Assembly: GCA_019058315.1 (NCBI GenBank)
Contig: JAHPZH010000002.1
Span: 192,001 to 256,000, forward strand
Source: Candidatus Helarchaeota archaeon
Lineage (GTDB): Archaea; Asgardarchaeota; Lokiarchaeia; Helarchaeales; RDOG01
Direction: 5' to 3'
Length of the DNA stretch: 64,000 nt
Shown: in pieces, positions 1 to 64,000 of the stretch
Layout: every line of letters starts with the position of its first letter
Numbering within the stretch: the first letter of the stretch is position 1
Position numbers and translations under genes: made by a program
Notes under the pieces: model-generated
What the model saw: the letters and a program-made list of their open reading frames with translations, nothing else
Databases searched by the model: none
What the model was told of the DNA's origin: nothing

Positions 1-938
1 TGAAAATACCAAATGAAATTATTGAAAGGAAATTTGATTCCCTCATTCTCCATCATTTAGGTGATGAAATCTATCGTAAAGGTGAGGGTGCTTGTGTTTG
101 GAGGTCAGATTTAGATAAATATATGACTGATTTAGCAGTAAATGCTAATGCTACTTTATTGGAAGGAAGTAAAATAATAAAAGCTACTTCTAAAAATCAA
201 ATATTTACATTATTCACTTATAATTCAAAAATTCAAAGTAGAATTTTAATTGCTGCTGATGGTGTCCCTTCAACCATCTTAAAATCTTTTGGGTGGAAAA
301 GTTTTCCTCAGAATGATATCGCTCAGACATTAACCTATGAAATAAAAATATCTGAAAAGAATATTGATAAAAGATTAGGCGAGACTAGTATGCACTTATA
401 CTTTGGGAAAAAAGATATTTGTGATATAGGATATGCTTGGCTTTTCCCAAAGAGAGAAGTAATAAGCGTTGGCTGGGGATGCGAATTATCCAAAATAAAG
501 AATGTTCGGGAAGAATTTCAAAACTTTTTGAAAATTGTCAAGAATGTGATTCATGATGGTAAAACAATAAAAAAAGCTGCACATTTAGTCCCTGTTGGAT
601 TTCAAAATAAGTTTAATGATAATGGATTGGTAGCTGTAGGGGATGCTGCTGGATTTGTTGATCCTTTAAGTGGGAAAGGTATTGCATATGCTGCAAGTTC
701 TGGAGTAATAGCCGGAAAAGTTATTAAAAAAGCTTTGGAAGAAGAAAATAAACAGATTATTTCAACAGAATATGAAAAAGAACTAAATTCAGAATTTTTA
801 AAGGCGCTAAAAGCTAAAAAAAAGATACAACCAGATGTTTATAAGTCAGATGATAATATAAGACGATTTTTAAATCTGTGGAAAGATAATAGATCTACAA
901 TTATTGCCCAAAAATTATGGGATTTAAAGGATAATTAA
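1..938 (+). CDS. Geranylgeranyl reductase-family FAD-dependent oxidoreductase (5' truncated by window edge)
   Basis: Frame is open from position 3 into the 123 ORF; motifs IAADG, GYAWLFP, VGDAAGFVDPLSGKGI. Confidence 0.85.
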   Translation, partial: KIPNEIIERKFDSLILHHLGDEIYRKGEGACVWRSDLDKYMTDLAVNANATLLEGSKIIKATSKNQIFTLFTYNSKIQSRILIAADGVPSTILKSFGWKSFPQNDIAQTLTYEIKISEKNIDKRLGETSMHLYFGKKDICDIGYAWLFPKREVISVGWGCELSKIKNVREEFQNFLKIVKNVIHDGKTIKKAAHLVPVGFQNKFNDNGLVAVGDAAGFVDPLSGKGIAYAASSGVIAGKVIKKALEEENKQIISTEYEKELNSEFLKALKAKKKIQPDVYKSDDNIRRFLNLWKDNRSTIIAQKLWDLKDN

Positions 939-1019
939 ACATACAATATTATAAAAATCTAAATTTTACTATACTATTTATTATTTAGATTCTAAGTTAA
1001 TCCATTGAGGATTATTTCT

Positions 1020-1790
1020 ATGGGAACAGATGAAAAAATAGAACGATTAGAAAGAAAAATTGATAAAAGAAGGATTAGAGAAAAACGATCGGAAGATCAA
1101 TCTGCTATTGAAGGAACTTTCGACACAGCTACGATAATGATATTATACGAATTAATAAATAAGCATGTATTAGATTACTTAGGTGGAGTAATTTCTACTG
1201 GAAAAGAAGCCAACGTTTACAAAGGTTTTGGAGAAGACGGTGAAATATATGCTGTTAAAATTTATCGCATCAAAACAGCCGATGCTAATTTTATGAAACA
1301 ATATATCATAGGAGATCCTAGATTTAAACGTGTTAGAAAAAAAACACATGATCTAGTTTATACATGGGCAGAAAAGGAATTTAAGAATTTAAAACGGGCA
1401 CATTCTGCAGGTGTGAGAGTTCCTAATCCAATTCACGTTAAAAAAAACATTTTAGTTATGGAATTTATTGGCGAAGGGGACATTTCTGCTCCCCGTTTAA
1501 AGGATTCACCACCTAAGAAACCACAAATGGTATTTAATAAAATTTATTCCTATATGAAGGGATTATACCAAAAAGCTAGACTTGTTCATGCAGATTTAAG
1601 CGAATATAATATCCTCATGTGGAAAGGACCAGTTATTATTGATATTTCTCAAGCGGTAACTCTAGAACATCCCAATGCTGAAGAATTCCTACTCAGGGAC
1701 ATTCAAAATATATTAAAATATTTTAACCAATTCAAAGGGATTAAACTTCCTACTTTAAAAAAAGCATACAAAGAGATTACGAAGGTTTAA
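1020..1790 (+). CDS. rio1: RIO1-family serine protein kinase (SSU biogenesis)
   Basis: STGKEANVY, AVKIYR, LVHADLSEYNIL, IIDISQAV; ATG at 1020 follows GAGG. Confidence 0.93.
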   Translation: MGTDEKIERLERKIDKRRIREKRSEDQSAIEGTFDTATIMILYELINKHVLDYLGGVISTGKEANVYKGFGEDGEIYAVKIYRIKTADANFMKQYIIGDPRFKRVRKKTHDLVYTWAEKEFKNLKRAHSAGVRVPNPIHVKKNILVMEFIGEGDISAPRLKDSPPKKPQMVFNKIYSYMKGLYQKARLVHADLSEYNILMWKGPVIIDISQAVTLEHPNAEEFLLRDIQNILKYFNQFKGIKLPTLKKAYKEITKV

Positions 1791-1803
1791 ATGAGGCATA
1801 TTA

Positions 1804-2388
1804 TTGTCTGCTAATCAAGAATTTTTTGTTAAAATCGCTAAAAATCGCATTGCTGTGTTAATTGGACCAAATGGGGAAACCAAATCATTAATTGAAAGGA
1901 AAACTAATTCTAAAATTGATATTAATAGTAAAGAGGGGGATGTTACAATTTCTTCAACATCTAAAACAACTGATCCTCTTTCTATCTGGACTGCAAAAGA
2001 TATTGTAACAGCGATTGGTAGAGGTTTTAGTCCAGAAAAAACGTATTCACTATTAAATGAAGAAATAATGTTAGAGGTAATAGATTTAAGTATTTTTTGT
2101 GGTAAATCAAAAAGTAAATTATTACGTTTAAAGGGTCGAATAATTGGAGAAAAAGGTAAGACCCGAAGAATGATTGAAGAATTAACAGAAGCATATATTT
2201 CTGTATTCGGACATACTGTTGGGATAATTGGTGAGCAATTATCTCTGGAAACAGCTAAAAAAGCTATTATGATGTTAATTAAGGGGTCACAGCATTCTTC
2301 AGTTTACAAATTTTTAGGTAGAAAGCGAGATAAAATTAAAAAAACTAAATTCTCAATCTGGAAACCATTTCAACTAGAGGAAGAATAA
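1804..2388 (+). CDS. KH-domain rRNA-processing protein Dim2/Pno1
   Basis: RIAVLIG..GETK, AIGRGFSPE, KGRIIGEKGKTR; conserved archaeal rio1-dim2 gene order. Confidence 0.92.
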   Translation: MSANQEFFVKIAKNRIAVLIGPNGETKSLIERKTNSKIDINSKEGDVTISSTSKTTDPLSIWTAKDIVTAIGRGFSPEKTYSLLNEEIMLEVIDLSIFCGKSKSKLLRLKGRIIGEKGKTRRMIEELTEAYISVFGHTVGIIGEQLSLETAKKAIMMLIKGSQHSSVYKFLGRKRDKIKKTKFSIWKPFQLEEE

Positions 2389-2485
2389 TTATTTTGTGTC
2401 AGATTATAAAGTATTAATATGGATAAATAGAAAATCCACTATTTATAAGGCTTTATCATTCTTGAAATGTTCAAGATTTTTTATT

Positions 2486-2563
2486 TTACTTTTTACTTCC
2501 ACTAACTCTACCAGCAACCTTTTTCTTTTTCAATTTTATTTTTTTTGGTGGTCTTTTCTTCAT
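2486..2563 (-). CDS. Unannotated 25-aa very basic small protein MKKRPPKKIKLKKKKVAGRVSGSKK
   Basis: ATG preceded by GAGGTG Shine-Dalgarno at 6 nt spacing, AT-rich promoter-like region upstream; below the ORF-track length cutoff. Confidence 0.55.
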   Translation of the reverse strand: MKKRPPKKIKLKKKKVAGRVSGSKK

Positions 2564-2677
2564 TTAAAACACCTCAATTCTTTTATATTCTTTTTAAAAT
2601 ATTCAAATTATTAATTTAGAGTTAAAGATTTATCGAATTTTATTATTTAAACATTAAGTTAAAAAAAAATGAAAAAA

Positions 2678-2758
2678 TTATTTTTCAGAATCGCCTTCAG
2701 GACTTATCTCTTCAAGTATTAAGCCATCTTCGGTAATTGGAGCCTTTCTGAGGATAAA
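2678..2758 (-). repeat. Diverged duplicate of the 3' end of the 2934..6656 gene (FILRKAPITEDGLILEEISPEGDSEK*)
   Basis: Aligns in codon phase with FILNKAPVTEDDIVFEMDTEISGK* at 2934..3008; both copies are followed by T-rich tracts. Confidence 0.75.
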
Positions 2759-2798
2759 AGGAGAATGATTTCAATATAATAAAGTAGAAAAAAAACAT

Positions 2799-2909
2799 TC
2801 AGAATTTATGTTTCTTTTCAAGAATAAGTGGATCATCACCGTAACGGACTTTTCTTCCTTTATAATATAGTTTCACTTTTTCATTACAAATTTGTATTCG
2901 AGGATGTAA
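2799..2909 (-). pseudogene. Start-less 3' remnant of an unknown gene (LHPRIQICNEKVKLYYKGRKVRYGDDPLILEKKHKF*)
   Basis: 37 open codons with protein-like composition, no start codon, lying between the two duplicated gene ends. Confidence 0.35.
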
Positions 2910-2933
2910 AAGAAAAAAATAAAAAAAAATAAA

Positions 2934-5900
2934 TTATTTTCCTGAAATTTCTGTATCCATTTCAAAAACTATATCATCTTCGGTAACTGGAGCCTTATTA
3001 AGAATAAATTCTTCAATTTGTTTATCTAAAGGTTCGATTTTAGAATTTAATTCTTTAATTTTTTGATATAATTCTTCGATTTTTACTTCTTGAACCTCTA
3101 ACTTTCCAGTATATCTTGCTCTTGATGATTGTTCGCTAGAGTGTAAACTTTTCAAATTTTCCCTTAATCTTTTTTGGTCCTGAACAATATCATCATATTC
3201 TTTTTGTAACTCAGAAATTTCTTTTAAGATGTCCTTTTTGTTTTCTAATAAACCTACTAATTCCAAAAGGAACTCGTTCTGTTCATTATTTAAAAGGTTT
3301 CTTTCGATCCAGTGCTCTATTACTATTCTCGTTATATCTGTATAAATTATGCTAGATTCCGTTTTAGTTCTTAGCTTAAATTCATATTCTTTATTTAATG
3401 TTGATTCAGCAATTCTTGTCTTAAAACTCCAAAACTTAAATTTCTCTCGATAATCATAATCACCTGGAACAATTTCATAATTAGACTCTTTTGCATGTTC
3501 TATGATAATATCTCGAGAAAATTCATTGTGGTTTGTCATGGTGTATACATTTGTTTGGATTATGTAATATTTTTCATAAATACCGGATCTTTTAAAGACA
3601 ATTTCATGAGGTTCTTTCTGGGTTTTTTCTGATTTTCTATGTATCACATATACATTCGTATCTTGATCTACTGGAATTCGATATTTATCATTTTCTTTTA
3701 GGGTTGGTAATATGGATTCACCAATGTAATTCTTTTTGTCCCAAACCGTAACTGGACCACACATTATGGTTTTTGCTAACGTGTTTTCTATTTCAAAATT
3801 TAATATAGGGTACTCTGAACCTCTATCCAAATTAAAAACTAGATATAACTGACAATTAACTCGTTCTCTGAAAATATTCTCTATTTTCGACTGTCTCCCA
3901 GGAACAAGATCAACTCTAGGATCATCTAAATATTTTTGTATATTTGCATCGTTCATTTTGTAACATTCTAAGTTGAATCCTTCAGTTTCTTTAATCAATT
4001 TATAGGAAAGTTCTGAGTCATTGATTAATTTCATATTAGAAAATTGATTCATTCCTTCTTGTGCAAATGGTGTAAATGAGAATGGATCTCTTATTGGACC
4101 TTTGAACTTCAATACGAATGTTTTTTTCTCTTTTGGACCAATATTGATCAAAAATCTATAGAAATCTTGAAGTTCTTCATAAGGATTTGAAGAATCAAAT
4201 AGATCATACTGAATTTTGGGATGTTCGAGGATAATCGCCTTACTTTCCTCACCTTTATTCTCGAGAGAATATTCATAGATATATATTAATTCCTTTAAAC
4301 GGAAAAGTCCCCATAAGTAATAAATTAGACCAGTATCTTCGGTTTTTGTTTCAGTGTTTAATATAATTTCACAATTTGTGTCAATTGAATATGGTATGAT
4401 TGTTTTCTCTTTCTTTTCTAAGATCGGTAGCATACCTACGCTTAAAAATTTCTCATCCTGATATATTGTTATGGGACCTGATTCTATGATTTTATCCAAA
4501 GAATTGATTACTTCAACACATTTTAAAGGATAATTTCTAGTATAAGTGTAGTTAAATAAGCTAATTTTTTTGCCATCAATTTCGGATTCATATTTATTTT
4601 CTATGACATTTTGTTGAACATCATCGATTTTCTTTTCTTTTACTTCACAACATTTCAGTTTTAATGTATCCGGCTTCATAGTAATATTATATGTTAAATC
4701 TGTGCTTACAATAAGTCCTTGAGAATGTAATCTATTTACTAGATTTGGAGATATCGAATCGAGACCTGTGCCAATTTTATTTAATTTTCTAAAAGTAATT
4801 ACGAACTCTTTAACCTCTCGAGCTTTTATTTCTACTCTGAATCTAAGATAATTTGCTGTTTTTTCAATGGGTTCTTCAGTATCATAAAGATAAAAACCTG
4901 AGACTTTTGGCTGTTCTATAATAAGAGCTTTATCTAATGTTGAAGAATTAATTATTTTATAAACAAATTTTTTGATACTATAGACCATTTTATAAAAACT
5001 GCCATTTTTAAAAATAAATTGTCTCGTATCTTTTTGAATATCCTCAATTTTCTTTAGAACTCTTACCTGTAAATCAACAGAATACGGAACTCTTCTTTCC
5101 TCAGTTGGTCTTAAAAATGGTAAAACTGCTTCACCCTCAAAAATAGCTTCCGATGATTCGGGCTCGAAACCATAAAATGAAATAGGTCCACTTTCTAAGG
5201 AATATCCACTCGTGTTTTTAATGTTAACAGAAAGCATCGGGTTAATTTCTCGAACTTTTTCATTGTAAACACTCACTTTTTCTCCTTTGATTTTCTTTTG
5301 AAGTATTGGAATTAAAGCAGATTGATTTCTTTTAACAGTTACAGGTACTGGCACAACATATCTAAAAGCTAACTCTTCCGAAGATTTAGCCTCTTCAGAT
5401 ACTTTAAAATCGGAAACCGTTTTAGACGAGCTATCAGCTGAGGTACCTGATGAAAAAGCTAAACTAGATGTAGGTCCACCTCTAAAAACACTAGTAGCAT
5501 CTGCTATAGTTAATTTTGGTAGATCATCAGGTATCTCTTCTTCATCCATGTCCATTTCAAGTTCTATTGGCTCTTCTTTTCCTAATTCTCTCATTTTTCT
5601 TTTCTTTGGTGCTTTTAATTCGGACATTAATGCTGAGGTTGCTCGTGCCATTGGTGGAGGTGGTGCAGGTACCGCAGGAGGACCGCCTGGACCCGCAGCA
5701 AAACCTAATTTTTTACCTTTTTTAGGTCGTGAGGGTTTTCTTTCAACTGCACCTGCTGGCATATCTTCTGTTTCTGGAAGAAGTCCAACTTCAGCTTCAC
5801 TTTCCTCAAATTCAACAGCAGATAAACCATACTCTTTTTCTGGTTTCTTAAAGGATCGAGTTATCCAATTTGGTGTGTACAAATCGTAGACGAAAGAAAT

Positions 5901-6656
5901 AGGAAGCCCAGACACTAAAGTAAGATCCACATTTAGCCAATCTTCGTCTAGAACATTATCGACTAAGGCGTAATTTTGTAAATAAAATTCAGAATCATCT
6001 TCAAACATTCCGCTTATTAAACGATAACTACATTTCCAGCTTGGAGTATCTTGAAGGTATATTATCATTACTTCTTCGTTAGGCGAATCCCCATCAAAAT
6101 AAATCGTTAATGTTTTATTATCTTTCTTTTTGCCCAAATAGATGGTATTAATAAAAAATTCTAACTCATCTTGCATTTTTTTATCTTGTAATGTAAAGTT
6201 TGAGTCTGGACCTGTTATATCCATTAATTTAATATTTTTTATCTGTCCACCCTTCTCGCAGATTGTGACATAGGGTTCAGGTATCGCCTTTTCCTTTCCC
6301 TCTCTCAGATATTCTTGAATTCCTAAAATCTTTCCTTCAACCATATGATTTGTGAATTCTATTTTAATTTCGGTCCCAATTAATTGCTTTATAAGGGTAA
6401 TAAACGCATCAATTTGTGGAACTTTAATTAATGATCCCTCTAATGCCTTTGCTGTGTCGATATCACTTGCTTCATAGGATACACCAGCTATTTTCGCTTT
6501 CTCTGTCAAAATCGAAAGTGTTGCCAGAAGATCATTCATTGTTTTCTTTCTAAAAGAAAAAGTCACAGACTTATCTTTAGTTAAGTCAATGGCACCTCTT
6601 CTCTCAAAGTATCCAATTCCAGTCTTAAATAGTACAACTTTTTTAATATCTAACAT
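2934..6656 (-). CDS. Large DUF4139-like protein with triplicated C-terminal beta domain, Pro-rich linker and C-terminal coiled coil
   Basis: N-terminal VVLFKTGIGYFER, PSWKCSYR, VDN..DEDWLNVDLTLVSG.P; three copies of N....(L/I)E(S/C)GP(I/V)....G...LP.L...E...(I/V)P. Confidence 0.75.
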   Translation of the reverse strand: MLDIKKVVLFKTGIGYFERRGAIDLTKDKSVTFSFRKKTMNDLLATLSILTEKAKIAGVSYEASDIDTAKALEGSLIKVPQIDAFITLIKQLIGTEIKIEFTNHMVEGKILGIQEYLREGKEKAIPEPYVTICEKGGQIKNIKLMDITGPDSNFTLQDKKMQDELEFFINTIYLGKKKDNKTLTIYFDGDSPNEEVMIIYLQDTPSWKCSYRLISGMFEDDSEFYLQNYALVDNVLDEDWLNVDLTLVSGLPISFVYDLYTPNWITRSFKKPEKEYGLSAVEFEESEAEVGLLPETEDMPAGAVERKPSRPKKGKKLGFAAGPGGPPAVPAPPPPMARATSALMSELKAPKKRKMRELGKEEPIELEMDMDEEEIPDDLPKLTIADATSVFRGGPTSSLAFSSGTSADSSSKTVSDFKVSEEAKSSEELAFRYVVPVPVTVKRNQSALIPILQKKIKGEKVSVYNEKVREINPMLSVNIKNTSGYSLESGPISFYGFEPESSEAIFEGEAVLPFLRPTEERRVPYSVDLQVRVLKKIEDIQKDTRQFIFKNGSFYKMVYSIKKFVYKIINSSTLDKALIIEQPKVSGFYLYDTEEPIEKTANYLRFRVEIKAREVKEFVITFRKLNKIGTGLDSISPNLVNRLHSQGLIVSTDLTYNITMKPDTLKLKCCEVKEKKIDDVQQNVIENKYESEIDGKKISLFNYTYTRNYPLKCVEVINSLDKIIESGPITIYQDEKFLSVGMLPILEKKEKTIIPYSIDTNCEIILNTETKTEDTGLIYYLWGLFRLKELIYIYEYSLENKGEESKAIILEHPKIQYDLFDSSNPYEELQDFYRFLINIGPKEKKTFVLKFKGPIRDPFSFTPFAQEGMNQFSNMKLINDSELSYKLIKETEGFNLECYKMNDANIQKYLDDPRVDLVPGRQSKIENIFRERVNCQLYLVFNLDRGSEYPILNFEIENTLAKTIMCGPVTVWDKKNYIGESILPTLKENDKYRIPVDQDTNVYVIHRKSEKTQKEPHEIVFKRSGIYEKYYIIQTNVYTMTNHNEFSRDIIIEHAKESNYEIVPGDYDYREKFKFWSFKTRIAESTLNKEYEFKLRTKTESSIIYTDITRIVIEHWIERNLLNNEQNEFLLELVGLLENKKDILKEISELQKEYDDIVQDQKRLRENLKSLHSSEQSSRARYTGKLEVQEVKIEELYQKIKELNSKIEPLDKQIEEFILNKAPVTEDDIVFEMDTEISGK

Positions 6657-6895
6657 GTAAATCGCCCTTTTTCCAAGATTATTTTAATTTTTTCAGAAAT
6701 ATAAAAAGGCAATTCATCTAAAAAATTCTTAATATTTAAAACTTATAATTTGTAGAATAATTGTTGGATTTCAAAAACCATAAAATTAATAAAATTGGAA
6801 TCATTCAATTTCTAAAGGCTCTATTTTATTATTCGATAGCGAAATAGTAAAATCTCAACCTAAAGAGTCTGTAAATAGTAGACAAACAATAATTA

Positions 6896-6972
6896 GCCGT
6901 CGTGGCTTAGTTAGGTAGAGCATCCGGCTGTTAACCGGACGGTCGTAGGTTCGAATCCTACCGACGGCGCCA
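6896..6972 (+). tRNA. tRNA-Asn(GTT), intronless, CCA encoded
   Basis: GCCGTCG/CGACGGC acceptor stem, TCCGG-CT-GTT-AA-CCGGA anticodon arm, GTAGG-TTCGAAT-CCTAC T arm. Confidence 0.97.
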
Positions 6973-6976
6973 ATAT

Positions 6977-7113
6977 GCTCCGATGGTGTAGAAAGCCGTA
7001 AAAAATGTTACTACGGTTTGCAAATCCCGGCCAAGCATAAAGGGCTTTCGATTACTTTGCTAAGGGTAAAAAGATACCCTTCGACCCGGGTTCGAATCCC
7101 GGTCGGAGCACCA
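6977..7113 (+). tRNA. tRNA-Glu(TTC) with two introns: D-loop (6993..7024, about 16/17) and canonical 37/38 (7051..7075)
   Basis: GCTCCGA/TCGGAGC acceptor, AAGGG/CCCTT anticodon stem, CCGGG-TTCGAAT-CCCGG; both inserts fold into bulge-helix-bulge motifs (TGTA/TGCA and CTTT/AAAG central helices). Confidence 0.9.
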
Positions 7114-7227
7114 TTTTTTATTTCTGCCTTTTAAATATATAAATAAGTTATTTTATAGATTATATCAACTTTTTATCTAAAATCCAAATTCCCTAGATAC
7201 AGATGATATTAAAAAGAAGGCGAATGA

Positions 7228-7452
7228 ATGAACTTTTATAAAAAGTTAATAATCATTGGAATTATTGGGGTTGTACCTATGGCAATTATTTTCGGTATTA
7301 TCATACCATGGATAGCATACGCAGCTATGTCGCTAAAAATTGAGATGCCAGAATATGGAACAATAGAATATCTAATCTTCATGCATGTAATGTGGACAAC
7401 AGATGACGAGGACCTTTATGTTTTTTTAAGATTAATTTGGTTATTGTCATAA
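7228..7452 (+). CDS. Small membrane protein, possibly a truncated remnant of a longer gene
   Basis: N-terminal hydrophobic helix, AAGG upstream; protein-like fragments (MNFDGTNWSV) continue after the stop. Confidence 0.4.
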   Translation: MNFYKKLIIIGIIGVVPMAIIFGIIIPWIAYAAMSLKIEMPEYGTIEYLIFMHVMWTTDDEDLYVFLRLIWLLS

Positions 7453-7604
7453 TAACAAATGAAAAATAAAAAATTCTTAATTTCAACACTTTATTCTTGA
7501 AAATGAATTTTGACGGAACAAATTGGTCTGTAATTTTTAGAACAAAGACTTTATTTTAAGAAATGATAGATAATCTTGAAAGAATATTTGCCAAATGATA
7601 AATA

Positions 7605-8825
7605 ATGTCGAAGAATCAAGAGCTGCTGGTAATCACTGCATATGGAAAGGACCGGCCTGGTTTAGTAAAAAATATTACATCCATTCTTGGTCAAAATAAT
7701 ATAAATATTGTTGATATTGAAGCACGAATTATGCGTGGTTTATTTATTATTTTCTTAATTGTTGATTTAAGTACAGGGTCTATCTCTAAAGAGGATCTGA
7801 TTAAAAAATATAACGAATTAGCGAATATAATCGATTTTGTTATCAATATAGAACCCTACAGAGAGGGGAGAAGAAAAGTTGAAAAAGAGCTTATGTTCCT
7901 AACAATTTTAGGTATGGACAGACCAGGAATTGTATTTGCACTATCTAAGTTAATGGCAGAATATAACGCAAACATTGAAAGCATTAAAATGATTTCTCGT
8001 GGTAAATTAATTGTAATGGAAGTACTTATTGATATAAGTGACTTAAAGATAGATCCAATTGATTTCAGAAAACATTTACAGGATTTATGGCAAGAATTAG
8101 GAGTCTCAGGAGTCTTTCAAAAAGAGGATATTTATCAAAAATCAAAAAAATTAATAGTTTTTGATATGGATAGCACATTAATACAAGCAGAAGTAATTGA
8201 TGAATTAGCTAAAGTTGCAGGTGTTGGTGATCGGGTTAAAGAACTCACTTCAAAAGCGATGAATGGAGAAATAGACTATAAAAAAGCATTAAAAGAACGG
8301 GTAAGTCTTTTAAAGGGGTTAGAAGAACCTGTTGTTGAGCAATTAGCTGAAAAAATTACACTTACACCTGGAGCTGAAGAATTAATCGAGATTTTAAAAA
8401 TATTAAATTATAAAATTGCTATTATCAGTGGAGGATTTAATATATTCACGAATACCCTAAAGAAAAAATTAGGCATTGACTATACCTTTTCAAATAAACT
8501 AGTCATAGAAAATGGTATTTTAACTGGTGAATTAGAAGAACCAATTATCGATGCAGAAGAAAAAGGAAGAATTATCTCTTGGTTAGCAACAGTTGAAAAT
8601 ATCTCAAAAAATGAAATTGTTGCTGTGGGTGATGGGGCTACAGATAGGTATATGTTTAATGCCTCTGGTTTAGGAATAGGATTTAATCCAAAGGATGTCC
8701 TAAAACAATTTTCTGACGGTGTAATTTCGGATAAAAATATATTTGGTTTATTATACGCCCTAGGAATACCAGAAAAAGAGTTAAAGAGATTGATAAATTC
8801 AGTTAATAATAAAAATCACAAATAA
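7605..8825 (+). CDS. serB: Phosphoserine phosphatase with two ACT domains
   Basis: G.DRPG ACT motifs twice, FDMDSTLI, ISGGF, AVGDGATD. Confidence 0.93.
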   Translation: MSKNQELLVITAYGKDRPGLVKNITSILGQNNINIVDIEARIMRGLFIIFLIVDLSTGSISKEDLIKKYNELANIIDFVINIEPYREGRRKVEKELMFLTILGMDRPGIVFALSKLMAEYNANIESIKMISRGKLIVMEVLIDISDLKIDPIDFRKHLQDLWQELGVSGVFQKEDIYQKSKKLIVFDMDSTLIQAEVIDELAKVAGVGDRVKELTSKAMNGEIDYKKALKERVSLLKGLEEPVVEQLAEKITLTPGAEELIEILKILNYKIAIISGGFNIFTNTLKKKLGIDYTFSNKLVIENGILTGELEEPIIDAEEKGRIISWLATVENISKNEIVAVGDGATDRYMFNASGLGIGFNPKDVLKQFSDGVISDKNIFGLLYALGIPEKELKRLINSVNNKNHK

Positions 8826-8859
8826 TTAATTTTATTCTTCAAATTTTAAGAAACGTGAC

Positions 8860-10191
8860 TTACTTTAATTTGTAATAATCACTTTTTGGAATATATTTTT
8901 TAGATTTTTTTTGTTTCTTTCTTAATTGAATACGTCTTTCATAGGTTTTATCAGTAAAGTAAAAAATACTATCTAATTCTCCTGATTCTGTTGGTTCTGC
9001 CATTTCTATAGTCAATTCAATAGGATGTTTAATATCAGCATTACCAGAATTAGAAATTTTTTTACCATCTTTTTGAAGGTTTTTAACCTTTTGGGTAAAA
9101 AATGTATTAGAATATTTTCCCCCCATAATAATAATTGGCATATTTTCTTTGAGATATCCATTCGTAAGTTTAATTAAAGCTATATGAGTTTCATTATTAT
9201 AATTTAGAATACTTCCTAATTCTATTAATCGGAAATGTGATAAATTTGTTGCTGATTTATGTTGATGGTCAATTTCGGTGGGACGGTGAAAATAAAATCC
9301 TGTAGTCATTCCCCTATTATAAACCTTCGCTAATTCTTTTCTCCAATCTTTTGCTTTCTTTTTAGAAAATGTTCCATTATAATAAGCATCGATTGCTTCC
9401 CGATAGATAGATGAAACCACATGAACATAATAAGGATCTCTCATTCTTCCTTCGATTTTTAGTGCATCAACTCCCGCTTCTATTATTTCAGGGATATAAG
9501 ATACCATACATAGATCCCGTGAATTCATAAACCGGACTCCGTCATAGAGAAATTCATGACCTTCTTCATCATAAACTCTCCATTCTCTACGGCATGGCTG
9601 TTCACATCGTCCTCGATTCGCACTTTTTTTATCTGTTCCAGAGCAATATTGAGATAAATAACATCGACCTGATACTGCTGAACACATCGCACCATGGACG
9701 AAAATCTCGATATCAGTTTTTATTTTTGACTTTATTTCTTTAATTTGTTTCAAAGAACATTCTCTTGCTAGAATTAGTTTGGATGCGCCCAAAGACTCAT
9801 AAAACTTAGCAGCAATAGAATTTGTTATATTACATTGGGTCGAGACGTGAAAGGGGATATTTCTTTCTATTGCTGCTTGAATGGATGCAAAATCATGGAC
9901 AATAACAGCATCTATTTCTGCTTTTTTTGCAGCATCTAAAAGTTCTTCTAATTCTTTCAACTCATTTTCATAGATTAAAATATTTGAAGTAAGATATGCT
10001 TTAATAGAGTGCTCATGGCAAATCTTAACAACGTCTTTCATTTCTTCAATAGTGAAATTTTCACTTTTCATTCGCATATTAAATTTTTTAACACCAAAAT
10101 AAATAGAATTTGCATTAGGAAGAGCAGCTTTTACAGCTTTCATATTTTTAGCTGGACATACAAGTTCGACCTTTTTTTCGATAAGTTTCAC
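8860..10191 (-). CDS. Peptidase U32-family Fe-S protein (RNA hydroxylation TrhP/RlhA-like)
   Basis: HVSTQ, EIFVHGAMCSAVSGRCYLS, NRGRCEQPCR, LKIEGRMR. Confidence 0.9.
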   Translation of the reverse strand: MKLIEKKVELVCPAKNMKAVKAALPNANSIYFGVKKFNMRMKSENFTIEEMKDVVKICHEHSIKAYLTSNILIYENELKELEELLDAAKKAEIDAVIVHDFASIQAAIERNIPFHVSTQCNITNSIAAKFYESLGASKLILARECSLKQIKEIKSKIKTDIEIFVHGAMCSAVSGRCYLSQYCSGTDKKSANRGRCEQPCRREWRVYDEEGHEFLYDGVRFMNSRDLCMVSYIPEIIEAGVDALKIEGRMRDPYYVHVVSSIYREAIDAYYNGTFSKKKAKDWRKELAKVYNRGMTTGFYFHRPTEIDHQHKSATNLSHFRLIELGSILNYNNETHIALIKLTNGYLKENMPIIIMGGKYSNTFFTQKVKNLQKDGKKISNSGNADIKHPIELTIEMAEPTESGELDSIFYFTDKTYERRIQLRKKQKKSKKYIPKSDYYKLK

Positions 10192-10346
10192 TTCCTAAAA
10201 ACAAATTTGAGCTAGAATTCGAATCCTAAAATTATAAATTCTCTAATATTAAATTAACCTTTTATAGTATTAATTTTAATGTTTAAATCTAATAAAAGAA
10301 AAAATTAAAATGCGATATAAAATAATCATTAAAAGTGTGATTTCAA

Positions 10347-10877
10347 ATGCCTCTAATTGAACTGAAAGGTAAGAGACCTAAAATCCATGAAACTGCATAT
10401 GTAAGTGATTTGGCTACTTTAATTGGTGATGTTGAAATAGGAGCGAACTCTAGTGTTTGGCCGGGATGTATTATTAGAGGAGATTTTGCAAGAGTAGAGA
10501 TAGGTGAATTTTCTCATATTCAAGATAGTGTTTTAATACATGCCCATATGGCTAATACTCCAACAAACATTGGTAATTACGTGACAATAGAGAGCTGTTG
10601 TGCTATTTATGGTTCTCTAATAAGTGATTATACAATAGTTGGGACAGGTTCTATAGTTTTTGACGGTGCTACTATTGGTGAAACAGTATTAATAGCACCC
10701 AACACAATGATCACTTCTGGTCAAGTTGTTGGAGCGCGGGTTTTTATTCAAGGAGCACCTGCCGCAACTTTGAGAAAATTATCAATGGAAGAAGTAGAAC
10801 AAAATCGTGATAGGGCTGAAAGATACTCCGAAGTATTTGAGAAATTAGGTAGATGGTTGCCTAGAGAAAAAAAATAG
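10347..10877 (+). CDS. Gamma carbonic anhydrase-like left-handed beta-helix protein (two Zn ligands lost)
   Basis: IGDVEIGANSSVWPGCIIRGD, IQDSVLIH; the usual GH...LHG is replaced by ESCCAIYG. Confidence 0.85.
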   Translation: MPLIELKGKRPKIHETAYVSDLATLIGDVEIGANSSVWPGCIIRGDFARVEIGEFSHIQDSVLIHAHMANTPTNIGNYVTIESCCAIYGSLISDYTIVGTGSIVFDGATIGETVLIAPNTMITSGQVVGARVFIQGAPAATLRKLSMEEVEQNRDRAERYSEVFEKLGRWLPREKK

Positions 10878-11669
10878 TGGTAAAGAAGATTCTATATCAA
10901 TAAATTCAACATCAGGACATTTTAATGCTAAAACTTTTGATAATCTACTTAACCCAATAAAAATAGAATTGTAAGTCAGATCAATAAAATTTATTTCAAG
11001 AGATTCTGCAAAGCTTGCAAGAGAAAAATCTAAACCATTTCCTAAAAATAAATCGATATCATTCATTTTGGCTCTTTTCAACCAATTTGGTTGAGCTTTT
11101 TTTCCTACCAACAAAATTGACCTTTTAACTATATCATCAGTTTCATTTACGAGAAGGTATTGAAATCCTTTTAATCCTAATTTATCTGAAATCAAGTTCA
11201 ATAATAAAGAATATCTTATTTTAGATTTAAAAGGTGAACATATTCTCCCATAAGGTTGAAAAGTATCCCCTATTCTTATTTGAAAAACTCCTTCTATCTC
11301 TAATTTTAGTATTTCAGCTAAAGTCTCATTCAATCCTCCCTTCGAATAGGTCCAACTATCTGGAATTTTATAAACGAGTATATTATTTTCTATGATATGT
11401 TTATATTTTTCCAAATTTTCATCTATTAAATTTATTTTTTCCAGATTTTCGAAATCATAAAGTAATATTAAGTCTACCTTATTTTTTAAAGCCTCAATCA
11501 ATACTGTTTTATTCAGGTTTATAGTTAAAATAGCTTTTTTTATTTTTCTTCTTTTCTGTTTTGTTTCATAACTTGGACCAGTTATTAAGCATTGATCAAA
11601 ATCATTGGGATTTATTTGACTATTAGCAACTTCTCTTAAAACTTGAATAACTTCAAAAAAGTTCGTCAT
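10845..11669 (-). CDS. Degenerate Nif3/YbgI-like protein
   Basis: Fold pattern D..LITG, IKKAILTINL...LIEA, GGLNETLAEILKL, YGRI; metal-binding HH motif absent. Confidence 0.6.
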   Translation of the reverse strand: MTNFFEVIQVLREVANSQINPNDFDQCLITGPSYETKQKRRKIKKAILTINLNKTVLIEALKNKVDLILLYDFENLEKINLIDENLEKYKHIIENNILVYKIPDSWTYSKGGLNETLAEILKLEIEGVFQIRIGDTFQPYGRICSPFKSKIRYSLLLNLISDKLGLKGFQYLLVNETDDIVKRSILLVGKKAQPNWLKRAKMNDIDLFLGNGLDFSLASFAESLEINFIDLTYNSIFIGLSRLSKVLALKCPDVEFIDIESSLPLFFFSRQPST

Positions 11670-11722
11670 TAATAAAATCTCTTGCGAAATTAAATATGTA
11701 AATTTAATTTTTAATAATTTAA

Positions 11723-11875
11723 TTATTCAAGCTTTTTCAGCTTAAATTTATGCCAGAATAATTTTCTTAATTTTATTTTTCTTTTATGATCTTGATTATT
11801 AATAACATGAGGATTCTGTCTATTCCTCATCCTCTTTAATTCTACCTTCAATGAGTTTTTTGATTTTGTTCGCAT
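11723..11875 (-). CDS. Unannotated 50-aa basic protein resembling ribosomal protein eL39 (MRTKSKNSLKVELKRMRNRQNPHVINNQDHKRKIKLRKLFWHKFKLKKLE)
   Basis: ATG with GGTG upstream; length and R.K...NR..P.VI...W....KLK pattern match eL39. Confidence 0.6.
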   Translation of the reverse strand: MRTKSKNSLKVELKRMRNRQNPHVINNQDHKRKIKLRKLFWHKFKLKKLE

Positions 11876-12132
11876 GAAATGCACCAATTCTTCTAATTTT
11901 TTAAATTATATAAATTTTCTGAAGACCAAAGGAAAAATAAACTATGGTTAATTAGTTAAAAAAAATATCAAATATATTTAATAGTTTAAATAAAGAAACT
12001 ATTATTTGAATAAGTAAATGATTTAAAAGTTAAATTAATATTTGATAATAATACATAATAAAAACCAATAAAACCTTCTCCATATTGAAAGTAAAATAGT
12101 TCTACGTAAATATTTTAATCAGAGGATGCCAC

Positions 12133-13473
12133 TTGGCTGTGAATAAGGAATTAGTAGCTGGTGAAGTTTTAGATTTAATTGAAAAAAGTAACTTATCTGA
12201 ACGTCAAGCTATTAAACAAATAGTTAAGAAATATAAAATAACAGATTGGAAGATCAGAGGGGGAATTCATGCATTAGTGTTTGAAATTATAAGAAAATAT
12301 AATGGTATTGATGAAATTATTAAGTATTCTTTAAAGGATAAAAAATCATTTAAACGAATTGAAATACCAATTAAGAATTTGTTGAGAATCGGTGTATACG
12401 AATTAAAATTTATGGAAATAGTTCCAGCAAAAATAACTAATGAAATTGTAGAAATTACTAAACAAAAATTTGGTAAAAATAAATCAAAATTTGTTAATGC
12501 ATTATTAAAAAATATTGAAAAAACTGATTTAAACGATATAGAGGATCATCTAAATGAGAGAAATAGACTAAGTTTTAAATATTTTCATCCAAACTGGTAT
12601 ATCGAATATTTAGAAAAAATATTAGATAGAGATTCTGTAATTTCCTTTTTAAAAGAAAATAATAAAGTTCCTCCAATTTATATTAGAGTAAATACTTTAA
12701 AAATTCGAATAGACAGATTAATTGGAATTCTAAAAAATAATAAGGTAGAATTAGAGCAAGATCCTTATTTTCCAGAAATTCTAAAAGTTACTAAAACCAA
12801 AAAACCTATGACACGACTTAAAAGTTATAAAAAGGGCCTTTTTTATATTCAAACAAAATCTTCTGCAGTTGTAACGCATGTGTTAGATCCACAAGCTAAT
12901 GAATATATTCTTGATATTTGTGCGGCTCCTGGGGGAAAAACGACCCATATTGCTCAACTTATGAAAAATACCGGAAAAATTTTGGCATTAGATCTATCGT
13001 ACAGACGGATAATGGAATTAAAACTAAAATTGAAATTATTAAATATTAAAAATATTGAATTAATTCAAACTGATTCTCTAAATATTCCTATAAGAAAGAA
13101 GGCAGATCGTGTTTTAGTTGATCCACCATGTACTGGGACTGGTGCTTATGGCTCACGTCCTTTAGCTCGATGGAAAATAAATATTAAATACTTAAGTAAT
13201 TATACTAATTTGCAATGGAAACTATTGGCTAGCGGGGCATCACATGTAAAATATGGTGGTACATTAGTCTATTCTACATGCTCAATTTTGATAGAAGAAA
13301 ATGAGACAATAGTAAAAAAGTTTTTAGAACAATATCCCGATTTTCAAATAATTCCCGCACTCCCTCAAATTGGAATGAAAGGTTTTATGGATTGCGAAAA
13401 TTGTAAGAGATTGTTTCCCCACTTACACGAGTCTGAAGGATTTTTCATTGCTAAATTTCAAAAAATAGAATAA
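12133..13473 (+). CDS. RsmB/Fmu (Sun)-type m5C RNA methyltransferase with N-terminal NusB domain
   Basis: LLRIGVYEL, FVNALL, ILDICAAPGGKTTH, LVDPPCTGTG, LVYSTCS. Confidence 0.92.
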   Translation: MAVNKELVAGEVLDLIEKSNLSERQAIKQIVKKYKITDWKIRGGIHALVFEIIRKYNGIDEIIKYSLKDKKSFKRIEIPIKNLLRIGVYELKFMEIVPAKITNEIVEITKQKFGKNKSKFVNALLKNIEKTDLNDIEDHLNERNRLSFKYFHPNWYIEYLEKILDRDSVISFLKENNKVPPIYIRVNTLKIRIDRLIGILKNNKVELEQDPYFPEILKVTKTKKPMTRLKSYKKGLFYIQTKSSAVVTHVLDPQANEYILDICAAPGGKTTHIAQLMKNTGKILALDLSYRRIMELKLKLKLLNIKNIELIQTDSLNIPIRKKADRVLVDPPCTGTGAYGSRPLARWKINIKYLSNYTNLQWKLLASGASHVKYGGTLVYSTCSILIEENETIVKKFLEQYPDFQIIPALPQIGMKGFMDCENCKRLFPHLHESEGFFIAKFQKIE

Positions 13474-13500
13474 AAATAAGTTAATCTACTATAAATTAAT

Positions 13501-13998
13501 TTAGCTTCTTCTTCCCCCAAATATATCAAATAAATTTCTTAAGGTATTTTCAAAATTCTTAACTGAATTTTGGATTGTTTGACGAATTCTTTTTCTGAAT
13601 CTATCACCCATTTCCCACAAACCCCTAATAAAATTAAGAAAAAGTTGACTAAAAAGGGAATCAAGAAGTTGATTCAATTCTTCATCATCAATTTTTGATA
13701 AGAACTCAAAGAATTCAGAAAGACTCTTAAATTCAACAGTTTCGCCATAATTAGTTGAATAAACATTGTTTGAGTTTACACCATATCTTCTCATAAAATC
13801 ATATTGTTGCCTTTTTACTGGATCACTTAAAACTCCATAGGCAATATTGATTAATTTTATTCGTTCTTCTGCATCCTTGCTAGGATTTAAATCTGGGTGA
13901 TATTTTCTAGCAAGACGTCGGTAAGAATTCTTGATTTCATCAATACTAGCGTTCGAATTTACGCCTAATATATCATATAAATCGAAATCTTTTGTCAT
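13501..13998 (-). CDS. J-domain (DnaJ-like) protein
   Basis: [37 protein letters not shown]. Confidence 0.9.
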
Positions 13999-14036
13999 TT
14001 AAATTCAAGTTTATTTTATTCAGTAATTAAATTAGA

Positions 14037-14666
14037 TCATCTATTAACTCGCGCTTCAACTATATCAAAAAAGAACTTATGTAGTCTTAAATCGCCACTA
14101 AGTTCAGGATGAAAAGCTACTCCAATTATATTATCTTGTTTTATAGCCACAATTTCTTCATTAAACTTTGCTATGACTTCTACATTAGGACCGACATTTT
14201 TTATTAAAGGGGCTCTTATAAACACTGATTTATATGGTTCGTCTCCTAAAATTGAAAGCTTTAAATCGGTTTCGAAACTTTCCCTTTGTGTTCCAAAAGA
14301 ATTCCTCTCAATATCAGCATCCAAGATTCCTAAAATTGGTTGATTTACTTTTCCAACCGTTTTATCATATACCATCTTTGCTAAAAATACAAGTCCAGCA
14401 CATGTAGCTAATGTTGGTAAGTCAGAAAGAATTTTATTCTTCAAAGCCTCCAGTAATCCAACTTTCTTAGCAAGAACTCCAATAACCGTTGATTCGCCAC
14501 CTGGAATAATCAACCCATCAATTCCTTCTAGATCATCCGGATATTTAATCCGTTTTATCACTCCATTATCAATTTTACTTTCTTTAAAAACATCCTTCAA
14601 GATTTCTTCATGAAATCTTACATCACCCTGTAATGCTAAAACTCCAATTGTAACCATTTTAAACAC
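14037..14666 (-). CDS. pdxT: PLP synthase glutaminase subunit
   Basis: GVLALQGD, IPGGEST, TCAGL, RNSFG.QRESFE, FIRAP, FHPEL. Confidence 0.96.
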   Translation of the reverse strand: MFKMVTIGVLALQGDVRFHEEILKDVFKESKIDNGVIKRIKYPDDLEGIDGLIIPGGESTVIGVLAKKVGLLEALKNKILSDLPTLATCAGLVFLAKMVYDKTVGKVNQPILGILDADIERNSFGTQRESFETDLKLSILGDEPYKSVFIRAPLIKNVGPNVEVIAKFNEEIVAIKQDNIIGVAFHPELSGDLRLHKFFFDIVEARVNR

Positions 14667-14678
14667 CTTTCAGAAAGC

Positions 14679-15623
14679 CTAAATATCAGATCCCCTGACT
14701 TCCCAACGTTCACCTGTGGTAATTTCTAAATCAATTCCATCCATAGCTCTCTTTTCGAGTACCATTTTTTGTGCTTCTTTTATAATCTCAGGGTTGTCCC
14801 AGAAGCTAGTAGCTAATACTATTGCTTCTGCCCGAGTTTGAGGGTCTTCTGATTTAAAAATTCCTGATCCCACGAAAATTCCATCACAACCTAGACTCAT
14901 CATAAATCCTGCATCTGCAGGAGTTGCTATACCTCCTGCAGCAAAAATTGTAACTGGAATTCTCCCCAAATCAGCAGTTAATTTAACTATATCATAACTT
15001 ACCTTAAATTCTCGGGCATATTTTATTAATTCTTGAGGATTATTCTTTGATGCAGTAACAAGTCTTAATTGCTCTTTAATCTTATTAAAATGAATAATCG
15101 CATGTTTGACATCACCAGTACCTGGTTCACCTTTTGAACGGAGCATGCTAGCACCTTCTTCTATCCGCCTTAAAGAACTTCCTAAATCTGTACAACCATT
15201 AACGAATGGAATCTTGAAATCATGTTTCCATATATGATGTTCAGAGTCTGCTACATTAAGGACTTCACTTTCATCAATGGTATCAACACCCGCAGCTTCA
15301 AGTATTCTGGCTTCACCTATATGACCAATACGACATTTCATCATGATAGGAATAGAAATATGGGCTCTAATCTCCTCATATAACTTTAATGAAGCAGTTC
15401 TTGCAATACCTCCTGACTTCCTGATATCATAAGGAAGTTTATCTAGTAACATGACTGCAACTGCACCTGCTCCTTCAGCAATTTGTGCTTGTTCAACGTT
15501 TGTAACATCCATAATAACTCCATTTTCCTGCATGTGAGGAAATCCTTTTTTTACTGACCAAGTACTCTGAATACGGTCTTTTAAGACTAATTTTCCTGCA
15601 TTATAATCTGGCATTTTTTTCAA
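14679..15623 (-). CDS. pdxS: PLP synthase lyase subunit
   Basis: GVIMDVTNVEQAQIAE.AGAVAVM, IDESEVL, FAAGGIATPADA, FVGSGIFKS. Confidence 0.96.
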   Translation of the reverse strand: MKKMPDYNAGKLVLKDRIQSTWSVKKGFPHMQENGVIMDVTNVEQAQIAEGAGAVAVMLLDKLPYDIRKSGGIARTASLKLYEEIRAHISIPIMMKCRIGHIGEARILEAAGVDTIDESEVLNVADSEHHIWKHDFKIPFVNGCTDLGSSLRRIEEGASMLRSKGEPGTGDVKHAIIHFNKIKEQLRLVTASKNNPQELIKYAREFKVSYDIVKLTADLGRIPVTIFAAGGIATPADAGFMMSLGCDGIFVGSGIFKSEDPQTRAEAIVLATSFWDNPEIIKEAQKMVLEKRAMDGIDLEITTGERWEVRGSDI

Positions 15624-15747
15624 CTTCTTTTAAAATATTTTAAAATAGATTATACAATTAATTAAACCTAACTTTAATTATAAAGTTTTATGCACAAAAT
15701 CTCTTTTAAATTTACATATTTAACAATTTTGGAAAAATAACTTATAA

Positions 15748-15939
15748 TCATGAAACACTTACACTATTCTGACGAACTGTGAGTTTAACTATATATTTAC
15801 AAAAATTACATTGAACCTTTTTATTTTTAGGTTCTTTAAGGGTAACTTTATATTTTCTTCCACAGTTAGGACATCTATATTTCACGATCCAACCATTTAC
15901 TTCTTCATCAAATTCAACACTATTTTCTTCCGTAGACAT
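15748..15939 (-). CDS. Small zinc-ribbon protein
   Basis: CPNCG ... CNFC. Confidence 0.65.
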   Translation of the reverse strand: MSTEENSVEFDEEVNGWIVKYRCPNCGRKYKVTLKEPKNKKVQCNFCKYIVKLTVRQNSVSVS

Positions 15940-16093
15940 TTCAAGTCAATCATTATTTAATGTTAAAATTTTTCAATCCCTAAGTGATAATGAAATATTA
16001 TTCTATATATCTTTGTATCTCAAGGAAAAAAGATAAATTTAAATTTGCTTTAAACTATTTTTTCCGAACCACCAATCTTATGGTGTAATTGTC

Positions 16094-17278
16094 ATGGTAA
16101 AAGTTGCTAAACGATTAGAGAAATTTGAATATGCAATTCGAGATGTAGTTGCAGTTGCACAAGAATTGGAGAAAAAAGGGAAAAAAATTACATATTTATC
16201 TATAGGAGATACTGCAAAATATTTTGAAACCCCAGAGCATATAAAAAAAGCTTTTACTAAGGCAGCTAATGAAAATTTTAATTATTATGTTGATTCTTTA
16301 GGTATTTTAGAACTCAGAAAAGCTATTGCTGAGAGCCAAAATAAAGAATACGGATTAAATGTTTCTCCAGAAGATGTCTTAATCACAGCTGGTGTGAGTG
16401 AAGCAATTGAATTTATTTATGCAGGTTTGATTGAACAAAATGATGAAATTATCATTCCAGGTCCTTCCTACCCACCCTTCAGTTCTTACTGCCTTCTTTA
16501 TGGAGGGAAACCTGTTGAGTATAAAATGGACGAAGAAAACAATTGGCAACCTGATATCGAAGATTTAAGAAAAAAAATTACAGATAAAACAAGATCAATT
16601 GTAATAATATCACCTAATAATCCAGTTGGTGTTTTATATAACGAAAAAGTATTAAAAGAAATTATTAATATTGCTGGAGAACACGATCTCCCCATTATTT
16701 CAGATGATATTTATGAAAAGTATGTATATGAAGGCTCTTTTGTAAATACAGCTTCATTAGCAAAAGATGTAAGCGTTATTACCTTTAAAGGATTCTCAAA
16801 AACATATAAAATGACGGGCTTGCGTTTAGGTTCTATTATATACCATGACCCAAATGATAAATTAACTGATTTTAAAGAGGATATAAAGAAATTAGCAAGA
16901 ATTAGATTATGTGCAAACGCACCTGCACAAATGGCTGGAATCGCAGCCTTGACTGGACCACAAGGGCATGTAAAAGAAACAGTTAAACAACTAAAACAAC
17001 ATAGAGATTTTTGTTTAGAACGCTTAAATGAAATTGAAGGGATAGAGTGTAAAAAACCTGAAGGTGCATTTTATCTATTCCCTAAAATAAACCTTGGTAA
17101 TAGATGGAAGGACGATAAAGAGTTTGTGATCGATTTTTTAAACAAGAAACAAGTATTATTCGTTTATGGCTCTGGCTTTGGAAAAGTTTATGGTCCAAGT
17201 CATGTTAGAATCGTTTATTTAGCTCCAATCTCAACATTAAAAGATGCGATGGATAAACTAGCAGAGTTTATGAAATAA
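16094..17278 (+). CDS. Class I/II PLP aminotransferase (alanine aminotransferase-like)
   Basis: EYAIRDV, PNNPVG, ISDDIY, GFSKTYKMTGLRLG, PEGAFY. Confidence 0.9.
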   Translation: MVKVAKRLEKFEYAIRDVVAVAQELEKKGKKITYLSIGDTAKYFETPEHIKKAFTKAANENFNYYVDSLGILELRKAIAESQNKEYGLNVSPEDVLITAGVSEAIEFIYAGLIEQNDEIIIPGPSYPPFSSYCLLYGGKPVEYKMDEENNWQPDIEDLRKKITDKTRSIVIISPNNPVGVLYNEKVLKEIINIAGEHDLPIISDDIYEKYVYEGSFVNTASLAKDVSVITFKGFSKTYKMTGLRLGSIIYHDPNDKLTDFKEDIKKLARIRLCANAPAQMAGIAALTGPQGHVKETVKQLKQHRDFCLERLNEIEGIECKKPEGAFYLFPKINLGNRWKDDKEFVIDFLNKKQVLFVYGSGFGKVYGPSHVRIVYLAPISTLKDAMDKLAEFMK

Positions 17279-17551
17279 AAGAAATGATATAAATTCAAAT
17301 TGTAAACCTTTTTATATTTCAATTTTTTTTAAATTTAATACTAAATTACTAAAAAATAAAATGAATTCTCTTTTTAACAACAAAATTAGAATAGATAAAT
17401 TAAAAAACTACCAAAATTTTGAAATTTTTTTCTTTACTTTATTCATTTTTTATTTAAAATTAAAAATTAAACTCTAATTATATATAGAATGAAATAAAAC
17501 TCTTTTTAAATTATGATGTATGAATGAATGATTTATTAAAATACGAATTAA

Positions 17552-17673
17552 AATTCCCAATGATGAAGGTGATCCCAACTGATGTGAAATACTAACTGTT
17601 TTTAATTAATATTCATCAATACCAGGATTTAATTATCCCAATGATGAAGAGGTGATACTCTGAGGGATAATTA
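17552..17673 (+). ncRNA. Box C/D sRNA locus (C-guide-D twice)
   Basis: ATGATGA(17560)-12 nt-CTGA(17579) and ATGATGA(17641)-12 nt-CTGA(17660); second unit is closed by the perfect 10-bp stem TAATTATCCC/GGGATAATTA in kink-turn geometry; TTTATTAA at 17532. Confidence 0.65.
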
Positions 17674-17752
17674 GTTCTAAAATTTTGAAAAATATAATAA
17701 AAAGATAGGTTAGGATAAATTAGGAGTATTTAGGAAATAAAAAATTAGAAAA

Positions 17753-17800
17753 TCAGGTTTGAATTTTTACAACTAAATCTGGTTCCACTTCAACAGCCCA
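17753..17800 (-). repeat. Displaced duplicate of the last 16 codons of ilvE (WAVEVEPDLVVKIQT*)
   Basis: 44/48 nt identical to 19787..19834; three of the four differences are synonymous third positions. Confidence 0.9.
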
Positions 17801-17855
17801 GATTATATCCTCAAGTTTAAAAACTTAAATATGATAAATTTTATACCATATTAGA

Positions 17856-19738
17856 ATGGTTAATAACTATAAAGGGGAAAAAAAATCAACGATTCGATAA
17901 TATTTAAAAGTAAAGTCGGCTCTGATCAGAAGAATAATTGGTGTATCTGTTGTTTCTCTCCATTAGGGCTATTTCTCTTTATTTTAGTTGTATTCCATCC
18001 TAAATCGAATTTAATATTTCAAGTAGTAGGAGGAATTGGCTCTTTATTTTTGTTTACAAGTCTTTTTTTAGTGGGCTTTCAATCCATTCGTACATTTTTG
18101 ATAATATATAATGATGGAATAAAAATTGCGACTCCATATAGGTCTTTAGGACACAAATTCATACCTTGGCATGCTATAAAAGAAATTGAATTGTATTATA
18201 GAGGGCGTATTGGTTCAAGATATGACTCTCGAACTTATTATGAAATTTACATTTTTATTAAAAATCAACCAAAATCCTTAAAAATTTCAGAACTTTGGGT
18301 AGAAAATATAGAAACAGCATATAATTTGATAAAGAAACATATTAAACCTTTGCAAAAAACTGAAAATTGTCAAAATCATCCTAAAATTAAGACTGTAGAA
18401 CAATGTCGTACTTGTGGTGCTTATTTTTGTGAAAAATGTATTGAAAAGAAAAGTATTGAGGGGTTTAAATTTTGTGAGTGTTCCTTATGTATATATAATG
18501 TAGGATTAAATAGAATAAAGAAATGTTATTTTTTCTCTCTAATTTGTCCATTGATTTTTTTAATTTCTATAATTTTAAAACTATTGATAAATCTTGAAAA
18601 CGATTTAACACTAAATCTATACATAATTTCTTTCATTCTATCACTTCCATTTGCATTTATTACAACTCCTCATGGATATGGATTTTATTTTGCTAATGTA
18701 AAAAGGAAGGAAATATTAGAACAGTTAAATATAAGATTTGATCAATATTCATTAAAAAAACTCAAGTTTTTTGTGATTTTAATTAATTTAATTAATCCAA
18801 TCTTTTATTTTTGCTTTTTTTACCTATTATATCCAAGTTCTCACATAATTTTAAGTAGTATTTTTATGTCAATCTATCTTATTTTAACAATAATTTTTAC
18901 AAAAATTTCCTATAATATTGAAAAACCGAAAAAAACAGAGGAATGGAGTACACCTTTAGAGAGACTTATTTGTTCCAATTGTGGAGAAATATTTACTTTG
19001 AAATCTGATTATTGTTCATGTTGTGGTTCTAAAATCGATATCACTCAACCAACACATAGAGAAAATAGAAAATTTAAAAGCTTTAAATGTTATAACATCA
19101 TAATAGAAAAAGAAACTCATAATGAACTTATTCTAGTCAAAGATAACCGAAATTCTGCAGAAAAATCATCAAAAACAGAGATGAAATGCATTATAGTTTT
19201 ATTAATTCCTGTTCTATTTATTATTTTATTTTCTTTTAGCTTAGAAGCACTCCAATTTTTAGTTCTTCTTATTTTTCCATTACCTATTCTTATATTTTTT
19301 CTTATTGTATATTTTTTTGAAAGAATTGAAATAAATAAAGTTCAGAAATTGACAATCGATAAAAAAAATCAAAAAATTACTTACTATAAAAATTCTCTGG
19401 ATCCAACAAAAAAAATCGAAATATATGATATTAATACACTAAAAGTAATTGAAATAAAAGATTATAGACAAATAATTAATGAGATTAGACTTATTTTTTC
19501 AATAAATGAACTGAAATTATTTGGAATCATGCGTAAAAATAATATTATTCCAATCTATAAAAAATTAAGTTCTTATTTAGAAATTCCTATAATAGGAACT
19601 GAAGGGAAAAAAGTAATAGACTTAAATGAAGAAAAACTTTATACAGATTCTATATGCTGTCTTTATTGCGGATTTAATAATCTAATTAATGATAAAATAC
19701 AATATTGTATGAAATGCGGTGAAAAAATTTATAAGTAG
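17856..19738 (+). CDS. Multi-domain membrane protein (TM/PH-like, B-box-like Zn finger, TM, zinc ribbons), frameshifted at an A8 run (17878..17885)
   Basis: The 18050 frame extends upstream (INDSIIFKSK...WCICCFSPLGL) to the A-run; ATG 17856 is one base out of frame; CQNHP..CRTCGAYFCEKC, CSNCG..CSCCG, CLYCG..CMKCG. Confidence 0.65.
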
Positions 19739-19786
19739 TCAATAAAATCTGCCAATTTGAATAGATATAATAAAAAAATAAGAGAT

Positions 19787-20833
19787 TCAAGTTTGGATTT
19801 TTACAACTAAATCTGGTTCTACTTCAACAACCCACCCAAAAATATCTTCTTCTTCTTGAAGTTGAATTTTTGTAAGCAAGTCATATAATTTTTGAGTTAC
19901 TGACCCTACTTTAAAATCATTAAATACATGATCTTTACCCTTGTATAACAAGGATCCTATTGGAGTAACGACTGCAGCAGTACCAGAACAGAAAACCTCA
20001 GAAGCTTTCAATACTTCGTCAATTGTAATGTCTCGTTCTTCAACTTTCATTTTTAATTTCTTTTTAGCTATATCAATTATTGAAGCTCTTGTATTTCCTG
20101 GTAATATTGATCCAGTAAGTCTTGGTGTCATTAAAACGTTATTAACTACACAGAAAAAGTTTGCAGTTCCAACTTCTTCAATATACTTACCATTTGCTGC
20201 ATCTAGATATAATTCCTGATTATACCCTTTTTCTTTAACTTTTTTTGCTGGAAGCATCGAACCTGCATAATTACAAATGGTTTTAATACCACCAGTTCCT
20301 TTGGGGGCAGCTCTATGAAATTCTGTTATTGCTAATTTAATCGGATTAAATCCTTCTTTATAATAAGGACCCACTGGAACCACAAAAATTATAAATGTAT
20401 AACTAGGGGCGGGAGCAACTCCTAAAATTGGACCAGTTCCCCATAATACAGGTCGAATATATAACGCTCCTTTTCCATATGGTGGAATATAATCTTCATT
20501 TATTTTTACTACTTTCTTGACATCATCTACGAATTTCTTTGGATCATAGGGTGGGATTAGTAAACGTTCACAACCCGCTTTGAGTCTTTTTCCATTATCT
20601 AAAGGTCTAAAAAGCACAAGTTTATTCGCTTTTGTCCTTAACGCTTTCATACCTTCGAAAATGCCTTGTCCATAGTTTAATACACATGCAGCTGGTGAAA
20701 TTTCAAAATTTCCAAATGGAACAACTTTACCTTCATCCCAACCAGTCTTTTCTTCCCACTTCGAAAGAAACATACCCTTAGTTGGCATGAAATCGAAACC
20801 GAGATTGTCCCAGTCTATATTTACATCTGTCAT
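19787..20833 (-). CDS. ilvE: Branched-chain amino acid aminotransferase
   Basis: LNYGQGIFEGMKA, LFRP, LYIRP, GGIKTICNY, ILPGNTR.S, EVFCSGTAAVVTPI. Confidence 0.95.
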   Translation of the reverse strand: MTDVNIDWDNLGFDFMPTKGMFLSKWEEKTGWDEGKVVPFGNFEISPAACVLNYGQGIFEGMKALRTKANKLVLFRPLDNGKRLKAGCERLLIPPYDPKKFVDDVKKVVKINEDYIPPYGKGALYIRPVLWGTGPILGVAPAPSYTFIIFVVPVGPYYKEGFNPIKLAITEFHRAAPKGTGGIKTICNYAGSMLPAKKVKEKGYNQELYLDAANGKYIEEVGTANFFCVVNNVLMTPRLTGSILPGNTRASIIDIAKKKLKMKVEERDITIDEVLKASEVFCSGTAAVVTPIGSLLYKGKDHVFNDFKVGSVTQKLYDLLTKIQLQEEEDIFGWVVEVEPDLVVKIQT

Positions 20834-21099
20834 TTCTCATCTCCTTCTAAAAATAAATTACAAAGTAGACTTTATTTGTTTGTTCAACTTATCTTCAATA
20901 ATTTAAAAATCTTTTGAGTATTTTACTAAATAAATTAGAATTTTTAGAGTATAAAATATCAAATTACGGAAAATGTACAGAATTTAAAAATATTAAATTT
21001 GTTATTTAAATTATTTATTAAATAAAAAGAAATCAATTAACAAATTAAGGCAAAAATTGAAATCAATTATTTAATATTTCAGGAAATTTCTTTAATTAA

Positions 21100-21238
21100 G
21101 GGCCTGTGGCATAGTATGGGCATATTCCTTTGACTAAAAGATATAGTATAGATAGTGCGCTGGCTTGCGGAGCCAGAAATCATGGGTTCAAAGTTAAAGA
21201 GAAACATTCTCCTTAACGAACATATCCCATCAGGCCCA
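21100..21238 (+). tRNA. tRNA-Arg(GCG) with two non-canonical introns: D-loop (21120..21151, 19/20) and T-loop (21192..21223, 58/59)
   Basis: GGGCCTG/CAGGCCC acceptor, CTGGC-TT-GCG-GA-GCCAG; removing the inserts restores AGTATGGATA and TTCAAAT; T-loop BHB with GTTC/GAAC helix. Confidence 0.88.
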
Positions 21239-21433
21239 TTTTTCTCTTTTTAATAATGTAATTTCGTTGTACACAATCTGAAGAACTTTAATTTCTCTCT
21301 AAATAATGCTCTTTATGAGCGCGGTTATACAAATGACGAATACAAATCCTAAAAAAGAATATTTATTTTTAGAAATATTTCTTAAAATGGAAGCAATTAT
21401 CCAAAATTTTTATACTTAAAATAACCTGAAATA

Positions 21434-21556
21434 GGGTCTGTGGCTTAGGTTGGATTACATTTCCAAAGAGAGCACCTGCCTCCGGAGCAGGAGTTCATGG
21501 GTTCAAAGTTATAGAATGGACGATTCTTTAACGGATATATCCCATCAGACCCGCCA
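21434..21556 (+). tRNA. tRNA-Arg(CCG) with two non-canonical introns: 13-nt D-loop (21456..21468, 20a/21) and T-loop (21507..21538, 58/59); CCA encoded
   Basis: GGGTCTG/CAGACCC acceptor, CCTGC-CT-CCG-GA-GCAGG; BHB helices TTGG/CCAA and GTTC/GGAT; splicing restores AGGTTGGATA and TTCAAAT. Confidence 0.9.
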
Positions 21557-21579
21557 ATTTCTTCTATTAATTGTTTAAA

Positions 21580-21894
21580 CTAAAGAACGAAGAAAAAGAT
21601 CGAAATTAATATTATAACTATTAATGCAGCTATCAAAATGTAAAAAGCTGGGCTTTTATATAACCCCCTCTTTTTCGGGCTTGGAGCAAATTTCTCATAA
21701 CATTTCTTTGAACAAAAAGCCATATATGAAATTGATTTGTTATCAGATTTGCGTACAATTTTATAGGTTTGACCTTTTTCTACCATTTGATCACAAACTA
21801 AACAGTGATAATGGGGATAAATAGAGACAGCTTCTGCTTGTTCTTGGCGTATCTTCCTTTTCCATTTTTGTAAGGGTTTCTTTGGCTCTGACAT
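21580..21894 (-). CDS. DUF2116-like Zn-ribbon protein with C-terminal membrane anchor
   Basis: PHYHCLVC ... FCSKKC, C-terminal hydrophobic helix. Confidence 0.75.
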   Translation of the reverse strand: MSEPKKPLQKWKRKIRQEQAEAVSIYPHYHCLVCDQMVEKGQTYKIVRKSDNKSISYMAFCSKKCYEKFAPSPKKRGLYKSPAFYILIAALIVIILISIFFFVL

Positions 21895-21963
21895 TAAAAT
21901 TTCACTTTGCGTAATATTATTTGGTATATAGAAAATTTTTGTTATAAATAATTCTTAAAAAAA

Positions 21964-22419
21964 TCAGACAAGGTTTAAAATCAGATTTTCAATAAAATCT
22001 CCAAATAACTTCTTACGTTTATTAAATTCCTTTTTATCTTCATTTACTTCTTTACATCGCTCTACAGAAATAATATAACCTCGTTTTTTCTTTCTTTTTG
22101 GATCATCTGGAATTAAAAATTTCACGTAAATCTTTTTCTTCTTATTTTTAAATACAACAATATCTTTAAACGGAATATAATCTACATGTCCTCCAAAATC
22201 TGAAAAATTTGACCTAACTCCCATTTTTTTAGCATGTAATATAATAGCTTTATTCGTAATGGCTAATTGTCCAAATGCACCTGAGTGGTAACTTGTTGAA
22301 AAGCCTTTTTTTCTTACTGTACATCTGCTGGTATAAAGAATATCATCTTCGGGTGGAATTAATGCCTGTAATCCTTCTTGTAAAAGATTTAAAGGGATAT
22401 GATAATTGGTTTCATCCAA
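21964..22419 (-). CDS. Hypothetical protein, PH/GRAM-like fold (paralog of 22454..22912)
   Basis: ILYTSRC, FGQLAITNKAII, YIPFKDI pattern shared with its neighbour. Confidence 0.7.
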   Translation of the reverse strand: MDETNYHIPLNLLQEGLQALIPPEDDILYTSRCTVRKKGFSTSYHSGAFGQLAITNKAIILHAKKMGVRSNFSDFGGHVDYIPFKDIVVFKNKKKKIYVKFLIPDDPKRKKKRGYIISVERCKEVNEDKKEFNKRKKLFGDFIENLILNLV

Positions 22420-22453
22420 AATATATACACTTCATTTGTTTAGTGAATAAATT

Positions 22454-22912
22454 TTAATAAACCCCAAAATAAAGATTCTCAACGAATGCTCCAAATAAGT
22501 CTTTTCTTTTTTTAAAATCCTCGGGGTCTTCTCCAATATATTTACATCTTTCCACCCAAATATCATAGCCAATCTCTTTTTTTCCAGATAAATCATCAGG
22601 ATCTGAAAACTTAATAGTAACCATATTTTTCTTACCTTTTATCTCAGTTATTTCTCTGATAGGAATATAATTAATATTCCCTTTCATTGCTCCTACCTTA
22701 GTACCCATTCCAATCTTTGTTGCTACAAAAATAATTGCTCTATTAGTGATAGCTAACTCACCAAATGTCTTTCCACCTTCTCTTCGAGATTTCTTTGCTA
22801 CTGCACATCTACTAGTGTAGAGAACTTTCTCTCCAGATGGAATTTTTACTCTTAATTTAGGATCTAAATTAGTTATTGGAATATATATTTTTGATTCATG
22901 CAGTTTTTTCAT
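22454..22912 (-). CDS. Hypothetical protein, PH/GRAM-like fold
   Basis: VLYTSRC, FGELAITNRAII, YIPIREI, VERCK...F.KRK.LFG.F.ENL shared with 21964..22419. Confidence 0.7.
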   Translation of the reverse strand: MKKLHESKIYIPITNLDPKLRVKIPSGEKVLYTSRCAVAKKSRREGGKTFGELAITNRAIIFVATKIGMGTKVGAMKGNINYIPIREITEIKGKKNMVTIKFSDPDDLSGKKEIGYDIWVERCKYIGEDPEDFKKRKDLFGAFVENLYFGVY

Positions 22913-23122
22913 CTCCCTAATTCATTTTTTTAAGATAAATTTGGAAATTTATTCCTTTAATCTGTTAAATATTTTAGATCAAAAAAAATATAAATCATAT
23001 CATCTGAAAAAATTAAAATTATCACTACTTCATCCTACTTATTCATTCCAGTTTAAGTCTAAAGCCTTTGGGTTGATTAAGATTTTAATTTTATTTGACA
23101 TTTTCTACTTAAATCGTCAAAT

Positions 23123-23608
23123 TTACATAACCGAATCACTTGTTTCAGGATCTTTATCTGTTTTATTCCTTTCATATATTTTAGATAGTATATCGAAGAA
23201 ATTTTCTTCTCTTTGTTTCCAGTGAGATTTATCCTCACCCTTATTTTGATTTATTGTTAGTTTCCATTTTTTTGTTATAGGATTGCCTTTTTTATCGACT
23301 TTTAAAATTCCTCCTTTTCGAACTTTTATCTCTACTAATACTTGACCCTTCTTTTTTAGGTTTAAATTAGCTACATCATACCATCTTATCCATTTACTCT
23401 TCCCAGATGACATATAACCATAAAAGCCAGATCCTCCTGTCCTTATTCTCCAAGCAAAACCGTTTTCACTTACTACTAATAAACCATATTCTTTATCAAG
23501 TTTGCACCTAGAAGTAATTATCGGATCATCTATTGGATATTCTGACATAATTTTCTCAAATTGTTTAAATCTGTCAGGAGATACGTCCCAACCTTCTATT
23601 ATTGGCAT
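23123..23608 (-). CDS. Hypothetical protein, more distant PH-like family member
   Basis: IITSRC, YGLLVVSENGFAW, WIRWYDV; GGAGGT SD. Confidence 0.7.
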   Translation of the reverse strand: MPIIEGWDVSPDRFKQFEKIMSEYPIDDPIITSRCKLDKEYGLLVVSENGFAWRIRTGGSGFYGYMSSGKSKWIRWYDVANLNLKKKGQVLVEIKVRKGGILKVDKKGNPITKKWKLTINQNKGEDKSHWKQREENFFDILSKIYERNKTDKDPETSDSVM

Positions 23609-23704
23609 ATAAAACTACCTCCAAATTTATTATATTTAAAATATAATCATTTTGATACATACTAGAAGTTGAATATTAATTTTATTTTATATCTATATTT
23701 TCTC

Positions 23705-24760
23705 CTAAATTTCTAAAAAACTCTTTATTTTTTGAAAAAAAATTAGACTTACTATCCTTTGCTGATGACCATGATTTGAGCATTTTATACAAAATAAAAA
23801 ATATTGAGATTTTTTAATTGTATCCTTCAATATTGCTGATTGACCACAAATTTCGCATTTGAGAATATTATTTGCAATAATTCTATATAATTTTGGAGAT
23901 ATTTCTTCTGGAGATATATGACTAGGGAAAATAATTTTCAAAAATATATCGTGTAATATGCACTTTACAATAAGAATTATTCTATTATTTCCTATATAAC
24001 GTTTCTCGAACAAAAATTTTTTAATTATATTAAATTCCCCATTTAATGGACATGCCAAGGTAATTCCATGTCTTTGCAGAATATTTAATTTTTTGAACTC
24101 TATATTATTTTGAATTTTACCACCACATTCAGCACAATAATCTGAATTATCCTCTTTTTCAATTCTAGCACCACAATAAAGGCAATAAAAGAAATGCGTA
24201 AAAAAATCTTTATTAGTAATTACATTCTTCGCTCCAAATTTCTTCTTCCCTATGAAATGAACACTTAGATATTTTAATAATTTATTGCAAATTATAATAG
24301 CTTGTTCTTTACTACATTGAGCAAAAATCTCTATTTTATTAGTCTTAAAACTAAGAAGTATTTTGTAGTAAGTTTCACCATACCATCTTACCTTAAAATT
24401 TATTAATTTAATAGCTACAAGAGTATTAATGGCATATTCTTTTACTTTATGAGGCTTTAAATAATTTTTATAGTATATTATTTTTTGATTTTCTTTATCA
24501 ATAATCAATTTCTTTACTTTATTCGTATTCCATAGAGTAGATAAAAATATTGTAAATGCGAAGAATAGTATTATTAAAAATAAATATTCCGGTGATTTAT
24601 AATATAACATAACAATTGTGGTAATTATACAAATTAATATACAAATTAAACTAATAATATAAGAAAAAATATAAGTTTTATTAGAAACCACCCTTGTATC
24701 CTTTGTTAGGGTTAAGCGATTATCTGATTCCTCTTCAATATCGATTTCTAATCTTCGCAT
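23705..24760 (-). CDS. Membrane protein with zinc ribbons; N-terminal half paralogous to the C-terminal half of 17856..19738
   Basis: Two TM helices, NKVKKLIIDKENQKIIYYKN, CLYCG..CAECG, CEICG..CSNH. Confidence 0.7.
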   Translation of the reverse strand: MRRLEIDIEEESDNRLTLTKDTRVVSNKTYIFSYIISLICILICIITTIVMLYYKSPEYLFLIILFFAFTIFLSTLWNTNKVKKLIIDKENQKIIYYKNYLKPHKVKEYAINTLVAIKLINFKVRWYGETYYKILLSFKTNKIEIFAQCSKEQAIIICNKLLKYLSVHFIGKKKFGAKNVITNKDFFTHFFYCLYCGARIEKEDNSDYCAECGGKIQNNIEFKKLNILQRHGITLACPLNGEFNIIKKFLFEKRYIGNNRIILIVKCILHDIFLKIIFPSHISPEEISPKLYRIIANNILKCEICGQSAILKDTIKKSQYFLFCIKCSNHGHQQRIVSLIFFQKIKSFLEI

Positions 24761-24870
24761 TTGTATTAAAAATCCATCAAATTATTTTAACTTTAAAAAA
24801 TAATAATCCCTATTAAATTCTCTCTGTAATTATTATTTGGATTTATTTTAAATAATCTATTATTAGTGAC

Positions 24871-25794
24871 TTAAAAAAATGATGTTAATTGTAATTTAGC
24901 CACATTACTATTGATTGCCATATTAAGCTCCTCCGCAATTGACCTGCACTTAATTTTAAAAAGATAAGCAATCGAAGTTGATAGTTGTTCTTCAGATAAT
25001 GATTCATAATATCCCATACCTTTAGCTATTATCAAATCTGCTGTATTGAAAATGTCAAGAAATTCTTCTGGAGTCTCAGAAAGGATTATTCCAACATGAT
25101 CAGTCCCAGTTGTTATAATTTTAACTTTAGAATTAGTATTTACAGATAATTCCAATAGACCTGCAGCTTTTGCATCCTCCATTGTAGCATCATTTAACAC
25201 AGGTTTTTCTTTAACAGCAACTATGACTTCTTTTCCTAAGTTGTATAATTCATTAATTAGAATATAATCAAGAACGATTTCACCAGCATTATCCGTTAAA
25301 TAAAGAACTTTATTTTCACTTTTAAGTAAATCATATAGATCTTGAATATCGTCTTTAGCCAAATTTTTTTCGGCATTTTCAAATGATTCTTCAAGAAGTT
25401 GTTCTAACGAATCCAAATCTATTTTTTGGTCTTCTATATGAAATTCGATGCTATTACCCACAATAGATGCTAAAAGAGCAAATCTAAATCGTTCATAAGG
25501 ATCCTTTATGGTATTCAATTTTTTTTGGAGAAATGGTAAAAATTTTAATGCAATCTTATTCGAAAGTCGTTTTTGTTCAGCGTATGGATCCTTACATCCT
25601 GAAAGTTGTTTGATTATTCGATCTCGATAGGTTCCAAGGTGAGCTGAGATGCAATTTTCAGTAAATTTCTCTTCAAACATCTTAATTAATTCATATACTA
25701 TTTTAAATTGTAAATTGATGTCTGAAGTAGCTAATTCAACTTCTTTTATACCTCTATTTAATAAACAAAATCCGCAATAAGGTTTAACTTTCAA
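24871..25794 (-). CDS. ARMT1/DUF89 damage-control phosphatase
   Basis: C..C N-terminus, DPY...K..SN, GNSIEF, LTDNAGEIVLD, NDAT, IIAKGMGYYESL. Confidence 0.9.
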   Translation of the reverse strand: MKVKPYCGFCLLNRGIKEVELATSDINLQFKIVYELIKMFEEKFTENCISAHLGTYRDRIIKQLSGCKDPYAEQKRLSNKIALKFLPFLQKKLNTIKDPYERFRFALLASIVGNSIEFHIEDQKIDLDSLEQLLEESFENAEKNLAKDDIQDLYDLLKSENKVLYLTDNAGEIVLDYILINELYNLGKEVIVAVKEKPVLNDATMEDAKAAGLLELSVNTNSKVKIITTGTDHVGIILSETPEEFLDIFNTADLIIAKGMGYYESLSEEQLSTSIAYLFKIKCRSIAEELNMAINSNVAKLQLTSFF

Positions 25795-25817
25795 ATATTA
25801 TCACAGAAATAGAGAGT

Positions 25818-26507
25818 TTATTTGAATCTTAATACTCCATCAACTAATTCATTAAGCTTTTTTTCTGGATCTGAAGCTTTAGTAAATGCTGATGCTACTA
25901 ATACTCCTTTAGTGCCCAATTTTAAAGCCGCATAAACATCCTCACCAGAGGAGATTCCCGCTCCGCATAAAGGAATGACATCAGGATTTGCTTCTAATAT
26001 TTTTTGAACGCTTGATTCAACTAATTTTGGTTCTGTTTTTGAAATAGAAATTCCTGAACCAATTAATTCAGGTAGTTCAAATGCAACATAATCTGGCTTA
26101 AATTTTGCGAGTTTTGCCGACTCTTCTGGACTCGGAGCGCAGACACAGATTTCTAATCCTAATTTTTTTCCAATTTCTATTGATTCTCTTACTACATCAT
26201 TTGCTAGTTGTCTTTCAGAATGGTTTAATAAAGTGCCAACTGCTCCTGCTTCTTTCACATTTTCAGGCAAAATATGTGCCGTATGGGACCCTGGAGAAAT
26301 AGCATCGATGTGTTGTGAGAATATGGGAACTTTTAACTCACGTTTTATACGATAAATATCAGCAAATTGAGGTGCGATGACTATATTAACTTTTGTCTTT
26401 TTCATAATCTTATCTGCAATTTTAGAAAGTTTTAAAGCATTTTCCCCAGATGCTTGAGAATATGTTTTATAATTCAAAATGATAATTGGTGTCTTCAAAT
26501 TTCCCAC
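25818..26507 (-). CDS. tpiA: Triosephosphate isomerase (archaeal type)
   Basis: LNYKTY, GSHTAH, LLNHSER, ELPELIGSG, LCGAGIS, GVLVASA. Confidence 0.96.
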   Translation of the reverse strand: MGNLKTPIIILNYKTYSQASGENALKLSKIADKIMKKTKVNIVIAPQFADIYRIKRELKVPIFSQHIDAISPGSHTAHILPENVKEAGAVGTLLNHSERQLANDVVRESIEIGKKLGLEICVCAPSPEESAKLAKFKPDYVAFELPELIGSGISISKTEPKLVESSVQKILEANPDVIPLCGAGISSGEDVYAALKLGTKGVLVASAFTKASDPEKKLNELVDGVLRFK

Positions 26508-26648
26508 AAACTATGTAATTTTTTAAAATAATATTTAATTTAAAATTCTATTCAAGGTGAATATAAAGAATTTTATAATTAAAGGTCTAATGTAAAATAT
26601 AAATAAATTCTTACATTCTCACGATTAAAAAGAAAAAGATGTGATAAT

Positions 26649-27761
26649 TTGACCAAATATGAAGCTATTCCTGGCTCAGAGGTTTATTCAGCATTAAAAG
26701 ATCAATCTTCTATAATTTTAGCATGTAATCCAAGAATAAATATTGGTATTTTAGATGGATTGTTTGAAGCTGCCAAAAAAATGAATTCTGTTATTATTTT
26801 GGAATTAGCTAAATCGGAATGTAATTTGTCGGGAGGATATACGGGATTAACTCCAGAAATGTTTGCAAAAAATGTTAAAGAGGCAGCTGAAAGAGCGGAT
26901 TGGCCTTGGTTTATTATTCATGGGGATCATTTAACAATGAAAAAAGTCCCTGAAGATGCAAATGAGGTCAAAGAATTAATTCTGTCTCAAATTAAAAATG
27001 GATATTCCAGTTTTGCTATTGATGCTTCATTTCTATTTAATCATGAAGGTAAAAATGCTCGAGAAGAATTAGAAAAAAATATTGAATTCACTACTGAAAT
27101 TGCTCATTTTATTAAAAGTAATATGAAAGGCAAAGAGTTTGGTCTCGAAGTCGAAGTAGGCGAAATTGGAAAAAAAGATGAGCATGGTCTTGTTCTTACT
27201 ACAGTAGATGAAGCTGTTACATTTATTAACGCATTAAAAGAAAATGATGTTCATCCCAATTTGCTAGCAATTGCAAATGGTTCTAGTCATGGACAAATTT
27301 TTGATGATGCCGGCAACCCAATTGAACAAATTTCTATTAATATTCCGAGAACTATTGAAATTGCTAAGGCAATTGATAAATTTGGGGTGAGAATTGCACA
27401 ACATGGAATTACAGGAACACCAATTAGTTTGATTGCTACAGAGTTTCCAAAAGGGAACGTTTTACTTAAAGGAAACGTAGGTACTTATTGGATGCTGATA
27501 GCTTGGGATGTTCTAAAAGTTTTTCAACCAGATTTATACAAAAAAATATGGGATTGGGTTATCAATTTTAAGCAATCCAAAGAAAAACTCATTCAAGTAT
27601 TTGGTAAAAATTCGAAATATGCAATAAAACAATACTTTGATAATATCAATGCGGTCGATGAAGATACTCAAGAAGCTTTAAAGGCTATCGCGTATTCAGA
27701 GGGGCTAAAGTTTTTAAAGGCTTTTAATTCAAAAGATACGGTCAAACATCTTAAAAGATAA
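26649..27761 (+). CDS. fba: Class II fructose-bisphosphate aldolase
   Basis: HGDH, AIDAS, EVEVGEIG, AIANGSSHG, AQHGITG, KGNVGT. Confidence 0.9.
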   Translation: MTKYEAIPGSEVYSALKDQSSIILACNPRINIGILDGLFEAAKKMNSVIILELAKSECNLSGGYTGLTPEMFAKNVKEAAERADWPWFIIHGDHLTMKKVPEDANEVKELILSQIKNGYSSFAIDASFLFNHEGKNAREELEKNIEFTTEIAHFIKSNMKGKEFGLEVEVGEIGKKDEHGLVLTTVDEAVTFINALKENDVHPNLLAIANGSSHGQIFDDAGNPIEQISINIPRTIEIAKAIDKFGVRIAQHGITGTPISLIATEFPKGNVLLKGNVGTYWMLIAWDVLKVFQPDLYKKIWDWVINFKQSKEKLIQVFGKNSKYAIKQYFDNINAVDEDTQEALKAIAYSEGLKFLKAFNSKDTVKHLKR

Positions 27762-27793
27762 TTTAAGAATTATAATATAGCAGAGGGATTAAA

Positions 27794-28798
27794 ATAGAAG
27801 AAAGAAATATTGTTTTGGATCTAATTAGAGGAACAGAAGCTGCAGCTTTAGCGGCTGCAATTGAAAGGGGTCGGGGAAAGAAGAAATTAGCGGATGAAAA
27901 TGCATTTGGAAATATGTCTAGGGTGTTTAGAGGATTACCTATCGAAATAAGAATAGTTGGTTCCGAAGGAGAAAAAGATAAAGTAAATTCATTTAATTAC
28001 GGTGATATTTATGGAGATCCCGAGGCTAAGATGAAATTGGACTGCGCTGTGGATGTGATAGATGGGACAGAAATGACAGCAAATTGGGAAGACAGCGGGG
28101 CTATAAGTGTAATCGGAATAGGATTAAGAGATAAGTTGATGAGAGTTCCAACCGATAAAATATATTTGAAAAAAATTGCTGTAGGCCCTGCAGCAGCGAA
28201 AGCAATTGATCTAAAGCAAGATTTCAAAGAAAATATATATAGAATAGCTCTTGCTTTAAAAAAAGATCCTGAAGAATTATGTGCAATGGTGTTAAAACGG
28301 AAAAGACATGAAAAATTTATTAAAGTATTGCGAGAAATGGATATAAGAGTTAAATTAATTCAAGATGGGGATGTTGTTGCAGCTCTAGCTCCATGTTTTC
28401 CGGAAACTGATATTGATTTTTATTTTGGTTGCGGAGGTCCACCTGAAGGAATTATTGCAGCATGTGGTATAAAAGCTCTTAAGGGAGCTATGCAAGTCCA
28501 ATGGGATATAGATGCATATAAGACTTCTAAACAAAGTGAAATTGAAGCTGAGCTCAAAGAAAAGAAAAAATTAAGTGAAGAATTAGGAATAAATATGGAT
28601 AAAATTTATTCATTAGAAGATATCGCCAAAGGACCCGTTCAATTTGTAGCAACTGGAATAACAAATGGACCATTTCTACAAGGTGTTGATTTTTTACCAG
28701 ATGGTGCATGGACTTATTCTATAGGAATAAGAAGTAAAAGTGGCACTATAAGATATCTAAGAACTCGGCATTTCTTCGATAGGAGACCAATCTACTGA
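27794..28798 (+). CDS. glpX: Class II fructose-1,6-bisphosphatase (probable ATA start)
   Basis: TEAAALAA, GRG.K..AD, SEGEKD, DVIDGT, DGDV, GGPPEG, ATGITNG; EERNIVLDL N-terminus lies upstream of the 27815 TTG. Confidence 0.9.
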   Translation: MEERNIVLDLIRGTEAAALAAAIERGRGKKKLADENAFGNMSRVFRGLPIEIRIVGSEGEKDKVNSFNYGDIYGDPEAKMKLDCAVDVIDGTEMTANWEDSGAISVIGIGLRDKLMRVPTDKIYLKKIAVGPAAAKAIDLKQDFKENIYRIALALKKDPEELCAMVLKRKRHEKFIKVLREMDIRVKLIQDGDVVAALAPCFPETDIDFYFGCGGPPEGIIAACGIKALKGAMQVQWDIDAYKTSKQSEIEAELKEKKKLSEELGINMDKIYSLEDIAKGPVQFVATGITNGPFLQGVDFLPDGAWTYSIGIRSKSGTIRYLRTRHFFDRRPIY

Positions 28799-28873
28799 CC
28801 GCTCCTTTTATTTCAGGAAATTATTAATGAGCATAATTCTGAATATAAGTCTTACTAAGAGGTATAAAAGATA

Positions 28874-30001
28874 TTGTATCCAATAAGATTGATTGATTAT
28901 TTATGGGAATTAGAAATAATCCTTTGGGTTATTACCCTTATGATTCTTTATCTATTGGGAGCCTACTTTGTTAAAAAATATTTTAAAGAACCAATAGAAT
29001 CTAAACCTTTTAATTTTGGAATAAGTCTTTTTTTATTTGGTTACGGGACTGCTAGATTGATTGAATTTATTCGAAGTTACTACATAGCCTATGAATATTC
29101 TCTTTTTGGTTATTATGATATTGTAATTACAAATTTCCAAATTACTGGAATTGATCTCCTTATGCGATTATCATATATAATAATCTCTTATTTTGTAATA
29201 ACTGTGGTATGTTTCAGCATAGAAAAATATATTTTAAGAGAGTTAGGGTATAATACACGTTATTTTATAACGATTACTTCAATAATCACGGGTATTATTT
29301 CTGTTTTATTATATTTTAACATGTTATGGTTATTACCAGTGTTAACAGTCACATTCTTCATTATTGTAGGATCAATTGTTTCTTTCTTCCTATTTTTCGG
29401 ATTTCGATCCGAAGGAAGACTAAAAAGATCATTCATTTTATGTGCAATTGGCTTTTCTCTATTTGTATTTGGACTTATAATGACTTTACCAGATACTCAC
29501 ATAATGATGACAGAATTTATAACATCGATAGAAACTTTTGTTCATTTAGGTTCACCTCTATTTCATATTGCTGGCGGAATTATTGTAACATTTGGATTCC
29601 AACTAGAATTATTCAATTGGTCCCAAAAAATTCAATACTTATATGTATTAATGCCAAATGGTGTATGTGTTTTTGATTATAATTTCAGACATAAAATAAT
29701 GGATGAAAATTTAATAAGTGGAACACTTGTTGCAATAACGGAGATAATTCAGGAAGTTACAAAAAGTAAAACAAAATTAAAAACAATACAACAAGAAGAA
29801 GCAATTTTTTTACTTGAATATGGGAAAAATGTTATGGTTGCCCTTCTCACAACAGAAAATCTGTCTGTATTGCGAAATAAGTTAGAAATTTTCTTGGAGG
29901 AATTTGAGACATTTTTTATTGATATATTTCCAGTTTGGAAAGGTGATACTACCGTATTTCTTCCTGCAAATGTATTAGTCGAGAGAATTTTCAAGACGTA
30001 A
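28874..30001 (+). CDS. Seven-TM membrane protein fused to a C-terminal longin/roadblock-like domain
   Basis: Seven hydrophobic segments, then LYVLMPNGVCVFDY...LISGTLVAI..IIQEV...LLEYG..VMVALL...L..F.E.F. Confidence 0.7.
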   Translation: MYPIRLIDYLWELEIILWVITLMILYLLGAYFVKKYFKEPIESKPFNFGISLFLFGYGTARLIEFIRSYYIAYEYSLFGYYDIVITNFQITGIDLLMRLSYIIISYFVITVVCFSIEKYILRELGYNTRYFITITSIITGIISVLLYFNMLWLLPVLTVTFFIIVGSIVSFFLFFGFRSEGRLKRSFILCAIGFSLFVFGLIMTLPDTHIMMTEFITSIETFVHLGSPLFHIAGGIIVTFGFQLELFNWSQKIQYLYVLMPNGVCVFDYNFRHKIMDENLISGTLVAITEIIQEVTKSKTKLKTIQQEEAIFLLEYGKNVMVALLTTENLSVLRNKLEIFLEEFETFFIDIFPVWKGDTTVFLPANVLVERIFKT

Positions 30002-30081
30002 ACACTGAATCTATTATTCAATAGAATTAAAAGTAATGTATTCTTCTATTTATAGTAATTAAAGAAATTTGTTGATTATTT

Positions 30082-30504
30082 TTGTCTGATTTAGAAAAAG
30101 GTCGTTCCGCATTTGTTCCGAAGATTTATTTCAAATTCTTTTGGTTACTTGGTCAAAAAGTTCAACATTCTCTTCTTTTAAGAGAAGGTATTAATATACC
30201 CTCTCCAGATGAATTGCGAGGCAAATTTAAAACAACTTCAGATATGATAAATTATCGCCAGTCTAAATTTGGGTGTAAATTTGATTGGACCTCAAAATTA
30301 TTTGTCACATACAAAGGAAGATCTTATAATATTTTTGAGGAAATAAAGGAAATCATAACTGAATGTATAAAGGGAGATATTAAGGACGCAATTGGTTTTG
30401 ATGTTAGGGGTATTGACTTTCCAAGGGCGTGTAAAATGGCAAATTCTAGAATAATCGAAAAAATAATTAGCGATGGTTCAGAAAAATCGAAAATATATGG
30501 ATAG
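30082..30504 (+). CDS. Hypothetical protein
   Basis: 140-aa ORF filling the gap, protein-like composition. Confidence 0.6.
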   Translation: MSDLEKGRSAFVPKIYFKFFWLLGQKVQHSLLLREGINIPSPDELRGKFKTTSDMINYRQSKFGCKFDWTSKLFVTYKGRSYNIFEEIKEIITECIKGDIKDAIGFDVRGIDFPRACKMANSRIIEKIISDGSEKSKIYG

Positions 30505-30558
30505 ATGCTTAATTCTTTAATTTTTTCTGTAAAATAAATGAATTAGAAAAATAAAGTG

Positions 30559-30948
30559 TTAAATTTTTAATATTTCACCAATCATTTTTGAATAATCACG
30601 AAGGACAGAAACCGTCATTCCTAAATCAGAAGTAGCTGGACCGGCTCCAATCATTAGGAATCCTTCTCCGGCACATGATACGATAGTATACCCTTGTGTA
30701 CCCCGAACTACAATCTCACCCAATTCACCTTGTTGCATTTGTCTGATTGTCTGTTCACCCATTGCGAGTATTGAAGCAACCATAGCTGATAAAAGGTCTG
30801 CATCAACATTCATTTGAGAGTAATAGGCAATTCTTCTCCCCTCCTTTGTGACTAAAGCTAAAGTGTGTAATTGAACCTCATTAGCTACTCTTCGTAAAAT
30901 AATAGATATCTTTTTTTCTATTTCTTGCATATCTGACAAAGCAACCAC
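30559..30948 (-). CDS. Roadblock/LC7 domain protein
   Basis: ALVTKEGRRI, LLSAMVASILAMGE, GELGEIVVRGTQGY, LGM. Confidence 0.9.
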   Translation of the reverse strand: MVALSDMQEIEKKISIILRRVANEVQLHTLALVTKEGRRIAYYSQMNVDADLLSAMVASILAMGEQTIRQMQQGELGEIVVRGTQGYTIVSCAGEGFLMIGAGPATSDLGMTVSVLRDYSKMIGEILKI

Positions 30949-31200
30949 CTAACCATACTTTTTTTTAATGATAAGAATGGTAGATTATTATTCTTTCTGA
31001 TTTAAAAATATTATTTTATGTATCTTATATCTTTTTATTTTTAACAAATTTAAATTAAATTTAAAAAATCAAATTTAATTCTTGTTAATTTTTTTAACGC
31101 GCAAAATTCTGCAAAATTAAAAAGAATTAAACATGTGTATTTTCTTTTGGAATGTATATTATAAATTAACATCAAGTAACATTAATTGAGCGTTTTAATT

Positions 31201-32592
31201 ATGTTGGATGAATTATCAAGAAAATTACGAAATGCCCTAAATAAATTTAAAAGAAGGGCAGATAAAAAAGCAATCGAAGAATTAAATAGAGACATCCAAA
31301 GAGCCTTATTCGAGGCTGATGTGAACGTAGAACTCGTGTTAGAACTTACAAATCGAATTGAAGAACAAGCTTTTAAGGTAAAACCTCCACCAGGACTAAC
31401 AATTGAGAAATATATAATCAAAATTGTTTATGACGAATTAACGAATTTTCTTGGTAAAACTGCTTTTAGTTTAAAAATTATTCCCAATAAAACTAATATT
31501 ATACTCATGGTGGGCATTCAAGGCTCCGGTAAAACTACAAGTACTGGGAAATTAGCTAGATATCTCCAAAAAAGAGGAAGGAAAGTAGGTATTGTATGTG
31601 CGGATACATGGAGACCAGGAGCTTATGACCAATTAAACCAATTAGCCGAACAAAATCAAATTTCATTTTATGGCGAAAAAGACAATAAAAATAGTATTAA
31701 AATAGCCATGAATGGGGTTAATCATTTTATTAAAGATAAAAAAGAAATTATTTTAGTTGACACCGCTGGCAGACATAAAGAAGAAAAAGGTTTAATGAAT
31801 GAAATGAAACAAATCGCATCCAAAATTAACCCTACAGAAATTATATTAGTTATTGATGGAACACTAGGACAACAAAGCGCTGCTCAAGCTTATGCTTTTA
31901 ATAAAGTGACTGATATTGGATCAATCCTAGTAACTAAATTGGATGGTTCAGCTAAAGGAGGAGGTGCTTTATCAGCAGTCACAGCAACCGGTGCACCAAT
32001 AAAATTTATTGGAACGGGAGAAAAAAGTGAAGATCTCGAAAAATTTGACCCAAAAACTTTTGTCGGAAGGTTATTAGGAGTTCCTGATATAAAATCTCTA
32101 CTAGAACAGATCAAAGCAGCAGAAATTGCACCTCAAAAAGATGCACAACAAAAATTTCTCTCAGGAAAATTTACATTGAAGGATATGTATGAACAATTAA
32201 AAAGTATAAGTAAGACTAGCTTCAGTCAAAAAATATTAGATGCATTTGGAATGGGTCCACAAATACCACCAGAAATGAAAGATATGGCAATGAAAAATAT
32301 AGACGTCTGGAAATATATACTAGATTCCATGACCGAATACGAACTGGAAAAGCCGAAAAAAATAAATCGCTCAAGACTAATTCGAATCGCGAGGGGTTCA
32401 GGTAAAGCTGAGGGAGATGTAAAGCAATTACTAGAACAATTTGATATGATGAAACGGATGTTTAAAACATTTGGAAAACAAAGAAAATTTAGAAAGGGAG
32501 GTGGAATTCCGCCTGGACTTATGGGAATGCCAAAAGGTGGAATTCCTGGGAAAGGATTGCCTAAAAAATTTAAATATAAAGGTATAAGATAA
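31201..32592 (+). CDS. srp54: Signal recognition particle protein SRP54
   Basis: DIQRALFEADVN, GIQGSGKTT, DTWRPGAYDQL, DTAGRH, TKLDGSAKGGGALS, Met-rich M domain. Confidence 0.97.
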   Translation: MLDELSRKLRNALNKFKRRADKKAIEELNRDIQRALFEADVNVELVLELTNRIEEQAFKVKPPPGLTIEKYIIKIVYDELTNFLGKTAFSLKIIPNKTNIILMVGIQGSGKTTSTGKLARYLQKRGRKVGIVCADTWRPGAYDQLNQLAEQNQISFYGEKDNKNSIKIAMNGVNHFIKDKKEIILVDTAGRHKEEKGLMNEMKQIASKINPTEIILVIDGTLGQQSAAQAYAFNKVTDIGSILVTKLDGSAKGGGALSAVTATGAPIKFIGTGEKSEDLEKFDPKTFVGRLLGVPDIKSLLEQIKAAEIAPQKDAQQKFLSGKFTLKDMYEQLKSISKTSFSQKILDAFGMGPQIPPEMKDMAMKNIDVWKYILDSMTEYELEKPKKINRSRLIRIARGSGKAEGDVKQLLEQFDMMKRMFKTFGKQRKFRKGGGIPPGLMGMPKGGIPGKGLPKKFKYKGIR

Positions 32593-32595
32593 AAT

Positions 32596-33393
32596 TCAGG
32601 ATTCTTCTTTACTTATTTCCCATTCTTTTACAATTGTGTCTATTTGGTTATTTAATTCTTTTTTATTGTCTTTGGCCAGATTCTCTATTTTTCCTTTAAC
32701 TTCAAGCCAACTTGGGAATAAGGAGATACCATTAAAAATCTTTAATTCCCCGAAATTTCCTTCAATATTTTCGACTAATTGTTTTGGAAGTAAATTTTTT
32801 AGAGTTATATACTGCTTTTCTAATTTTTCTAAAACTGTTTTGTATTGTTTTTTAATACCAAATGGACAAACTAAGCATTTTTTTATTCTATTTCTAACCA
32901 AATTATAATTAATGAGTTTATAAACATACGCGACTTCTTTATTTTTCTCTATTCTTAATTTACGGGCAAAATATGATGTTCGACAGATATAAACAGGATA
33001 AATACAGAAATTTTTCACAAACCAAAAAGGGTCAGAATCTAAAATTGTTGGTATCTCATGGGCTATTTCATAAAATACAGTTTTCCCTACTTTTTGCTTT
33101 TTCAATACATTTTCTTTAATCAATTGATTTAAATAATTACTGATCGAACTTCGTGAAATAGGTTTAAAGAATTTTTCATATTCTGCCTCTATTTTTTGGG
33201 TAGTGACTCTACTCTTATTAGTATTTTTTAACCAAAGAAAAATGCCTAATATCCTGTTCTTTTGTAATTGTCCTAAGTTAGATTTTAAGGTTTCAGGTCT
33301 ATCAAATATTTGCATACAAATATCGTTTAAACCTTCAAACTCCTTTGCATAATCTTCAATTGCTTTAAAATCGCAATATAATAGAGCTTCCAT
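32596..33393 (-). CDS. Winged-helix transcriptional regulator with Cys-containing C-terminal domain
   Basis: ISRSSISNYLNQL...VL...KVGKTVFY; CIYPVYIC and CLVCPF. Confidence 0.6.
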   Translation of the reverse strand: MEALLYCDFKAIEDYAKEFEGLNDICMQIFDRPETLKSNLGQLQKNRILGIFLWLKNTNKSRVTTQKIEAEYEKFFKPISRSSISNYLNQLIKENVLKKQKVGKTVFYEIAHEIPTILDSDPFWFVKNFCIYPVYICRTSYFARKLRIEKNKEVAYVYKLINYNLVRNRIKKCLVCPFGIKKQYKTVLEKLEKQYITLKNLLPKQLVENIEGNFGELKIFNGISLFPSWLEVKGKIENLAKDNKKELNNQIDTIVKEWEISKEES

Positions 33394-33412
33394 TAATTAT
33401 TCACTCTTTAAT

Positions 33413-33757
33413 TTACCCAAGTTTATTTTTTAACGAGTTTATAAAGCTGTCTCCTTCTTTTTTAACTTGATCCCAAATTTCTATTATTTTATTATCAAAT
33501 TTACCTTCTTCATAACATTTATTTTGAAGTTGTAATAATTTCAATATACTTTTTAATATTGGTGAATATAATAACGTCATTTTAGCAGAAGGAACACTAA
33601 CTTCAGTTATAATTGCACTTTCAACTGTATTTGTGGTTCCAAGAATATCTCTTAAGATAATATTTTCATCAATTTTTGCGTATAATACCTCATTACAAAC
33701 GTCTTTTACACTATTCTCAGCATTCAGTTTTACTTTAAATTCGCACAAAAAACTCAC
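33413..33757 (-). CDS. CooT-like (nickel-binding) protein with C-terminal extension
   Basis: N-terminal CEFKV, V...V.Y, I.LRDILG, I.EV. Confidence 0.55.
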   Translation of the reverse strand: MSFLCEFKVKLNAENSVKDVCNEVLYAKIDENIILRDILGTTNTVESAIITEVSVPSAKMTLLYSPILKSILKLLQLQNKCYEEGKFDNKIIEIWDQVKKEGDSFINSLKNKLG

Positions 33758-33791
33758 CTAATTATTATTTCGATTTTTATAATTTTAATCT

Positions 33792-34898
33792 TTAGTTGAA
33801 AATCGGGAGTAAATAATCTCGCGATTTTGCTAAGTACGAGCCAATAAGTAATCTATGATAAGTTCTATTATTTTTATTATCAATTACTTCTTCTAATTTT
33901 CCTCTTGCTCTGAAGGATTCTCCTTTTCTGACCATAGAGCAATATAATCCTTCATATGAACAGATTTGAATGATATCATCGACTCTTGGCCCCTTAAGAA
34001 TTTTAACATCTGAAATATCATATTTACAAGGAAGAAACATGGAATTTGCATCCTGGGTTACAATACCTTCAATTTCAACTATGCCTTTAGGATTAAACTC
34101 TAAATCACCATATTTTTCTAAAATCTCTTCGTCAGTCCGTATTGGATGTATAGAAAATCTTGTTCCTCTAAAATTACCCATATTCCATTTTCTTTCATAT
34201 AATAGATTTGCTTCGGTTTTAGTAAAATTGAAATATTTCATCTTATTATTTCGCCAATCCTCAGCTTCCTTAGGATTTAATCTTGAAATTTCGTTATTAT
34301 TCCCCTCAAATAATTCTAATACAACATTTTCAATTACTTGACTATTCATTCTTCCATGTACCGTAAGATCAATATCTGAAAAAGTAATATTATGTGTATT
34401 GGTTAAAATTGAACCAGTTACTCCAAAATTTGAAGTTTTAATTTGTGAGTTTTCCGATAAAAAATCTATAAATTTAATTGTTTTTATTTGTAGCTTATCC
34501 AAATTGTTTTTATTATAAAGATTAATTAATGATTTTATTTTTTCTTGTGGCTGATAATATTCTTTTATAGCATTATGAGGAACAGCTGTAATTTTAATTT
34601 TTGAAATAGGACAATCATAAACATATTTCAGATAATCATAAAGCAAAATATCATAAGATTTTAAAACTTGTTCAGCTGAATAATGATTTAGAACTCGCAT
34701 TAAAGGTATTATTCTTTTTTTTCCATCTCCCTCTGATTCTGGTAAATTTAATTTCCATTTTCCAGTAATATTTGGAACGTATTTTAGGTAGCTTATTATT
34801 CGATTTTCTGGATGTATATAACCAATAACACAAAATAAGTAATTCTCTTCTGTGCGTATAAAATCATGATCTTTGGGATTTTTAATAGTATTATTCAT
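33792..34898 (-). CDS. Archaeal COG1665-type nucleotidyltransferase
   Basis: DHDFI.T, V.GY.HP.NRIISYLKY.P, GVTGS.L...SDIDL.V.G, A.GKLE.V. Confidence 0.8.
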   Translation of the reverse strand: MNNTIKNPKDHDFIRTEENYLFCVIGYIHPENRIISYLKYVPNITGKWKLNLPESEGDGKKRIIPLMRVLNHYSAEQVLKSYDILLYDYLKYVYDCPISKIKITAVPHNAIKEYYQPQEKIKSLINLYNKNNLDKLQIKTIKFIDFLSENSQIKTSNFGVTGSILTNTHNITFSDIDLTVHGRMNSQVIENVVLELFEGNNNEISRLNPKEAEDWRNNKMKYFNFTKTEANLLYERKWNMGNFRGTRFSIHPIRTDEEILEKYGDLEFNPKGIVEIEGIVTQDANSMFLPCKYDISDVKILKGPRVDDIIQICSYEGLYCSMVRKGESFRARGKLEEVIDNKNNRTYHRLLIGSYLAKSRDYLLPIFN

Positions 34899-34922
34899 TC
34901 TTGATCATATTAAAAATAGAAA

Positions 34923-35930
34923 TTATGAGTATAAAAAGTCACCTTTCTCCCCACCGACTATCAAACGATGATATTCTTCCCCATTCTCGCCTTTAACCAA
35001 CTCTATTTTTCCCCTTGCTAATATTGGTTCCTCTTTTTTGGCTTCGCAACATCTACCTCGATAAGAAAAAATTTCATTTAAATTATCAACTTCTGTTCCT
35101 TGTAGAAATTTAACATCCTCTATTTTATAACGACATGGAGTGAAAATGGACTCTTTATCATTGGTAATATATCCTTGAACTAAAGCATTTCCAATTGGTT
35201 TATAGGTAAAATATCCGTATTTTTCTTTAATTTCGTCCCAAGCTTTGATGCATCGAATATAGAAATCAATATTATTAAATTTTCCTTGTAAGTTCTTTCT
35301 TTTTTCAAATTGAACGAAATTTTCAAAGTCGATTTTAGTATCTTTTCCCCTAAATTCATATAATTTCTTCAGATCTTCTAAATCATATCTTTCTATTGGA
35401 ATGCTTTCATCATCAAAAAGTCTATACATATTATTATAAAGTTTATAACAATTATTTTCCCCATAGACGATTAAATCTATATCAGATTGAGGTGTATTTA
35501 GTCCCACCATGTGGGATCCTGTTACTCCCAAGTCTATCATTAAAATTTTACAGTATTTGATGATATATTTTATAAATTTGAGTATTATTTTTTCTAATGG
35601 GCTTTTTCTTTTATTAAATAATTTATCAATATAGTCATGTGGATAATAAATCTTTTTTATTTTATCATGAGGAACTGCTTGTATTGAGTCGTTTATTACA
35701 GAATCAGTGTATATATAATGAGGATGGTTGCTTTTTAAATAATTAAACCTTTTTTTAAGCGAATAAATCTTTCTATAACGTACCCCATCTAATCTTCGCT
35801 TTCCTGTAGGATCTGGTATATATCTTAAAAAAGCTATTACATTATTTTGAGGATGAACTAACCCTTTTACATCAAAAATTAAACCTTCCAAAGTCTGAAT
35901 AAAGTCGCCTTCTCTCGCATGGATTGGCAA
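34923..35930 (-). CDS. Archaeal COG1665-type nucleotidyltransferase (tandem paralog)
   Basis: REGDFI.T.EGLIFDVKG.VHP, FLRYIP, GVTGS.MVGL...SDIDLIVYG. Confidence 0.8.
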   Translation of the reverse strand: MPIHAREGDFIQTLEGLIFDVKGLVHPQNNVIAFLRYIPDPTGKRRLDGVRYRKIYSLKKRFNYLKSNHPHYIYTDSVINDSIQAVPHDKIKKIYYPHDYIDKLFNKRKSPLEKIILKFIKYIIKYCKILMIDLGVTGSHMVGLNTPQSDIDLIVYGENNCYKLYNNMYRLFDDESIPIERYDLEDLKKLYEFRGKDTKIDFENFVQFEKRKNLQGKFNNIDFYIRCIKAWDEIKEKYGYFTYKPIGNALVQGYITNDKESIFTPCRYKIEDVKFLQGTEVDNLNEIFSYRGRCCEAKKEEPILARGKIELVKGENGEEYHRLIVGGEKGDFLYS

Positions 35931-35947
35931 TATATATCACTTGGGAT

Positions 35948-36889
35948 TTAACTTTTTTTAATTTCTTCTCTCAAAATTTTAAAAGTAGCGTGCTTCTGAG
36001 CATAAGCATTGTGTTGATGGATACTTTCTAGAGCTTCTATTTCTAAAATTACTTCACAATCATCCGGAAAATTAGGAAAGGCTTCAACTACTTTGTTTGC
36101 CATCTCTCGACAGCTATCTTCAACGAATTTTGGATTTAAATGTGCTAATCGTACCAACTTCGCTTCATCTACTCTTTTAAGTACATCTTGCACTTTAGCT
36201 GACATGCTGCTTTCTATTATATCGATTAGTTTTAAAAGATCTATATTAAAATTTTCTGGAATTTCAATCGTTAATGAACCCTTACTTCTTTGGCTATGCG
36301 TAGCGATAGGCATTATATCTAGAATATTTTTTATATTTTTTTCGTCTAAATCAAATTTTTCCTTCCGTTCTGAAATAATTTCATTTGCATAATCAATCAT
36401 TAAATCTTTAGCGCATGGACATGCGTTTATGCCGAAAGCTGAAATTTTTAAAAAAACTCGTGTTTTAACTTGATTGTTTTCCTTTTTTGAAATTGCCTTA
36501 ACTTTGATTGGATGTGCTTTTTGTTGCTTACCAGTTCTCTCATTAGGTACTTCAATAACTATTATTCCTTCACAATCAACTTCCGCAATAGTTGCGTACT
36601 CATGTTTACTTAATAAATGAGTAGACATCTTGCTCATAAAATCCTCTATATGAGAACTAGGTTTAAAATCTAGCTCATTTATGACATCCTGAAGTGTCTG
36701 AGGATTCCGTGACATATGTATTCCTTTCAATTCTCTTGGAAGATCTACATATGCAGAAAATTTAGCGGGAAACTCAGTAACTTCCGAACCTTTTACAAGT
36801 CTAACTTTTTTTATGATTTCTTTAATGCCAACTCTATTAAGACTGAATTTAAAATCTGATTTCGTATTTTGTATATCTGGTAATGTCAT
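35948..36889 (-). CDS. mptA: GTP cyclohydrolase IV (FolE2/MptA family)
   Basis: LPDIQ, RVGI, VDLP...KGIHMSR, ACPCA, ATHSQR, KRVDE, PKFVED, ESIHQHNAYA. Confidence 0.92.
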   Translation of the reverse strand: MTLPDIQNTKSDFKFSLNRVGIKEIIKKVRLVKGSEVTEFPAKFSAYVDLPRELKGIHMSRNPQTLQDVINELDFKPSSHIEDFMSKMSTHLLSKHEYATIAEVDCEGIIVIEVPNERTGKQQKAHPIKVKAISKKENNQVKTRVFLKISAFGINACPCAKDLMIDYANEIISERKEKFDLDEKNIKNILDIMPIATHSQRSKGSLTIEIPENFNIDLLKLIDIIESSMSAKVQDVLKRVDEAKLVRLAHLNPKFVEDSCREMANKVVEAFPNFPDDCEVILEIEALESIHQHNAYAQKHATFKILREEIKKS

Positions 36890-38439
36890 TAATACTCACC
36901 AAATTTCATATCTTGCATGTAACTTTTTCCTAATTTTAAACAAATTTCAGCTTTCTCTAATTCTCTTCCGAGATATAAAGCATGATTTTGTGAAGTAATT
37001 AATTTTTTTGCTAAAAATTCCTTTCCAAGATATTCCGCAGAAGTTCCAGAAAAGGCAATATTGATTAATCCTGCTTTTCGATAATGAACAACAAATATTT
37101 TACCTTTATCATGATTAACCCAAATTCTGAAAAAACCCTTTGTATCGGGGTAAAAATCTTGATTTTTCTTTCCAACTTCGATTATTTTTATATTATCTAA
37201 TGAAATTTGCGGTATAAATTCGTTTTTACTTTTAGATTTTAAAACTGCAATTGGTAAATCTTTGGGAACCATATTACGTTTATTTGCTAAAAACGCCATT
37301 TTTAGAGAATTTGATAATTCATTCACGGTCCCTCGGGTCTTAGTACTATATTCAGTTGTTAAAAATGCAGTAACTTTCAATTCAAATGCCAGACAAGCAA
37401 AAATTGCATTAATTCCTACACCATCAGCATCAATTAACTCAATTACATTTCCGATTCCAAACATAAGGGGTGTAATAGCATTTGATTTTCTGAATAAATT
37501 ATAAGCTTCAAGAGAATTAAATAGACCTGGGTTTATTGGAGCTTCTAATAAAGGATCAGCAATGATTTTATGAAAACCTAAGTTTTCTGCGGTTTTTATA
37601 TTGTTATTTAAGTGTTTTATGCGTTCATCGATTTCATGTGGCATAAAACCTTCTTTAATATTTGTTGGAAGAACAACTACTCCAAGATCTTTGTTTAAAT
37701 TTGAAAGTTCTTTCATATTTCCTTTGTCAAGACTTAAAATTAAATCTGCTCCTGCTTCAACACTAGATTCAATTTCTGTAGGATTTAAACTATCAATACT
37801 TATTGGAATTTTGTTTAAAATTGGGTCATTTCTTAAAGCTTCAATAATTATATTTAGTTGTTTTGAATTATCTTCTCCAACAATTGCTCCAATATCTATG
37901 ATATCTGCTCCTTGTGAAACATAATATTTTGCTTTTTCAAGATTTTTTTCAATACTTAACTTTGGGGCATTAACGATTTCTGCGATAATTATTGGATAGG
38001 AATTTATGCCTACGTATACAGCCTTATCTGATTTTCCGATTAAAAATGATGTATCATCAATTCTATTTTGTGTAATTCCTTCTAATTCTTTAATTTCGTT
38101 TTCAAGAAAAATAATATCCGCTGGTTTTTTTGTAGAAAGTTTTTCGGGTGATTTTATTGTTGCAGGTATATCATAAGCATACCTAGGACCTTTATATACT
38201 TTGATTCCTAATTCTGATTCTAGCTCTGATAAATTACCTCGCATCAAACCAGGACATAAAACATATTCATATTTTGAAAGATCTATATTTTTAAGAGATT
38301 TTAAAAGATTTTTTGGGGAAATAAAGGCAGCGATTGATATGGGTAATTTTAAAATCTCAATTTTATCCCTTATATCGCTTGTCAATTCTTGTATAGAATC
38401 AAAGGCTAGTTTTCCTGTTACAATAAGAATTTTCTTCAT
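36889..38439 (-). CDS. Dihydropteroate synthase-like protein with C-terminal DUF4346 (methanopterin biosynthesis)
   Basis: ILIVTGKLA, IAAFI.P, IIAEIV.AP, GADIIDIG, ISIDS, IIADPLL, GNVIELIDAD..G.N, HALYLGREL.KAE. Confidence 0.88.
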   Translation of the reverse strand: MKKILIVTGKLAFDSIQELTSDIRDKIEILKLPISIAAFISPKNLLKSLKNIDLSKYEYVLCPGLMRGNLSELESELGIKVYKGPRYAYDIPATIKSPEKLSTKKPADIIFLENEIKELEGITQNRIDDTSFLIGKSDKAVYVGINSYPIIIAEIVNAPKLSIEKNLEKAKYYVSQGADIIDIGAIVGEDNSKQLNIIIEALRNDPILNKIPISIDSLNPTEIESSVEAGADLILSLDKGNMKELSNLNKDLGVVVLPTNIKEGFMPHEIDERIKHLNNNIKTAENLGFHKIIADPLLEAPINPGLFNSLEAYNLFRKSNAITPLMFGIGNVIELIDADGVGINAIFACLAFELKVTAFLTTEYSTKTRGTVNELSNSLKMAFLANKRNMVPKDLPIAVLKSKSKNEFIPQISLDNIKIIEVGKKNQDFYPDTKGFFRIWVNHDKGKIFVVHYRKAGLINIAFSGTSAEYLGKEFLAKKLITSQNHALYLGRELEKAEICLKLGKSYMQDMKFGEY

Positions 38440-38470
38440 TTTTAAATCCCTACAATGACTAGGGCAGAAG

Positions 38471-39559
38471 TTAATCTCTACAGTATTCTTTTTTTATTTC
38501 GTCTATATCTTTAAAATAAATATGGTCTAAATTTGAACCTTTGGCTTCCTTTAATCGGGAAACTTCTAATAATTCCTTAAATTGCCCTCCAATAAGTCCA
38601 TCTGCAATTATTGCAGCTCCTTGTGCAGCTTCTTTTGCAATTTTTACATTGTCTAACCCCTGAATTCTACGAATTGGGGCTATTTTACTAATTTTAGAGG
38701 AAAGTTTATTTTTAATATCATCAAATTGTGAGAGTTTTCCAGATAATAAAATTTCGAGAGGTTTTTCTACAGAATAATTTAATGCTGCGACGTTTTTTAT
38801 AATCCCATCAATAAAAGCTTTATATGCCATTTCAAATATATCATCTTGCTTAGAAAGTATCTTAAATTCCTCAAAACTTAAATCTCTATAGCCTGCTACA
38901 TATGCTGCTCCCCCCTGATATAGAAATCGTTTTTTAAATTCTCCAATAAGATATGCTAACTCACCGTCCAAAGCACCACATGATAAAAATCCGATCCCAC
39001 CTAAAGTTCCGCCAATTCCATCTATTATTTGTCCATTTTCAATACCTAAAATTGCATTAAATCCAGAACCCATTTCAATTAGTATAAAGGAGGTTTCCTT
39101 ATATGGAATTGATAATTTTCGAGATTGGTCATAAATCCCCAAAATTGCACTACAAACTTTATCAGCTGTACCTAAATCAATTTTATTCACTTTTCTATAG
39201 TCAGGGACTGTCGGTAAATGCTTTACTCCCGGAATAAAAAACCCTTTATAACCTGATTCTTTCAATAATTTCGCAACTTTACTTATCGCAGTTATTTTCC
39301 CCTCTATTTTTTTCTCCAAAGTCATTTCAAATAAATATTTATCATTTAGATCTTCGATCTTGACCATTGGTACACCCATACCAGATGGGGCGACTAAAAG
39401 ATCAATATCCTCCATAGATTTCAAAGTATCAATTACTAATTCCGGCTGATTAACAACATTTTTTGTAGGAATTAATGTGTCTAATATAACTTTTCCATCT
39501 TCTAATCCAATTATTCCATAAGATTTAGTACCAGGATCAATTCCAACTACTTTTACCAT
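38471..39559 (-). CDS. DUF1464 family ASKHA-fold (kinase-like) protein
   Basis: GIDPGTKS, APSG.G.P, PGV.HLPTVP.YRK.NKIDLGTADK, DGIGG, LDGELAY, KEAAQGAAIIADG. Confidence 0.85.
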   Translation of the reverse strand: MVKVVGIDPGTKSYGIIGLEDGKVILDTLIPTKNVVNQPELVIDTLKSMEDIDLLVAPSGMGVPMVKIEDLNDKYLFEMTLEKKIEGKITAISKVAKLLKESGYKGFFIPGVKHLPTVPDYRKVNKIDLGTADKVCSAILGIYDQSRKLSIPYKETSFILIEMGSGFNAILGIENGQIIDGIGGTLGGIGFLSCGALDGELAYLIGEFKKRFLYQGGAAYVAGYRDLSFEEFKILSKQDDIFEMAYKAFIDGIIKNVAALNYSVEKPLEILLSGKLSQFDDIKNKLSSKISKIAPIRRIQGLDNVKIAKEAAQGAAIIADGLIGGQFKELLEVSRLKEAKGSNLDHIYFKDIDEIKKEYCRD

Positions 39560-39583
39560 ATATATTATCCCATATAATAAAAA

Positions 39584-40576
39584 TTAAGTGAGAACTTCAA
39601 ATTTCATGCCTTGATTATTAACATTAGTTATAAAAACTTTTCCTCCTCCATTTTTATTCAAAAATTCTTCCGTTTTATGTTCTAATTTCTTTGCATTTTC
39701 TACCCCTTCTACTAAGCCGTAAGTTGTGCATCCAAAAGAGCTAATTCCACTTCCATATGCGCCATTATCAGCCATAAATTGAATTAAATCTTTAATTATT
39801 GTGGGTTGTATATCAACTTCTTGTTTTTTAAAACCTACATTCTGTAATTCAGATAGACCTCTTCCAAATACTTCTATATCTTCTTCACGAAGCCCTGGCA
39901 GTAACACCATTAGAATTAACCTGGAAACGGTCCCTACTTCTTCTTTAGATATAGGGCATGTATTTTGAAACACATTAATTTCTTTTAAACCCTCAATCTC
40001 ATCATAGATGTTTGGGAGGGCGATAACAAATTGCCAGTTTTCAGGGACTGTGTAATGAAGTAAAACTGGTGGAGGAGGTGCATTAGATGCTCTAGAAGGT
40101 AAAAAGGAATTTTTTTGCTTATTTTTTCCAAAAGTATGTCCTGCATCAAGAATAAATCCGCCCTTTTGGAATACATTGACCCCTATACCGGAAGTTCCCC
40201 CTCTTTTAACAATTTTAGCTAATTCATATACAGTTTTTCTTTTATTAAATAAATAATTTACAGCAAATGCAACAGCGAGAGACATTTGCGTTTTTGACCC
40301 TAATCCTACATGTCTTGGAATAGATGATGTTAAATTAAATTCAATTCCACCATCTATTTCTAAATGTTTGAAAACATTTTTAGCAATATCATAAATTAAT
40401 TCACTATTGTATCCATTATTAACAATAATATCATTATTCGGTAAGGAGCTAGCTTCTAAGACTATTTTCGGGTAGTTTAGAGCGACCCCTACTCCCCCAT
40501 CTACCCTTCCTAAATCTCCACTTAAATCGATTAATGCAAAATGCAATCTACTGGGAGTTATTATTCTAATTTTCAA
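39584..40576 (-). CDS. mptG: Beta-ribofuranosylaminobenzene 5'-phosphate (RFAP) synthase
   Basis: TPSRLHF.LIDL.G..GRVDGGVG, H.GLGS.TQ, RGGTSGIG..F..GGFI.D.GH, PS.AS, G.SSFG. Confidence 0.93.
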   Translation of the reverse strand: MKIRIITPSRLHFALIDLSGDLGRVDGGVGVALNYPKIVLEASSLPNNDIIVNNGYNSELIYDIAKNVFKHLEIDGGIEFNLTSSIPRHVGLGSKTQMSLAVAFAVNYLFNKRKTVYELAKIVKRGGTSGIGVNVFQKGGFILDAGHTFGKNKQKNSFLPSRASNAPPPPVLLHYTVPENWQFVIALPNIYDEIEGLKEINVFQNTCPISKEEVGTVSRLILMVLLPGLREEDIEVFGRGLSELQNVGFKKQEVDIQPTIIKDLIQFMADNGAYGSGISSFGCTTYGLVEGVENAKKLEHKTEEFLNKNGGGKVFITNVNNQGMKFEVLT

Positions 40577-41957
40577 ATTTATCAGCTCTTTTTTTTATCC
40601 AATTAATTATTCTTTCTCTTTTTTTAATAGCATTAGCAACAGAATCTTCTATTTTTTCTTCAAATCTTTTCCTCGTAGTTTCGTCTATCTCCTCGCCTAC
40701 TACTTGTTTAATTTTTGTATATGCACTTTCCCTAAATTTAGGAATTAATTTTTCTTCGCCAGTAGCGCTTTCTAATACTATTTTCCCATCTTGATTATTA
40801 ACCGAACCAATTTCTTCTATTTCTATCCCTACATCCCTAATAGTAGAACATATTCTATCCGCTTTATCAGAAGGGCAAAATATCAATAATGCGTCTAGAG
40901 ATACTCCCAAATAGTCAACATTAACTTTATTCAACATTTGAAAGACTTTATCATTAACTAATTTTTGAACCTTCTTCTCAATGACTCTAATTCCAACTTT
41001 TGCCTCATATGCAATTTCATGTAAATCCCCACGTAATCCCCCATTGGTAACATCACAGCAACAATGAATATCTTTAAGTAAATTATTATTTATTAATGCC
41101 TCACATGCGATGAGAAATTTAATGTTTAAAGTCTCTTTCAAAACATCATGCATTCCGCTATATATAGCTGTAGTTGCAATTGTTCCCCCACCTGCTCCCT
41201 CTGACATTAAAACAACGTCTCCACTTTGAATATTTCTCCTAACCAATAATTTTTCGGCTAATCCTACTGCTGCAATACCTCCTGTTATTCGTGTACCAAT
41301 TACAAGGTCCCCTCCAATTCTTAATGTGGAACCTGCAGTAATTGGAACACCTGACAATTCTGCAACCGCAGAAACTCCACCCATAAAATCAAATAATTTT
41401 CCAATATCCGCGTCATCAGCTAAATGTAGATCGACCATGATAGAAATGGGTTGGGCTCCTTTTACATAAAGGTCTCTTAAAGCAGCTCTTGTAACATGAA
41501 ATCCCGCAATAAATGGAAAATCACTGAGTCTGGAATGCATACCTTCACTTTTTGTTACTATAAACATCTTTCCATTATATTCTTCCTTTTTTGCATGGTA
41601 TACAACAGCACCTGCATCATCCAATGATTGGGGGGATAATATTGGGTCATTAGAAGTCTTGGCAACATCAGCAATTAGCTTATGAACAAAAAAATCACCC
41701 CAACCTCTGCATCCCACTCCTTGTTCTCCCATTGTAACTCCTGAATTTGGAATTTTTAGAATATCTTTTACTATCGGATCATTAGCAGTTTTACTGCTAT
41801 TTTCTACTTCTCTTAAAACAGCATCAGCTAGGTTTTTAGCAGTTTCATTGGGTATATTTTTATAAAATAAATATTCTTTAATCAGTGTGCTCAATATATT
41901 TTCCCGTGAAATGTTTTTTTTTAGAAGTTTTCTCGCCAGTCCTTCAAGATCAGCCAA
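40566..41957 (-). CDS. Archaeal AIR synthase-related (PurM-like) protein
   Basis: DLEG start, MGEQGVGCRG.GDFFVH, DDAG, EGMHSRLS.FPFIAGFHVTRAALRD, EGAGGGTI.TTA, DVTNGG, FRESAYT; start may be the TTG at 41990. Confidence 0.85.
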   Translation of the reverse strand: MADLEGLARKLLKKNISRENILSTLIKEYLFYKNIPNETAKNLADAVLREVENSSKTANDPIVKDILKIPNSGVTMGEQGVGCRGWGDFFVHKLIADVAKTSNDPILSPQSLDDAGAVVYHAKKEEYNGKMFIVTKSEGMHSRLSDFPFIAGFHVTRAALRDLYVKGAQPISIMVDLHLADDADIGKLFDFMGGVSAVAELSGVPITAGSTLRIGGDLVIGTRITGGIAAVGLAEKLLVRRNIQSGDVVLMSEGAGGGTIATTAIYSGMHDVLKETLNIKFLIACEALINNNLLKDIHCCCDVTNGGLRGDLHEIAYEAKVGIRVIEKKVQKLVNDKVFQMLNKVNVDYLGVSLDALLIFCPSDKADRICSTIRDVGIEIEEIGSVNNQDGKIVLESATGEEKLIPKFRESAYTKIKQVVGEEIDETTRKRFEEKIEDSVANAIKKRERIINWIKKRADKFEN

Positions 41958-42185
41958 AAAGATCAATCTCAAGTTTATTTGTGTAACCAACTACATAAAT
42001 ATGAATTATTTTACACTTATTTCGAATAAAAGAACGTAAGAATAAGATTTATAGTTTTCCTTTTTACATTCTGCCAAATTTAATCGATAAAAAGAGAAAA
42101 TAATTTATAAAAAACAAAAAAGACAAAACTAACGAAGGAATTAAATTTATTTAAGAAGGGAAGTATTATCTAGTGGTGATAAAAA

Positions 42186-42536
42186 ATGAAAGTTAAATAC
42201 GCTACCATAATAGTTGAGGATATGGAAGAGTCAATTAAATTTTACACAGAAGTTATGGGACTTGAAATAGATAGCCAACACAATCCCCTACCTGGAGTAA
42301 CAATCACATTATTAAAAGGGGGAGGGGATGCTATGATAGAGCTTATAAAAAATACAGAATATAAAACTGGCCTGTATTCGGTGGGAATGGATGTTGAAGA
42401 CATAAACACCACAGTGAAAGAGCTCAAATCTAAAGGTGCCAAAATCACCATGGAACCCACACCAATAACCGTTGGAACCCTTGCCTTCTTAGAAGATCCA
42501 AATGGAGTCCGAATTGCGCTAATTCAACACCATTAA
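42186..42536 (+). CDS. VOC/glyoxalase family protein
   Basis: [33 protein letters not shown]. Confidence 0.9.
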
Positions 42537-43087
42537 ACCTCTTTATACAATTTCGGAAGGAATATGGAGAATTGTTCCATTTCCTCTTGATTATGTTTGC
42601 GAAGGCCTGTGATAAACTGTTGAGGAGTCTTCTCCGGCAACCTAAATATTGAGCGCATTTGTGTTCCTTTTTCTATTGCCTCATATTCATGAACGATCCA
42701 GTTAATAGATACGTCATGTTGGTCAAGGATACTACCCACTAGGACATGGCTGTAAGTTGTAGGGATGGGCACTAAACTTGGATCTTCCCAACGAATACGC
42801 AACATGGTAGGAATTTCCCCAATATTCTCCAGAACGAGGTGAATAGCACCGACATGCCCTTTGTTTGGAGAAACTTCCCATTGAAATAACTTGTGATCCT
42901 TGGGATGCCATAAATTATAGCGCTCTGTAGTGTCAATATGGTCCCACCACCAGTCAATCATCTCAGGCGTCACATTCTGCAATTTATGTTCAATAATCAA
43001 ATCTATAGTCTTGCCTTTTGATGCCTTGATACTCGTTTCCATAAATTGGTAAGTATATTTTAATAGTCTTTGGTGTTTTTTATTCAT
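42533..43087 (-). CDS. DAPG hydrolase PhlG-like (Bet v1/START fold) protein
   Basis: [28 protein letters not shown]...FLP.LY. Confidence 0.75.
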
Positions 43088-43761
43088 TTTATTTTCAACC
43101 TAGTCATTTTACTTAAGTTCAAAACTATTTCGTTCATAATTTCTTCAAAATCTGAGTTTGGATAAACTCGCTTTATGAAGCTATTATATTCTAATATATT
43201 ATCTATTAATATCTTCCCTTTTTCTGGGTTTTGTTCCATTAAAATATTAATTCTAGTAAAATGAATTATTGATTCCAATACTGCAAAATAGCCACGATTA
43301 TATGGTTCAATATTAGATTCAATATTTTCAAATTCATCTATCTTACAAAGAATTTTGGCTCTATTTTTAGATTCATTAATTTCCATTTTCTCCATTCTCA
43401 CCACAAAACGAGTGATTGAATCTTTTAAAAGGGGAATTTTTTTCTTTTTAGAGGTTAAGAAATTATTTTGGGAAATTTTTGACTTTTTTATAGCTGAATT
43501 ATAAAATAATTTTATATTATTGGTAAAATTAATACCTGCACATCTATGAGACTGTATATTTTTATAAGTATTAGTAGTTAAATAAGGTCTTATAATAATA
43601 TGTTTGGAATCTGGAAAAATTACTCCCATTGGAGCTGCATTATATGTAATTTTTTCAAGAGCTAAATTCACATTACATGTGGTTACAATTGCTTCATATA
43701 AACAATCCATTTTCACTTGAAAATTCCCAAATAGAGCTTCTTTTTTTGACATCAAAACCAC
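43084..43761 (-). CDS. DUF447 family FMN-binding split-barrel protein
   Basis: YEAIVTT, NAAPMGV, T.T..NI, NRG..AVLE..IH.TR. Confidence 0.85.
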   Translation of the reverse strand: MVLMSKKEALFGNFQVKMDCLYEAIVTTCNVNLALEKITYNAAPMGVIFPDSKHIIIRPYLTTNTYKNIQSHRCAGINFTNNIKLFYNSAIKKSKISQNNFLTSKKKKIPLLKDSITRFVVRMEKMEINESKNRAKILCKIDEFENIESNIEPYNRGYFAVLESIIHFTRINILMEQNPEKGKILIDNILEYNSFIKRVYPNSDFEEIMNEIVLNLSKMTRLKIK

Positions 43762-43818
43762 TCCAATTTTTTATGTGAATCTTCTTAATTATAATTATCT
43801 TAATGAGAGGTTATTAAA

Positions 43819-44211
43819 TTGAATAAATTTGAACAAGAAGCTAAAAAATATTTTTCTAATAATGTTACAGATAGAGATAGAGCTATTTTTGAGGGTGCAA
43901 TTACTTTAGGAGCAATATTTCACCAATTTATAGGAACTCCTATTAAGAATGATCCCAAAACTATAGAATCATTAGAAAAATCAATCGAGTTATCAATGTC
44001 CTGTCAACCTTACATAGAAAAAATTACTGCTAAAATAATCCCCTCTAGATTAAAATCTGGAGAACATATCTACGATTATTCAGAATTAAGGGGGGAGAAT
44101 TTGATTCTCGAAGTAATTTCAAAATATGGTAATGTTAGAGTTCATTCTGGAATGAAATACATAGATGAATTAGATTTCCCTTTGATGTATATTGAAAAAA
44201 TTGAAGAATAG
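43819..44211 (+). CDS. mptD: Archaeal dihydroneopterin aldolase
   Basis: YF...TDRDRAIFE.AI.LGA.FHQF.GTP, QP, YSEL, YI.EL.FPLMY. Confidence 0.9.
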   Translation: MNKFEQEAKKYFSNNVTDRDRAIFEGAITLGAIFHQFIGTPIKNDPKTIESLEKSIELSMSCQPYIEKITAKIIPSRLKSGEHIYDYSELRGENLILEVISKYGNVRVHSGMKYIDELDFPLMYIEKIEE

Positions 44212-44223
44212 GTAAATTGTGAG

Positions 44224-44907
44224 ATGAATAAAATGGAGGAAAATCTGTATCCTTATTTAATTTTACTTCCAAATGATCCTAAATCTCAAAAAAAAATCCT
44301 ATCAACCATTTTTGGGTCAGATATAGCTCAATCACTAATTATTAATATTGCTTCAGGAGTTGAGTTTCAAAAAGATTTAATAAAAAAATTGACATTTTCA
44401 AACAAAACAATTATTAATTATCTAAGAGATTTGGTTGATTTAAATATTCTAGAGGAAAATTCAACCACTGTTGGGGGTTATAGAAGATTATTTTACAAAT
44501 TAACCAAGATGGGGGAGTGGTTTTCCAGTTTGGTAGTTTATCGGGACTATAAACCAGAAGAATTCAAAGGAATATTGGAAGAACTATTCCAAATGTATTT
44601 AAAGCATGCCATCGGTCTCCTATTGGAAAATAAATTTAAACAAGATAAAATAAGGGATATATTTGAGAGTACTTTAAGTTCGCATTTAAAAGAAGAATAT
44701 ATAAAAAAATTAACTATTGAAAAATATATTGAAGACATTCAATCCCTTAATAATGAGTTAGATTCTATATTATCTTCAATCGATTCATTTAGTAAAGAAA
44801 AAAAGAAGGAATTGCTAAAAATTAATGAATTAAAGGAACTAGATGAATTTTATGGTATTTTAAAAAACAAGTTCCAAAAATTAAGTGAAAAATTGAAAAA
44901 TTTTTAA
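44224..44907 (+). CDS. Winged-helix DNA-binding protein
   Basis: QKDLI..L.FSNKTII.YL..LV...ILEE...Y.LT..G.W. Confidence 0.7.
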   Translation: MNKMEENLYPYLILLPNDPKSQKKILSTIFGSDIAQSLIINIASGVEFQKDLIKKLTFSNKTIINYLRDLVDLNILEENSTTVGGYRRLFYKLTKMGEWFSSLVVYRDYKPEEFKGILEELFQMYLKHAIGLLLENKFKQDKIRDIFESTLSSHLKEEYIKKLTIEKYIEDIQSLNNELDSILSSIDSFSKEKKKELLKINELKELDEFYGILKNKFQKLSEKLKNF

Positions 44908-45044
44908 ATTATTTGTTGTTATAATTAATTTCAATGTTTTAAAATAACCTTTTATAGTCATCTTTTCAAGATAATATTATCTAGGAAGGGTAAATTTGAT
45001 CTTTTATATCTGCATAAAATCCATTTAACGCAATAAGTGATTGA

Positions 45045-45512
45045 ATGAATACAAAAAACGAAAAAGATGAATATGATAAAATAATTTCCAAAGAGAACAT
45101 TGGAGTTCGGATGTTACAAGGTGGTTTAATGTCATTTTTCCCAGGAATATTCCTTATAATAATTAGTACTCAACAAATTCCTAATCGTTTTCAACAGGGT
45201 ATTTCCGAAGTTCTTTTTTTTGGAATCTTAGTTCTTACCATGAGTTCTATTTTACTAATATATGGAGCCTATTTATTCGGACAAGCTTCAAAGGAAGTTA
45301 AAAAATTTCCACTAGAATACAGGTATCAAAAAGCTTTTGAGCAGGTTTCAGAAGAGGTAAAAATTTTTGGTAAAGCAATGAGTGAAGCACTGGGATATCC
45401 ATCAGAATCAAAGACTAGGGTGTCTTCTTCATTAAAATGCCCTGATTGTGGTGCTCCTTTAGAAACTCAACCTCCTTGTAAATGTTCTTATTGTGGGAGA
45501 CTCTTAGAATAA
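45045..45512 (+). CDS. Two-TM protein with C-terminal zinc ribbon
   Basis: Two hydrophobic helices; CPDCGAPL...CSYCG. Confidence 0.75.
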   Translation: MNTKNEKDEYDKIISKENIGVRMLQGGLMSFFPGIFLIIISTQQIPNRFQQGISEVLFFGILVLTMSSILLIYGAYLFGQASKEVKKFPLEYRYQKAFEQVSEEVKIFGKAMSEALGYPSESKTRVSSSLKCPDCGAPLETQPPCKCSYCGRLLE

Positions 45513-45553
45513 AATCTCTTAAGTAAAGAAAATATTTTTTTTTAGCTAAAAAG

Positions 45554-45922
45554 TTATATTTTCTCAAGGTCTCGAGAAGATATTATATTAATATCTAAAT
45601 TTAGTATATCGTTGATTAAAATATCTCCCATTTTTATTGGAGCTTCTGCTATAGTTTTATTTATGATTTTCATTGAGTCAAATAATTTTTCCTTTGGTAT
45701 AGGAATATCTGAACGCACTGGAATAACTGGTAAAATTCCATTTTTAACTCGAATAGTTGTTGTTAATATACGTTTGGGTGCTTTAAATTCTTCTAAGGCG
45801 TATTCATACCCTCTTTTACATGTATTTCCAGAGACTTTAATTTCGCCTTCATCTTCCCAAACGTCTATTGGACAGCCCTGAGGACAGACAATACAAGTTA
45901 GTGTCTTTTTATTTTTAACCAT
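45554..45922 (-). CDS. DUF1667 CxxC protein (small subunit of the G3P dehydrogenase trio)
   Basis: CIVCPQGC, GNTCKRG, P.R.LTTT. Confidence 0.88.
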   Translation of the reverse strand: MVKNKKTLTCIVCPQGCPIDVWEDEGEIKVSGNTCKRGYEYALEEFKAPKRILTTTIRVKNGILPVIPVRSDIPIPKEKLFDSMKIINKTIAEAPIKMGDILINDILNLDINIISSRDLEKI

Positions 45923-47191
45923 TTAATTGTCTCCTCCTGGACTAATTTCAAATATTATTTCATTTATATCTGGACCAATTTCCAATGTTCTTGTCTTTAA
46001 TTCTATCATCTCACTAGGGCGGACAAATTTCTTTTTAAGTTCTTTCAAGATTGTACCATTTGCTTTTAAACTTATTAAAACATCATTTTCTGGTTTTTTT
46101 ACTCGCATAAAGAAAATAAGTGGTTGAGATAATGATTTTCTATTTATGTGTTGAGGAACAATATAACCGATATTACGTCCAGCTTTGGTCTTAACTAATT
46201 CCTTTTTCTCTTTCAGTTTTTGTTTAATATATTTAGCAGCATTATTTCCAGCATTAATAGCCTCTTGTGTGACATTATCAACCAAATCATGAACTTGAAG
46301 CACATTACCACAAGAAAATATTCCCTCTATTGAAGTTTCGAGATTTTCATCAACAATAGCTCCTCCAGTTACAGGATCCAATGCAACTCCAATTTTATTT
46401 GATAATTCATTTTCTGGGATGAGTCCTACAGATAATAATAATGTATCACATTCAATAATTTCTTCAGTACCTGGAATAGGTTTCCAATGCTCATCGACCT
46501 GGGCAATAGTAACAGCTTCAACTCTATTTTCACCGTGAATTTTTGTAACTGTATGTTCTAATAATAATGGAATATCAAAATCTTCTAAGCATTGAACTCT
46601 ATTTCTTACTAAACCATTTGTATAAGGCATAATTTCAACAACTGCCTTAACTTTGGCACCTTCTAAAGTAAGTCTACGTGCCATAATTAAGCCTATGTCT
46701 CCTGATCCTAGAATAACAATTTCTTTTCCTGGCATATATCCTTCAATATTTACAAAACGCTGAGCTAAGCCCGCTGTATAAACACCAGAAGGACGGTAGC
46801 CTGGGATTCGAATTGCTCCTCGAGTTCTTTCACGACAGCCCATGGCCAGTATAATTGCCTTAGGAATTATTTTAAGAACTCCTTCATCTTTATTAAGAGC
46901 GATTATATGTTTATCTTTGGTAATATCAATGACCATAGTGTTTAATTTTACTGGAATATCCAATTCATGGATCTGATTGATATATCGCTGAGCATACTCT
47001 GGACCAGTTAATTCTTCTTTAAATACATGCAATCCGAATCCATTATGAATACATTGAGGTAAAATACCTCCTAATTCAAAATCTCTTTCAATAATTAGTG
47101 GATTTACTCCTGCTTCTTTTGCAGTAACTGCAGCAGCCAACCCTGCGGGGCCACCACCTATAATTGCAAGGTCTACATCAATTTCAATCAT
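45923..47191 (-). CDS. NAD(P)/FAD-dependent pyridine nucleotide-disulfide oxidoreductase (G3P dehydrogenase partner)
   Basis: GGGPAG, LGGILPQCIHNGFG, GCRER, GSGDIGLIMARRLTLEG, CGNVLQVHDLVD. Confidence 0.9.
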   Translation of the reverse strand: MIEIDVDLAIIGGGPAGLAAAVTAKEAGVNPLIIERDFELGGILPQCIHNGFGLHVFKEELTGPEYAQRYINQIHELDIPVKLNTMVIDITKDKHIIALNKDEGVLKIIPKAIILAMGCRERTRGAIRIPGYRPSGVYTAGLAQRFVNIEGYMPGKEIVILGSGDIGLIMARRLTLEGAKVKAVVEIMPYTNGLVRNRVQCLEDFDIPLLLEHTVTKIHGENRVEAVTIAQVDEHWKPIPGTEEIIECDTLLLSVGLIPENELSNKIGVALDPVTGGAIVDENLETSIEGIFSCGNVLQVHDLVDNVTQEAINAGNNAAKYIKQKLKEKKELVKTKAGRNIGYIVPQHINRKSLSQPLIFFMRVKKPENDVLISLKANGTILKELKKKFVRPSEMIELKTRTLEIGPDINEIIFEISPGGDN

Positions 47192-48642
47192 TTTTTATCC
47201 TCCCATACCGATTTAAACTTAGTTTTACTTACGAATAATTCCGACCCCGGTCCCATCTTTGATACTTTTTCTATAGGAATATCCAATTCTTTGGAGAGGA
47301 TCTTCACTGTTCGAGCAGTACAGAAACCTGCTTGACAACGCCCCATCCCACAACGAGTCCTAAATTTTATCCCATCCAGAGTTGTTGCACCAACTGGTCT
47401 TTTAATTGCATCTATTACCTCAGCTTCAGAAACATGCTCACATCTACAAACTATATTACCGTAATTTTGATCTTTCATTATAAATTCATGCTTCTTTTCA
47501 TTTGGAAAATTAGTAAGGCTTATGGGTCTTTCTCTACGCGGATTAAAAGATTCTTTTTCTAATAATTCTAAGCCAGAATCTCTCAAAATATCAATTACAT
47601 AATCAGCAATTCCTAAAGAAGCAGTTAATCCTGGAGATTGTATTCCTGCTACGTTTATGAACCCTTTTATTTTAGTTTCTTCAATAATAAAATCATTTGT
47701 ATCAGAAACAGCCCTTAAACCAGCAAAATTTGTGATAATTTTTCTTAAATTAATATTAGGAAGAAGTTTTAGACCCCCAGCTATAATTTCTTCTATACCT
47801 TCTGTGGTGGTTGATGTATCTGCTTTATCATCTAAATCAACTGCATTAGGTCCAAAAAACACATGTTTATGTAAAGTTGGAGCAGCTAAAATTCCTTTAC
47901 TTTTTTTTGTGGGTAAAGGAAAGAGAGGACGATTAAGTTTTAATGTTTCCTTATCAAATAGAACATATTCTCCCCTTCTTGGAGTAATTTTAAAATAATC
48001 TAATCCAACCATTTTAGAAATTTTATCCGCATATACTCCTGCTACATTAATAATATAATTAGTATGAAATTCTCCCTCCTTTGTCATTACTTTTTTACTA
48101 GATTCTTTGACTTCTATATTTTCTACTTCTGAATTAAATCTAAATTCTACACCATTCATATTTGCATTTTCAGCTAAAGCAATTGTTAAACCATATGGGG
48201 AAACTATTCCGCCAGTTGACGCATATAACACCCCATTTGCATCATCTGTTAGATTTGGTTCCATTTCTTTAATCTTCTTTTTATCTAAAATTAATTCAGT
48301 TTTTATTCCATTTTTTTCTCCTCTTATTCGTAATTCTTCTAACTGATTTATGCCCGAATCTATTGTTGAGACCACAAAGGTCCCACATCTTCTAAATTCT
48401 ACATTAAGATCTTTGCAAACTTGATCAAATAATGGGTTGCTAATTGTATTAAATTTTGCTTTAAAAGTTCCAGGTTCTGCAGCATAACCAGCATGGACTA
48501 TTCCCGAATTGCCCTTACTTGTCCCAGAACAAACATCCGACGATTTTTCTAGCACTAATGTATTTAAAGAATATTTCGAAATGTTTCTGGCTATTGTGCA
48601 ACCAATCACGCCAGCACCTATTACAATTACATCCCATTTCAA
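47188..48642 (-). CDS. FAD-dependent glycerol-3-phosphate dehydrogenase-like oxidoreductase with BFD-like [2Fe-2S] domain
   Basis: GAGVIG, TSKGNSGIVHAG, FAGLRA, GIQSPGLTAS, VCRCE.V, R.GMGRCQ.GFC. Confidence 0.88.
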   Translation of the reverse strand: MKWDVIVIGAGVIGCTIARNISKYSLNTLVLEKSSDVCSGTSKGNSGIVHAGYAAEPGTFKAKFNTISNPLFDQVCKDLNVEFRRCGTFVVSTIDSGINQLEELRIRGEKNGIKTELILDKKKIKEMEPNLTDDANGVLYASTGGIVSPYGLTIALAENANMNGVEFRFNSEVENIEVKESSKKVMTKEGEFHTNYIINVAGVYADKISKMVGLDYFKITPRRGEYVLFDKETLKLNRPLFPLPTKKSKGILAAPTLHKHVFFGPNAVDLDDKADTSTTTEGIEEIIAGGLKLLPNINLRKIITNFAGLRAVSDTNDFIIEETKIKGFINVAGIQSPGLTASLGIADYVIDILRDSGLELLEKESFNPRRERPISLTNFPNEKKHEFIMKDQNYGNIVCRCEHVSEAEVIDAIKRPVGATTLDGIKFRTRCGMGRCQAGFCTARTVKILSKELDIPIEKVSKMGPGSELFVSKTKFKSVWEDKK

Positions 48643-48984
48643 ATTAATTACCTATTTTAAATAATATCTCATTAAATTCAAATCTAATTTAACGGTAAAA
48701 CATTATAATTATTTATTCTTCATATTAAAGGATTTGTAAATGAGATTGGATGTAAAATATATACATAATTAAAAGAAAATGTAAAACTCTGTTCTTCATT
48801 CTAGTTTTATTTTTTAAAGAAAAAATAATCCAAAATCCAATTTCTAACTTTTTTATTAAAAAATATCTTAATTTGGTAAAACTATATTCATATTACATTT
48901 TTAGATCATTTTATTTATTTGTAGAAGTATTATAATCCAAGATAAAAAAAATCATTAAAATATGGATAATTACTGGTGAATATT

Positions 48985-49398
48985 ATGGATTTCCAAGTAA
49001 CATCTTTAGCAGGTGAAGCTATTTCGGAAATGTCATCTGGTTTGATACAAAAGAATTTAACAGAACACCCAGTGGTTTCAATCTATTTTAAAGGTACAAC
49101 TTCTGCCATATGAGGTACAGGAGGTTCGGATACCGTTCCAGCATATCTTAAATTAACAATTGACGTTGTGTCCCAAGAAGATCTTGAAAAAGAAGAGGAA
49201 AAATTCACACGTCAAGGTGATTACCAAGAAGTTCCAATTTTTACTCAAGATTTAGCTCTGAATTACCTTGTTGATCCTACGATAATTGATGCCAAAAAAT
49301 TCTATCACTTCAGCGAATTATTCATTCCAAACGCACCGGTCTTAATCGAGAATACTTTTTGGAAAGTAGATGAAGTTAAAAAAGGCGGTGGCTGTTAG
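48985..49398 (+). CDS. Predicted selenoprotein, HesB/IscA-like, 137 aa with Sec43 (TGA 49111..49113)
   Basis: GGTGA SD plus ATG 48985; single in-frame TGA in VVSIYFKGTTSAI-U-GTGG continuing into the 49168 ORF; C-terminal GGGC; SECIS directly after the stop. Confidence 0.8.
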
Positions 49399-49399
49399 A

Positions 49400-49471
49400 A
49401 AGGTCGATGGATGAAATTTTTTTGTAAATATTAGAAAAAAATTGACACAGTTTATGCAAACTGCCGACCTT
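49400..49471 (+). promoter_or_regulatory. Eukaryote-type SECIS element in 3' UTR
   Basis: Helix I AAGGTCG/CGACCTT; ATGA(49411)...TGAC(49443) core; helix II ATTTTTTT/AAAAAAAT; apical AAA 11 nt after ATGA. Confidence 0.78.
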
Positions 49472-49629
49472 AACTTACTTTTCTTTTAATTAAAATTTTA
49501 TTTCTAAATTTTATTAACTATTATACCCAACTTAGTAAAAAAGCAAAATAATAGAATATTTGAATTTTATTTTGTGAAATACTAATTTGAAAATCTAATT
49601 TTAATTTATAATTTAAGGAATAAACAAAA

Positions 49630-51168
49630 ATGGCTCAAGATCTCGTATGTGTTATTGATGCTGGAACAACTGGTTTAAGAACAATGATTTTTGATAGTAA
49701 TGGAAACGAAATTGATAGAGCTTATCAAGAATACAAAAGTTATTTTCCAAAACCTGCTTGGGTAGAACAAGATGCAAATGATTGGTGGCAAGCGGTTTGT
49801 AACACATCAAATAAGGTGCTAAAAAAAATCAATACCTCTGATATTGTTGGAATAAGCGTTACAAACCAAAGAGAGACAATTGTTCCAGTAGATGAAGCCG
49901 GAAATCCTTTAAGAAAAGCTTTGGTTTGGCAAGATCGTCGAACTATACCTGAGTGTAATATTATTCGAGAAGTTATAGGGGAAGATGAAATATATAGGAT
50001 TACTGGATTAACAATAGACCCATATTTTTCATCATCCAAGATTATTCATATAAAAAATCAACAACCAGATATCTTTTCAAAGACCTCCAAATTCCTTCTT
50101 GTCCATGATTATATTGAAATGAAATTAAGCGGAAAATTTGTGACTGATTGGTCAAATGCCTCTAGGACTATGTTATTTGATATTGAAAAGCACGAATGGA
50201 GCAAAAAAATTTGTGATAAATTAGAGATACCTATTGAAAAGATGCCCCAAACGTATCCTTCTGGGGAGATCATTGGCGAAATCACAAAAATCGCTGCTAA
50301 ACAAACGGGATTCATAGAAGGAACTCCAATAATAAGCGGTGGGGGAGATCAACAATTAGGTGCATTAGGTTTAGGTGTTATTAAATCTGGACAAATATCT
50401 TGTACAACTGGAACAGGGACGTTTATATTAGCCTTTTTAAATCAACCACTACGTGATCCTCAAAAAAGAGTTCTTTGTAGCTGTCATGCAGTCCCTAATA
50501 CATGGGTTATGGAAGCCAGCATATTCACTACTGGTTCGGTTTATAGATGGTTTCGTGATCAATTCAGTCAATATGAAAAAGACCTTGCTAAACGACAAAA
50601 TAAAGATCCTTATGAACTTCTAAATGAAGAAGCTATAAAGTCTCCCGTAGGTTCTAATGGAATCATTTTAATACCTCATTTTGCAGGAGCTGGGGCACCA
50701 TATTGGAATCCTTATAGCCGTGGTATTATTGCAGGGCTTGCCCTTGGACATACTAGAAATGATCTAATAAGAGCCATTATGGAAAGTATATGCTTTGAAA
50801 TTAGAAAAAATATTGATGTTATGAGACAATTAAATATTCAGGTAAATGAGATCCGGTTAACTGGAGGAATGACTAGGAGCAATACATTTAATGAAATACA
50901 AGCCGATGTTTACGGGATTCCTGTATTACATAGCAAGACTGAAGAAGCAACTGCACTAGGAGCCGCGATGTTAATTTTAAAGGGGACTAAAATTTATAAG
51001 AACTATGACGAAATCGCAAAAAAAGTAGTTAAAATTAGCGCAACCAAAAAACCTAATAATATAAATCATAAAAAATATTCAAAAATCTTCGAAATATCGA
51101 AAAAAATTTATGAAATATTCCAAACCAATAATTTATACAAGGATTTTTATGATATGGGGGATTATTAA
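49630..51168 (+). CDS. FGGY-family carbohydrate kinase (glycerol kinase/xylulokinase-like)
   Basis: IDAGTTG.R, WVEQD, TNQRET, WQDRR, TDWSNASRTMLFD, GDQQ, GTGTF, GAPYW, TALGAA. Confidence 0.92.
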   Translation: MAQDLVCVIDAGTTGLRTMIFDSNGNEIDRAYQEYKSYFPKPAWVEQDANDWWQAVCNTSNKVLKKINTSDIVGISVTNQRETIVPVDEAGNPLRKALVWQDRRTIPECNIIREVIGEDEIYRITGLTIDPYFSSSKIIHIKNQQPDIFSKTSKFLLVHDYIEMKLSGKFVTDWSNASRTMLFDIEKHEWSKKICDKLEIPIEKMPQTYPSGEIIGEITKIAAKQTGFIEGTPIISGGGDQQLGALGLGVIKSGQISCTTGTGTFILAFLNQPLRDPQKRVLCSCHAVPNTWVMEASIFTTGSVYRWFRDQFSQYEKDLAKRQNKDPYELLNEEAIKSPVGSNGIILIPHFAGAGAPYWNPYSRGIIAGLALGHTRNDLIRAIMESICFEIRKNIDVMRQLNIQVNEIRLTGGMTRSNTFNEIQADVYGIPVLHSKTEEATALGAAMLILKGTKIYKNYDEIAKKVVKISATKKPNNINHKKYSKIFEISKKIYEIFQTNNLYKDFYDMGDY

Positions 51169-51198
51169 TATAATCAAAAAAAAGAATGTGTGATATGA

Positions 51199-52149
51199 TT
51201 GAGCCAAAAATGGTTTAAGATTCTGTTTTTAGGTCTTGATAATGCCGGGAAGACTTCATTTCTACTTTCATTGGAGAATAAATATAGTCATTTACATTCT
51301 TTAAGACCAACTAAAGGACTTTATAAGTACGAATATAAAATACTCGGTTTTGAAATCAATCTCCTCGATTTTGGAGGACAAAAGATATATAGAGAGGAGT
51401 TTTTTAAAAAACCAGAAAATTATATTGGAACTGACTTACTATTCTTCGTTATTGACATTCAAGATAGAAGAAGATTTGCAGAAAATGGGGAATTTTTTGA
51501 AAAATTACTTGATGAATTTGAAACTAATGATGTTAAACCTAATATAATTATCTGTTTTCATAAGCTTGATCCCGACCTTATGACAGATCCCGAATCTTAT
51601 ATTCATGATAATATTCAAATCGCAGAAAGATTATTTAAATCTAAAAGTAACGGACGGGAATTGGAATTTTTTCAAACAACTATTTACGATTATTCAAGTT
51701 TGGCTCGAGCTTTTTCTTCAGGGTTATTGAAAATCATTAAAGATTTTAAAAAAGTAACCGAAACTATCTTTGCTGATTTTATGAACAAAACTAATGCAAA
51801 TGGTGTCTGTCTTCTTAGTGAAAATGCTCTTATTTTATCAGATCTCTATGATAAAAAGTCTGAAGCCCAAGAAATTATCGAAATTATTGGTACAAATATG
51901 GCCCAAATGTCTCAAAAACTAATAGAATATAATCATGGGATACCAGAATCTATTGAAATAAAAATGAAAGGGTGGTCTTTTTTTAGAACTTTTGAACTCG
52001 AGGATAAGGACGTAAAAGAGGGGGGTATGAAGAGATTTTACCTAATAATTTATTCAGAGAATCCTAAAAATTTTGATAAAATAAATGAATTATTAACTAA
52101 TTTTACTCTAACAGTTGCAAATACTTTGAAAAATTTTCTAAAGGAGTAA
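51199..52149 (+). CDS. Arf/Rag-like small GTPase with C-terminal roadblock/longin-like domain
   Basis: KILFLGLDNAGKTS, PT.G, DFGGQ..YR, HKLD, TTI; C-terminal alpha/beta domain. Confidence 0.85.
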   Translation: MSQKWFKILFLGLDNAGKTSFLLSLENKYSHLHSLRPTKGLYKYEYKILGFEINLLDFGGQKIYREEFFKKPENYIGTDLLFFVIDIQDRRRFAENGEFFEKLLDEFETNDVKPNIIICFHKLDPDLMTDPESYIHDNIQIAERLFKSKSNGRELEFFQTTIYDYSSLARAFSSGLLKIIKDFKKVTETIFADFMNKTNANGVCLLSENALILSDLYDKKSEAQEIIEIIGTNMAQMSQKLIEYNHGIPESIEIKMKGWSFFRTFELEDKDVKEGGMKRFYLIIYSENPKNFDKINELLTNFTLTVANTLKNFLKE

Positions 52150-52152
52150 AAA

Positions 52153-52866
52153 TTGGATTTTCCTAAAATTCGAATTCTTTTATTTCAACGTGGAATGTAT
52201 GGAGAAAGGGTAGAAGAAACAATTAATAAATATGGGAAAAAATTACAAATATCCAAAATTTTTAAAATACCTAAAGAGCTACCAGATATTATTGAGGAAC
52301 CAGAAACCTATATTCCTGATGAAATATTCAAAAATATTGATTTAATTATTTCTTATTCTCTACATGCAGATTTATCACAATATATAGTAGAAAAAGCAAA
52401 AAATAACGGTATTAAAGTAGTGATTATGCCTGGAGAAGACCCATCCTTTAGTCAATTGGGGGCTAGAAGACAACTTTTTGAAATTGCAGGAGACGAAGTT
52501 AATATTTTTGGTCCTGAAGTTACATGTGCTTTAAAACCAGTACAAGATAATGAAATTATTTCACTATTTTGTTCTGAATTAGGACAACCAGAATTTAAAA
52601 TAGAAACTAAAGACGGAAAAATTAGTAAAGTTGAAGTAATTCGGGGGGCTCCATGTGGTGCAACGTGGTATGTTGCAAAGGAGATTATAGGAGAATCGAT
52701 CAAAGAAGCTCCTAGAAAAGCAGCATTACTTACACAATATTATTGCCGAGCGTCAAGAGGATATGATATTATCGGAGGGGAGGGAAAAATTCATAAAGCT
52801 GGAAAAATTACTATGAAAGCATTTGAGAAAGCAATTGAAGAAACATTGAATAATAAAAAAGATTAA
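52153..52866 (+). CDS. DUF166 family protein
   Basis: G.YGER, LP.IIEEPE.Y.P, LH.DL, P..TC.L, G.PEF, V.V.RGAPCGATW, C.AS, IH.AG. Confidence 0.85.
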   Translation: MDFPKIRILLFQRGMYGERVEETINKYGKKLQISKIFKIPKELPDIIEEPETYIPDEIFKNIDLIISYSLHADLSQYIVEKAKNNGIKVVIMPGEDPSFSQLGARRQLFEIAGDEVNIFGPEVTCALKPVQDNEIISLFCSELGQPEFKIETKDGKISKVEVIRGAPCGATWYVAKEIIGESIKEAPRKAALLTQYYCRASRGYDIIGGEGKIHKAGKITMKAFEKAIEETLNNKKD

Positions 52867-52869
52867 TAC

Positions 52870-53211
52870 GTGTTTAATATGACTGATATGAAAATAATTA
52901 ATTTTAATGATGTTAAACCAGTTGAAATGGTACCTGGAATATTTCGGCATACTCTGGTTTTTACAAATGATGTAATGATGGTGTATTTTGATTTGAGAAA
53001 GGATGCAGAGCTCCCAATGCACTCCCATCCGCATACTCAAATGGGTTATATAGTCAAAGGAAAGCTCGAATTTCAAATCTATAACAAGAAATATATTTTA
53101 AAATCAGGGGATAGTTATTTAGCTCCATCAAATATAGAACATGGCGCAAAAGTTATTGAAGATTGTATAGTAATTGATATATTCAATCCTGCAAGAGATG
53201 ATTATAAATAG
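52870..53211 (+). CDS. Cupin-domain protein
   Basis: P.HSHPH.QMGY...G, GDSY..P.N.EH, DIF.P.R.DY. Confidence 0.9.
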   Translation: MFNMTDMKIINFNDVKPVEMVPGIFRHTLVFTNDVMMVYFDLRKDAELPMHSHPHTQMGYIVKGKLEFQIYNKKYILKSGDSYLAPSNIEHGAKVIEDCIVIDIFNPARDDYK

Positions 53212-53326
53212 CTAATGGGTGCAAATATAAATGAATTATCAAGCACAGAAGCTAATTTTTCCGATTCTTAAAGATGAAAATTTATATATACTACAGTTTT
53301 TATTCATACTAAAGAGCTGAAAAAAA

Positions 53327-53512
53327 ATGTGGACTAAAGTCAAAGATAGTCTCAAAGGAACTTTTTCACTATACCAATTTATGGAGCTATTAGGTTTAGA
53401 TAGAAGAGAATTTAAAGATAAGAGAGACGCAAGAAATATATTAAATCAACTTTATAAATCAAAAAAAATTTATAGAATATCAAATAATGTTTATAAAAAG
53501 AGGGAAGATTGA
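53327..53512 (+). CDS. Small hypothetical (winged-helix-like) protein
   Basis: Clean ATG ORF with upstream TTTATATA box; ARNILNQLY..KKI.RIS.N.Y. Confidence 0.6.
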   Translation: MWTKVKDSLKGTFSLYQFMELLGLDRREFKDKRDARNILNQLYKSKKIYRISNNVYKKRED

Positions 53513-53584
53513 ATAAAACCCTACCTCGAAATATCTTAAGAACCGTCAATTAATAAAATTATAATAAGGGGATTAATTTCTTTT

Positions 53585-55909
53585 ATGGAAGATAATATAT
53601 TTTTTGAAGATTGTTTCCAAAAATTTGAAGAAGAAGTACAAGAGGCTATTCAAAAGAACCATCGGCGGATGTTTATTTTACCTGAAGGAAATATTTATGA
53701 TATAATCCCGAATTTTTTTACACTTTATATCATATTACGACCTGCGTTATCTCTTAAAGTCCTATTTGCCTCATCTCAGAATATTTCAACTTTTGAAAAT
53801 ATTCGCTTAAATCTAGATCCCACAATTTTTCAAGTAACTGATATTAAATTTTCTCAATTAAATGAAATATTGGGACAGACTTTTGACATTTTGGTCTTGG
53901 ATTTAACGAATCAATTGAAACCAAATGATTTGGGAATATTAATTGAGACTGTAAGAGGTGGAGGTATAATTTTTGTTCTAACACCGAATTTCGAAGCTTG
54001 GATAAAAAATATTACAATTTTCCACAAAACTTTAATAACCCCCCCATTCTCCATTGATGATATTAACTTTCGTTTTACTCCATTCTTTATCGATAGCTTG
54101 AAAAAATATAAAGGAATTATTATTTTCGACTCTTTAAATCATAAGATTCTAGAAGGCTCATACAGTAGCCAAAATCCCCATCCAAAAACAAAAGTAATCC
54201 AAAAAACTGCTCCGTTTAAAAAATTATTTTATGATCTAGTGGCAACAGATGATCAACGTTCGTTTCTAAATTCCTTAGAATTTATTCTTCAAAAAGATAG
54301 GAAAAAAAGGGTTCTTATCTTAACATCCGATAGAGGAAGGGGAAAATCTGCAATTCTAGGTATCGGAGCTGTCGCAATTTCTCATATATTAGTTGAAAAA
54401 TTAAATTTCTCTCATGTAAAAATTCTTATAACTGCTCCTAATGTAGAAAATGTGGAGATTTTTTTTCAATTTGCGGAAAAAGCCCTCAAGAACTTAAATT
54501 ATAAAATTAACATTAGAAAAAAATCCATCATTACCGATACAATCACGATTCAATACAAAGATCTATTGGAAGTTGTCAATCAAAAGTCATATTTGACCAT
54601 TATAGATGAGTGTGCAAGTATTCCCATACCCATTTTATTCGAGATCTTGGAATCTTCTCGTAATATAATCTTTTCATCCACTCTTCATGGTTATGAAGGG
54701 GCTGGAAGAGGATTTTCCTTATTATTTAGAAAAGAAATTAACCAAAAGAAAGATTTAAAAATAAGCCAAGTTGGATTGAATGTTCCTATTCGTTATTCTT
54801 TAAATGATCCAATTGAACAGTGGTTATTTGACACTCTTTTTTTGAATGCCCAACCTGCTAACCTAAATAGCGAAGATATAGCAGATGTTACTAATTCAAA
54901 TATCATAGTTAAAAAAATCGACTTGGATAAATGCTTTTTAGGTGAAGAACAAGATTTTTTTTCGGATTTTGCGGGAATCTTCGTTTTTGCCCATTATCGA
55001 AATCAACCAGATGATATTGTTATTCTTTCAGATTCGCCTCATCACGAAGCTTGGGCTATTTTGACGAAAAATCAAAAACATATTGTTAATGTTGTCCAGA
55101 TCGCAAAAGAAGGTAATCTATCAGATTCAATTATTCAAGAAATGTTGAAGGGAAACCAAACTCCGGGAAATATTTTACCATGGATCTGTATTACACACTA
55201 TCGGATAGGAGATTTTGCAAAATTAAAAGGAGTAAGAATTGTTAGGATTGCTACTCATCCAGATTTATTCCAAAAAGGTTTAGGTTCAGAAATGTTAACA
55301 CAAATTGAAAAAAATTATAAAGATCTAGAATATGATTGGGTCGGAACCAGTTTTGGGTTAACTCCTGAGTTACTTAGATTTTGGGAGACAAATGGTTATA
55401 AATCAATACATTTATCTTCTAGAATGACTCCTTCAACAGGAGAGTATTCTATAGTTATGATAAAACCGCTTTCAGCTGAATCAGAAAAAATTGTTAATTT
55501 ATTATGTCAAGAATTTAAATTTAAAATTTTCGAATGGTTTCGTACGATATACTATAATCTCCCTCCTAATTTAGCGTTCAATCTTTTGGAATCAACCCAA
55601 AAATTTGAGGATCCAGTTATTTTTGAAATAACTCTTACTGAAAATCAAAAAGCTCGATTAGATGCTTATTTTGGTGGGATTTTAGATTATTCCAATACTT
55701 CAGATGTTATTAACCAAGTCCTTAAATATTATTTTCTCAATTTCGAGAGAGATAAAGTCAAATTATCTCCAAAACAAAAAGAATTAATAATTATGCGTTG
55801 TCTTCAAGCTCGATCATGGCAACAAACTCTAAATTACACCAAATTAAATTATAAAGTTGGCCATGGTCTTCTTAGAAAAGCTATTCGTAAAATTTATAAA
55901 GTTATTTAA
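53585..55909 (+). CDS. tmcA: tRNA/rRNA cytidine acetyltransferase TmcA/NAT10
   Basis: HRR, LG.TFD.LVLD, ETV.GGG, SDRGRGKSA.LG, IDE, STLHGYEGAGRGF, PIRY...DP.E, AHYRNQP.D, RIVRIATHP. Confidence 0.93.
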   Translation: MEDNIFFEDCFQKFEEEVQEAIQKNHRRMFILPEGNIYDIIPNFFTLYIILRPALSLKVLFASSQNISTFENIRLNLDPTIFQVTDIKFSQLNEILGQTFDILVLDLTNQLKPNDLGILIETVRGGGIIFVLTPNFEAWIKNITIFHKTLITPPFSIDDINFRFTPFFIDSLKKYKGIIIFDSLNHKILEGSYSSQNPHPKTKVIQKTAPFKKLFYDLVATDDQRSFLNSLEFILQKDRKKRVLILTSDRGRGKSAILGIGAVAISHILVEKLNFSHVKILITAPNVENVEIFFQFAEKALKNLNYKINIRKKSIITDTITIQYKDLLEVVNQKSYLTIIDECASIPIPILFEILESSRNIIFSSTLHGYEGAGRGFSLLFRKEINQKKDLKISQVGLNVPIRYSLNDPIEQWLFDTLFLNAQPANLNSEDIADVTNSNIIVKKIDLDKCFLGEEQDFFSDFAGIFVFAHYRNQPDDIVILSDSPHHEAWAILTKNQKHIVNVVQIAKEGNLSDSIIQEMLKGNQTPGNILPWICITHYRIGDFAKLKGVRIVRIATHPDLFQKGLGSEMLTQIEKNYKDLEYDWVGTSFGLTPELLRFWETNGYKSIHLSSRMTPSTGEYSIVMIKPLSAESEKIVNLLCQEFKFKIFEWFRTIYYNLPPNLAFNLLESTQKFEDPVIFEITLTENQKARLDAYFGGILDYSNTSDVINQVLKYYFLNFERDKVKLSPKQKELIIMRCLQARSWQQTLNYTKLNYKVGHGLLRKAIRKIYKVI

Positions 55910-55917
55910 TGATTTCC

Positions 55918-56751
55918 TTATTTTTTTTGAAAAAAACTTATTGTACTTGCAAATGCAATCGCACTAAAGTACTCAAATTCTGGTCCAACCCTAGATGTAT
56001 CAATAACAGGTCTATTTAAACTTAAATAAACCGCTCCATGGCTTTTTCCCGCTCCTAAATGAACGAGAGTTCTATAAATTAAATTTCCAGCAATTCCTTC
56101 AGGTGCAATTATTAGATTTGCTTTTTCTTCAATGGCATCTTCTATTAGTATATTGTAATTTTTAACGTTGGAAATTCCTAGGTCATTGGCTCTTTCTACA
56201 ACTTGATTTGCCTCATCAATAGTCTTTGCAATTCTAGAACCTCTTTTTTTATCTTCTTCCCTTCCTCCAGAAAGCACTGCAATTTTCGGTTGAATTTTCA
56301 ATTTTTTTAATAGGAGTGAACCTTCCTTTACAAAAAACAGCTTTTCATCTGCATTTTTACATTCATCAATTCCGACTGGTGAAAAAAGAAACTGATGTGA
56401 AGTTTTTGCCGTTTCTAGTAATGCTAACCGATAAAAAACATCTTTCTTAAAAGATTTTTTTAAATTAACTAAGAATTTAGAGGAACTTAAGCTCCCTCGA
56501 ACAATTCCATCTACTTTATTTTGATTTGATAAGTTAATTATACTCTTTTCTGGAGAATCTGTACTAAGAAATTCCAATTTGCAATCTATAGGTGCTTTCT
56601 TCCCTATTAATATTATATTAGCGAGTTTATTTTCAATTGCCTTTTCAGCGACATGAATAGTTCTTTTGATGTATTTAGGGTTTTCCCCCACTCCAATTGC
56701 TATTTTAGCTGGATTTTGTTTTGCAATTTTAATTAATTTTTCAGTTATCAA
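55918..56751 (-). CDS. mtxX: MtxX / methanogenesis marker protein 4 family
   Basis: VRGSL, RLALLE, PVGIDE, VLSGGR.ED..R, ILIE.A, IAPEG..GNLIYR.L.HLG.G...GA, DTSR. Confidence 0.85.
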   Translation of the reverse strand: MITEKLIKIAKQNPAKIAIGVGENPKYIKRTIHVAEKAIENKLANIILIGKKAPIDCKLEFLSTDSPEKSIINLSNQNKVDGIVRGSLSSSKFLVNLKKSFKKDVFYRLALLETAKTSHQFLFSPVGIDECKNADEKLFFVKEGSLLLKKLKIQPKIAVLSGGREEDKKRGSRIAKTIDEANQVVERANDLGISNVKNYNILIEDAIEEKANLIIAPEGIAGNLIYRTLVHLGAGKSHGAVYLSLNRPVIDTSRVGPEFEYFSAIAFASTISFFQKK

Positions 56752-56763
56752 ATTTTAACACAT

Positions 56764-57852
56764 TTAAAAGATGGTATGTATCTTTTTTAAAGCGAATAAG
56801 ATTAATTTTATCGCATTTTCAACATCTTTCATTGATAGTAATTCAACTGGAGTGTGGAGGTATCTTGCGGGAATGCCGATGCTACCACAAGGGATTCCGC
56901 CTCTAGAAAGAGCTATACTTGTGACATCTGTGGTACCTCCTTGAAATATTTCTAATTGATAAGGAATATCATTTTTTTTAGCTACATCTACCAATAAACG
57001 AAATACTTTAGGGTGTACAACAAATCCACCTCCAAGACTCGCTCGGCGCCCACTAGCTATTGTAATTGTTGGTCCAGCTCCCATTTTAATATTTGAATGT
57101 TTTATAGAGGGATAATCACCAGCTGCGGCAACATCTAAAGCAAGACCGACATCTGGTTCTATTGAAAAAGCAGAAGTTTTAGCTCCTCTTAATCCAATCT
57201 CTTCCATTACAGTAAAAGCGCCAATTAAGTCACCATCGAATTGCGCTTGTTCCAATACGTTTATTAAAATATAAATACCAATGCGATTATCAAAGGCTTT
57301 TCCACTTACTCTATTGTTTGCAAGCTCTTTTAAAGGACTTTGCCAAATTACAGGGTTTCCAATACTAATTCCAAGATTCTCAACATCTTCACGGTTTGTA
57401 GCTCCTACATCAATAAAAATAGAATCCATTTCCAAAGGTTGTTTTCTTTCTTTTTCTGACTGTTGATGAATAGATTTAGTTCCTAAAATTCCTGGAATAG
57501 GTCCTTTTTCGGTTTGGATTATTACACTTTGGTTTACTATTGCTTGGGTATGAATGCCTCCTAAGGGTGCAAAATAGAGAAATCCATTTTCATCAATAAA
57601 TTTTATTAGCATCCCAATTTCGTCCATATGAGCTGCGATCATTACTTTTGGTTTTTTATTTGGACCGTATTTTGAACAAATAAGTGTGCCTAATGAATCG
57701 GTAGAAATTTCATCTACTACTGGACGTAGTCTTTCCTTCAGAAATTCCCTCATTTCATTTTCAAAGCCAGATGCTGCGTTAATTTCTAATAATTTTTTTA
57801 ATAATGAAGACAATTTTACCAACTCGAATATACTTAATTGAAATGAATTCAC
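56764..57852 (-). CDS. M42 family (TET-like) aminopeptidase
   Basis: SGFE, AAHMDEIG, GKAFDNR.G, TVMEEIGLRGA, GGTTD, RYLHTP.E. Confidence 0.93.
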   Translation of the reverse strand: MNSFQLSIFELVKLSSLLKKLLEINAASGFENEMREFLKERLRPVVDEISTDSLGTLICSKYGPNKKPKVMIAAHMDEIGMLIKFIDENGFLYFAPLGGIHTQAIVNQSVIIQTEKGPIPGILGTKSIHQQSEKERKQPLEMDSIFIDVGATNREDVENLGISIGNPVIWQSPLKELANNRVSGKAFDNRIGIYILINVLEQAQFDGDLIGAFTVMEEIGLRGAKTSAFSIEPDVGLALDVAAAGDYPSIKHSNIKMGAGPTITIASGRRASLGGGFVVHPKVFRLLVDVAKKNDIPYQLEIFQGGTTDVTSIALSRGGIPCGSIGIPARYLHTPVELLSMKDVENAIKLILFALKKIHTIF

Positions 57853-58008
57853 TTAATCTTAAAAATTTCTATTTGATTTTGTTTTTACATTAAAAAATTT
57901 CTATTTATGCATTTTAACTAAATAATAACAGTTGAAATAAAAATAGGAAAAAAAAATATAAAAAATAAGTTTCATTTGGTAACTTGAATTGTTTTAATTT
58001 ATCTCGTA

Positions 58009-58476
58009 ATGGAGCTCATAATAATGCCCGCAGAAGCAAATCTGGAATGGATTGATAATATTGGTTTTAAAATTCATATAGAAGGTTTCCCTGAAATGCT
58101 AACTGATGAACCAGTCGAATTTTATGGGGATAATCGCGGTCCTTCATCTGTAGAATATTTAATGGCGGCAATTGGAAGCTGTCAAGGTGTTTCATTTGCT
58201 TATTCAATTCAAAAATACAATGCGTTAATAGATAATCTCAAAGTAAATGTCTCCTGTGAACAACATCACATTGATAGAAAAGGAAATCTCAATAAACAAG
58301 AAGGAATTTTGAGAATTACAAAAGCATTCGTCAAATTTAAAATTAAACCTAAAAATAAGAGCGAAGAAAATTTGGAAAATATCGATATTGCATTTAGAGC
58401 TTATAAAAAATATTGTGTTGTATCAATGAGCATTATTAAAGCGCTTCCTATTGATATGTCATACGAGATAATTTAA
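58009..58476 (+). CDS. OsmC/Ohr-family protein
   Basis: DEP..F.G..RGPS..EYL.AAIGSC, KYCVV..SI; real start may be the ATG at 58024. Confidence 0.88.
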   Translation: MELIIMPAEANLEWIDNIGFKIHIEGFPEMLTDEPVEFYGDNRGPSSVEYLMAAIGSCQGVSFAYSIQKYNALIDNLKVNVSCEQHHIDRKGNLNKQEGILRITKAFVKFKIKPKNKSEENLENIDIAFRAYKKYCVVSMSIIKALPIDMSYEII

Positions 58477-58604
58477 GATAAGCGCAGATAAAAATAATGA
58501 GTTATTAAAAAAAGATGGTTTTGATTTTTTTAAACTGTCTATCACACGAATTACACATTAATTAATATATTAGTCTGGATTTAAGCTAATTATATAAAAA
58601 AGGG

Positions 58605-59054
58605 ATGAAAATGCCAACAAAAGCAACTTTAAAATGGACTAATAATTTGGGTTTTGAAGCATTAGTTAAAGATTTTGATAAAATAACAGTGGATGAACCA
58701 AAACAATTTCATGGAGATGATAGAGGACCTAGCAGCTTAGAATTCCTATGTGTGGGAATCGGAGGTTGTATGGGGACAAGTCTAGTCTATTGTCTTAAGA
58801 GATTTAAGGCTACATTTAGCGAATTACAAGTCGACGCTGCTGCAGAAATTCATCACGTTCCACCTAATAGAATGCTACGTGTAACCGCACTACATGTAGA
58901 TTTCCGCATTACCCCCGACCCAGCAACCCAAGATAATATCGATAATATCAATGAGTGTTATGAACATTTTGCTAAATATTGTGTTGTCACGCAGTCCGTT
59001 AAACAAGGAATACCTTTTGATATTAAACTAAAAATCAAAGATGGTACCCCCTAA
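58605..59054 (+). CDS. OsmC/Ohr-family protein (tandem paralog)
   Basis: DEPKQFHGDDRGPSSLEFL..GIGGC, KYCVVTQSV..GIP. Confidence 0.88.
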   Translation: MKMPTKATLKWTNNLGFEALVKDFDKITVDEPKQFHGDDRGPSSLEFLCVGIGGCMGTSLVYCLKRFKATFSELQVDAAAEIHHVPPNRMLRVTALHVDFRITPDPATQDNIDNINECYEHFAKYCVVTQSVKQGIPFDIKLKIKDGTP

Positions 59055-59252
59055 TTTTGTTCAAAATACAAATTATCTCTTCTTTTATTTAACGCGCACG
59101 AAGAATGAAATTTTTATGTTTTTTATGTTGATATGATCAAAACTTGATCAATCTCAAATCTCAATTTAATTAGTGCAAATTTCTTTTATGATTTGTATTT
59201 TAATCTAGTACAAAGTGGTGTATATTCCAATTAAATTTGGAGTAAAAAAAAT

Positions 59253-59519
59253 ATGGCTCAAATAGTTACTCAAAAAGGAAAATTAGTAACAGAACAAAAT
59301 ATGCAATTGGAGATACTAAAATTATCTCCTAGTATACAGGAAATATATTATATTTTAAAACAAAACGGGCCTCAAACACCCAAGGAAATATCAGCTCAAA
59401 CTTCTTATGCCCCCAGAACATTAAGATATGCCCTAAAGAAACTTTTAGAGTTGAATTTAATTAAAAAGGCACCTAATTTTGAGGACCTAAGACAGAACTT
59501 TTATAAAATTCTAGTTTAA
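59253..59519 (+). CDS. Small winged-helix DNA-binding protein
   Basis: L.PS...IY..L...GP.T.KEI.....Y.PRTLRYAL..L....LI...PN..D.RQ.FY. Confidence 0.85.
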   Translation: MAQIVTQKGKLVTEQNMQLEILKLSPSIQEIYYILKQNGPQTPKEISAQTSYAPRTLRYALKKLLELNLIKKAPNFEDLRQNFYKILV

Positions 59520-59622
59520 TCTAATTCAATTTTAATTTTTTTCTATATATTGAATTAAAAGTCTAATTTGATACTATAATTCTTATTTAAACCAGATTAT
59601 TAAATTCTAAACCTTATAAAAT

Positions 59623-61365
59623 TTAACGATGGGTAAAAAAACCGTGAATTTGAGGGGTTATTTTATCTATTTTTACAAATCCAAATCGCTCGAATTGTAA
59701 AATTTCTCCAATCTTAATATTTTCACAAAAAGGTTCTCCAAACCCTTCAGCTGTTTGTCCATCATCAAGAATAATCGATATTGGCACATTTTTTTTAGTG
59801 GGTACCCAATGTAAAATCTTAAATTTCTTATTTCTTGCTATTTCCATCTCTTTACTATGATATTTCGCTTGAATAGGAAATTTAATATTTAATATTTCTA
59901 TATTGAATAAATCTTTGAGTCGAATTAACATTCCTTCTTTTAATTTAGATAGATCTCTTTTAGAAATTAATAGATTTATATTACCATTTTCTTTTTGCAC
60001 TTCTATTTTTCTAGTGCCACGATCTGGAAAATCTGGTTGAATTAATGGTTTAGCGACTATTTTAGCATCGGGAACTTCCTTTATTACTAATTCAATTGGG
60101 TCATCTACAAAGAAATATCTGCTAGATGGTTTATCGATTATTTTCTTATTAAATGAATATAATATATCAGGGCTATACTGAATATCTGCTAAACTCATGC
60201 CCAAATCCAGAATTGCTTCCCTAAGGCTTTCTGGAAGAATACCGCGTTTAGCAAGAGAATTTAAACTCCAAGTTCTTGGATCATTCCAACCAATATATAC
60301 TCCACTCTCTATTTGTTGTCTGGAATAAGTTTTACTCAATTTCATTTTTTGGAAAGCGATTAGTCCATAATGAATGAACTGAATTTTTGGCCAATTAAAA
60401 AGTTTCCAGATATGAGATTCTATGATATCTTCTTTAATGAGATCTTTTCCTCGAAGAATGTGTGTGATACCGAGTAAATGGTCATCTATTCCCCAAGAAA
60501 ATTCTAACAAAGGCCATACCCTAAATTTTGTTCCAACTCTTGGATGCTCTCTTTCTGCAATTCGCATAATAACATGATCACGAAGTGCAGGATTTTTGAG
60601 TTCCATTCCTGTTTTAAGGCGAACAACAGCTTGTTTCTCTAAATAAGTACCATCAAGCATTTTTTCCCAGTGTTCGAGATTTTGTTCTATGCTTTGGTTT
60701 CTATGCGGACACGGTTTACCAATTTTCTGCCTTTTTCTTCCATATTTAGTTCTCCAAAGATCTGCATCGCATGTACAAACGTATGCTTCATGCATTTCAA
60801 GTAATTTCTTACAATAATTATAAAAATTAGATATTCGGTCTGATTTATAAAAAACCTTATCTATCTTTACTCCTAACCAGTCAAGGTTCTCCTTTATTAG
60901 ATCATAAGCCTCAGGAATGATAATTTTTGTTTCAGAACCAATTGTATCATCATAGACAAGAAATAATTTTCCATTATATCTTTTTTTATAAGTATCATTT
61001 AAAATAACCATTCGAGCGTTACCGATGTGTAATGGTCCGCTGGGATATGGTGCCAGTCTTAGAGTAACTTGTTTATCTTTTTCGATATTTTCAAGCGGTG
61101 GTAGCTCTCTTTTTTCCTCAATTTGAGAATCTTTTCTGAGTTCTATTGGGGAAAGTGCATTTAACTTTTTCTTTTGCTGATCTATTGAAAGTTTATTAAT
61201 TTGTGCTACAATTCCCTCAATTAATGGTTTTATCTCTCCTACCTTTTTTTTATAATCTTGATATTCAGATAAAAATCCCTTTATAACAAATTTTAAGTTA
61301 GTTTTTCCTGAATGCTTTAAAGCATTTTCTAAACCTATAATCCATATAGTTTTTTCAATATCCAA
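59623..61365 (-). CDS. gltX: Glutamyl-tRNA synthetase (archaeal)
   Basis: RLAPYPSGPLHIGNAR, AYVCTC, DDHLLGITHILRGKD, GW.DPR, QFERFGF. Confidence 0.96.
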   Translation of the reverse strand: MDIEKTIWIIGLENALKHSGKTNLKFVIKGFLSEYQDYKKKVGEIKPLIEGIVAQINKLSIDQQKKKLNALSPIELRKDSQIEEKRELPPLENIEKDKQVTLRLAPYPSGPLHIGNARMVILNDTYKKRYNGKLFLVYDDTIGSETKIIIPEAYDLIKENLDWLGVKIDKVFYKSDRISNFYNYCKKLLEMHEAYVCTCDADLWRTKYGRKRQKIGKPCPHRNQSIEQNLEHWEKMLDGTYLEKQAVVRLKTGMELKNPALRDHVIMRIAEREHPRVGTKFRVWPLLEFSWGIDDHLLGITHILRGKDLIKEDIIESHIWKLFNWPKIQFIHYGLIAFQKMKLSKTYSRQQIESGVYIGWNDPRTWSLNSLAKRGILPESLREAILDLGMSLADIQYSPDILYSFNKKIIDKPSSRYFFVDDPIELVIKEVPDAKIVAKPLIQPDFPDRGTRKIEVQKENGNINLLISKRDLSKLKEGMLIRLKDLFNIEILNIKFPIQAKYHSKEMEIARNKKFKILHWVPTKKNVPISIILDDGQTAEGFGEPFCENIKIGEILQFERFGFVKIDKITPQIHGFFTHR

Positions 61366-61446
61366 TAATCTATCCTCAAATTAACCTTATTAAGAAAGAG
61401 ATCAAAAATAAATTAAATGAAAAAGCAGGAATAATTATTAATTGGA

Positions 61447-62949
61447 CTAGTCTAGATTGGAACCACAATAAGTGCAAAATTTCCAAGCAGTGCTAATTTT
61501 TCTACCGCAGCCAGGACATATAACTTCTTTTACTTTTTTCTCTTCTTTTTCTTTAGGAACAACCTCTAGTATAATTTCTTCAGTCTCTTCTATTGTTGTT
61601 ACAAAAGGAGTAAAACTCACCTTTTTTTCCTCTATTTTTGGTGCACTTTTCATGAAATCAATCCAAGAACCACCAGTAGAACCTGATGAAGTAGATGGAG
61701 TTGAAGGTCTAGGGGTAGAAGTTGGCTCACCTAAAGTGAATGGAACAAATACAGGACTAGCTGTTGTTGGTTCAGACGATGCACTGGAAGTTGATGAAGC
61801 AGTACTAAAAGGAATAAAACTAGACGGAGTTTCTGGAACAGGAGGTTTCGTATCTAAAGGAGCAGGTTCTGGGCTGGGAGGTGTTGTGTCAATAGGTGGC
61901 GGACTCTCTATTGTCGGTGTAACATCAATTGGCTTAATCTGGGGGGGAGTTAAATCTATAGGTTCTGGACTGGGAGGTGAAATATCTATCGGTTTGAGAG
62001 TTGGTGGAGAGATATCAATAGGCTTTGCCATAGGAGGAGTCATTTCGATAGGCTTTGGCGTAGGGGGAGTCATTTCGATAGGCTTTGGCGTAGGGGGAGT
62101 CATCTCGATAGGCTTTGGCATAGGAGGAGTTATATCAACAGGCTGCGGTGGTAAAGTACTAAGATCTGTAGGTTCTGGGGTAGGTTCTTCTGTACCCTCT
62201 AATATTTTTAATGCTTCATCTAAACTTGGAGAGCCATCGAGACTTGGGGTGGTTGTTGCAGGAATTGTTGGAACTGTTGGAGGTTTAAAGGTTGGTGGTT
62301 CTGGGGTAGCAGATATAGTAGGCACTGTAGGTGGTGGCGAAATTGTAGGCACGGTAGGTGGTGGTGTGAATGTTGGAGCAATAGGGGTTGTAGGTGTTTC
62401 TACCTCTGCTGGAGCAGGTGCTGCTGCAATTGCTGGAACTTTTGCTTGAAGTAAAAGTGTACCTAATTGATGAAATAATGAATTGATATTTTGACCACTT
62501 TTAGCAGAAGCTTCAAAATAAGTAATTCCCATTTGTTGAGCAAGTCCTTGTGCTTCACTACTTTCAACTGCACGGTCAGGTAAATCTGATTTGTTACCAA
62601 TTAACATTAATGGGATCGCACCACAATTATCTGCGACTTCTTGAAACCATTTCGGGAGATTGTCGTAACTCTCACGATTAGTAAGATCGAAGATTGCAAG
62701 TGCTGCCATCGCTCCCTTATAATACAAGGGACGGATATATGAGAATCTTTCTTGCCCTCCAGTATCCCAAACTTGGAGTTTTACCTTATATCCTTCGATT
62801 TGAATCAATTTTATGGCGAAATCAACGCCAATTGTCATTTTATAGTGCTCTTCGAACCTTCCTTCAGCAAATCTGATGGTGATGGCCGTTTTCCCCACTG
62901 CACCGTCTCCTACTACAATGACTTTGAATAGATAATCATATTCACTCAT
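61447..62949 (-). CDS. Rab-like GTPase with long Pro/Thr-rich repeat tail and C-terminal zinc ribbon
   Basis: YDYLFK, GDGAVGKT, TIGVDF, KLQVWDTGGQERF, YYKGA, GNKSD, EASAK; CPGCG..CTYCG. Confidence 0.92.
   Translation of the reverse strand: MSEYDYLFKVIVVGDGAVGKTAITIRFAEGRFEEHYKMTIGVDFAIKLIQIEGYKVKLQVWDTGGQERFSYIRPLYYKGAMAALAIFDLTNRESYDNLPKWFQEVADNCGAIPLMLIGNKSDLPDRAVESSEAQGLAQQMGITYFEASAKSGQNINSLFHQLGTLLLQAKVPAIAAAPAPAEVETPTTPIAPTFTPPPTVPTISPPPTVPTISATPEPPTFKPPTVPTIPATTTPSLDGSPSLDEALKILEGTEEPTPEPTDLSTLPPQPVDITPPMPKPIEMTPPTPKPIEMTPPTPKPIEMTPPMAKPIDISPPTLKPIDISPPSPEPIDLTPPQIKPIDVTPTIESPPPIDTTPPSPEPAPLDTKPPVPETPSSFIPFSTASSTSSASSEPTTASPVFVPFTLGEPTSTPRPSTPSTSSGSTGGSWIDFMKSAPKIEEKKVSFTPFVTTIEETEEIILEVVPKEKEEKKVKEVICPGCGRKISTAWKFCTYCGSNLD
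61911..62150. repeat. 30-bp coding tandem repeat (about 8 units, PKPIEMTPPT-like) inside the Rab gene
   Basis: GGCTTTGGCGTAGGGGGAGTCATTTCGATA period 30; central units near-identical, flanking units diverged. Confidence 0.9.
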
Positions 62950-63346
62950 TTAGAAGCCTCAAAACTTTAATTCCGATTATTAGCTTAACTTATATGAAAA
63001 ATTTATATTCAGAATAATTACTTTATTCTTAAAACCTTATTTTTTTACTATTTTAATATAAATTCTTATTAATATACATTAATTCTATTTGGTATTATTT
63101 TTTTTTATTTATAAAAATAATTTTATCTAAATTAAAGTATGCTCATTTTTGAAAAGGAAGCATTGAATTTTAAGTTATAGCCTTCAAAGATCGGATTATT
63201 ACAGTAATTTTGAAATTAGAATAAGGATCATAAATTTTTAAAAATATTAAAATATTTACTATTTCTTATTTGATTGGAGTAAATCTAGAATCGTTAGAAT
63301 TGTTACATTAGCAAACAAATTAATTATTTAATAATAGGTGATTTAA

Positions 63347-64000
63347 ATTCAAGAAAATCCAATTTTAACCAATAAATTAAACGAAAGAATTGTTATGCTC
63401 GGAAATCAAGCCATAATACGAGGAGCATTAGAAGCGGGTGTTCAATTTGTATCCCAATATCCCGGAACACCACTTTCAGATATAGGAACTATGTGTACTG
63501 AATTATTACAATCTAAATCCCTTCCAGGTTTTTATTTTCAATGGGCCGCTAATGAAGCAGCATCAATTCAGGCTGCAGCTGGTGCTAGTTGGAGTGGTAT
63601 TCCTTCATTGGTCCCTGCTAAACATGTTGGAATAAATGTATTAGCTGATTCTCTATGTGTAATTGCTTTGAATGGACCAACTTCTTCGTATGGAGAAGGC
63701 GGCATAGTGATTATTGCAGGTGGAGACCCTGCATCCCTAGGAAGTCATTGTGAACAAAATGAACGATTTTATAGCTGGATGTTTCATTTAGTTCATATGG
63801 AACCAAGTGATGTGCGAGATTGTCTGGAATGGATTCCAGAGTTATATAAAATCTCTAAAGAATTTGATCTAATTGGATTTTTCCGGGTTACAAGTAGAGT
63901 TGCCCATACTCGTCAAGATGTAATATTAAAAAATCCTCTACCTCAATTTCAAGATAAGAAGGGTTTTTTTGAGAAAAATATTCCAAAATATTGTTCCCTC
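63347..64000 (+). CDS. iorA: Indolepyruvate:ferredoxin oxidoreductase alpha subunit-like (3' truncated by window edge; probable ATT start)
   Basis: MLGNQAIIRGALEAGV...YPGTP.SDI, W..NE, KHVGINV.AD, GGDP....S.CEQNER; missing from the ORF track. Confidence 0.85.
   Translation, partial: MQENPILTNKLNERIVMLGNQAIIRGALEAGVQFVSQYPGTPLSDIGTMCTELLQSKSLPGFYFQWAANEAASIQAAAGASWSGIPSLVPAKHVGINVLADSLCVIALNGPTSSYGEGGIVIIAGGDPASLGSHCEQNERFYSWMFHLVHMEPSDVRDCLEWIPELYKISKEFDLIGFFRVTSRVAHTRQDVILKNPLPQFQDKKGFFEKNIPKYCSL

Follow-up and report, generated by a model that had tools for sequence, protein, structure and literature searches.

Positions 21100-21556 of the window (the whole stretch of DNA that was analysed, 64,000 nucleotides) hold two neighbouring, genuine arginine tRNA genes, tRNA-Arg(GCG) (gene 1) and tRNA-Arg(CCG) (gene 2), both on the plus strand and each broken by two non-canonical introns (Table 1). 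The observations are jointly best explained, with high probability in our judgement, by working, protein-spliced genes that are doubly interrupted and whose T-loop introns derive from one intron; as part of this explanation, genes 1 and 2 would be the host's working genes for tRNA-Arg(GCG) and tRNA-Arg(CCG). The stretch lies in an A+T-rich spacer of 750 bp with two G+C-rich islands in it. The closest named relative of the aminotransferase on one flank is from Candidatus Helarchaeota Hel_GB_B (69% identity), and it is this single protein that suggests a Helarchaeota-like host; at the Hel_GB_B locus with the neighbouring aminotransferase gene, an Arg tRNA was not found within 3 kb. A candidate TATA-like box precedes gene 1, a match that carries little weight in so A+T-rich a spacer.

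Table 1. Features of the locus, other tRNA-Arg genes of the genome and Arg(GCG) genes of relatives. Coordinates are those of the window unless a contig or locus is given; for introns, the central helix of the splicing motif and the bulges (slash at the cut) are listed.
Feature	Position or locus	Strand	Details
Class IV aminotransferase gene	19787-20833	minus	one flank of the tRNA spacer
TATA-like box TTTAATAT	21070-21077	plus	about 23-30 nt upstream of gene 1; read from the sequence
Gene 1, tRNA-Arg(GCG)	21100-21238	plus	
Gene 1 exon 1	21100-21119	plus	positions 1-19: acceptor 5' strand, D-stem 5' strand, D-loop to G18 G19
Gene 1 D-loop intron	21120-21151	plus	32 nt, position 19/20 (between G19 and A20); GTAT/GTAT 4/4 (2 Watson-Crick, 2 G-U); bulges GG/G, AG/A
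Gene 1 exon 2	21152-21191	plus	A20 to A58: D-stem 3' strand, anticodon arm CTGGC-TTGCGGA-GCCAG, variable loop, T-stem 5' strand, T-loop nt 1-5
Gene 1 T-loop intron	21192-21223	plus	32 nt, position 58/59 (between A58 and A59); GTTC/GAAC 4/4 Watson-Crick (GAAC at 21218-21221); 5' bulge AA/A, 3' bulge AT/A
Gene 1 exon 3	21224-21238	plus	A59 to discriminator A73, then T-run
Gene 2, tRNA-Arg(CCG)	21434-21553	plus	encoded CCA at 21554-21556
Gene 2 exon 1	21434-21455	plus	positions 1-20a
Gene 2 D-loop mini-intron	21456-21468	plus	13 nt, position 20a/21; TTGG/CCAA 4/4 Watson-Crick (CCAA at 21463-21466); bulges AT/T, AG/A; no flanking helices, relaxed motif
Gene 2 exon 2	21469-21506	plus	A21 to A58; anticodon arm CCTGC-CTCCGGA-GCAGG
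Gene 2 T-loop intron	21507-21538	plus	32 nt, position 58/59; GTTC/GGAT 4/4 (2 G-U); bulges AA/A, AT/A; homologous by alignment to 21192-21223
Gene 2 exon 3	21539-21556	plus	A59 to discriminator G73 (21553) and genomically encoded CCA (21554-21556)
Small zinc-ribbon-like ORF	21580-21894	minus	other flank of the tRNA spacer
tRNA-Arg(TCG)	same genome		without intron
tRNA-Arg(CCT)	same genome		D-loop intron
tRNA-Arg(TCT)	contig C10, about 130040-130150	minus	30-nt T-loop intron at 59/60; encoded CCA
Same-class Arg(GCG)	L005, L015		intronless
Same-class Arg(GCG)	L002, L004, L007, L008		T-loop intron only, at 58/59
Same-class Arg(GCG)	L006		D-loop intron only
Same-class Arg(GCG)	L003		D-loop and T-loop introns
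Same-class Arg(GCG)	L009-L013, L016, L017		D-loop and variable-loop introns
Same-class Arg(GCG)	L014		variable-loop intron only
Same-order Arg(GCG)	L021		D-loop intron at 19/20
Same-order Arg(GCG)	L020		D-loop intron at 19/20 and variable-loop intron
Same-order Arg(GCG)	L075 (G006:C13:27011 onward)		appears to have two separate D-loop inserts, at about 16/17 and 20/21

Removal of the four inserts yields perfect cloverleaves with fully paired acceptor, D, anticodon and T stems, which ARAGORN calls as tRNA-Arg(gcg) of 75 nt (gene 1) and tRNA-Arg(ccg) of 75 nt plus CCA (gene 2). Each gene preserves the full set of 21 stem pairs, and where pairs differ from one gene to the other the changes are compensatory (C4:G69 vs T4:A69 and A12:T23 vs T12:A23); the exons are G+C-rich in a genome of 30% G+C. 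The anticodon loops, TTGCGGA and CTCCGGA, are uninterrupted at 7 nt, hence without an intron at 37/38, and combine an NCG anticodon with U33 and a purine at 37. Both spliced products possess A20 and C35, the arginine identity elements in ArgRS recognition. In the minimum-energy folds of the unspliced sequences all four tRNA stems are kept, with the inserts forming hairpins inside the D-loop and T-loop.

The D-loop boundaries were set in two independent ways, from the uninterrupted D-loops of relatives and from standard BHB geometry. The former read AG-N-N-TGGATA (e.g. L002, L005), a product obtained only if gene 1 is cut after G19 (or G18) and gene 2 after T20a; the latter, in which cuts fall 2 nt 3' of a 4-nt exon-intron helix, selects the same sites. 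The resulting D-loop of mature gene 1, AGTATGGATA, is the same as that of locus L002, whose D-loop is uninterrupted, and that of gene 2, AGGTTGGATA, agrees with the relatives' consensus. Spliced cloverleaves and BHB geometry thus agree on the intron positions that an earlier sequence-only reading of this DNA by a model had assigned correctly (19/20 in one gene, 20a/21 with 13 nt in the other, 58/59 in both and none at 37/38).

At all four junctions the central 4-bp helix of the BHB motif can form in full. When each intron was shuffled, with shifts that preserve the spliced product allowed, a 4-bp central helix arose in 7%, 6%, 13% and 7% of trials (a range of 6-13% per junction), or about 4e-5 jointly. 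Clean bulges are seen on the 5' side, three of the four introns have an inner helix, and outer helices are weak or shifted. The inner helix of the gene 1 D-loop intron comprises 5 bp beyond one mismatch; that of the gene 1 T-loop intron is GTTAA/TTAAC with 5 further pairs, next to a weak, HBh'-like outer helix, and that of the gene 2 T-loop intron is GTTA/TAAC with AGAAT/ATTCT. On the 3' side the T-loop introns depart from a clean 3-nt bulge: five nucleotides bulge out with opening of the last T-stem pair, or the outer helix is limited to 2 shifted pairs, and if the T-stem is kept the bulge measures 5 nt. The junction motifs therefore look relaxed and HBh'-like rather than strictly hBHBh'. Relaxed HBh' motifs need a broad-specificity endonuclease, and the predicted cleavage of the 13-nt D-loop intron relies on such an enzyme because this intron has no flanking helices. 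An alternative cut of the gene 2 D-loop at 21454-21466 was rejected, having only 2/4 pairs. No C/D-box motifs were seen in the T-loop introns.

A broad-specificity endonuclease had also been deemed necessary in the earlier reading, and inspection of the EndA architecture is in keeping with this, as the sequences indicate a crenarchaeal-type alpha/beta pair. Two genes with the endonuclease catalytic domain are present in the genome. The alpha subunit (184 aa) matches the Aeropyrum pernix catalytic subunit 3P1Z_B from end to end (E 4e-45) and keeps the catalytic Tyr/His/Lys together with the Lys-Pro of the crenarchaea-specific loop; it thereby resembles, over its full length, the alpha of the A. 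pernix (alpha-beta)2 EndA with L1 loop (PDB 3P1Z/3AJV). The second paralogue (201 aa) has the fold with the catalytic His replaced and is beta-like; among known structures it best matches the M. kandleri and M. jannaschii enzymes and not crenarchaeal beta subunits. The genes lie at L030:1228-1782 (184 aa) and L031:1474-2079 (201 aa) in the order given, both on the minus strand. An RtcB ligase is encoded 16 kb beyond the window (582 bits). Asgard archaea are reported to carry (alpha-beta)2 EndA with the L1 loop, and non-canonical introns to be cut only by (alpha-beta)2 and epsilon2 enzymes (Kaneta et al. 2018, PMC5829648).

We infer from these elements how transcription and splicing would proceed, whichever order the cuts take. 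An A+T-rich, TATA-like stretch of its own is apparent upstream of each gene, and the two are probably transcribed as separate precursors with two BHB introns each. The four exon nucleotides just 5' of each 5' splice site would pair with four nucleotides near the 3' end of the intron, a helix that would place both cut sites two nucleotides beyond it, one per strand. The heterotetrameric (alpha-beta)2 EndA is predicted to cut there, the crenarchaeal/L1 loop of its catalytic subunit allowing relaxed motifs, and RtcB to join the exons. Removal of both inserts would restore the tertiary core between D-loop and T-loop, including G18 G19, A20 and T54-A58.

Standard tools pass over both genes, as had been expected of default scans. 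With default settings ARAGORN reported only a tRNA-Asn at 6896-6972 in the whole window and neither unspliced Arg gene, and Rfam at gathering thresholds found the same single tRNA-Asn only. A sensitive Rfam scan of 20900-21800 gave gene 2 a score of 16.6 bits, below the cut-off of 29 and with the 3' end misplaced, and returned nothing for gene 1. The intron option of ARAGORN was unusable as a genome census, producing many false or mis-parsed calls (e.g. Ser(aga), Asn(att)) and missing the Arg genes. Directly after the tRNA-Asn lies a tRNA-Glu(TTC) (6977-7109) with a D-loop insert and an anticodon-loop insert, which default ARAGORN missed and the intron mode called Asn(att). CGT and CGC together account for 6.3 per 1000 codons in 1,250 long ORFs, and the decoding of CGU and CGC in this host appears to depend on a gene that is invisible to ordinary tRNA finders. 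Because scanners miss such genes, tRNA-based estimates of completeness or codon capacity will be wrong unless the searches tolerate introns.

Judged by alignment, the two T-loop introns are homologous, their likeness exceeding that imposed by the motif. Their shared ends are partly forced, since introns at 58/59 must pair with GTTC, and all 58/59 introns seen in the genome and its relatives end in a GAA-type tetramer and two further nucleotides. With these motif-constrained ends removed, the alignment of the cores beats 19,999 of 20,000 shuffles (p ~5e-5) and all 20,000 random genomic windows. Identity amounts to 19/32 without gaps and 20 of 27 columns in the gapped core, or about 60-70%; the matching core reads GTTA.AGA...TTCT..TTAAC, and the exon places no constraint on its inner helix GTTAA/TTAAC. 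The core alignment upholds the earlier claim that these introns are homologous, and the complete central helices the claim that they keep the pairing of GTTC with GAAC or GGAT. The D-loop introns, which had been called unrelated, do indeed differ in length and position and lack convincing similarity; a match between CATATTCC and CATTTCC was dropped as too short to be meaningful.

The exons around the T-loop introns are alike as well. The T-arms of genes 1 and 2 are identical (17/17), and a search of 7 genomes of the order found a T-arm ATGGG/CCCAT followed by CAG nowhere else. The acceptor 3' strands differ only by one change, which is compensated in the 5' strand; the mature tRNAs are identical at 59 of 75 positions, with greater divergence in the 5' two-thirds of the genes. 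Because the introns are homologous and the T-arms are identical and specific to both genes, these comparisons favour a recent shared origin of the 3' halves, via tandem duplication or gene conversion, over free transposition. Both T-loop introns would then descend from one intron, with separate histories for the D-loop introns, and the shared 3' half would comprise the end of the variable loop, the T-arm, the intron and the acceptor 3' strand. Duplication of the whole gene after both introns were in place would give related D-loop introns, so their unrelatedness suggests that the 3' half alone was converted or that replacement followed later. Position 34 is the sole difference between the anticodon arm of gene 2 and the Arg(GCG) arm of two same-order genomes (G003 and G005), and the transfer of the module, by tandem duplication or gene conversion, may for this reason have involved an anticodon switch. 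That the pair records a route of intron spread in Asgard archaea not found by the 2026 census, in which a T-arm-plus-intron module is passed between neighbouring isoacceptors, is a tentative and somewhat doubtful proposal. Gene duplication and intron transposition had both been suggested from the sequence; common descent of the 3' halves is now the favoured course, short of settling the matter.

It is unlikely that the T-loop intron was copied from one Arg gene to the other without duplication or conversion of the gene, as proposed for Thermoproteales. The identity of the two introns lies under the 80% used for calling transposed families, and such families make up 1.5% of Asgard introns in the 2026 census (bioRxiv 10.64898/2026.10.13.758758). 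The intron-flanking exons, identical and specific to both genes, are what conversion or duplication predicts, although the differing D-loop introns and anticodon arms, which leave only the T-arm region and its intron alike, would also suit a mobile intron, and families across tRNA types are documented for Thermoproteales, as summarised in the same preprint. In searches of the genome for any of the four introns, blastn-short returned self matches and chance 10-16-nt words only, hence no intron family. The other T-loop introns of the genome (Gln, Met, three Leu and Arg-TCT) have only the motif-forced GAA-type 3' end in common with the pair, and the core of the tRNA-Arg(TCT) intron is unrelated to those of genes 1 and 2.

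With shared descent of the 3' halves as the preferred account, we consider whether the host has another source of these tRNAs. Intact intronless Arg(GCG) and Arg(CCG) genes elsewhere, which the sequence-only reading had named, together with undetectable mature spliced tRNAs, as grounds for regarding the present ones as pseudogenes, did not come to light: no conventional copy was found in the 5.79-Mb assembly (94% complete, 6.6% contamination). A scan of the whole assembly for 5-bp stems closing a YU-GCG/CCG-RN loop did not find tRNA-like GCG or CCG anticodon arms elsewhere, and blastn did not find further copies of either mature sequence in it. On contig C3 (627500-631800, minus strand) some 20-25 tRNA genes are packed into 4.3 kb, an array that duplicates many anticodons of the dispersed set and has stems lower in G+C. 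The 14 array genes recognised have inserts only in the anticodon loop and none in the D-loop or T-loop, and the array resembles a second tRNA set with a history of its own. One of its members, a tRNA-Arg-like gene at about C3 631390-631545 (minus strand) with the stem CAAGA/TCTTG and an encoded CCA, has an anticodon-loop insert of about 106 nt that contains TCT, GCG, TCG, CCG and CCT, each as T-NNN-AA. Five Arg triplets in this arrangement are far from chance, and the gene might be a second source of GCG and CCG anticodons.

Among relatives, exon 2 of gene 1 is 86-91% identical to the Arg(GCG) genes of 16 same-class genomes, whose intron content varies (Table 1). The 19/20 site of gene 1 is common to two same-order genes (L020 and L021) under the same helix rule, and its D-loop intron is probably an order-wide Arg(GCG) intron. 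With gene 2 as the query no Arg(CCG) orthologue was found in 40 relatives, the only matches being Arg(GCG) genes of two same-order genomes. Neither gene was matched by sequence or patterns in a same-family genome (G001), which at 94% completeness does not show that the genes are absent there. In three sediment runs of another study, contigs cover gene 1 and contain both of its introns; the substitutions listed within the gene fall at 21134 (D-loop intron) and 21192 (the bulge nucleotide of the T-loop intron), the others in the spacer. A more diverged contig over gene 2 keeps inserts at both sites, most of its listed changes lying inside them. Rebuilt from the changes listed, its CCG T-loop intron starts like that of gene 1 and appears intermediate, at most a hint of the kinship between the two.

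These comparisons bear on the reading that the genes are decaying pseudogenes whose inserts are never removed, with Arg(GCG) and Arg(CCG) supplied by the C3 array gene or by an unassembled gene. An assembly that is 94% complete, and an array gene with GCG and CCG triplets in a U33-NNN-A37-like context, leave some room for it. Decay is nevertheless very improbable for genes in which every stem pair is intact, with compensatory differences, in which the exons have stayed G+C-rich and all four inserts sit at splice-competent junctions, and in which the strain substitutions listed avoid the exons; inserts at the same sites recur in orthologues from the order and class, and the assembly yielded no conventional alternative gene. 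Convergence, by which the T-loop introns would be alike because any 58/59 intron must pair with GTTC and form a hairpin, explains the common GAA-type ends and is scarcely credible for cores that match without those ends, surpassed by none of 20,000 genomic windows, for an inner helix not set by the exon and, a weak point, for an apparently intermediate intron in the diverged relative.

The heavy intron load that had been proposed for the lineage is seen throughout the genome. At least one insert is present in 25 of the 31 dispersed tRNA genes recognised, and two or more in 11; by site, 16 genes have an insert in the D-loop, 12 in the anticodon loop, 3 in the variable loop and 7 in the T-loop. 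These counts are a lower bound: the finder was anchored on the T-arm, needed a stem G+C filter against thousands of false candidates, and misses genes with introns inside stems or at positions 53-58, tRNA-Arg(TCT) being one that was missed.

Heavy, scanner-evading interruption of tRNA genes is already published for Asgard archaea, and what is new here is a fully mapped, Helarchaeota-like example. In three complete Atabeyarchaeia/Freyarchaeia genomes 92-95% of tRNA genes have introns, often non-canonical and multiple, some of them missed by tRNAscan-SE (Valentin-Alvarado et al. 2024, PMC11291895). A census of 90 Asgard genomes found that about 30% of inserts, mostly in the D-arm, had been missed, that BHB enrichment is strong and strongest in the T-arm, that gains were repeated and that most genomes have (alpha-beta)2 EndA; intron families across tRNA types were rare (1.5%), and no general route of arrival emerged (Goswami et al. 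2026, bioRxiv 10.64898/2026.10.13.758758). Our genes resemble those of both studies in having several short, BHB-fitting introns per gene in the D-arm and T-arm alongside an (alpha-beta)2-type EndA, in D-arm inserts that annotators miss and in gains and losses that are patchy among relatives. They differ in their Helarchaeota-like host, a lineage not named in the main text of those papers, and, with respect to the census, in that two neighbouring isoacceptors share a homologous intron inside an identical T-arm.

The statement in the earlier reading that multiple non-canonical introns are best known from Thermoproteales holds for the introns themselves and is out of date as to where they are known, given these Asgard cases (PMC11291895; bioRxiv 10.64898/2026.10.13.758758). 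According to the Thermoproteales literature as cited in the 2026 preprint, 28% of introns there belong to families that have at least 80% identity and span different tRNA types (Marck and Grosjean 2003; Sugahara 2008; Fujishima 2010), and the same sources describe features shared with our genes, namely D-loop and T-loop introns, up to several per gene, relaxed BHB motifs and a heterotetrameric endonuclease with the crenarchaeal loop. Unlike such families, which are called across different tRNA types or positions, the sole related pair found here is about 60-70% identical and belongs to tandem paralogues with identical flanking exons; the T-loop introns fall outside a transposed family of the Thermoproteales type. 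The host, too, is of a different phylum, with a 30% G+C genome from sediment metagenomes. The two Arg genes leave the current picture of archaeal tRNA splicing unchanged. Their eight predicted cleavage sites, including those of the 13-nt mini-intron, are ready substrates for work on Asgard endonuclease specificity, and tandem isoacceptors with homologous T-loop introns add one modest observation on the inheritance and sharing of introns.

A 15-mer common to both genes, ATGGGTTCAAAGTTA, proved too short a pattern for a metagenome scan: it gave at least 120 matches, all unrelated and none with matching T-stem and acceptor context. Pattern matching also brought up a 27-nt unit with CCTCCCTCCGCAGCAGG, present in at least nine tandem copies in a same-order genome (G005:C79:27140-27372, L024-L029); this is probably a tandem repeat, coding or not, without relation to tRNA. 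In four sediment runs (X1-X4) the contig depth over the middle exon of gene 1 (window 21139-21192) is several-fold above that of its flanks, and loose ends before this exon read like other D-loop inserts (e.g. GTCTAGT, then A+T-rich sequence). Given this depth and these insert-like ends, Arg tRNA genes of other organisms in those sediments seem to carry an interruption at the same site.

Follow-up and report, generated by a model that had tools for sequence, protein, structure and literature searches.

A predicted selenoprotein gene with an IscA/HesB fold and a Loki-type SECIS element in an Asgard archaeal genome

The window analyzed here, a 64,000-nucleotide stretch of DNA (C5:192001-256000) from a 5.8-Mb genome of 30% G+C, contains a gene that almost certainly encodes a 137-residue, selenium-containing, IscA-like protein, as predicted from its sequence and from models of its product. 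We consider it very likely that the observations as a whole are best explained by a single selenoprotein gene of 137 codons whose product adopts the IscA/HesB fold and most likely has a role like that of the A-type carriers. The largest survey of Asgard archaea examined more than 400 genomes and reported seven selenoprotein families, which were found by homology to known ones (PMC11227280). The gene described here belongs to an eighth Asgard family, one with an IscA fold. An IscA/HesB-type selenoprotein from Asgard archaea is listed in none of PMC4989117 (2016), PMC9723677 (2021), PMC11227280 (2024) and PMC13188914 (a 2026 review), and a full-text search of the literature likewise found no report of one. 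The existence of an eighth family with three paralogs in one genome indicates that homology-driven surveys miss divergent families.

Asgard archaea are a reference point for the origin of the eukaryotic selenocysteine system. The family supplies independent, covarying examples of Loki-type SECIS elements, including a conserved mini-hairpin, and these new examples help to define the target of the archaeal SECIS-binding factor. In addition, the Sec/Cys pair that occurs naturally where the A-type carrier fold holds a ligand offers a direct handle on the function of HesB-like selenoproteins, including the one found in Methanococcus.

Gene structure and reading frame

A first-pass annotation of this DNA had claimed a hidden selenoprotein gene that begins with a GGTGA motif and an ATG at position 48985, contains a TGA at codon 43 and encodes 137 amino acids. 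Translation bears out this frame. The frame that opens at the ATG has only one in-frame stop codon, the TGA at 49111-49113 (codon 43), and it ends at the TAG at 49396-49398. The read-through product is 137 amino acids in length and its last residues are KKGGGC. The features of the gene and its immediate flanks, all on the + strand, are these:

48902..48921, + strand: conserved upstream block, A/T-rich, with a TTTATTTATT run; all 20 nt are identical in the contig of ortholog L053
48975..48979, + strand: GGTGA ribosome-binding motif, 5 nt 5' of the ATG, recognized from the sequence
48985..49398, + strand: coding sequence of the 137-amino-acid selenoprotein with an IscA/HesB fold, TAG included, supported by translation, orthologs and an AlphaFold2 model
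49111..49113, + strand: UGA codon 43, selenocysteine, supported by the Sec/Cys alignment column and by the hhalign match to the PF01521 Cys
49393..49395, + strand: Cys137 codon, the last before the TAG; in view of the family alignment, this residue probably partners Sec43
49478..49487, + strand: T-rich tract CTTTTCTTTT, 3' of the SECIS element, seen in the sequence only

The ACTGGTGA context of the GGTGA motif is also present in ortholog L053, and the 100 nt that precede the ATG are 71% identical overall between the window and L053 in an ungapped comparison. The conserved block at 48902..48921 is a possible archaeal BRE/TATA promoter, and the T-rich tract at 49478..49487 is a possible archaeal transcription stop. 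Gene calling with translation table 11 yields just a 76-amino-acid ORF that starts with GTG (49168-49398), and in public databases this 76-amino-acid fragment (P0009) stands in for the gene; the earlier claim that standard calling would recover only a fragment was therefore correct. Third-position bias is weaker in the 42 codons upstream of the TGA than in the downstream part of the gene. Four DNA sequencing runs yielded the likely contig of origin together with short partial contigs from relatives that cover positions 49108-49419; on the TGA, these add nothing to the picture given by the orthologs.

Conservation of the TGA codon

When the window protein was used alone as the query, a search of 400 genomes of the phylum returned one weak relative and nothing more, and a search of a collection of genome contigs returned no relative. 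Using a profile made of four sequences (the window protein, two paralogs from the same genome and one relative), we found relatives in 19 of the 400 genomes, mostly with exactly one TGA within the match, and we matched 18 proteins in a library of 1.84 billion proteins. Orthologs were recovered from two other metagenome assemblies: L053, which is 77% identical to the window protein, and L054, which is 54% identical. In both, codon 43 of the window gene is matched by a TGA, the protein is similar on either side of it, and the last residue is a Cys. Between the window protein and L053, 31 of the 42 residues upstream of the TGA and 67 of the 85 residues downstream of it are identical, so conservation does extend upstream of the TGA. 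The host genome has two paralogs of the window gene, which the first-pass annotation did not include. One is located at C3:786506-786862 and the other at C2:186054-186365; both carry a single TGA, at the homologous position, and each is followed by its own SECIS element, which brings the family to three paralogs in this genome.

An alignment of 23 family members (A2) places the N-terminal strand and helix in register across the whole family, and its sole invariant column is the Sec/Cys column, occupied by TGA in 16 sequences and by Cys in 7, as is classical for a Sec site. The residues at this site read UG, US or UC in the family, and C[SG][PV]M in the Cys forms. Five database proteins show a W at the Sec site, and all five carry the flag with_TGA=W. 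Because all five can be translated only with TGA read as W, the Trp reflects the gene caller's choice of translation table (table 4). Homologs thus have either TGA or Cys at position 43, and the W entries are artefacts of TGA=W translation. An unrooted tree groups the window gene with its two orthologs on a long branch (support 100/98), and a 9-residue insert following the Sec and a longer tail set this subclade apart. Five of the Cys forms make up one clade in the same tree (support 99/97), and across Lokiarchaeia the family occurs with Sec as well as with Cys. We regard the structure of the gene and its Sec/Cys column as established.

A pair formed by Sec and a C-terminal Cys had also been claimed, and the alignment agrees: the window protein has Sec43 and Cys137, and 14 of the 23 rows of A2 have a second Cys that is C-terminal or close to the C-terminus. 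In eight of the remaining nine rows, a Cys is located 1-5 residues from the Sec/Cys column. This Cys is adjacent in five of the eight (UC, GCC) and lies at U+2 or U+5 otherwise (CGC, USGxxC); in L033, for example, the partner Cys is at U+5 (USGYYC). The place of the partner Cys shifts between subfamilies, from C-terminal to vicinal (UC) to UxxxxC.

A Loki-type SECIS element in the 3' UTR

The SECIS element begins 1 nt after the TAG stop codon and about 300 nt downstream of UGA codon 43. Its parts are these:

49400..49471, + strand: whole SECIS element, Loki-type (type I eSECIS-like), defined by its fold and by pairing across orthologs
49400-49406 with 49465-49471, + strand: helix I, 7 bp, which closes the SECIS element
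49411..49445, + strand: SECIS core, defined by the lokiSECIS rules of PMC4989117 and by covariance model R1
49411-49414, + strand: AUGA of the SECIS core
49415-49423 with 49435-49443, + strand: helix II of the SECIS core, 9 bp
49424-49434, + strand: apical loop of the SECIS core, 11 nt, GUAAAUAUUAG, ending in AG
49444-49445, + strand: GA of the SECIS core, 3' of helix II
49448..49463, + strand: mini-hairpin CAGUUU-AUGC-AAACUG, 6 bp, within the 3' side of the internal loop, absent from the first-pass annotation

The RNA of positions 49400-49471 folds with a free energy of -17.7 kcal/mol (z = -3.8), and 0 of 200 shuffled sequences was as stable. The published rule for lokiSECIS elements specifies AUGA, a 9-bp stem, an 11-nt loop that is A-rich at its start, and GA after the stem; the final G of the apical loop is conserved and is usually preceded by an A (PMC4989117). 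Each of these published features is present in the window element. Its loop starts with GUAAA, not AAAAA, and so fits the G[U/G]AAA variant, a loop start reported for other clades (PMC11227280). Thus, the window element resembles the lokiSECIS elements described by Mariotti in 2016 (PMC4989117) and by Huang in 2024 (PMC11227280) in its AUGA, its 9-bp stem, its 11-nt loop ending in AG, its GA and its position directly after the stop codon. It differs from them in the start of its loop, in the mini-hairpin of its 3' internal loop, which is absent from the main-text descriptions in both papers, and in serving a gene family that is listed in neither.

We searched the whole genome for elements of this type in several ways. 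A strict pattern scan returned few elements, which follow an hdrA-like gene, an mvhD/FlpD gene, a gene for a small membrane protein and an unassigned gene; the same scan also picked the window gene and two small genes that are its paralogs. A composite lokiSECIS descriptor, which combines the core pattern with the loop rules and the mini-hairpin, found 4 sites in the 5.8-Mb genome, the window element included, and 0 in five Markov-2 random genomes. Finally, we trained a covariance model (R1) on 12 elements that included neither the window element nor its two orthologs. The training stem of R1 pairs in 92.6% of cells, compared with 52% in shuffled alignments, and 0 of 500 shuffles equaled it. 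Applied genome-wide, R1 detects the window element with a score of 40.5 bits (E = 3.6e-5), which makes it the best match outside the training set and places it level with the training members. The next-best match outside the training set scores 32.1 bits.

Across the three orthologs, 97% of the SECIS cells pair, and there are 3 compensatory pairs. Helix II has two of them (A-U to C-G, U-A to C-G), and the mini-hairpin has the third (A-U to G-C, in L053). Column identity over the same three orthologs is 91% in the SECIS element, which is higher than in the coding sequence. The mini-hairpin is found in 16 of 19 Loki-type SECIS elements, compared with 6.6% of random genome positions. No SECIS family of Rfam matched the element, for which only sub-threshold matches to snoR31, Y RNA, KRAS_3UTR and OmrA-B were obtained; evidently, the Rfam SECIS models fail to cover Loki-type elements. 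The published rules, the covariation and the R1 score confirm the claim of a eukaryote-like SECIS element in the 3' UTR, and the search with a covariance model was among the checks proposed when that claim was made.

Selenocysteine machinery and use of TGA in the genome

The genes for SelB, SepSecS and tRNA-Sec are clustered at C5:124363-127228. SelB scores 287 bits, above the cut-off of its model (TIGR00475), SepSecS scores 481.8 bits, and the tRNA-Sec, which adjoins SepSecS, scores 63.5 bits. Another gene of the host genome scores 170 bits against a curated PSTK cut-off of 290, and thus we describe it as PSTK-like only. The SelD gene itself has an in-frame TGA, in the context HGUSCK. The Sec machinery is therefore present in this genome, with PSTK represented by the PSTK-like gene and SelD by a form that itself contains Sec. 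The model of the fourth domain of eEFSec (PF21131) had no match in any genome searched, controls included, and so carried no information.

Elsewhere in the genome TGA is an ordinary stop codon that terminates 321 of 2196 long ORFs (15%), and on this count a genome-wide reassignment of TGA was rejected. We read codon 43 as selenocysteine because the machinery is present, because the orthologs keep the TGA, because the Sec/Cys column is invariant, because the W entries are artefacts and because a SECIS element follows the gene. These same lines of evidence uphold the original claim of a hidden selenoprotein gene. The first-pass annotation had named three observations that would overturn it, namely a residue other than Cys, such as Trp or Arg, at this position in homologs, a lack of conservation upstream of the TGA, and a genome without Sec machinery; each was checked, and none of them holds.

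Predicted fold and relation to IscA

Against the Pfam model PF01521, the score of the window protein is 13 bits (E = 0.12), short of the gathering cut-off of 26.3. Below that cut-off, PF01521 matches 15 of the 23 family members (best E = 7e-6), and no other family recurs; in a six-frame search, one family member attains 26.3 bits. A profile search of PDB sequences found no IscA, nor did a phmmer search with one family member. The relation to IscA is visible because we compared folds and compared profiles with profiles; it had been missed by these two sequence searches.

The AlphaFold2 model, which was computed on A2, has a mean pLDDT of 84.5 and a pTM of 0.77. Confidence is low for the Sec loop (residues 40-52) and for the final nine residues, and the C-terminal tail is predicted to be disordered (pLDDT < 50). 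The N-terminal 42 residues are required for the predicted fold. The ten best PDB matches from Foldseek are all of the IscA/SufA/HesB type. Likewise, VIA-align scores the model against IscA and SufA at Z 8.0-8.3 over 91-102 aligned residues, with the next scores at Z 2.2, and it aligns 95 of the 97 IscA residues of 1r94. A pLDDT of 84.5 and a Z of 8.3 to IscA and SufA establish the fold and agree with the HesB/IscA-like assignment of the first-pass annotation.

For the profile-profile comparison, we used an alignment (A6) of true PF01521 proteins found in other Asgard lineages, three members of which score 34-58 bits on Pfam. Comparison of A6 with A2 by hhalign gave a probability of 95.5% (E = 1.5e-8) and matched the Sec/Cys column to the cysteine within the GGC[SG]G motif of A6. 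This Cys is the first cluster ligand of IscA. In the model, the beta2-beta3 loop holds Sec43 where IscA has its first ligand Cys.

The window protein thus resembles IscA and SufA (PF01521; 1r94, 1x0g, 2d2a) in its fold, in the placement of Sec43 on the first ligand Cys and in having its second ligand region on a flexible C-terminal tail. It differs from them in that the three-ligand pattern C-x(n)-C-x-C is incomplete, with Sec in place of the first Cys and the C-terminal CxC reduced to the single Cys137. It also falls below the Pfam cut-off and is only 9-17% identical to the solved structures. The PF01521 matches in 21 related genomes that were checked by their coordinates (G125:C333, G127:C7, G128:C157) are members of the present family. 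These 21 genomes have four further PF01521 matches, and no canonical IscA was found among the matches checked.

Relation to curated HesB-like selenoprotein families

The first-pass annotation had placed the protein, as a divergent member, in the HesB-like selenoprotein family of Methanococcales. This placement was not upheld. The window protein has no match to TIGR01911 (HesB_rel_seleno), whose cut-off is 66.35 bits, and the highest score of a paralog is 14.9 bits. That cut-off is reached in 0 of 400 Asgard genomes, and it is reached by the Methanocaldococcus jannaschii control. The motif of HesB-like selenoproteins is UxGP (PMC13188914, Table 1), and it is absent here because the window protein has U-G-T-G. 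Two other curated models of HesB-like (seleno)proteins are NF041239 (Moor_selen_rel), which has a CC/Se motif, and NF038090 (IscA_HesB_Se). NF041239 gives sub-threshold matches to 5 of the 23 members, the best of which scores 26.3 bits against a cut-off of 40, and the best member scores 16.2 bits on NF038090 against a cut-off of 85; thus, no family member reaches either cut-off. No NCBIfam model matched the window protein, and its orthologs are likewise without a match to NF041239 or NF038090. Since the cut-offs of TIGR01911, NF041239 and NF038090 are not reached and UxGP is absent, the family is, judged by its sequences, a separate and divergent clade of the IscA/HesB superfamily.

The TIGR01911 family, which occurs in Methanococcales and anaerobic bacteria, does share several properties with the window protein. 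Both are small, consist of a single domain of the IscA/HesB superfamily and carry their one Sec in the N-terminal half, and both have Cys-containing homologs. The window protein differs from that family in being longer, with a 9-residue insert after the Sec and a tail that ends in Cys, in having U-G-T-G instead of UxGP, and in having a eukaryote-like SECIS element, not one of the euryarchaeal GAA_A type. A HesB-like selenoprotein has been labeled with 75Se in Methanococcus maripaludis, where its function is unassigned (PMC11097638).

Alternatives to a selenoprotein gene

Three readings would leave the DNA without a SECIS-directed selenoprotein. In one of them the gene is a decaying pseudogene, its TGA a nonsense mutation, its product a fragment or nothing at all, and its hairpin a chance or unrelated structure. 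Standard calling does find only the 76-amino-acid fragment, and one relative, L026 (G126), has an additional internal TAA. However, the same column has TGA in 16 sequences, drawn from numerous genomes and samples, with Cys in the other 7, the SECIS element is conserved above the level of the coding sequence and has compensatory changes, and the confident prediction of a full-length fold needs the N-terminal 42 residues, all of which makes decay highly improbable. We find it scarcely credible that the TGA is instead read as Trp or another standard residue, whether by recoding similar to codes 4/25 or by near-cognate read-through: the five database proteins with W at the site, which would speak for such a reading, owe it to the caller's table, natural homologs that lack the TGA carry Cys and never Trp, 15% of the long ORFs in the host genome end in TGA, and a dedicated SECIS element and a tRNA-Sec are present. 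Nor is the hairpin at all likely to be another kink-turn RNA, such as a C/D-box sRNA, or a terminator. Rfam does report a sub-threshold C/D snoRNA (21.1 bits against a gathering cut-off of 45) and Y RNA over 49398-49487, and T-rich tracts lie 3' of the element; but a proper D box (CUGA) is missing at its 3' end, it scores level with the training members on the Loki-SECIS model, it has the lineage-specific mini-hairpin in common with the elements behind hdrA, mvhD and other selenoprotein genes, and it lies 1 nt past the stop codon of a gene that contains a TGA.

Proposed decoding and function

We propose the following course of events for the selenoprotein gene. A ribosome would arrive at UGA codon 43, and the Loki-type SECIS element in the 3' UTR would bring in the archaeal SelB carrying Sec-tRNA(Sec). 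Sec would then be put in at codon 43, and translation would run on to the TAG. In the folded protein, Cys137 lies on the flexible C-terminal tail in the place of the IscA CxC. Together with a Sec43 that probably belongs to a second subunit, it would bind a soft metal, iron or another, or an Fe-S cluster, and pass it on.

A function like that of the A-type carriers is most likely for the window protein, with Sec43 and Cys137 as a predicted ligand site or redox pair. We favor this role because the Sec/Cys is paired with a second Cys in almost every member and because the checked PF01521 matches of the related genomes are members of the family. The presence of a single C-terminal Cys in place of the IscA CxC counts against a carrier. 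A more far-reaching reading, in which the family is the working A-type Fe-S/metal carrier of the Lokiarchaeal lineages that were searched, with Sec as a cluster or metal ligand where IscA has its first cysteine and the mini-hairpin perhaps as a second site of protein binding, appears rather unlikely.

The same selenoprotein could instead have a redox role, in which Sec43 attacks a disulfide, persulfide, peroxide or metal-thiolate, Cys137 on its mobile tail resolves the intermediate as a selenenylsulfide, and no Fe-S cluster is carried. We regard this as the main alternative to the carrier role and give it a real chance, though one well short of even. A partner Cys is present family-wide but varies in its place, which is typical of resolving cysteines; judging from the alignment, a redox cycle with a resolving cysteine would account for such shifting about as well as a fixed cluster site would, or better. 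In addition, most known selenoproteins are thiol-type oxidoreductases (PMC13188914), and HxlR-type regulators adjoin two of the family members. On the other hand, the fold and the position of the Sec are those of the cluster-ligand cysteine of A-type carriers, a thioredoxin-like fold and a CxxC-type motif are both absent, and there is no other IscA-type protein in the related genomes among the PF01521 matches that were checked.

Genomic neighborhood

The genes nearest to the selenoprotein gene are as follows:

45923-47191, - strand: Pyr_redox_2 protein
47188-48642, - strand: DAO + BFD [2Fe-2S] dehydrogenase
49630-51168, + strand: FGGY kinase

The first-pass annotation had named an Fe-S dehydrogenase on one side of the gene and an FGGY kinase on the other, and these are indeed the neighbors (47188-48642 and 49630-51168). 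When the neighborhoods of 10 loci were compared, no conserved operon was found around the family genes. In the window, the selenoprotein gene is solitary, flanked by the DAO/BFD [2Fe-2S] dehydrogenase pair and the FGGY kinase. At two other loci, the family member has an HxlR-type regulator as its neighbor.

Paralogs and other candidate selenoprotein genes in the genome

The Candidatus Helarchaeota genome holds, outside the window, two paralogs of the window gene for the IscA/HesB-fold selenoprotein. Loki-type SECIS elements lie 3' of both, 13-15 nt past the stop codon. Further candidate features of the genome are listed with the paralogs.

Paralogs and further candidate features, by contig (C) and, where extracted, compared locus (L)
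C3:786506-786862 (L019:1507-1866), + strand, paralog 1, 119 aa, ...SIGUGG..., C-terminal end ...YGSC
C2:186054-186365 (L020:1552-1875), - strand, paralog 2, 107 aa, ...FSUCTT..., without the C-terminal Cys
C10 near 42157 (L021:1644-1943), - strand, small hydrophobic ORF, ...KHVUPLC..., with additional in-frame TGAs
C11:830428-830470, + strand, candidate SECIS, 32.1 bits, E 0.004 on the Loki-SECIS covariance model

The small hydrophobic ORF, which looks like a membrane selenoprotein, is followed by a textbook Loki-type SECIS that scores 44.7 bits on the covariance model, of which it is itself a training member. The candidate SECIS on C11 ranks second among the model's non-training matches and probably belongs to another selenoprotein gene.

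The genes for SelB, SepSecS and tRNA-Sec sit close together in a single cluster at C5:124363-127228, on the window's own contig and approximately 65 kb before the window start. Within the window, two genes lie beyond the FGGY kinase gene:

51199-52149, + strand, Gtr1/RagA-Arf-type small GTPase gene, shortly after the end of the FGGY kinase gene
52153-52866, + strand, DUF166 gene, directly 3' of the GTPase gene

Small GTPases of the Gtr1/RagA-Arf type are eukaryote-signature proteins in Asgard archaea.

SECIS structure and its variants

The SelD 3' UTR, located on C11 just below 696903 (- strand; locus L005), contains a small hairpin capped by a GCA loop ahead of the closing helix at the end of its SECIS region. 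Because the SelD SECIS region ends in this way too, the mini-hairpin of the internal loop seems to be common to both SECIS types of this genome.

Two family members in related genomes, one in G127 (element at L017:1698-1775) and one in G126 (element in the L026 3' UTR), retain helix I, a 9-10-bp stem, an A-rich loop and the mini-hairpin. The AUGA/GA core is absent from both and is replaced by AAGA...UC and AAAA...AA. These elements may represent a core-less SECIS variant, or else decay; the G126 copy of the gene has an internal TAA. Both members come from one related genus.

In one USGYFC-type member, from genome G277 (L027:1846-1851), stop codon and SECIS core overlap, the terminal UGA of the coding sequence being the UGA of the AUGA core.

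Gene neighbourhoods

Genes for P-type cation ATPases (Cation_ATPase_N and E1-E2_ATPase) adjoin members of the USGxxC subfamily in two genomes, G277 (L027) and G165 (L033), which may hint at a link between this subfamily and metal or ion handling. In G165, such genes flank the member on both sides.
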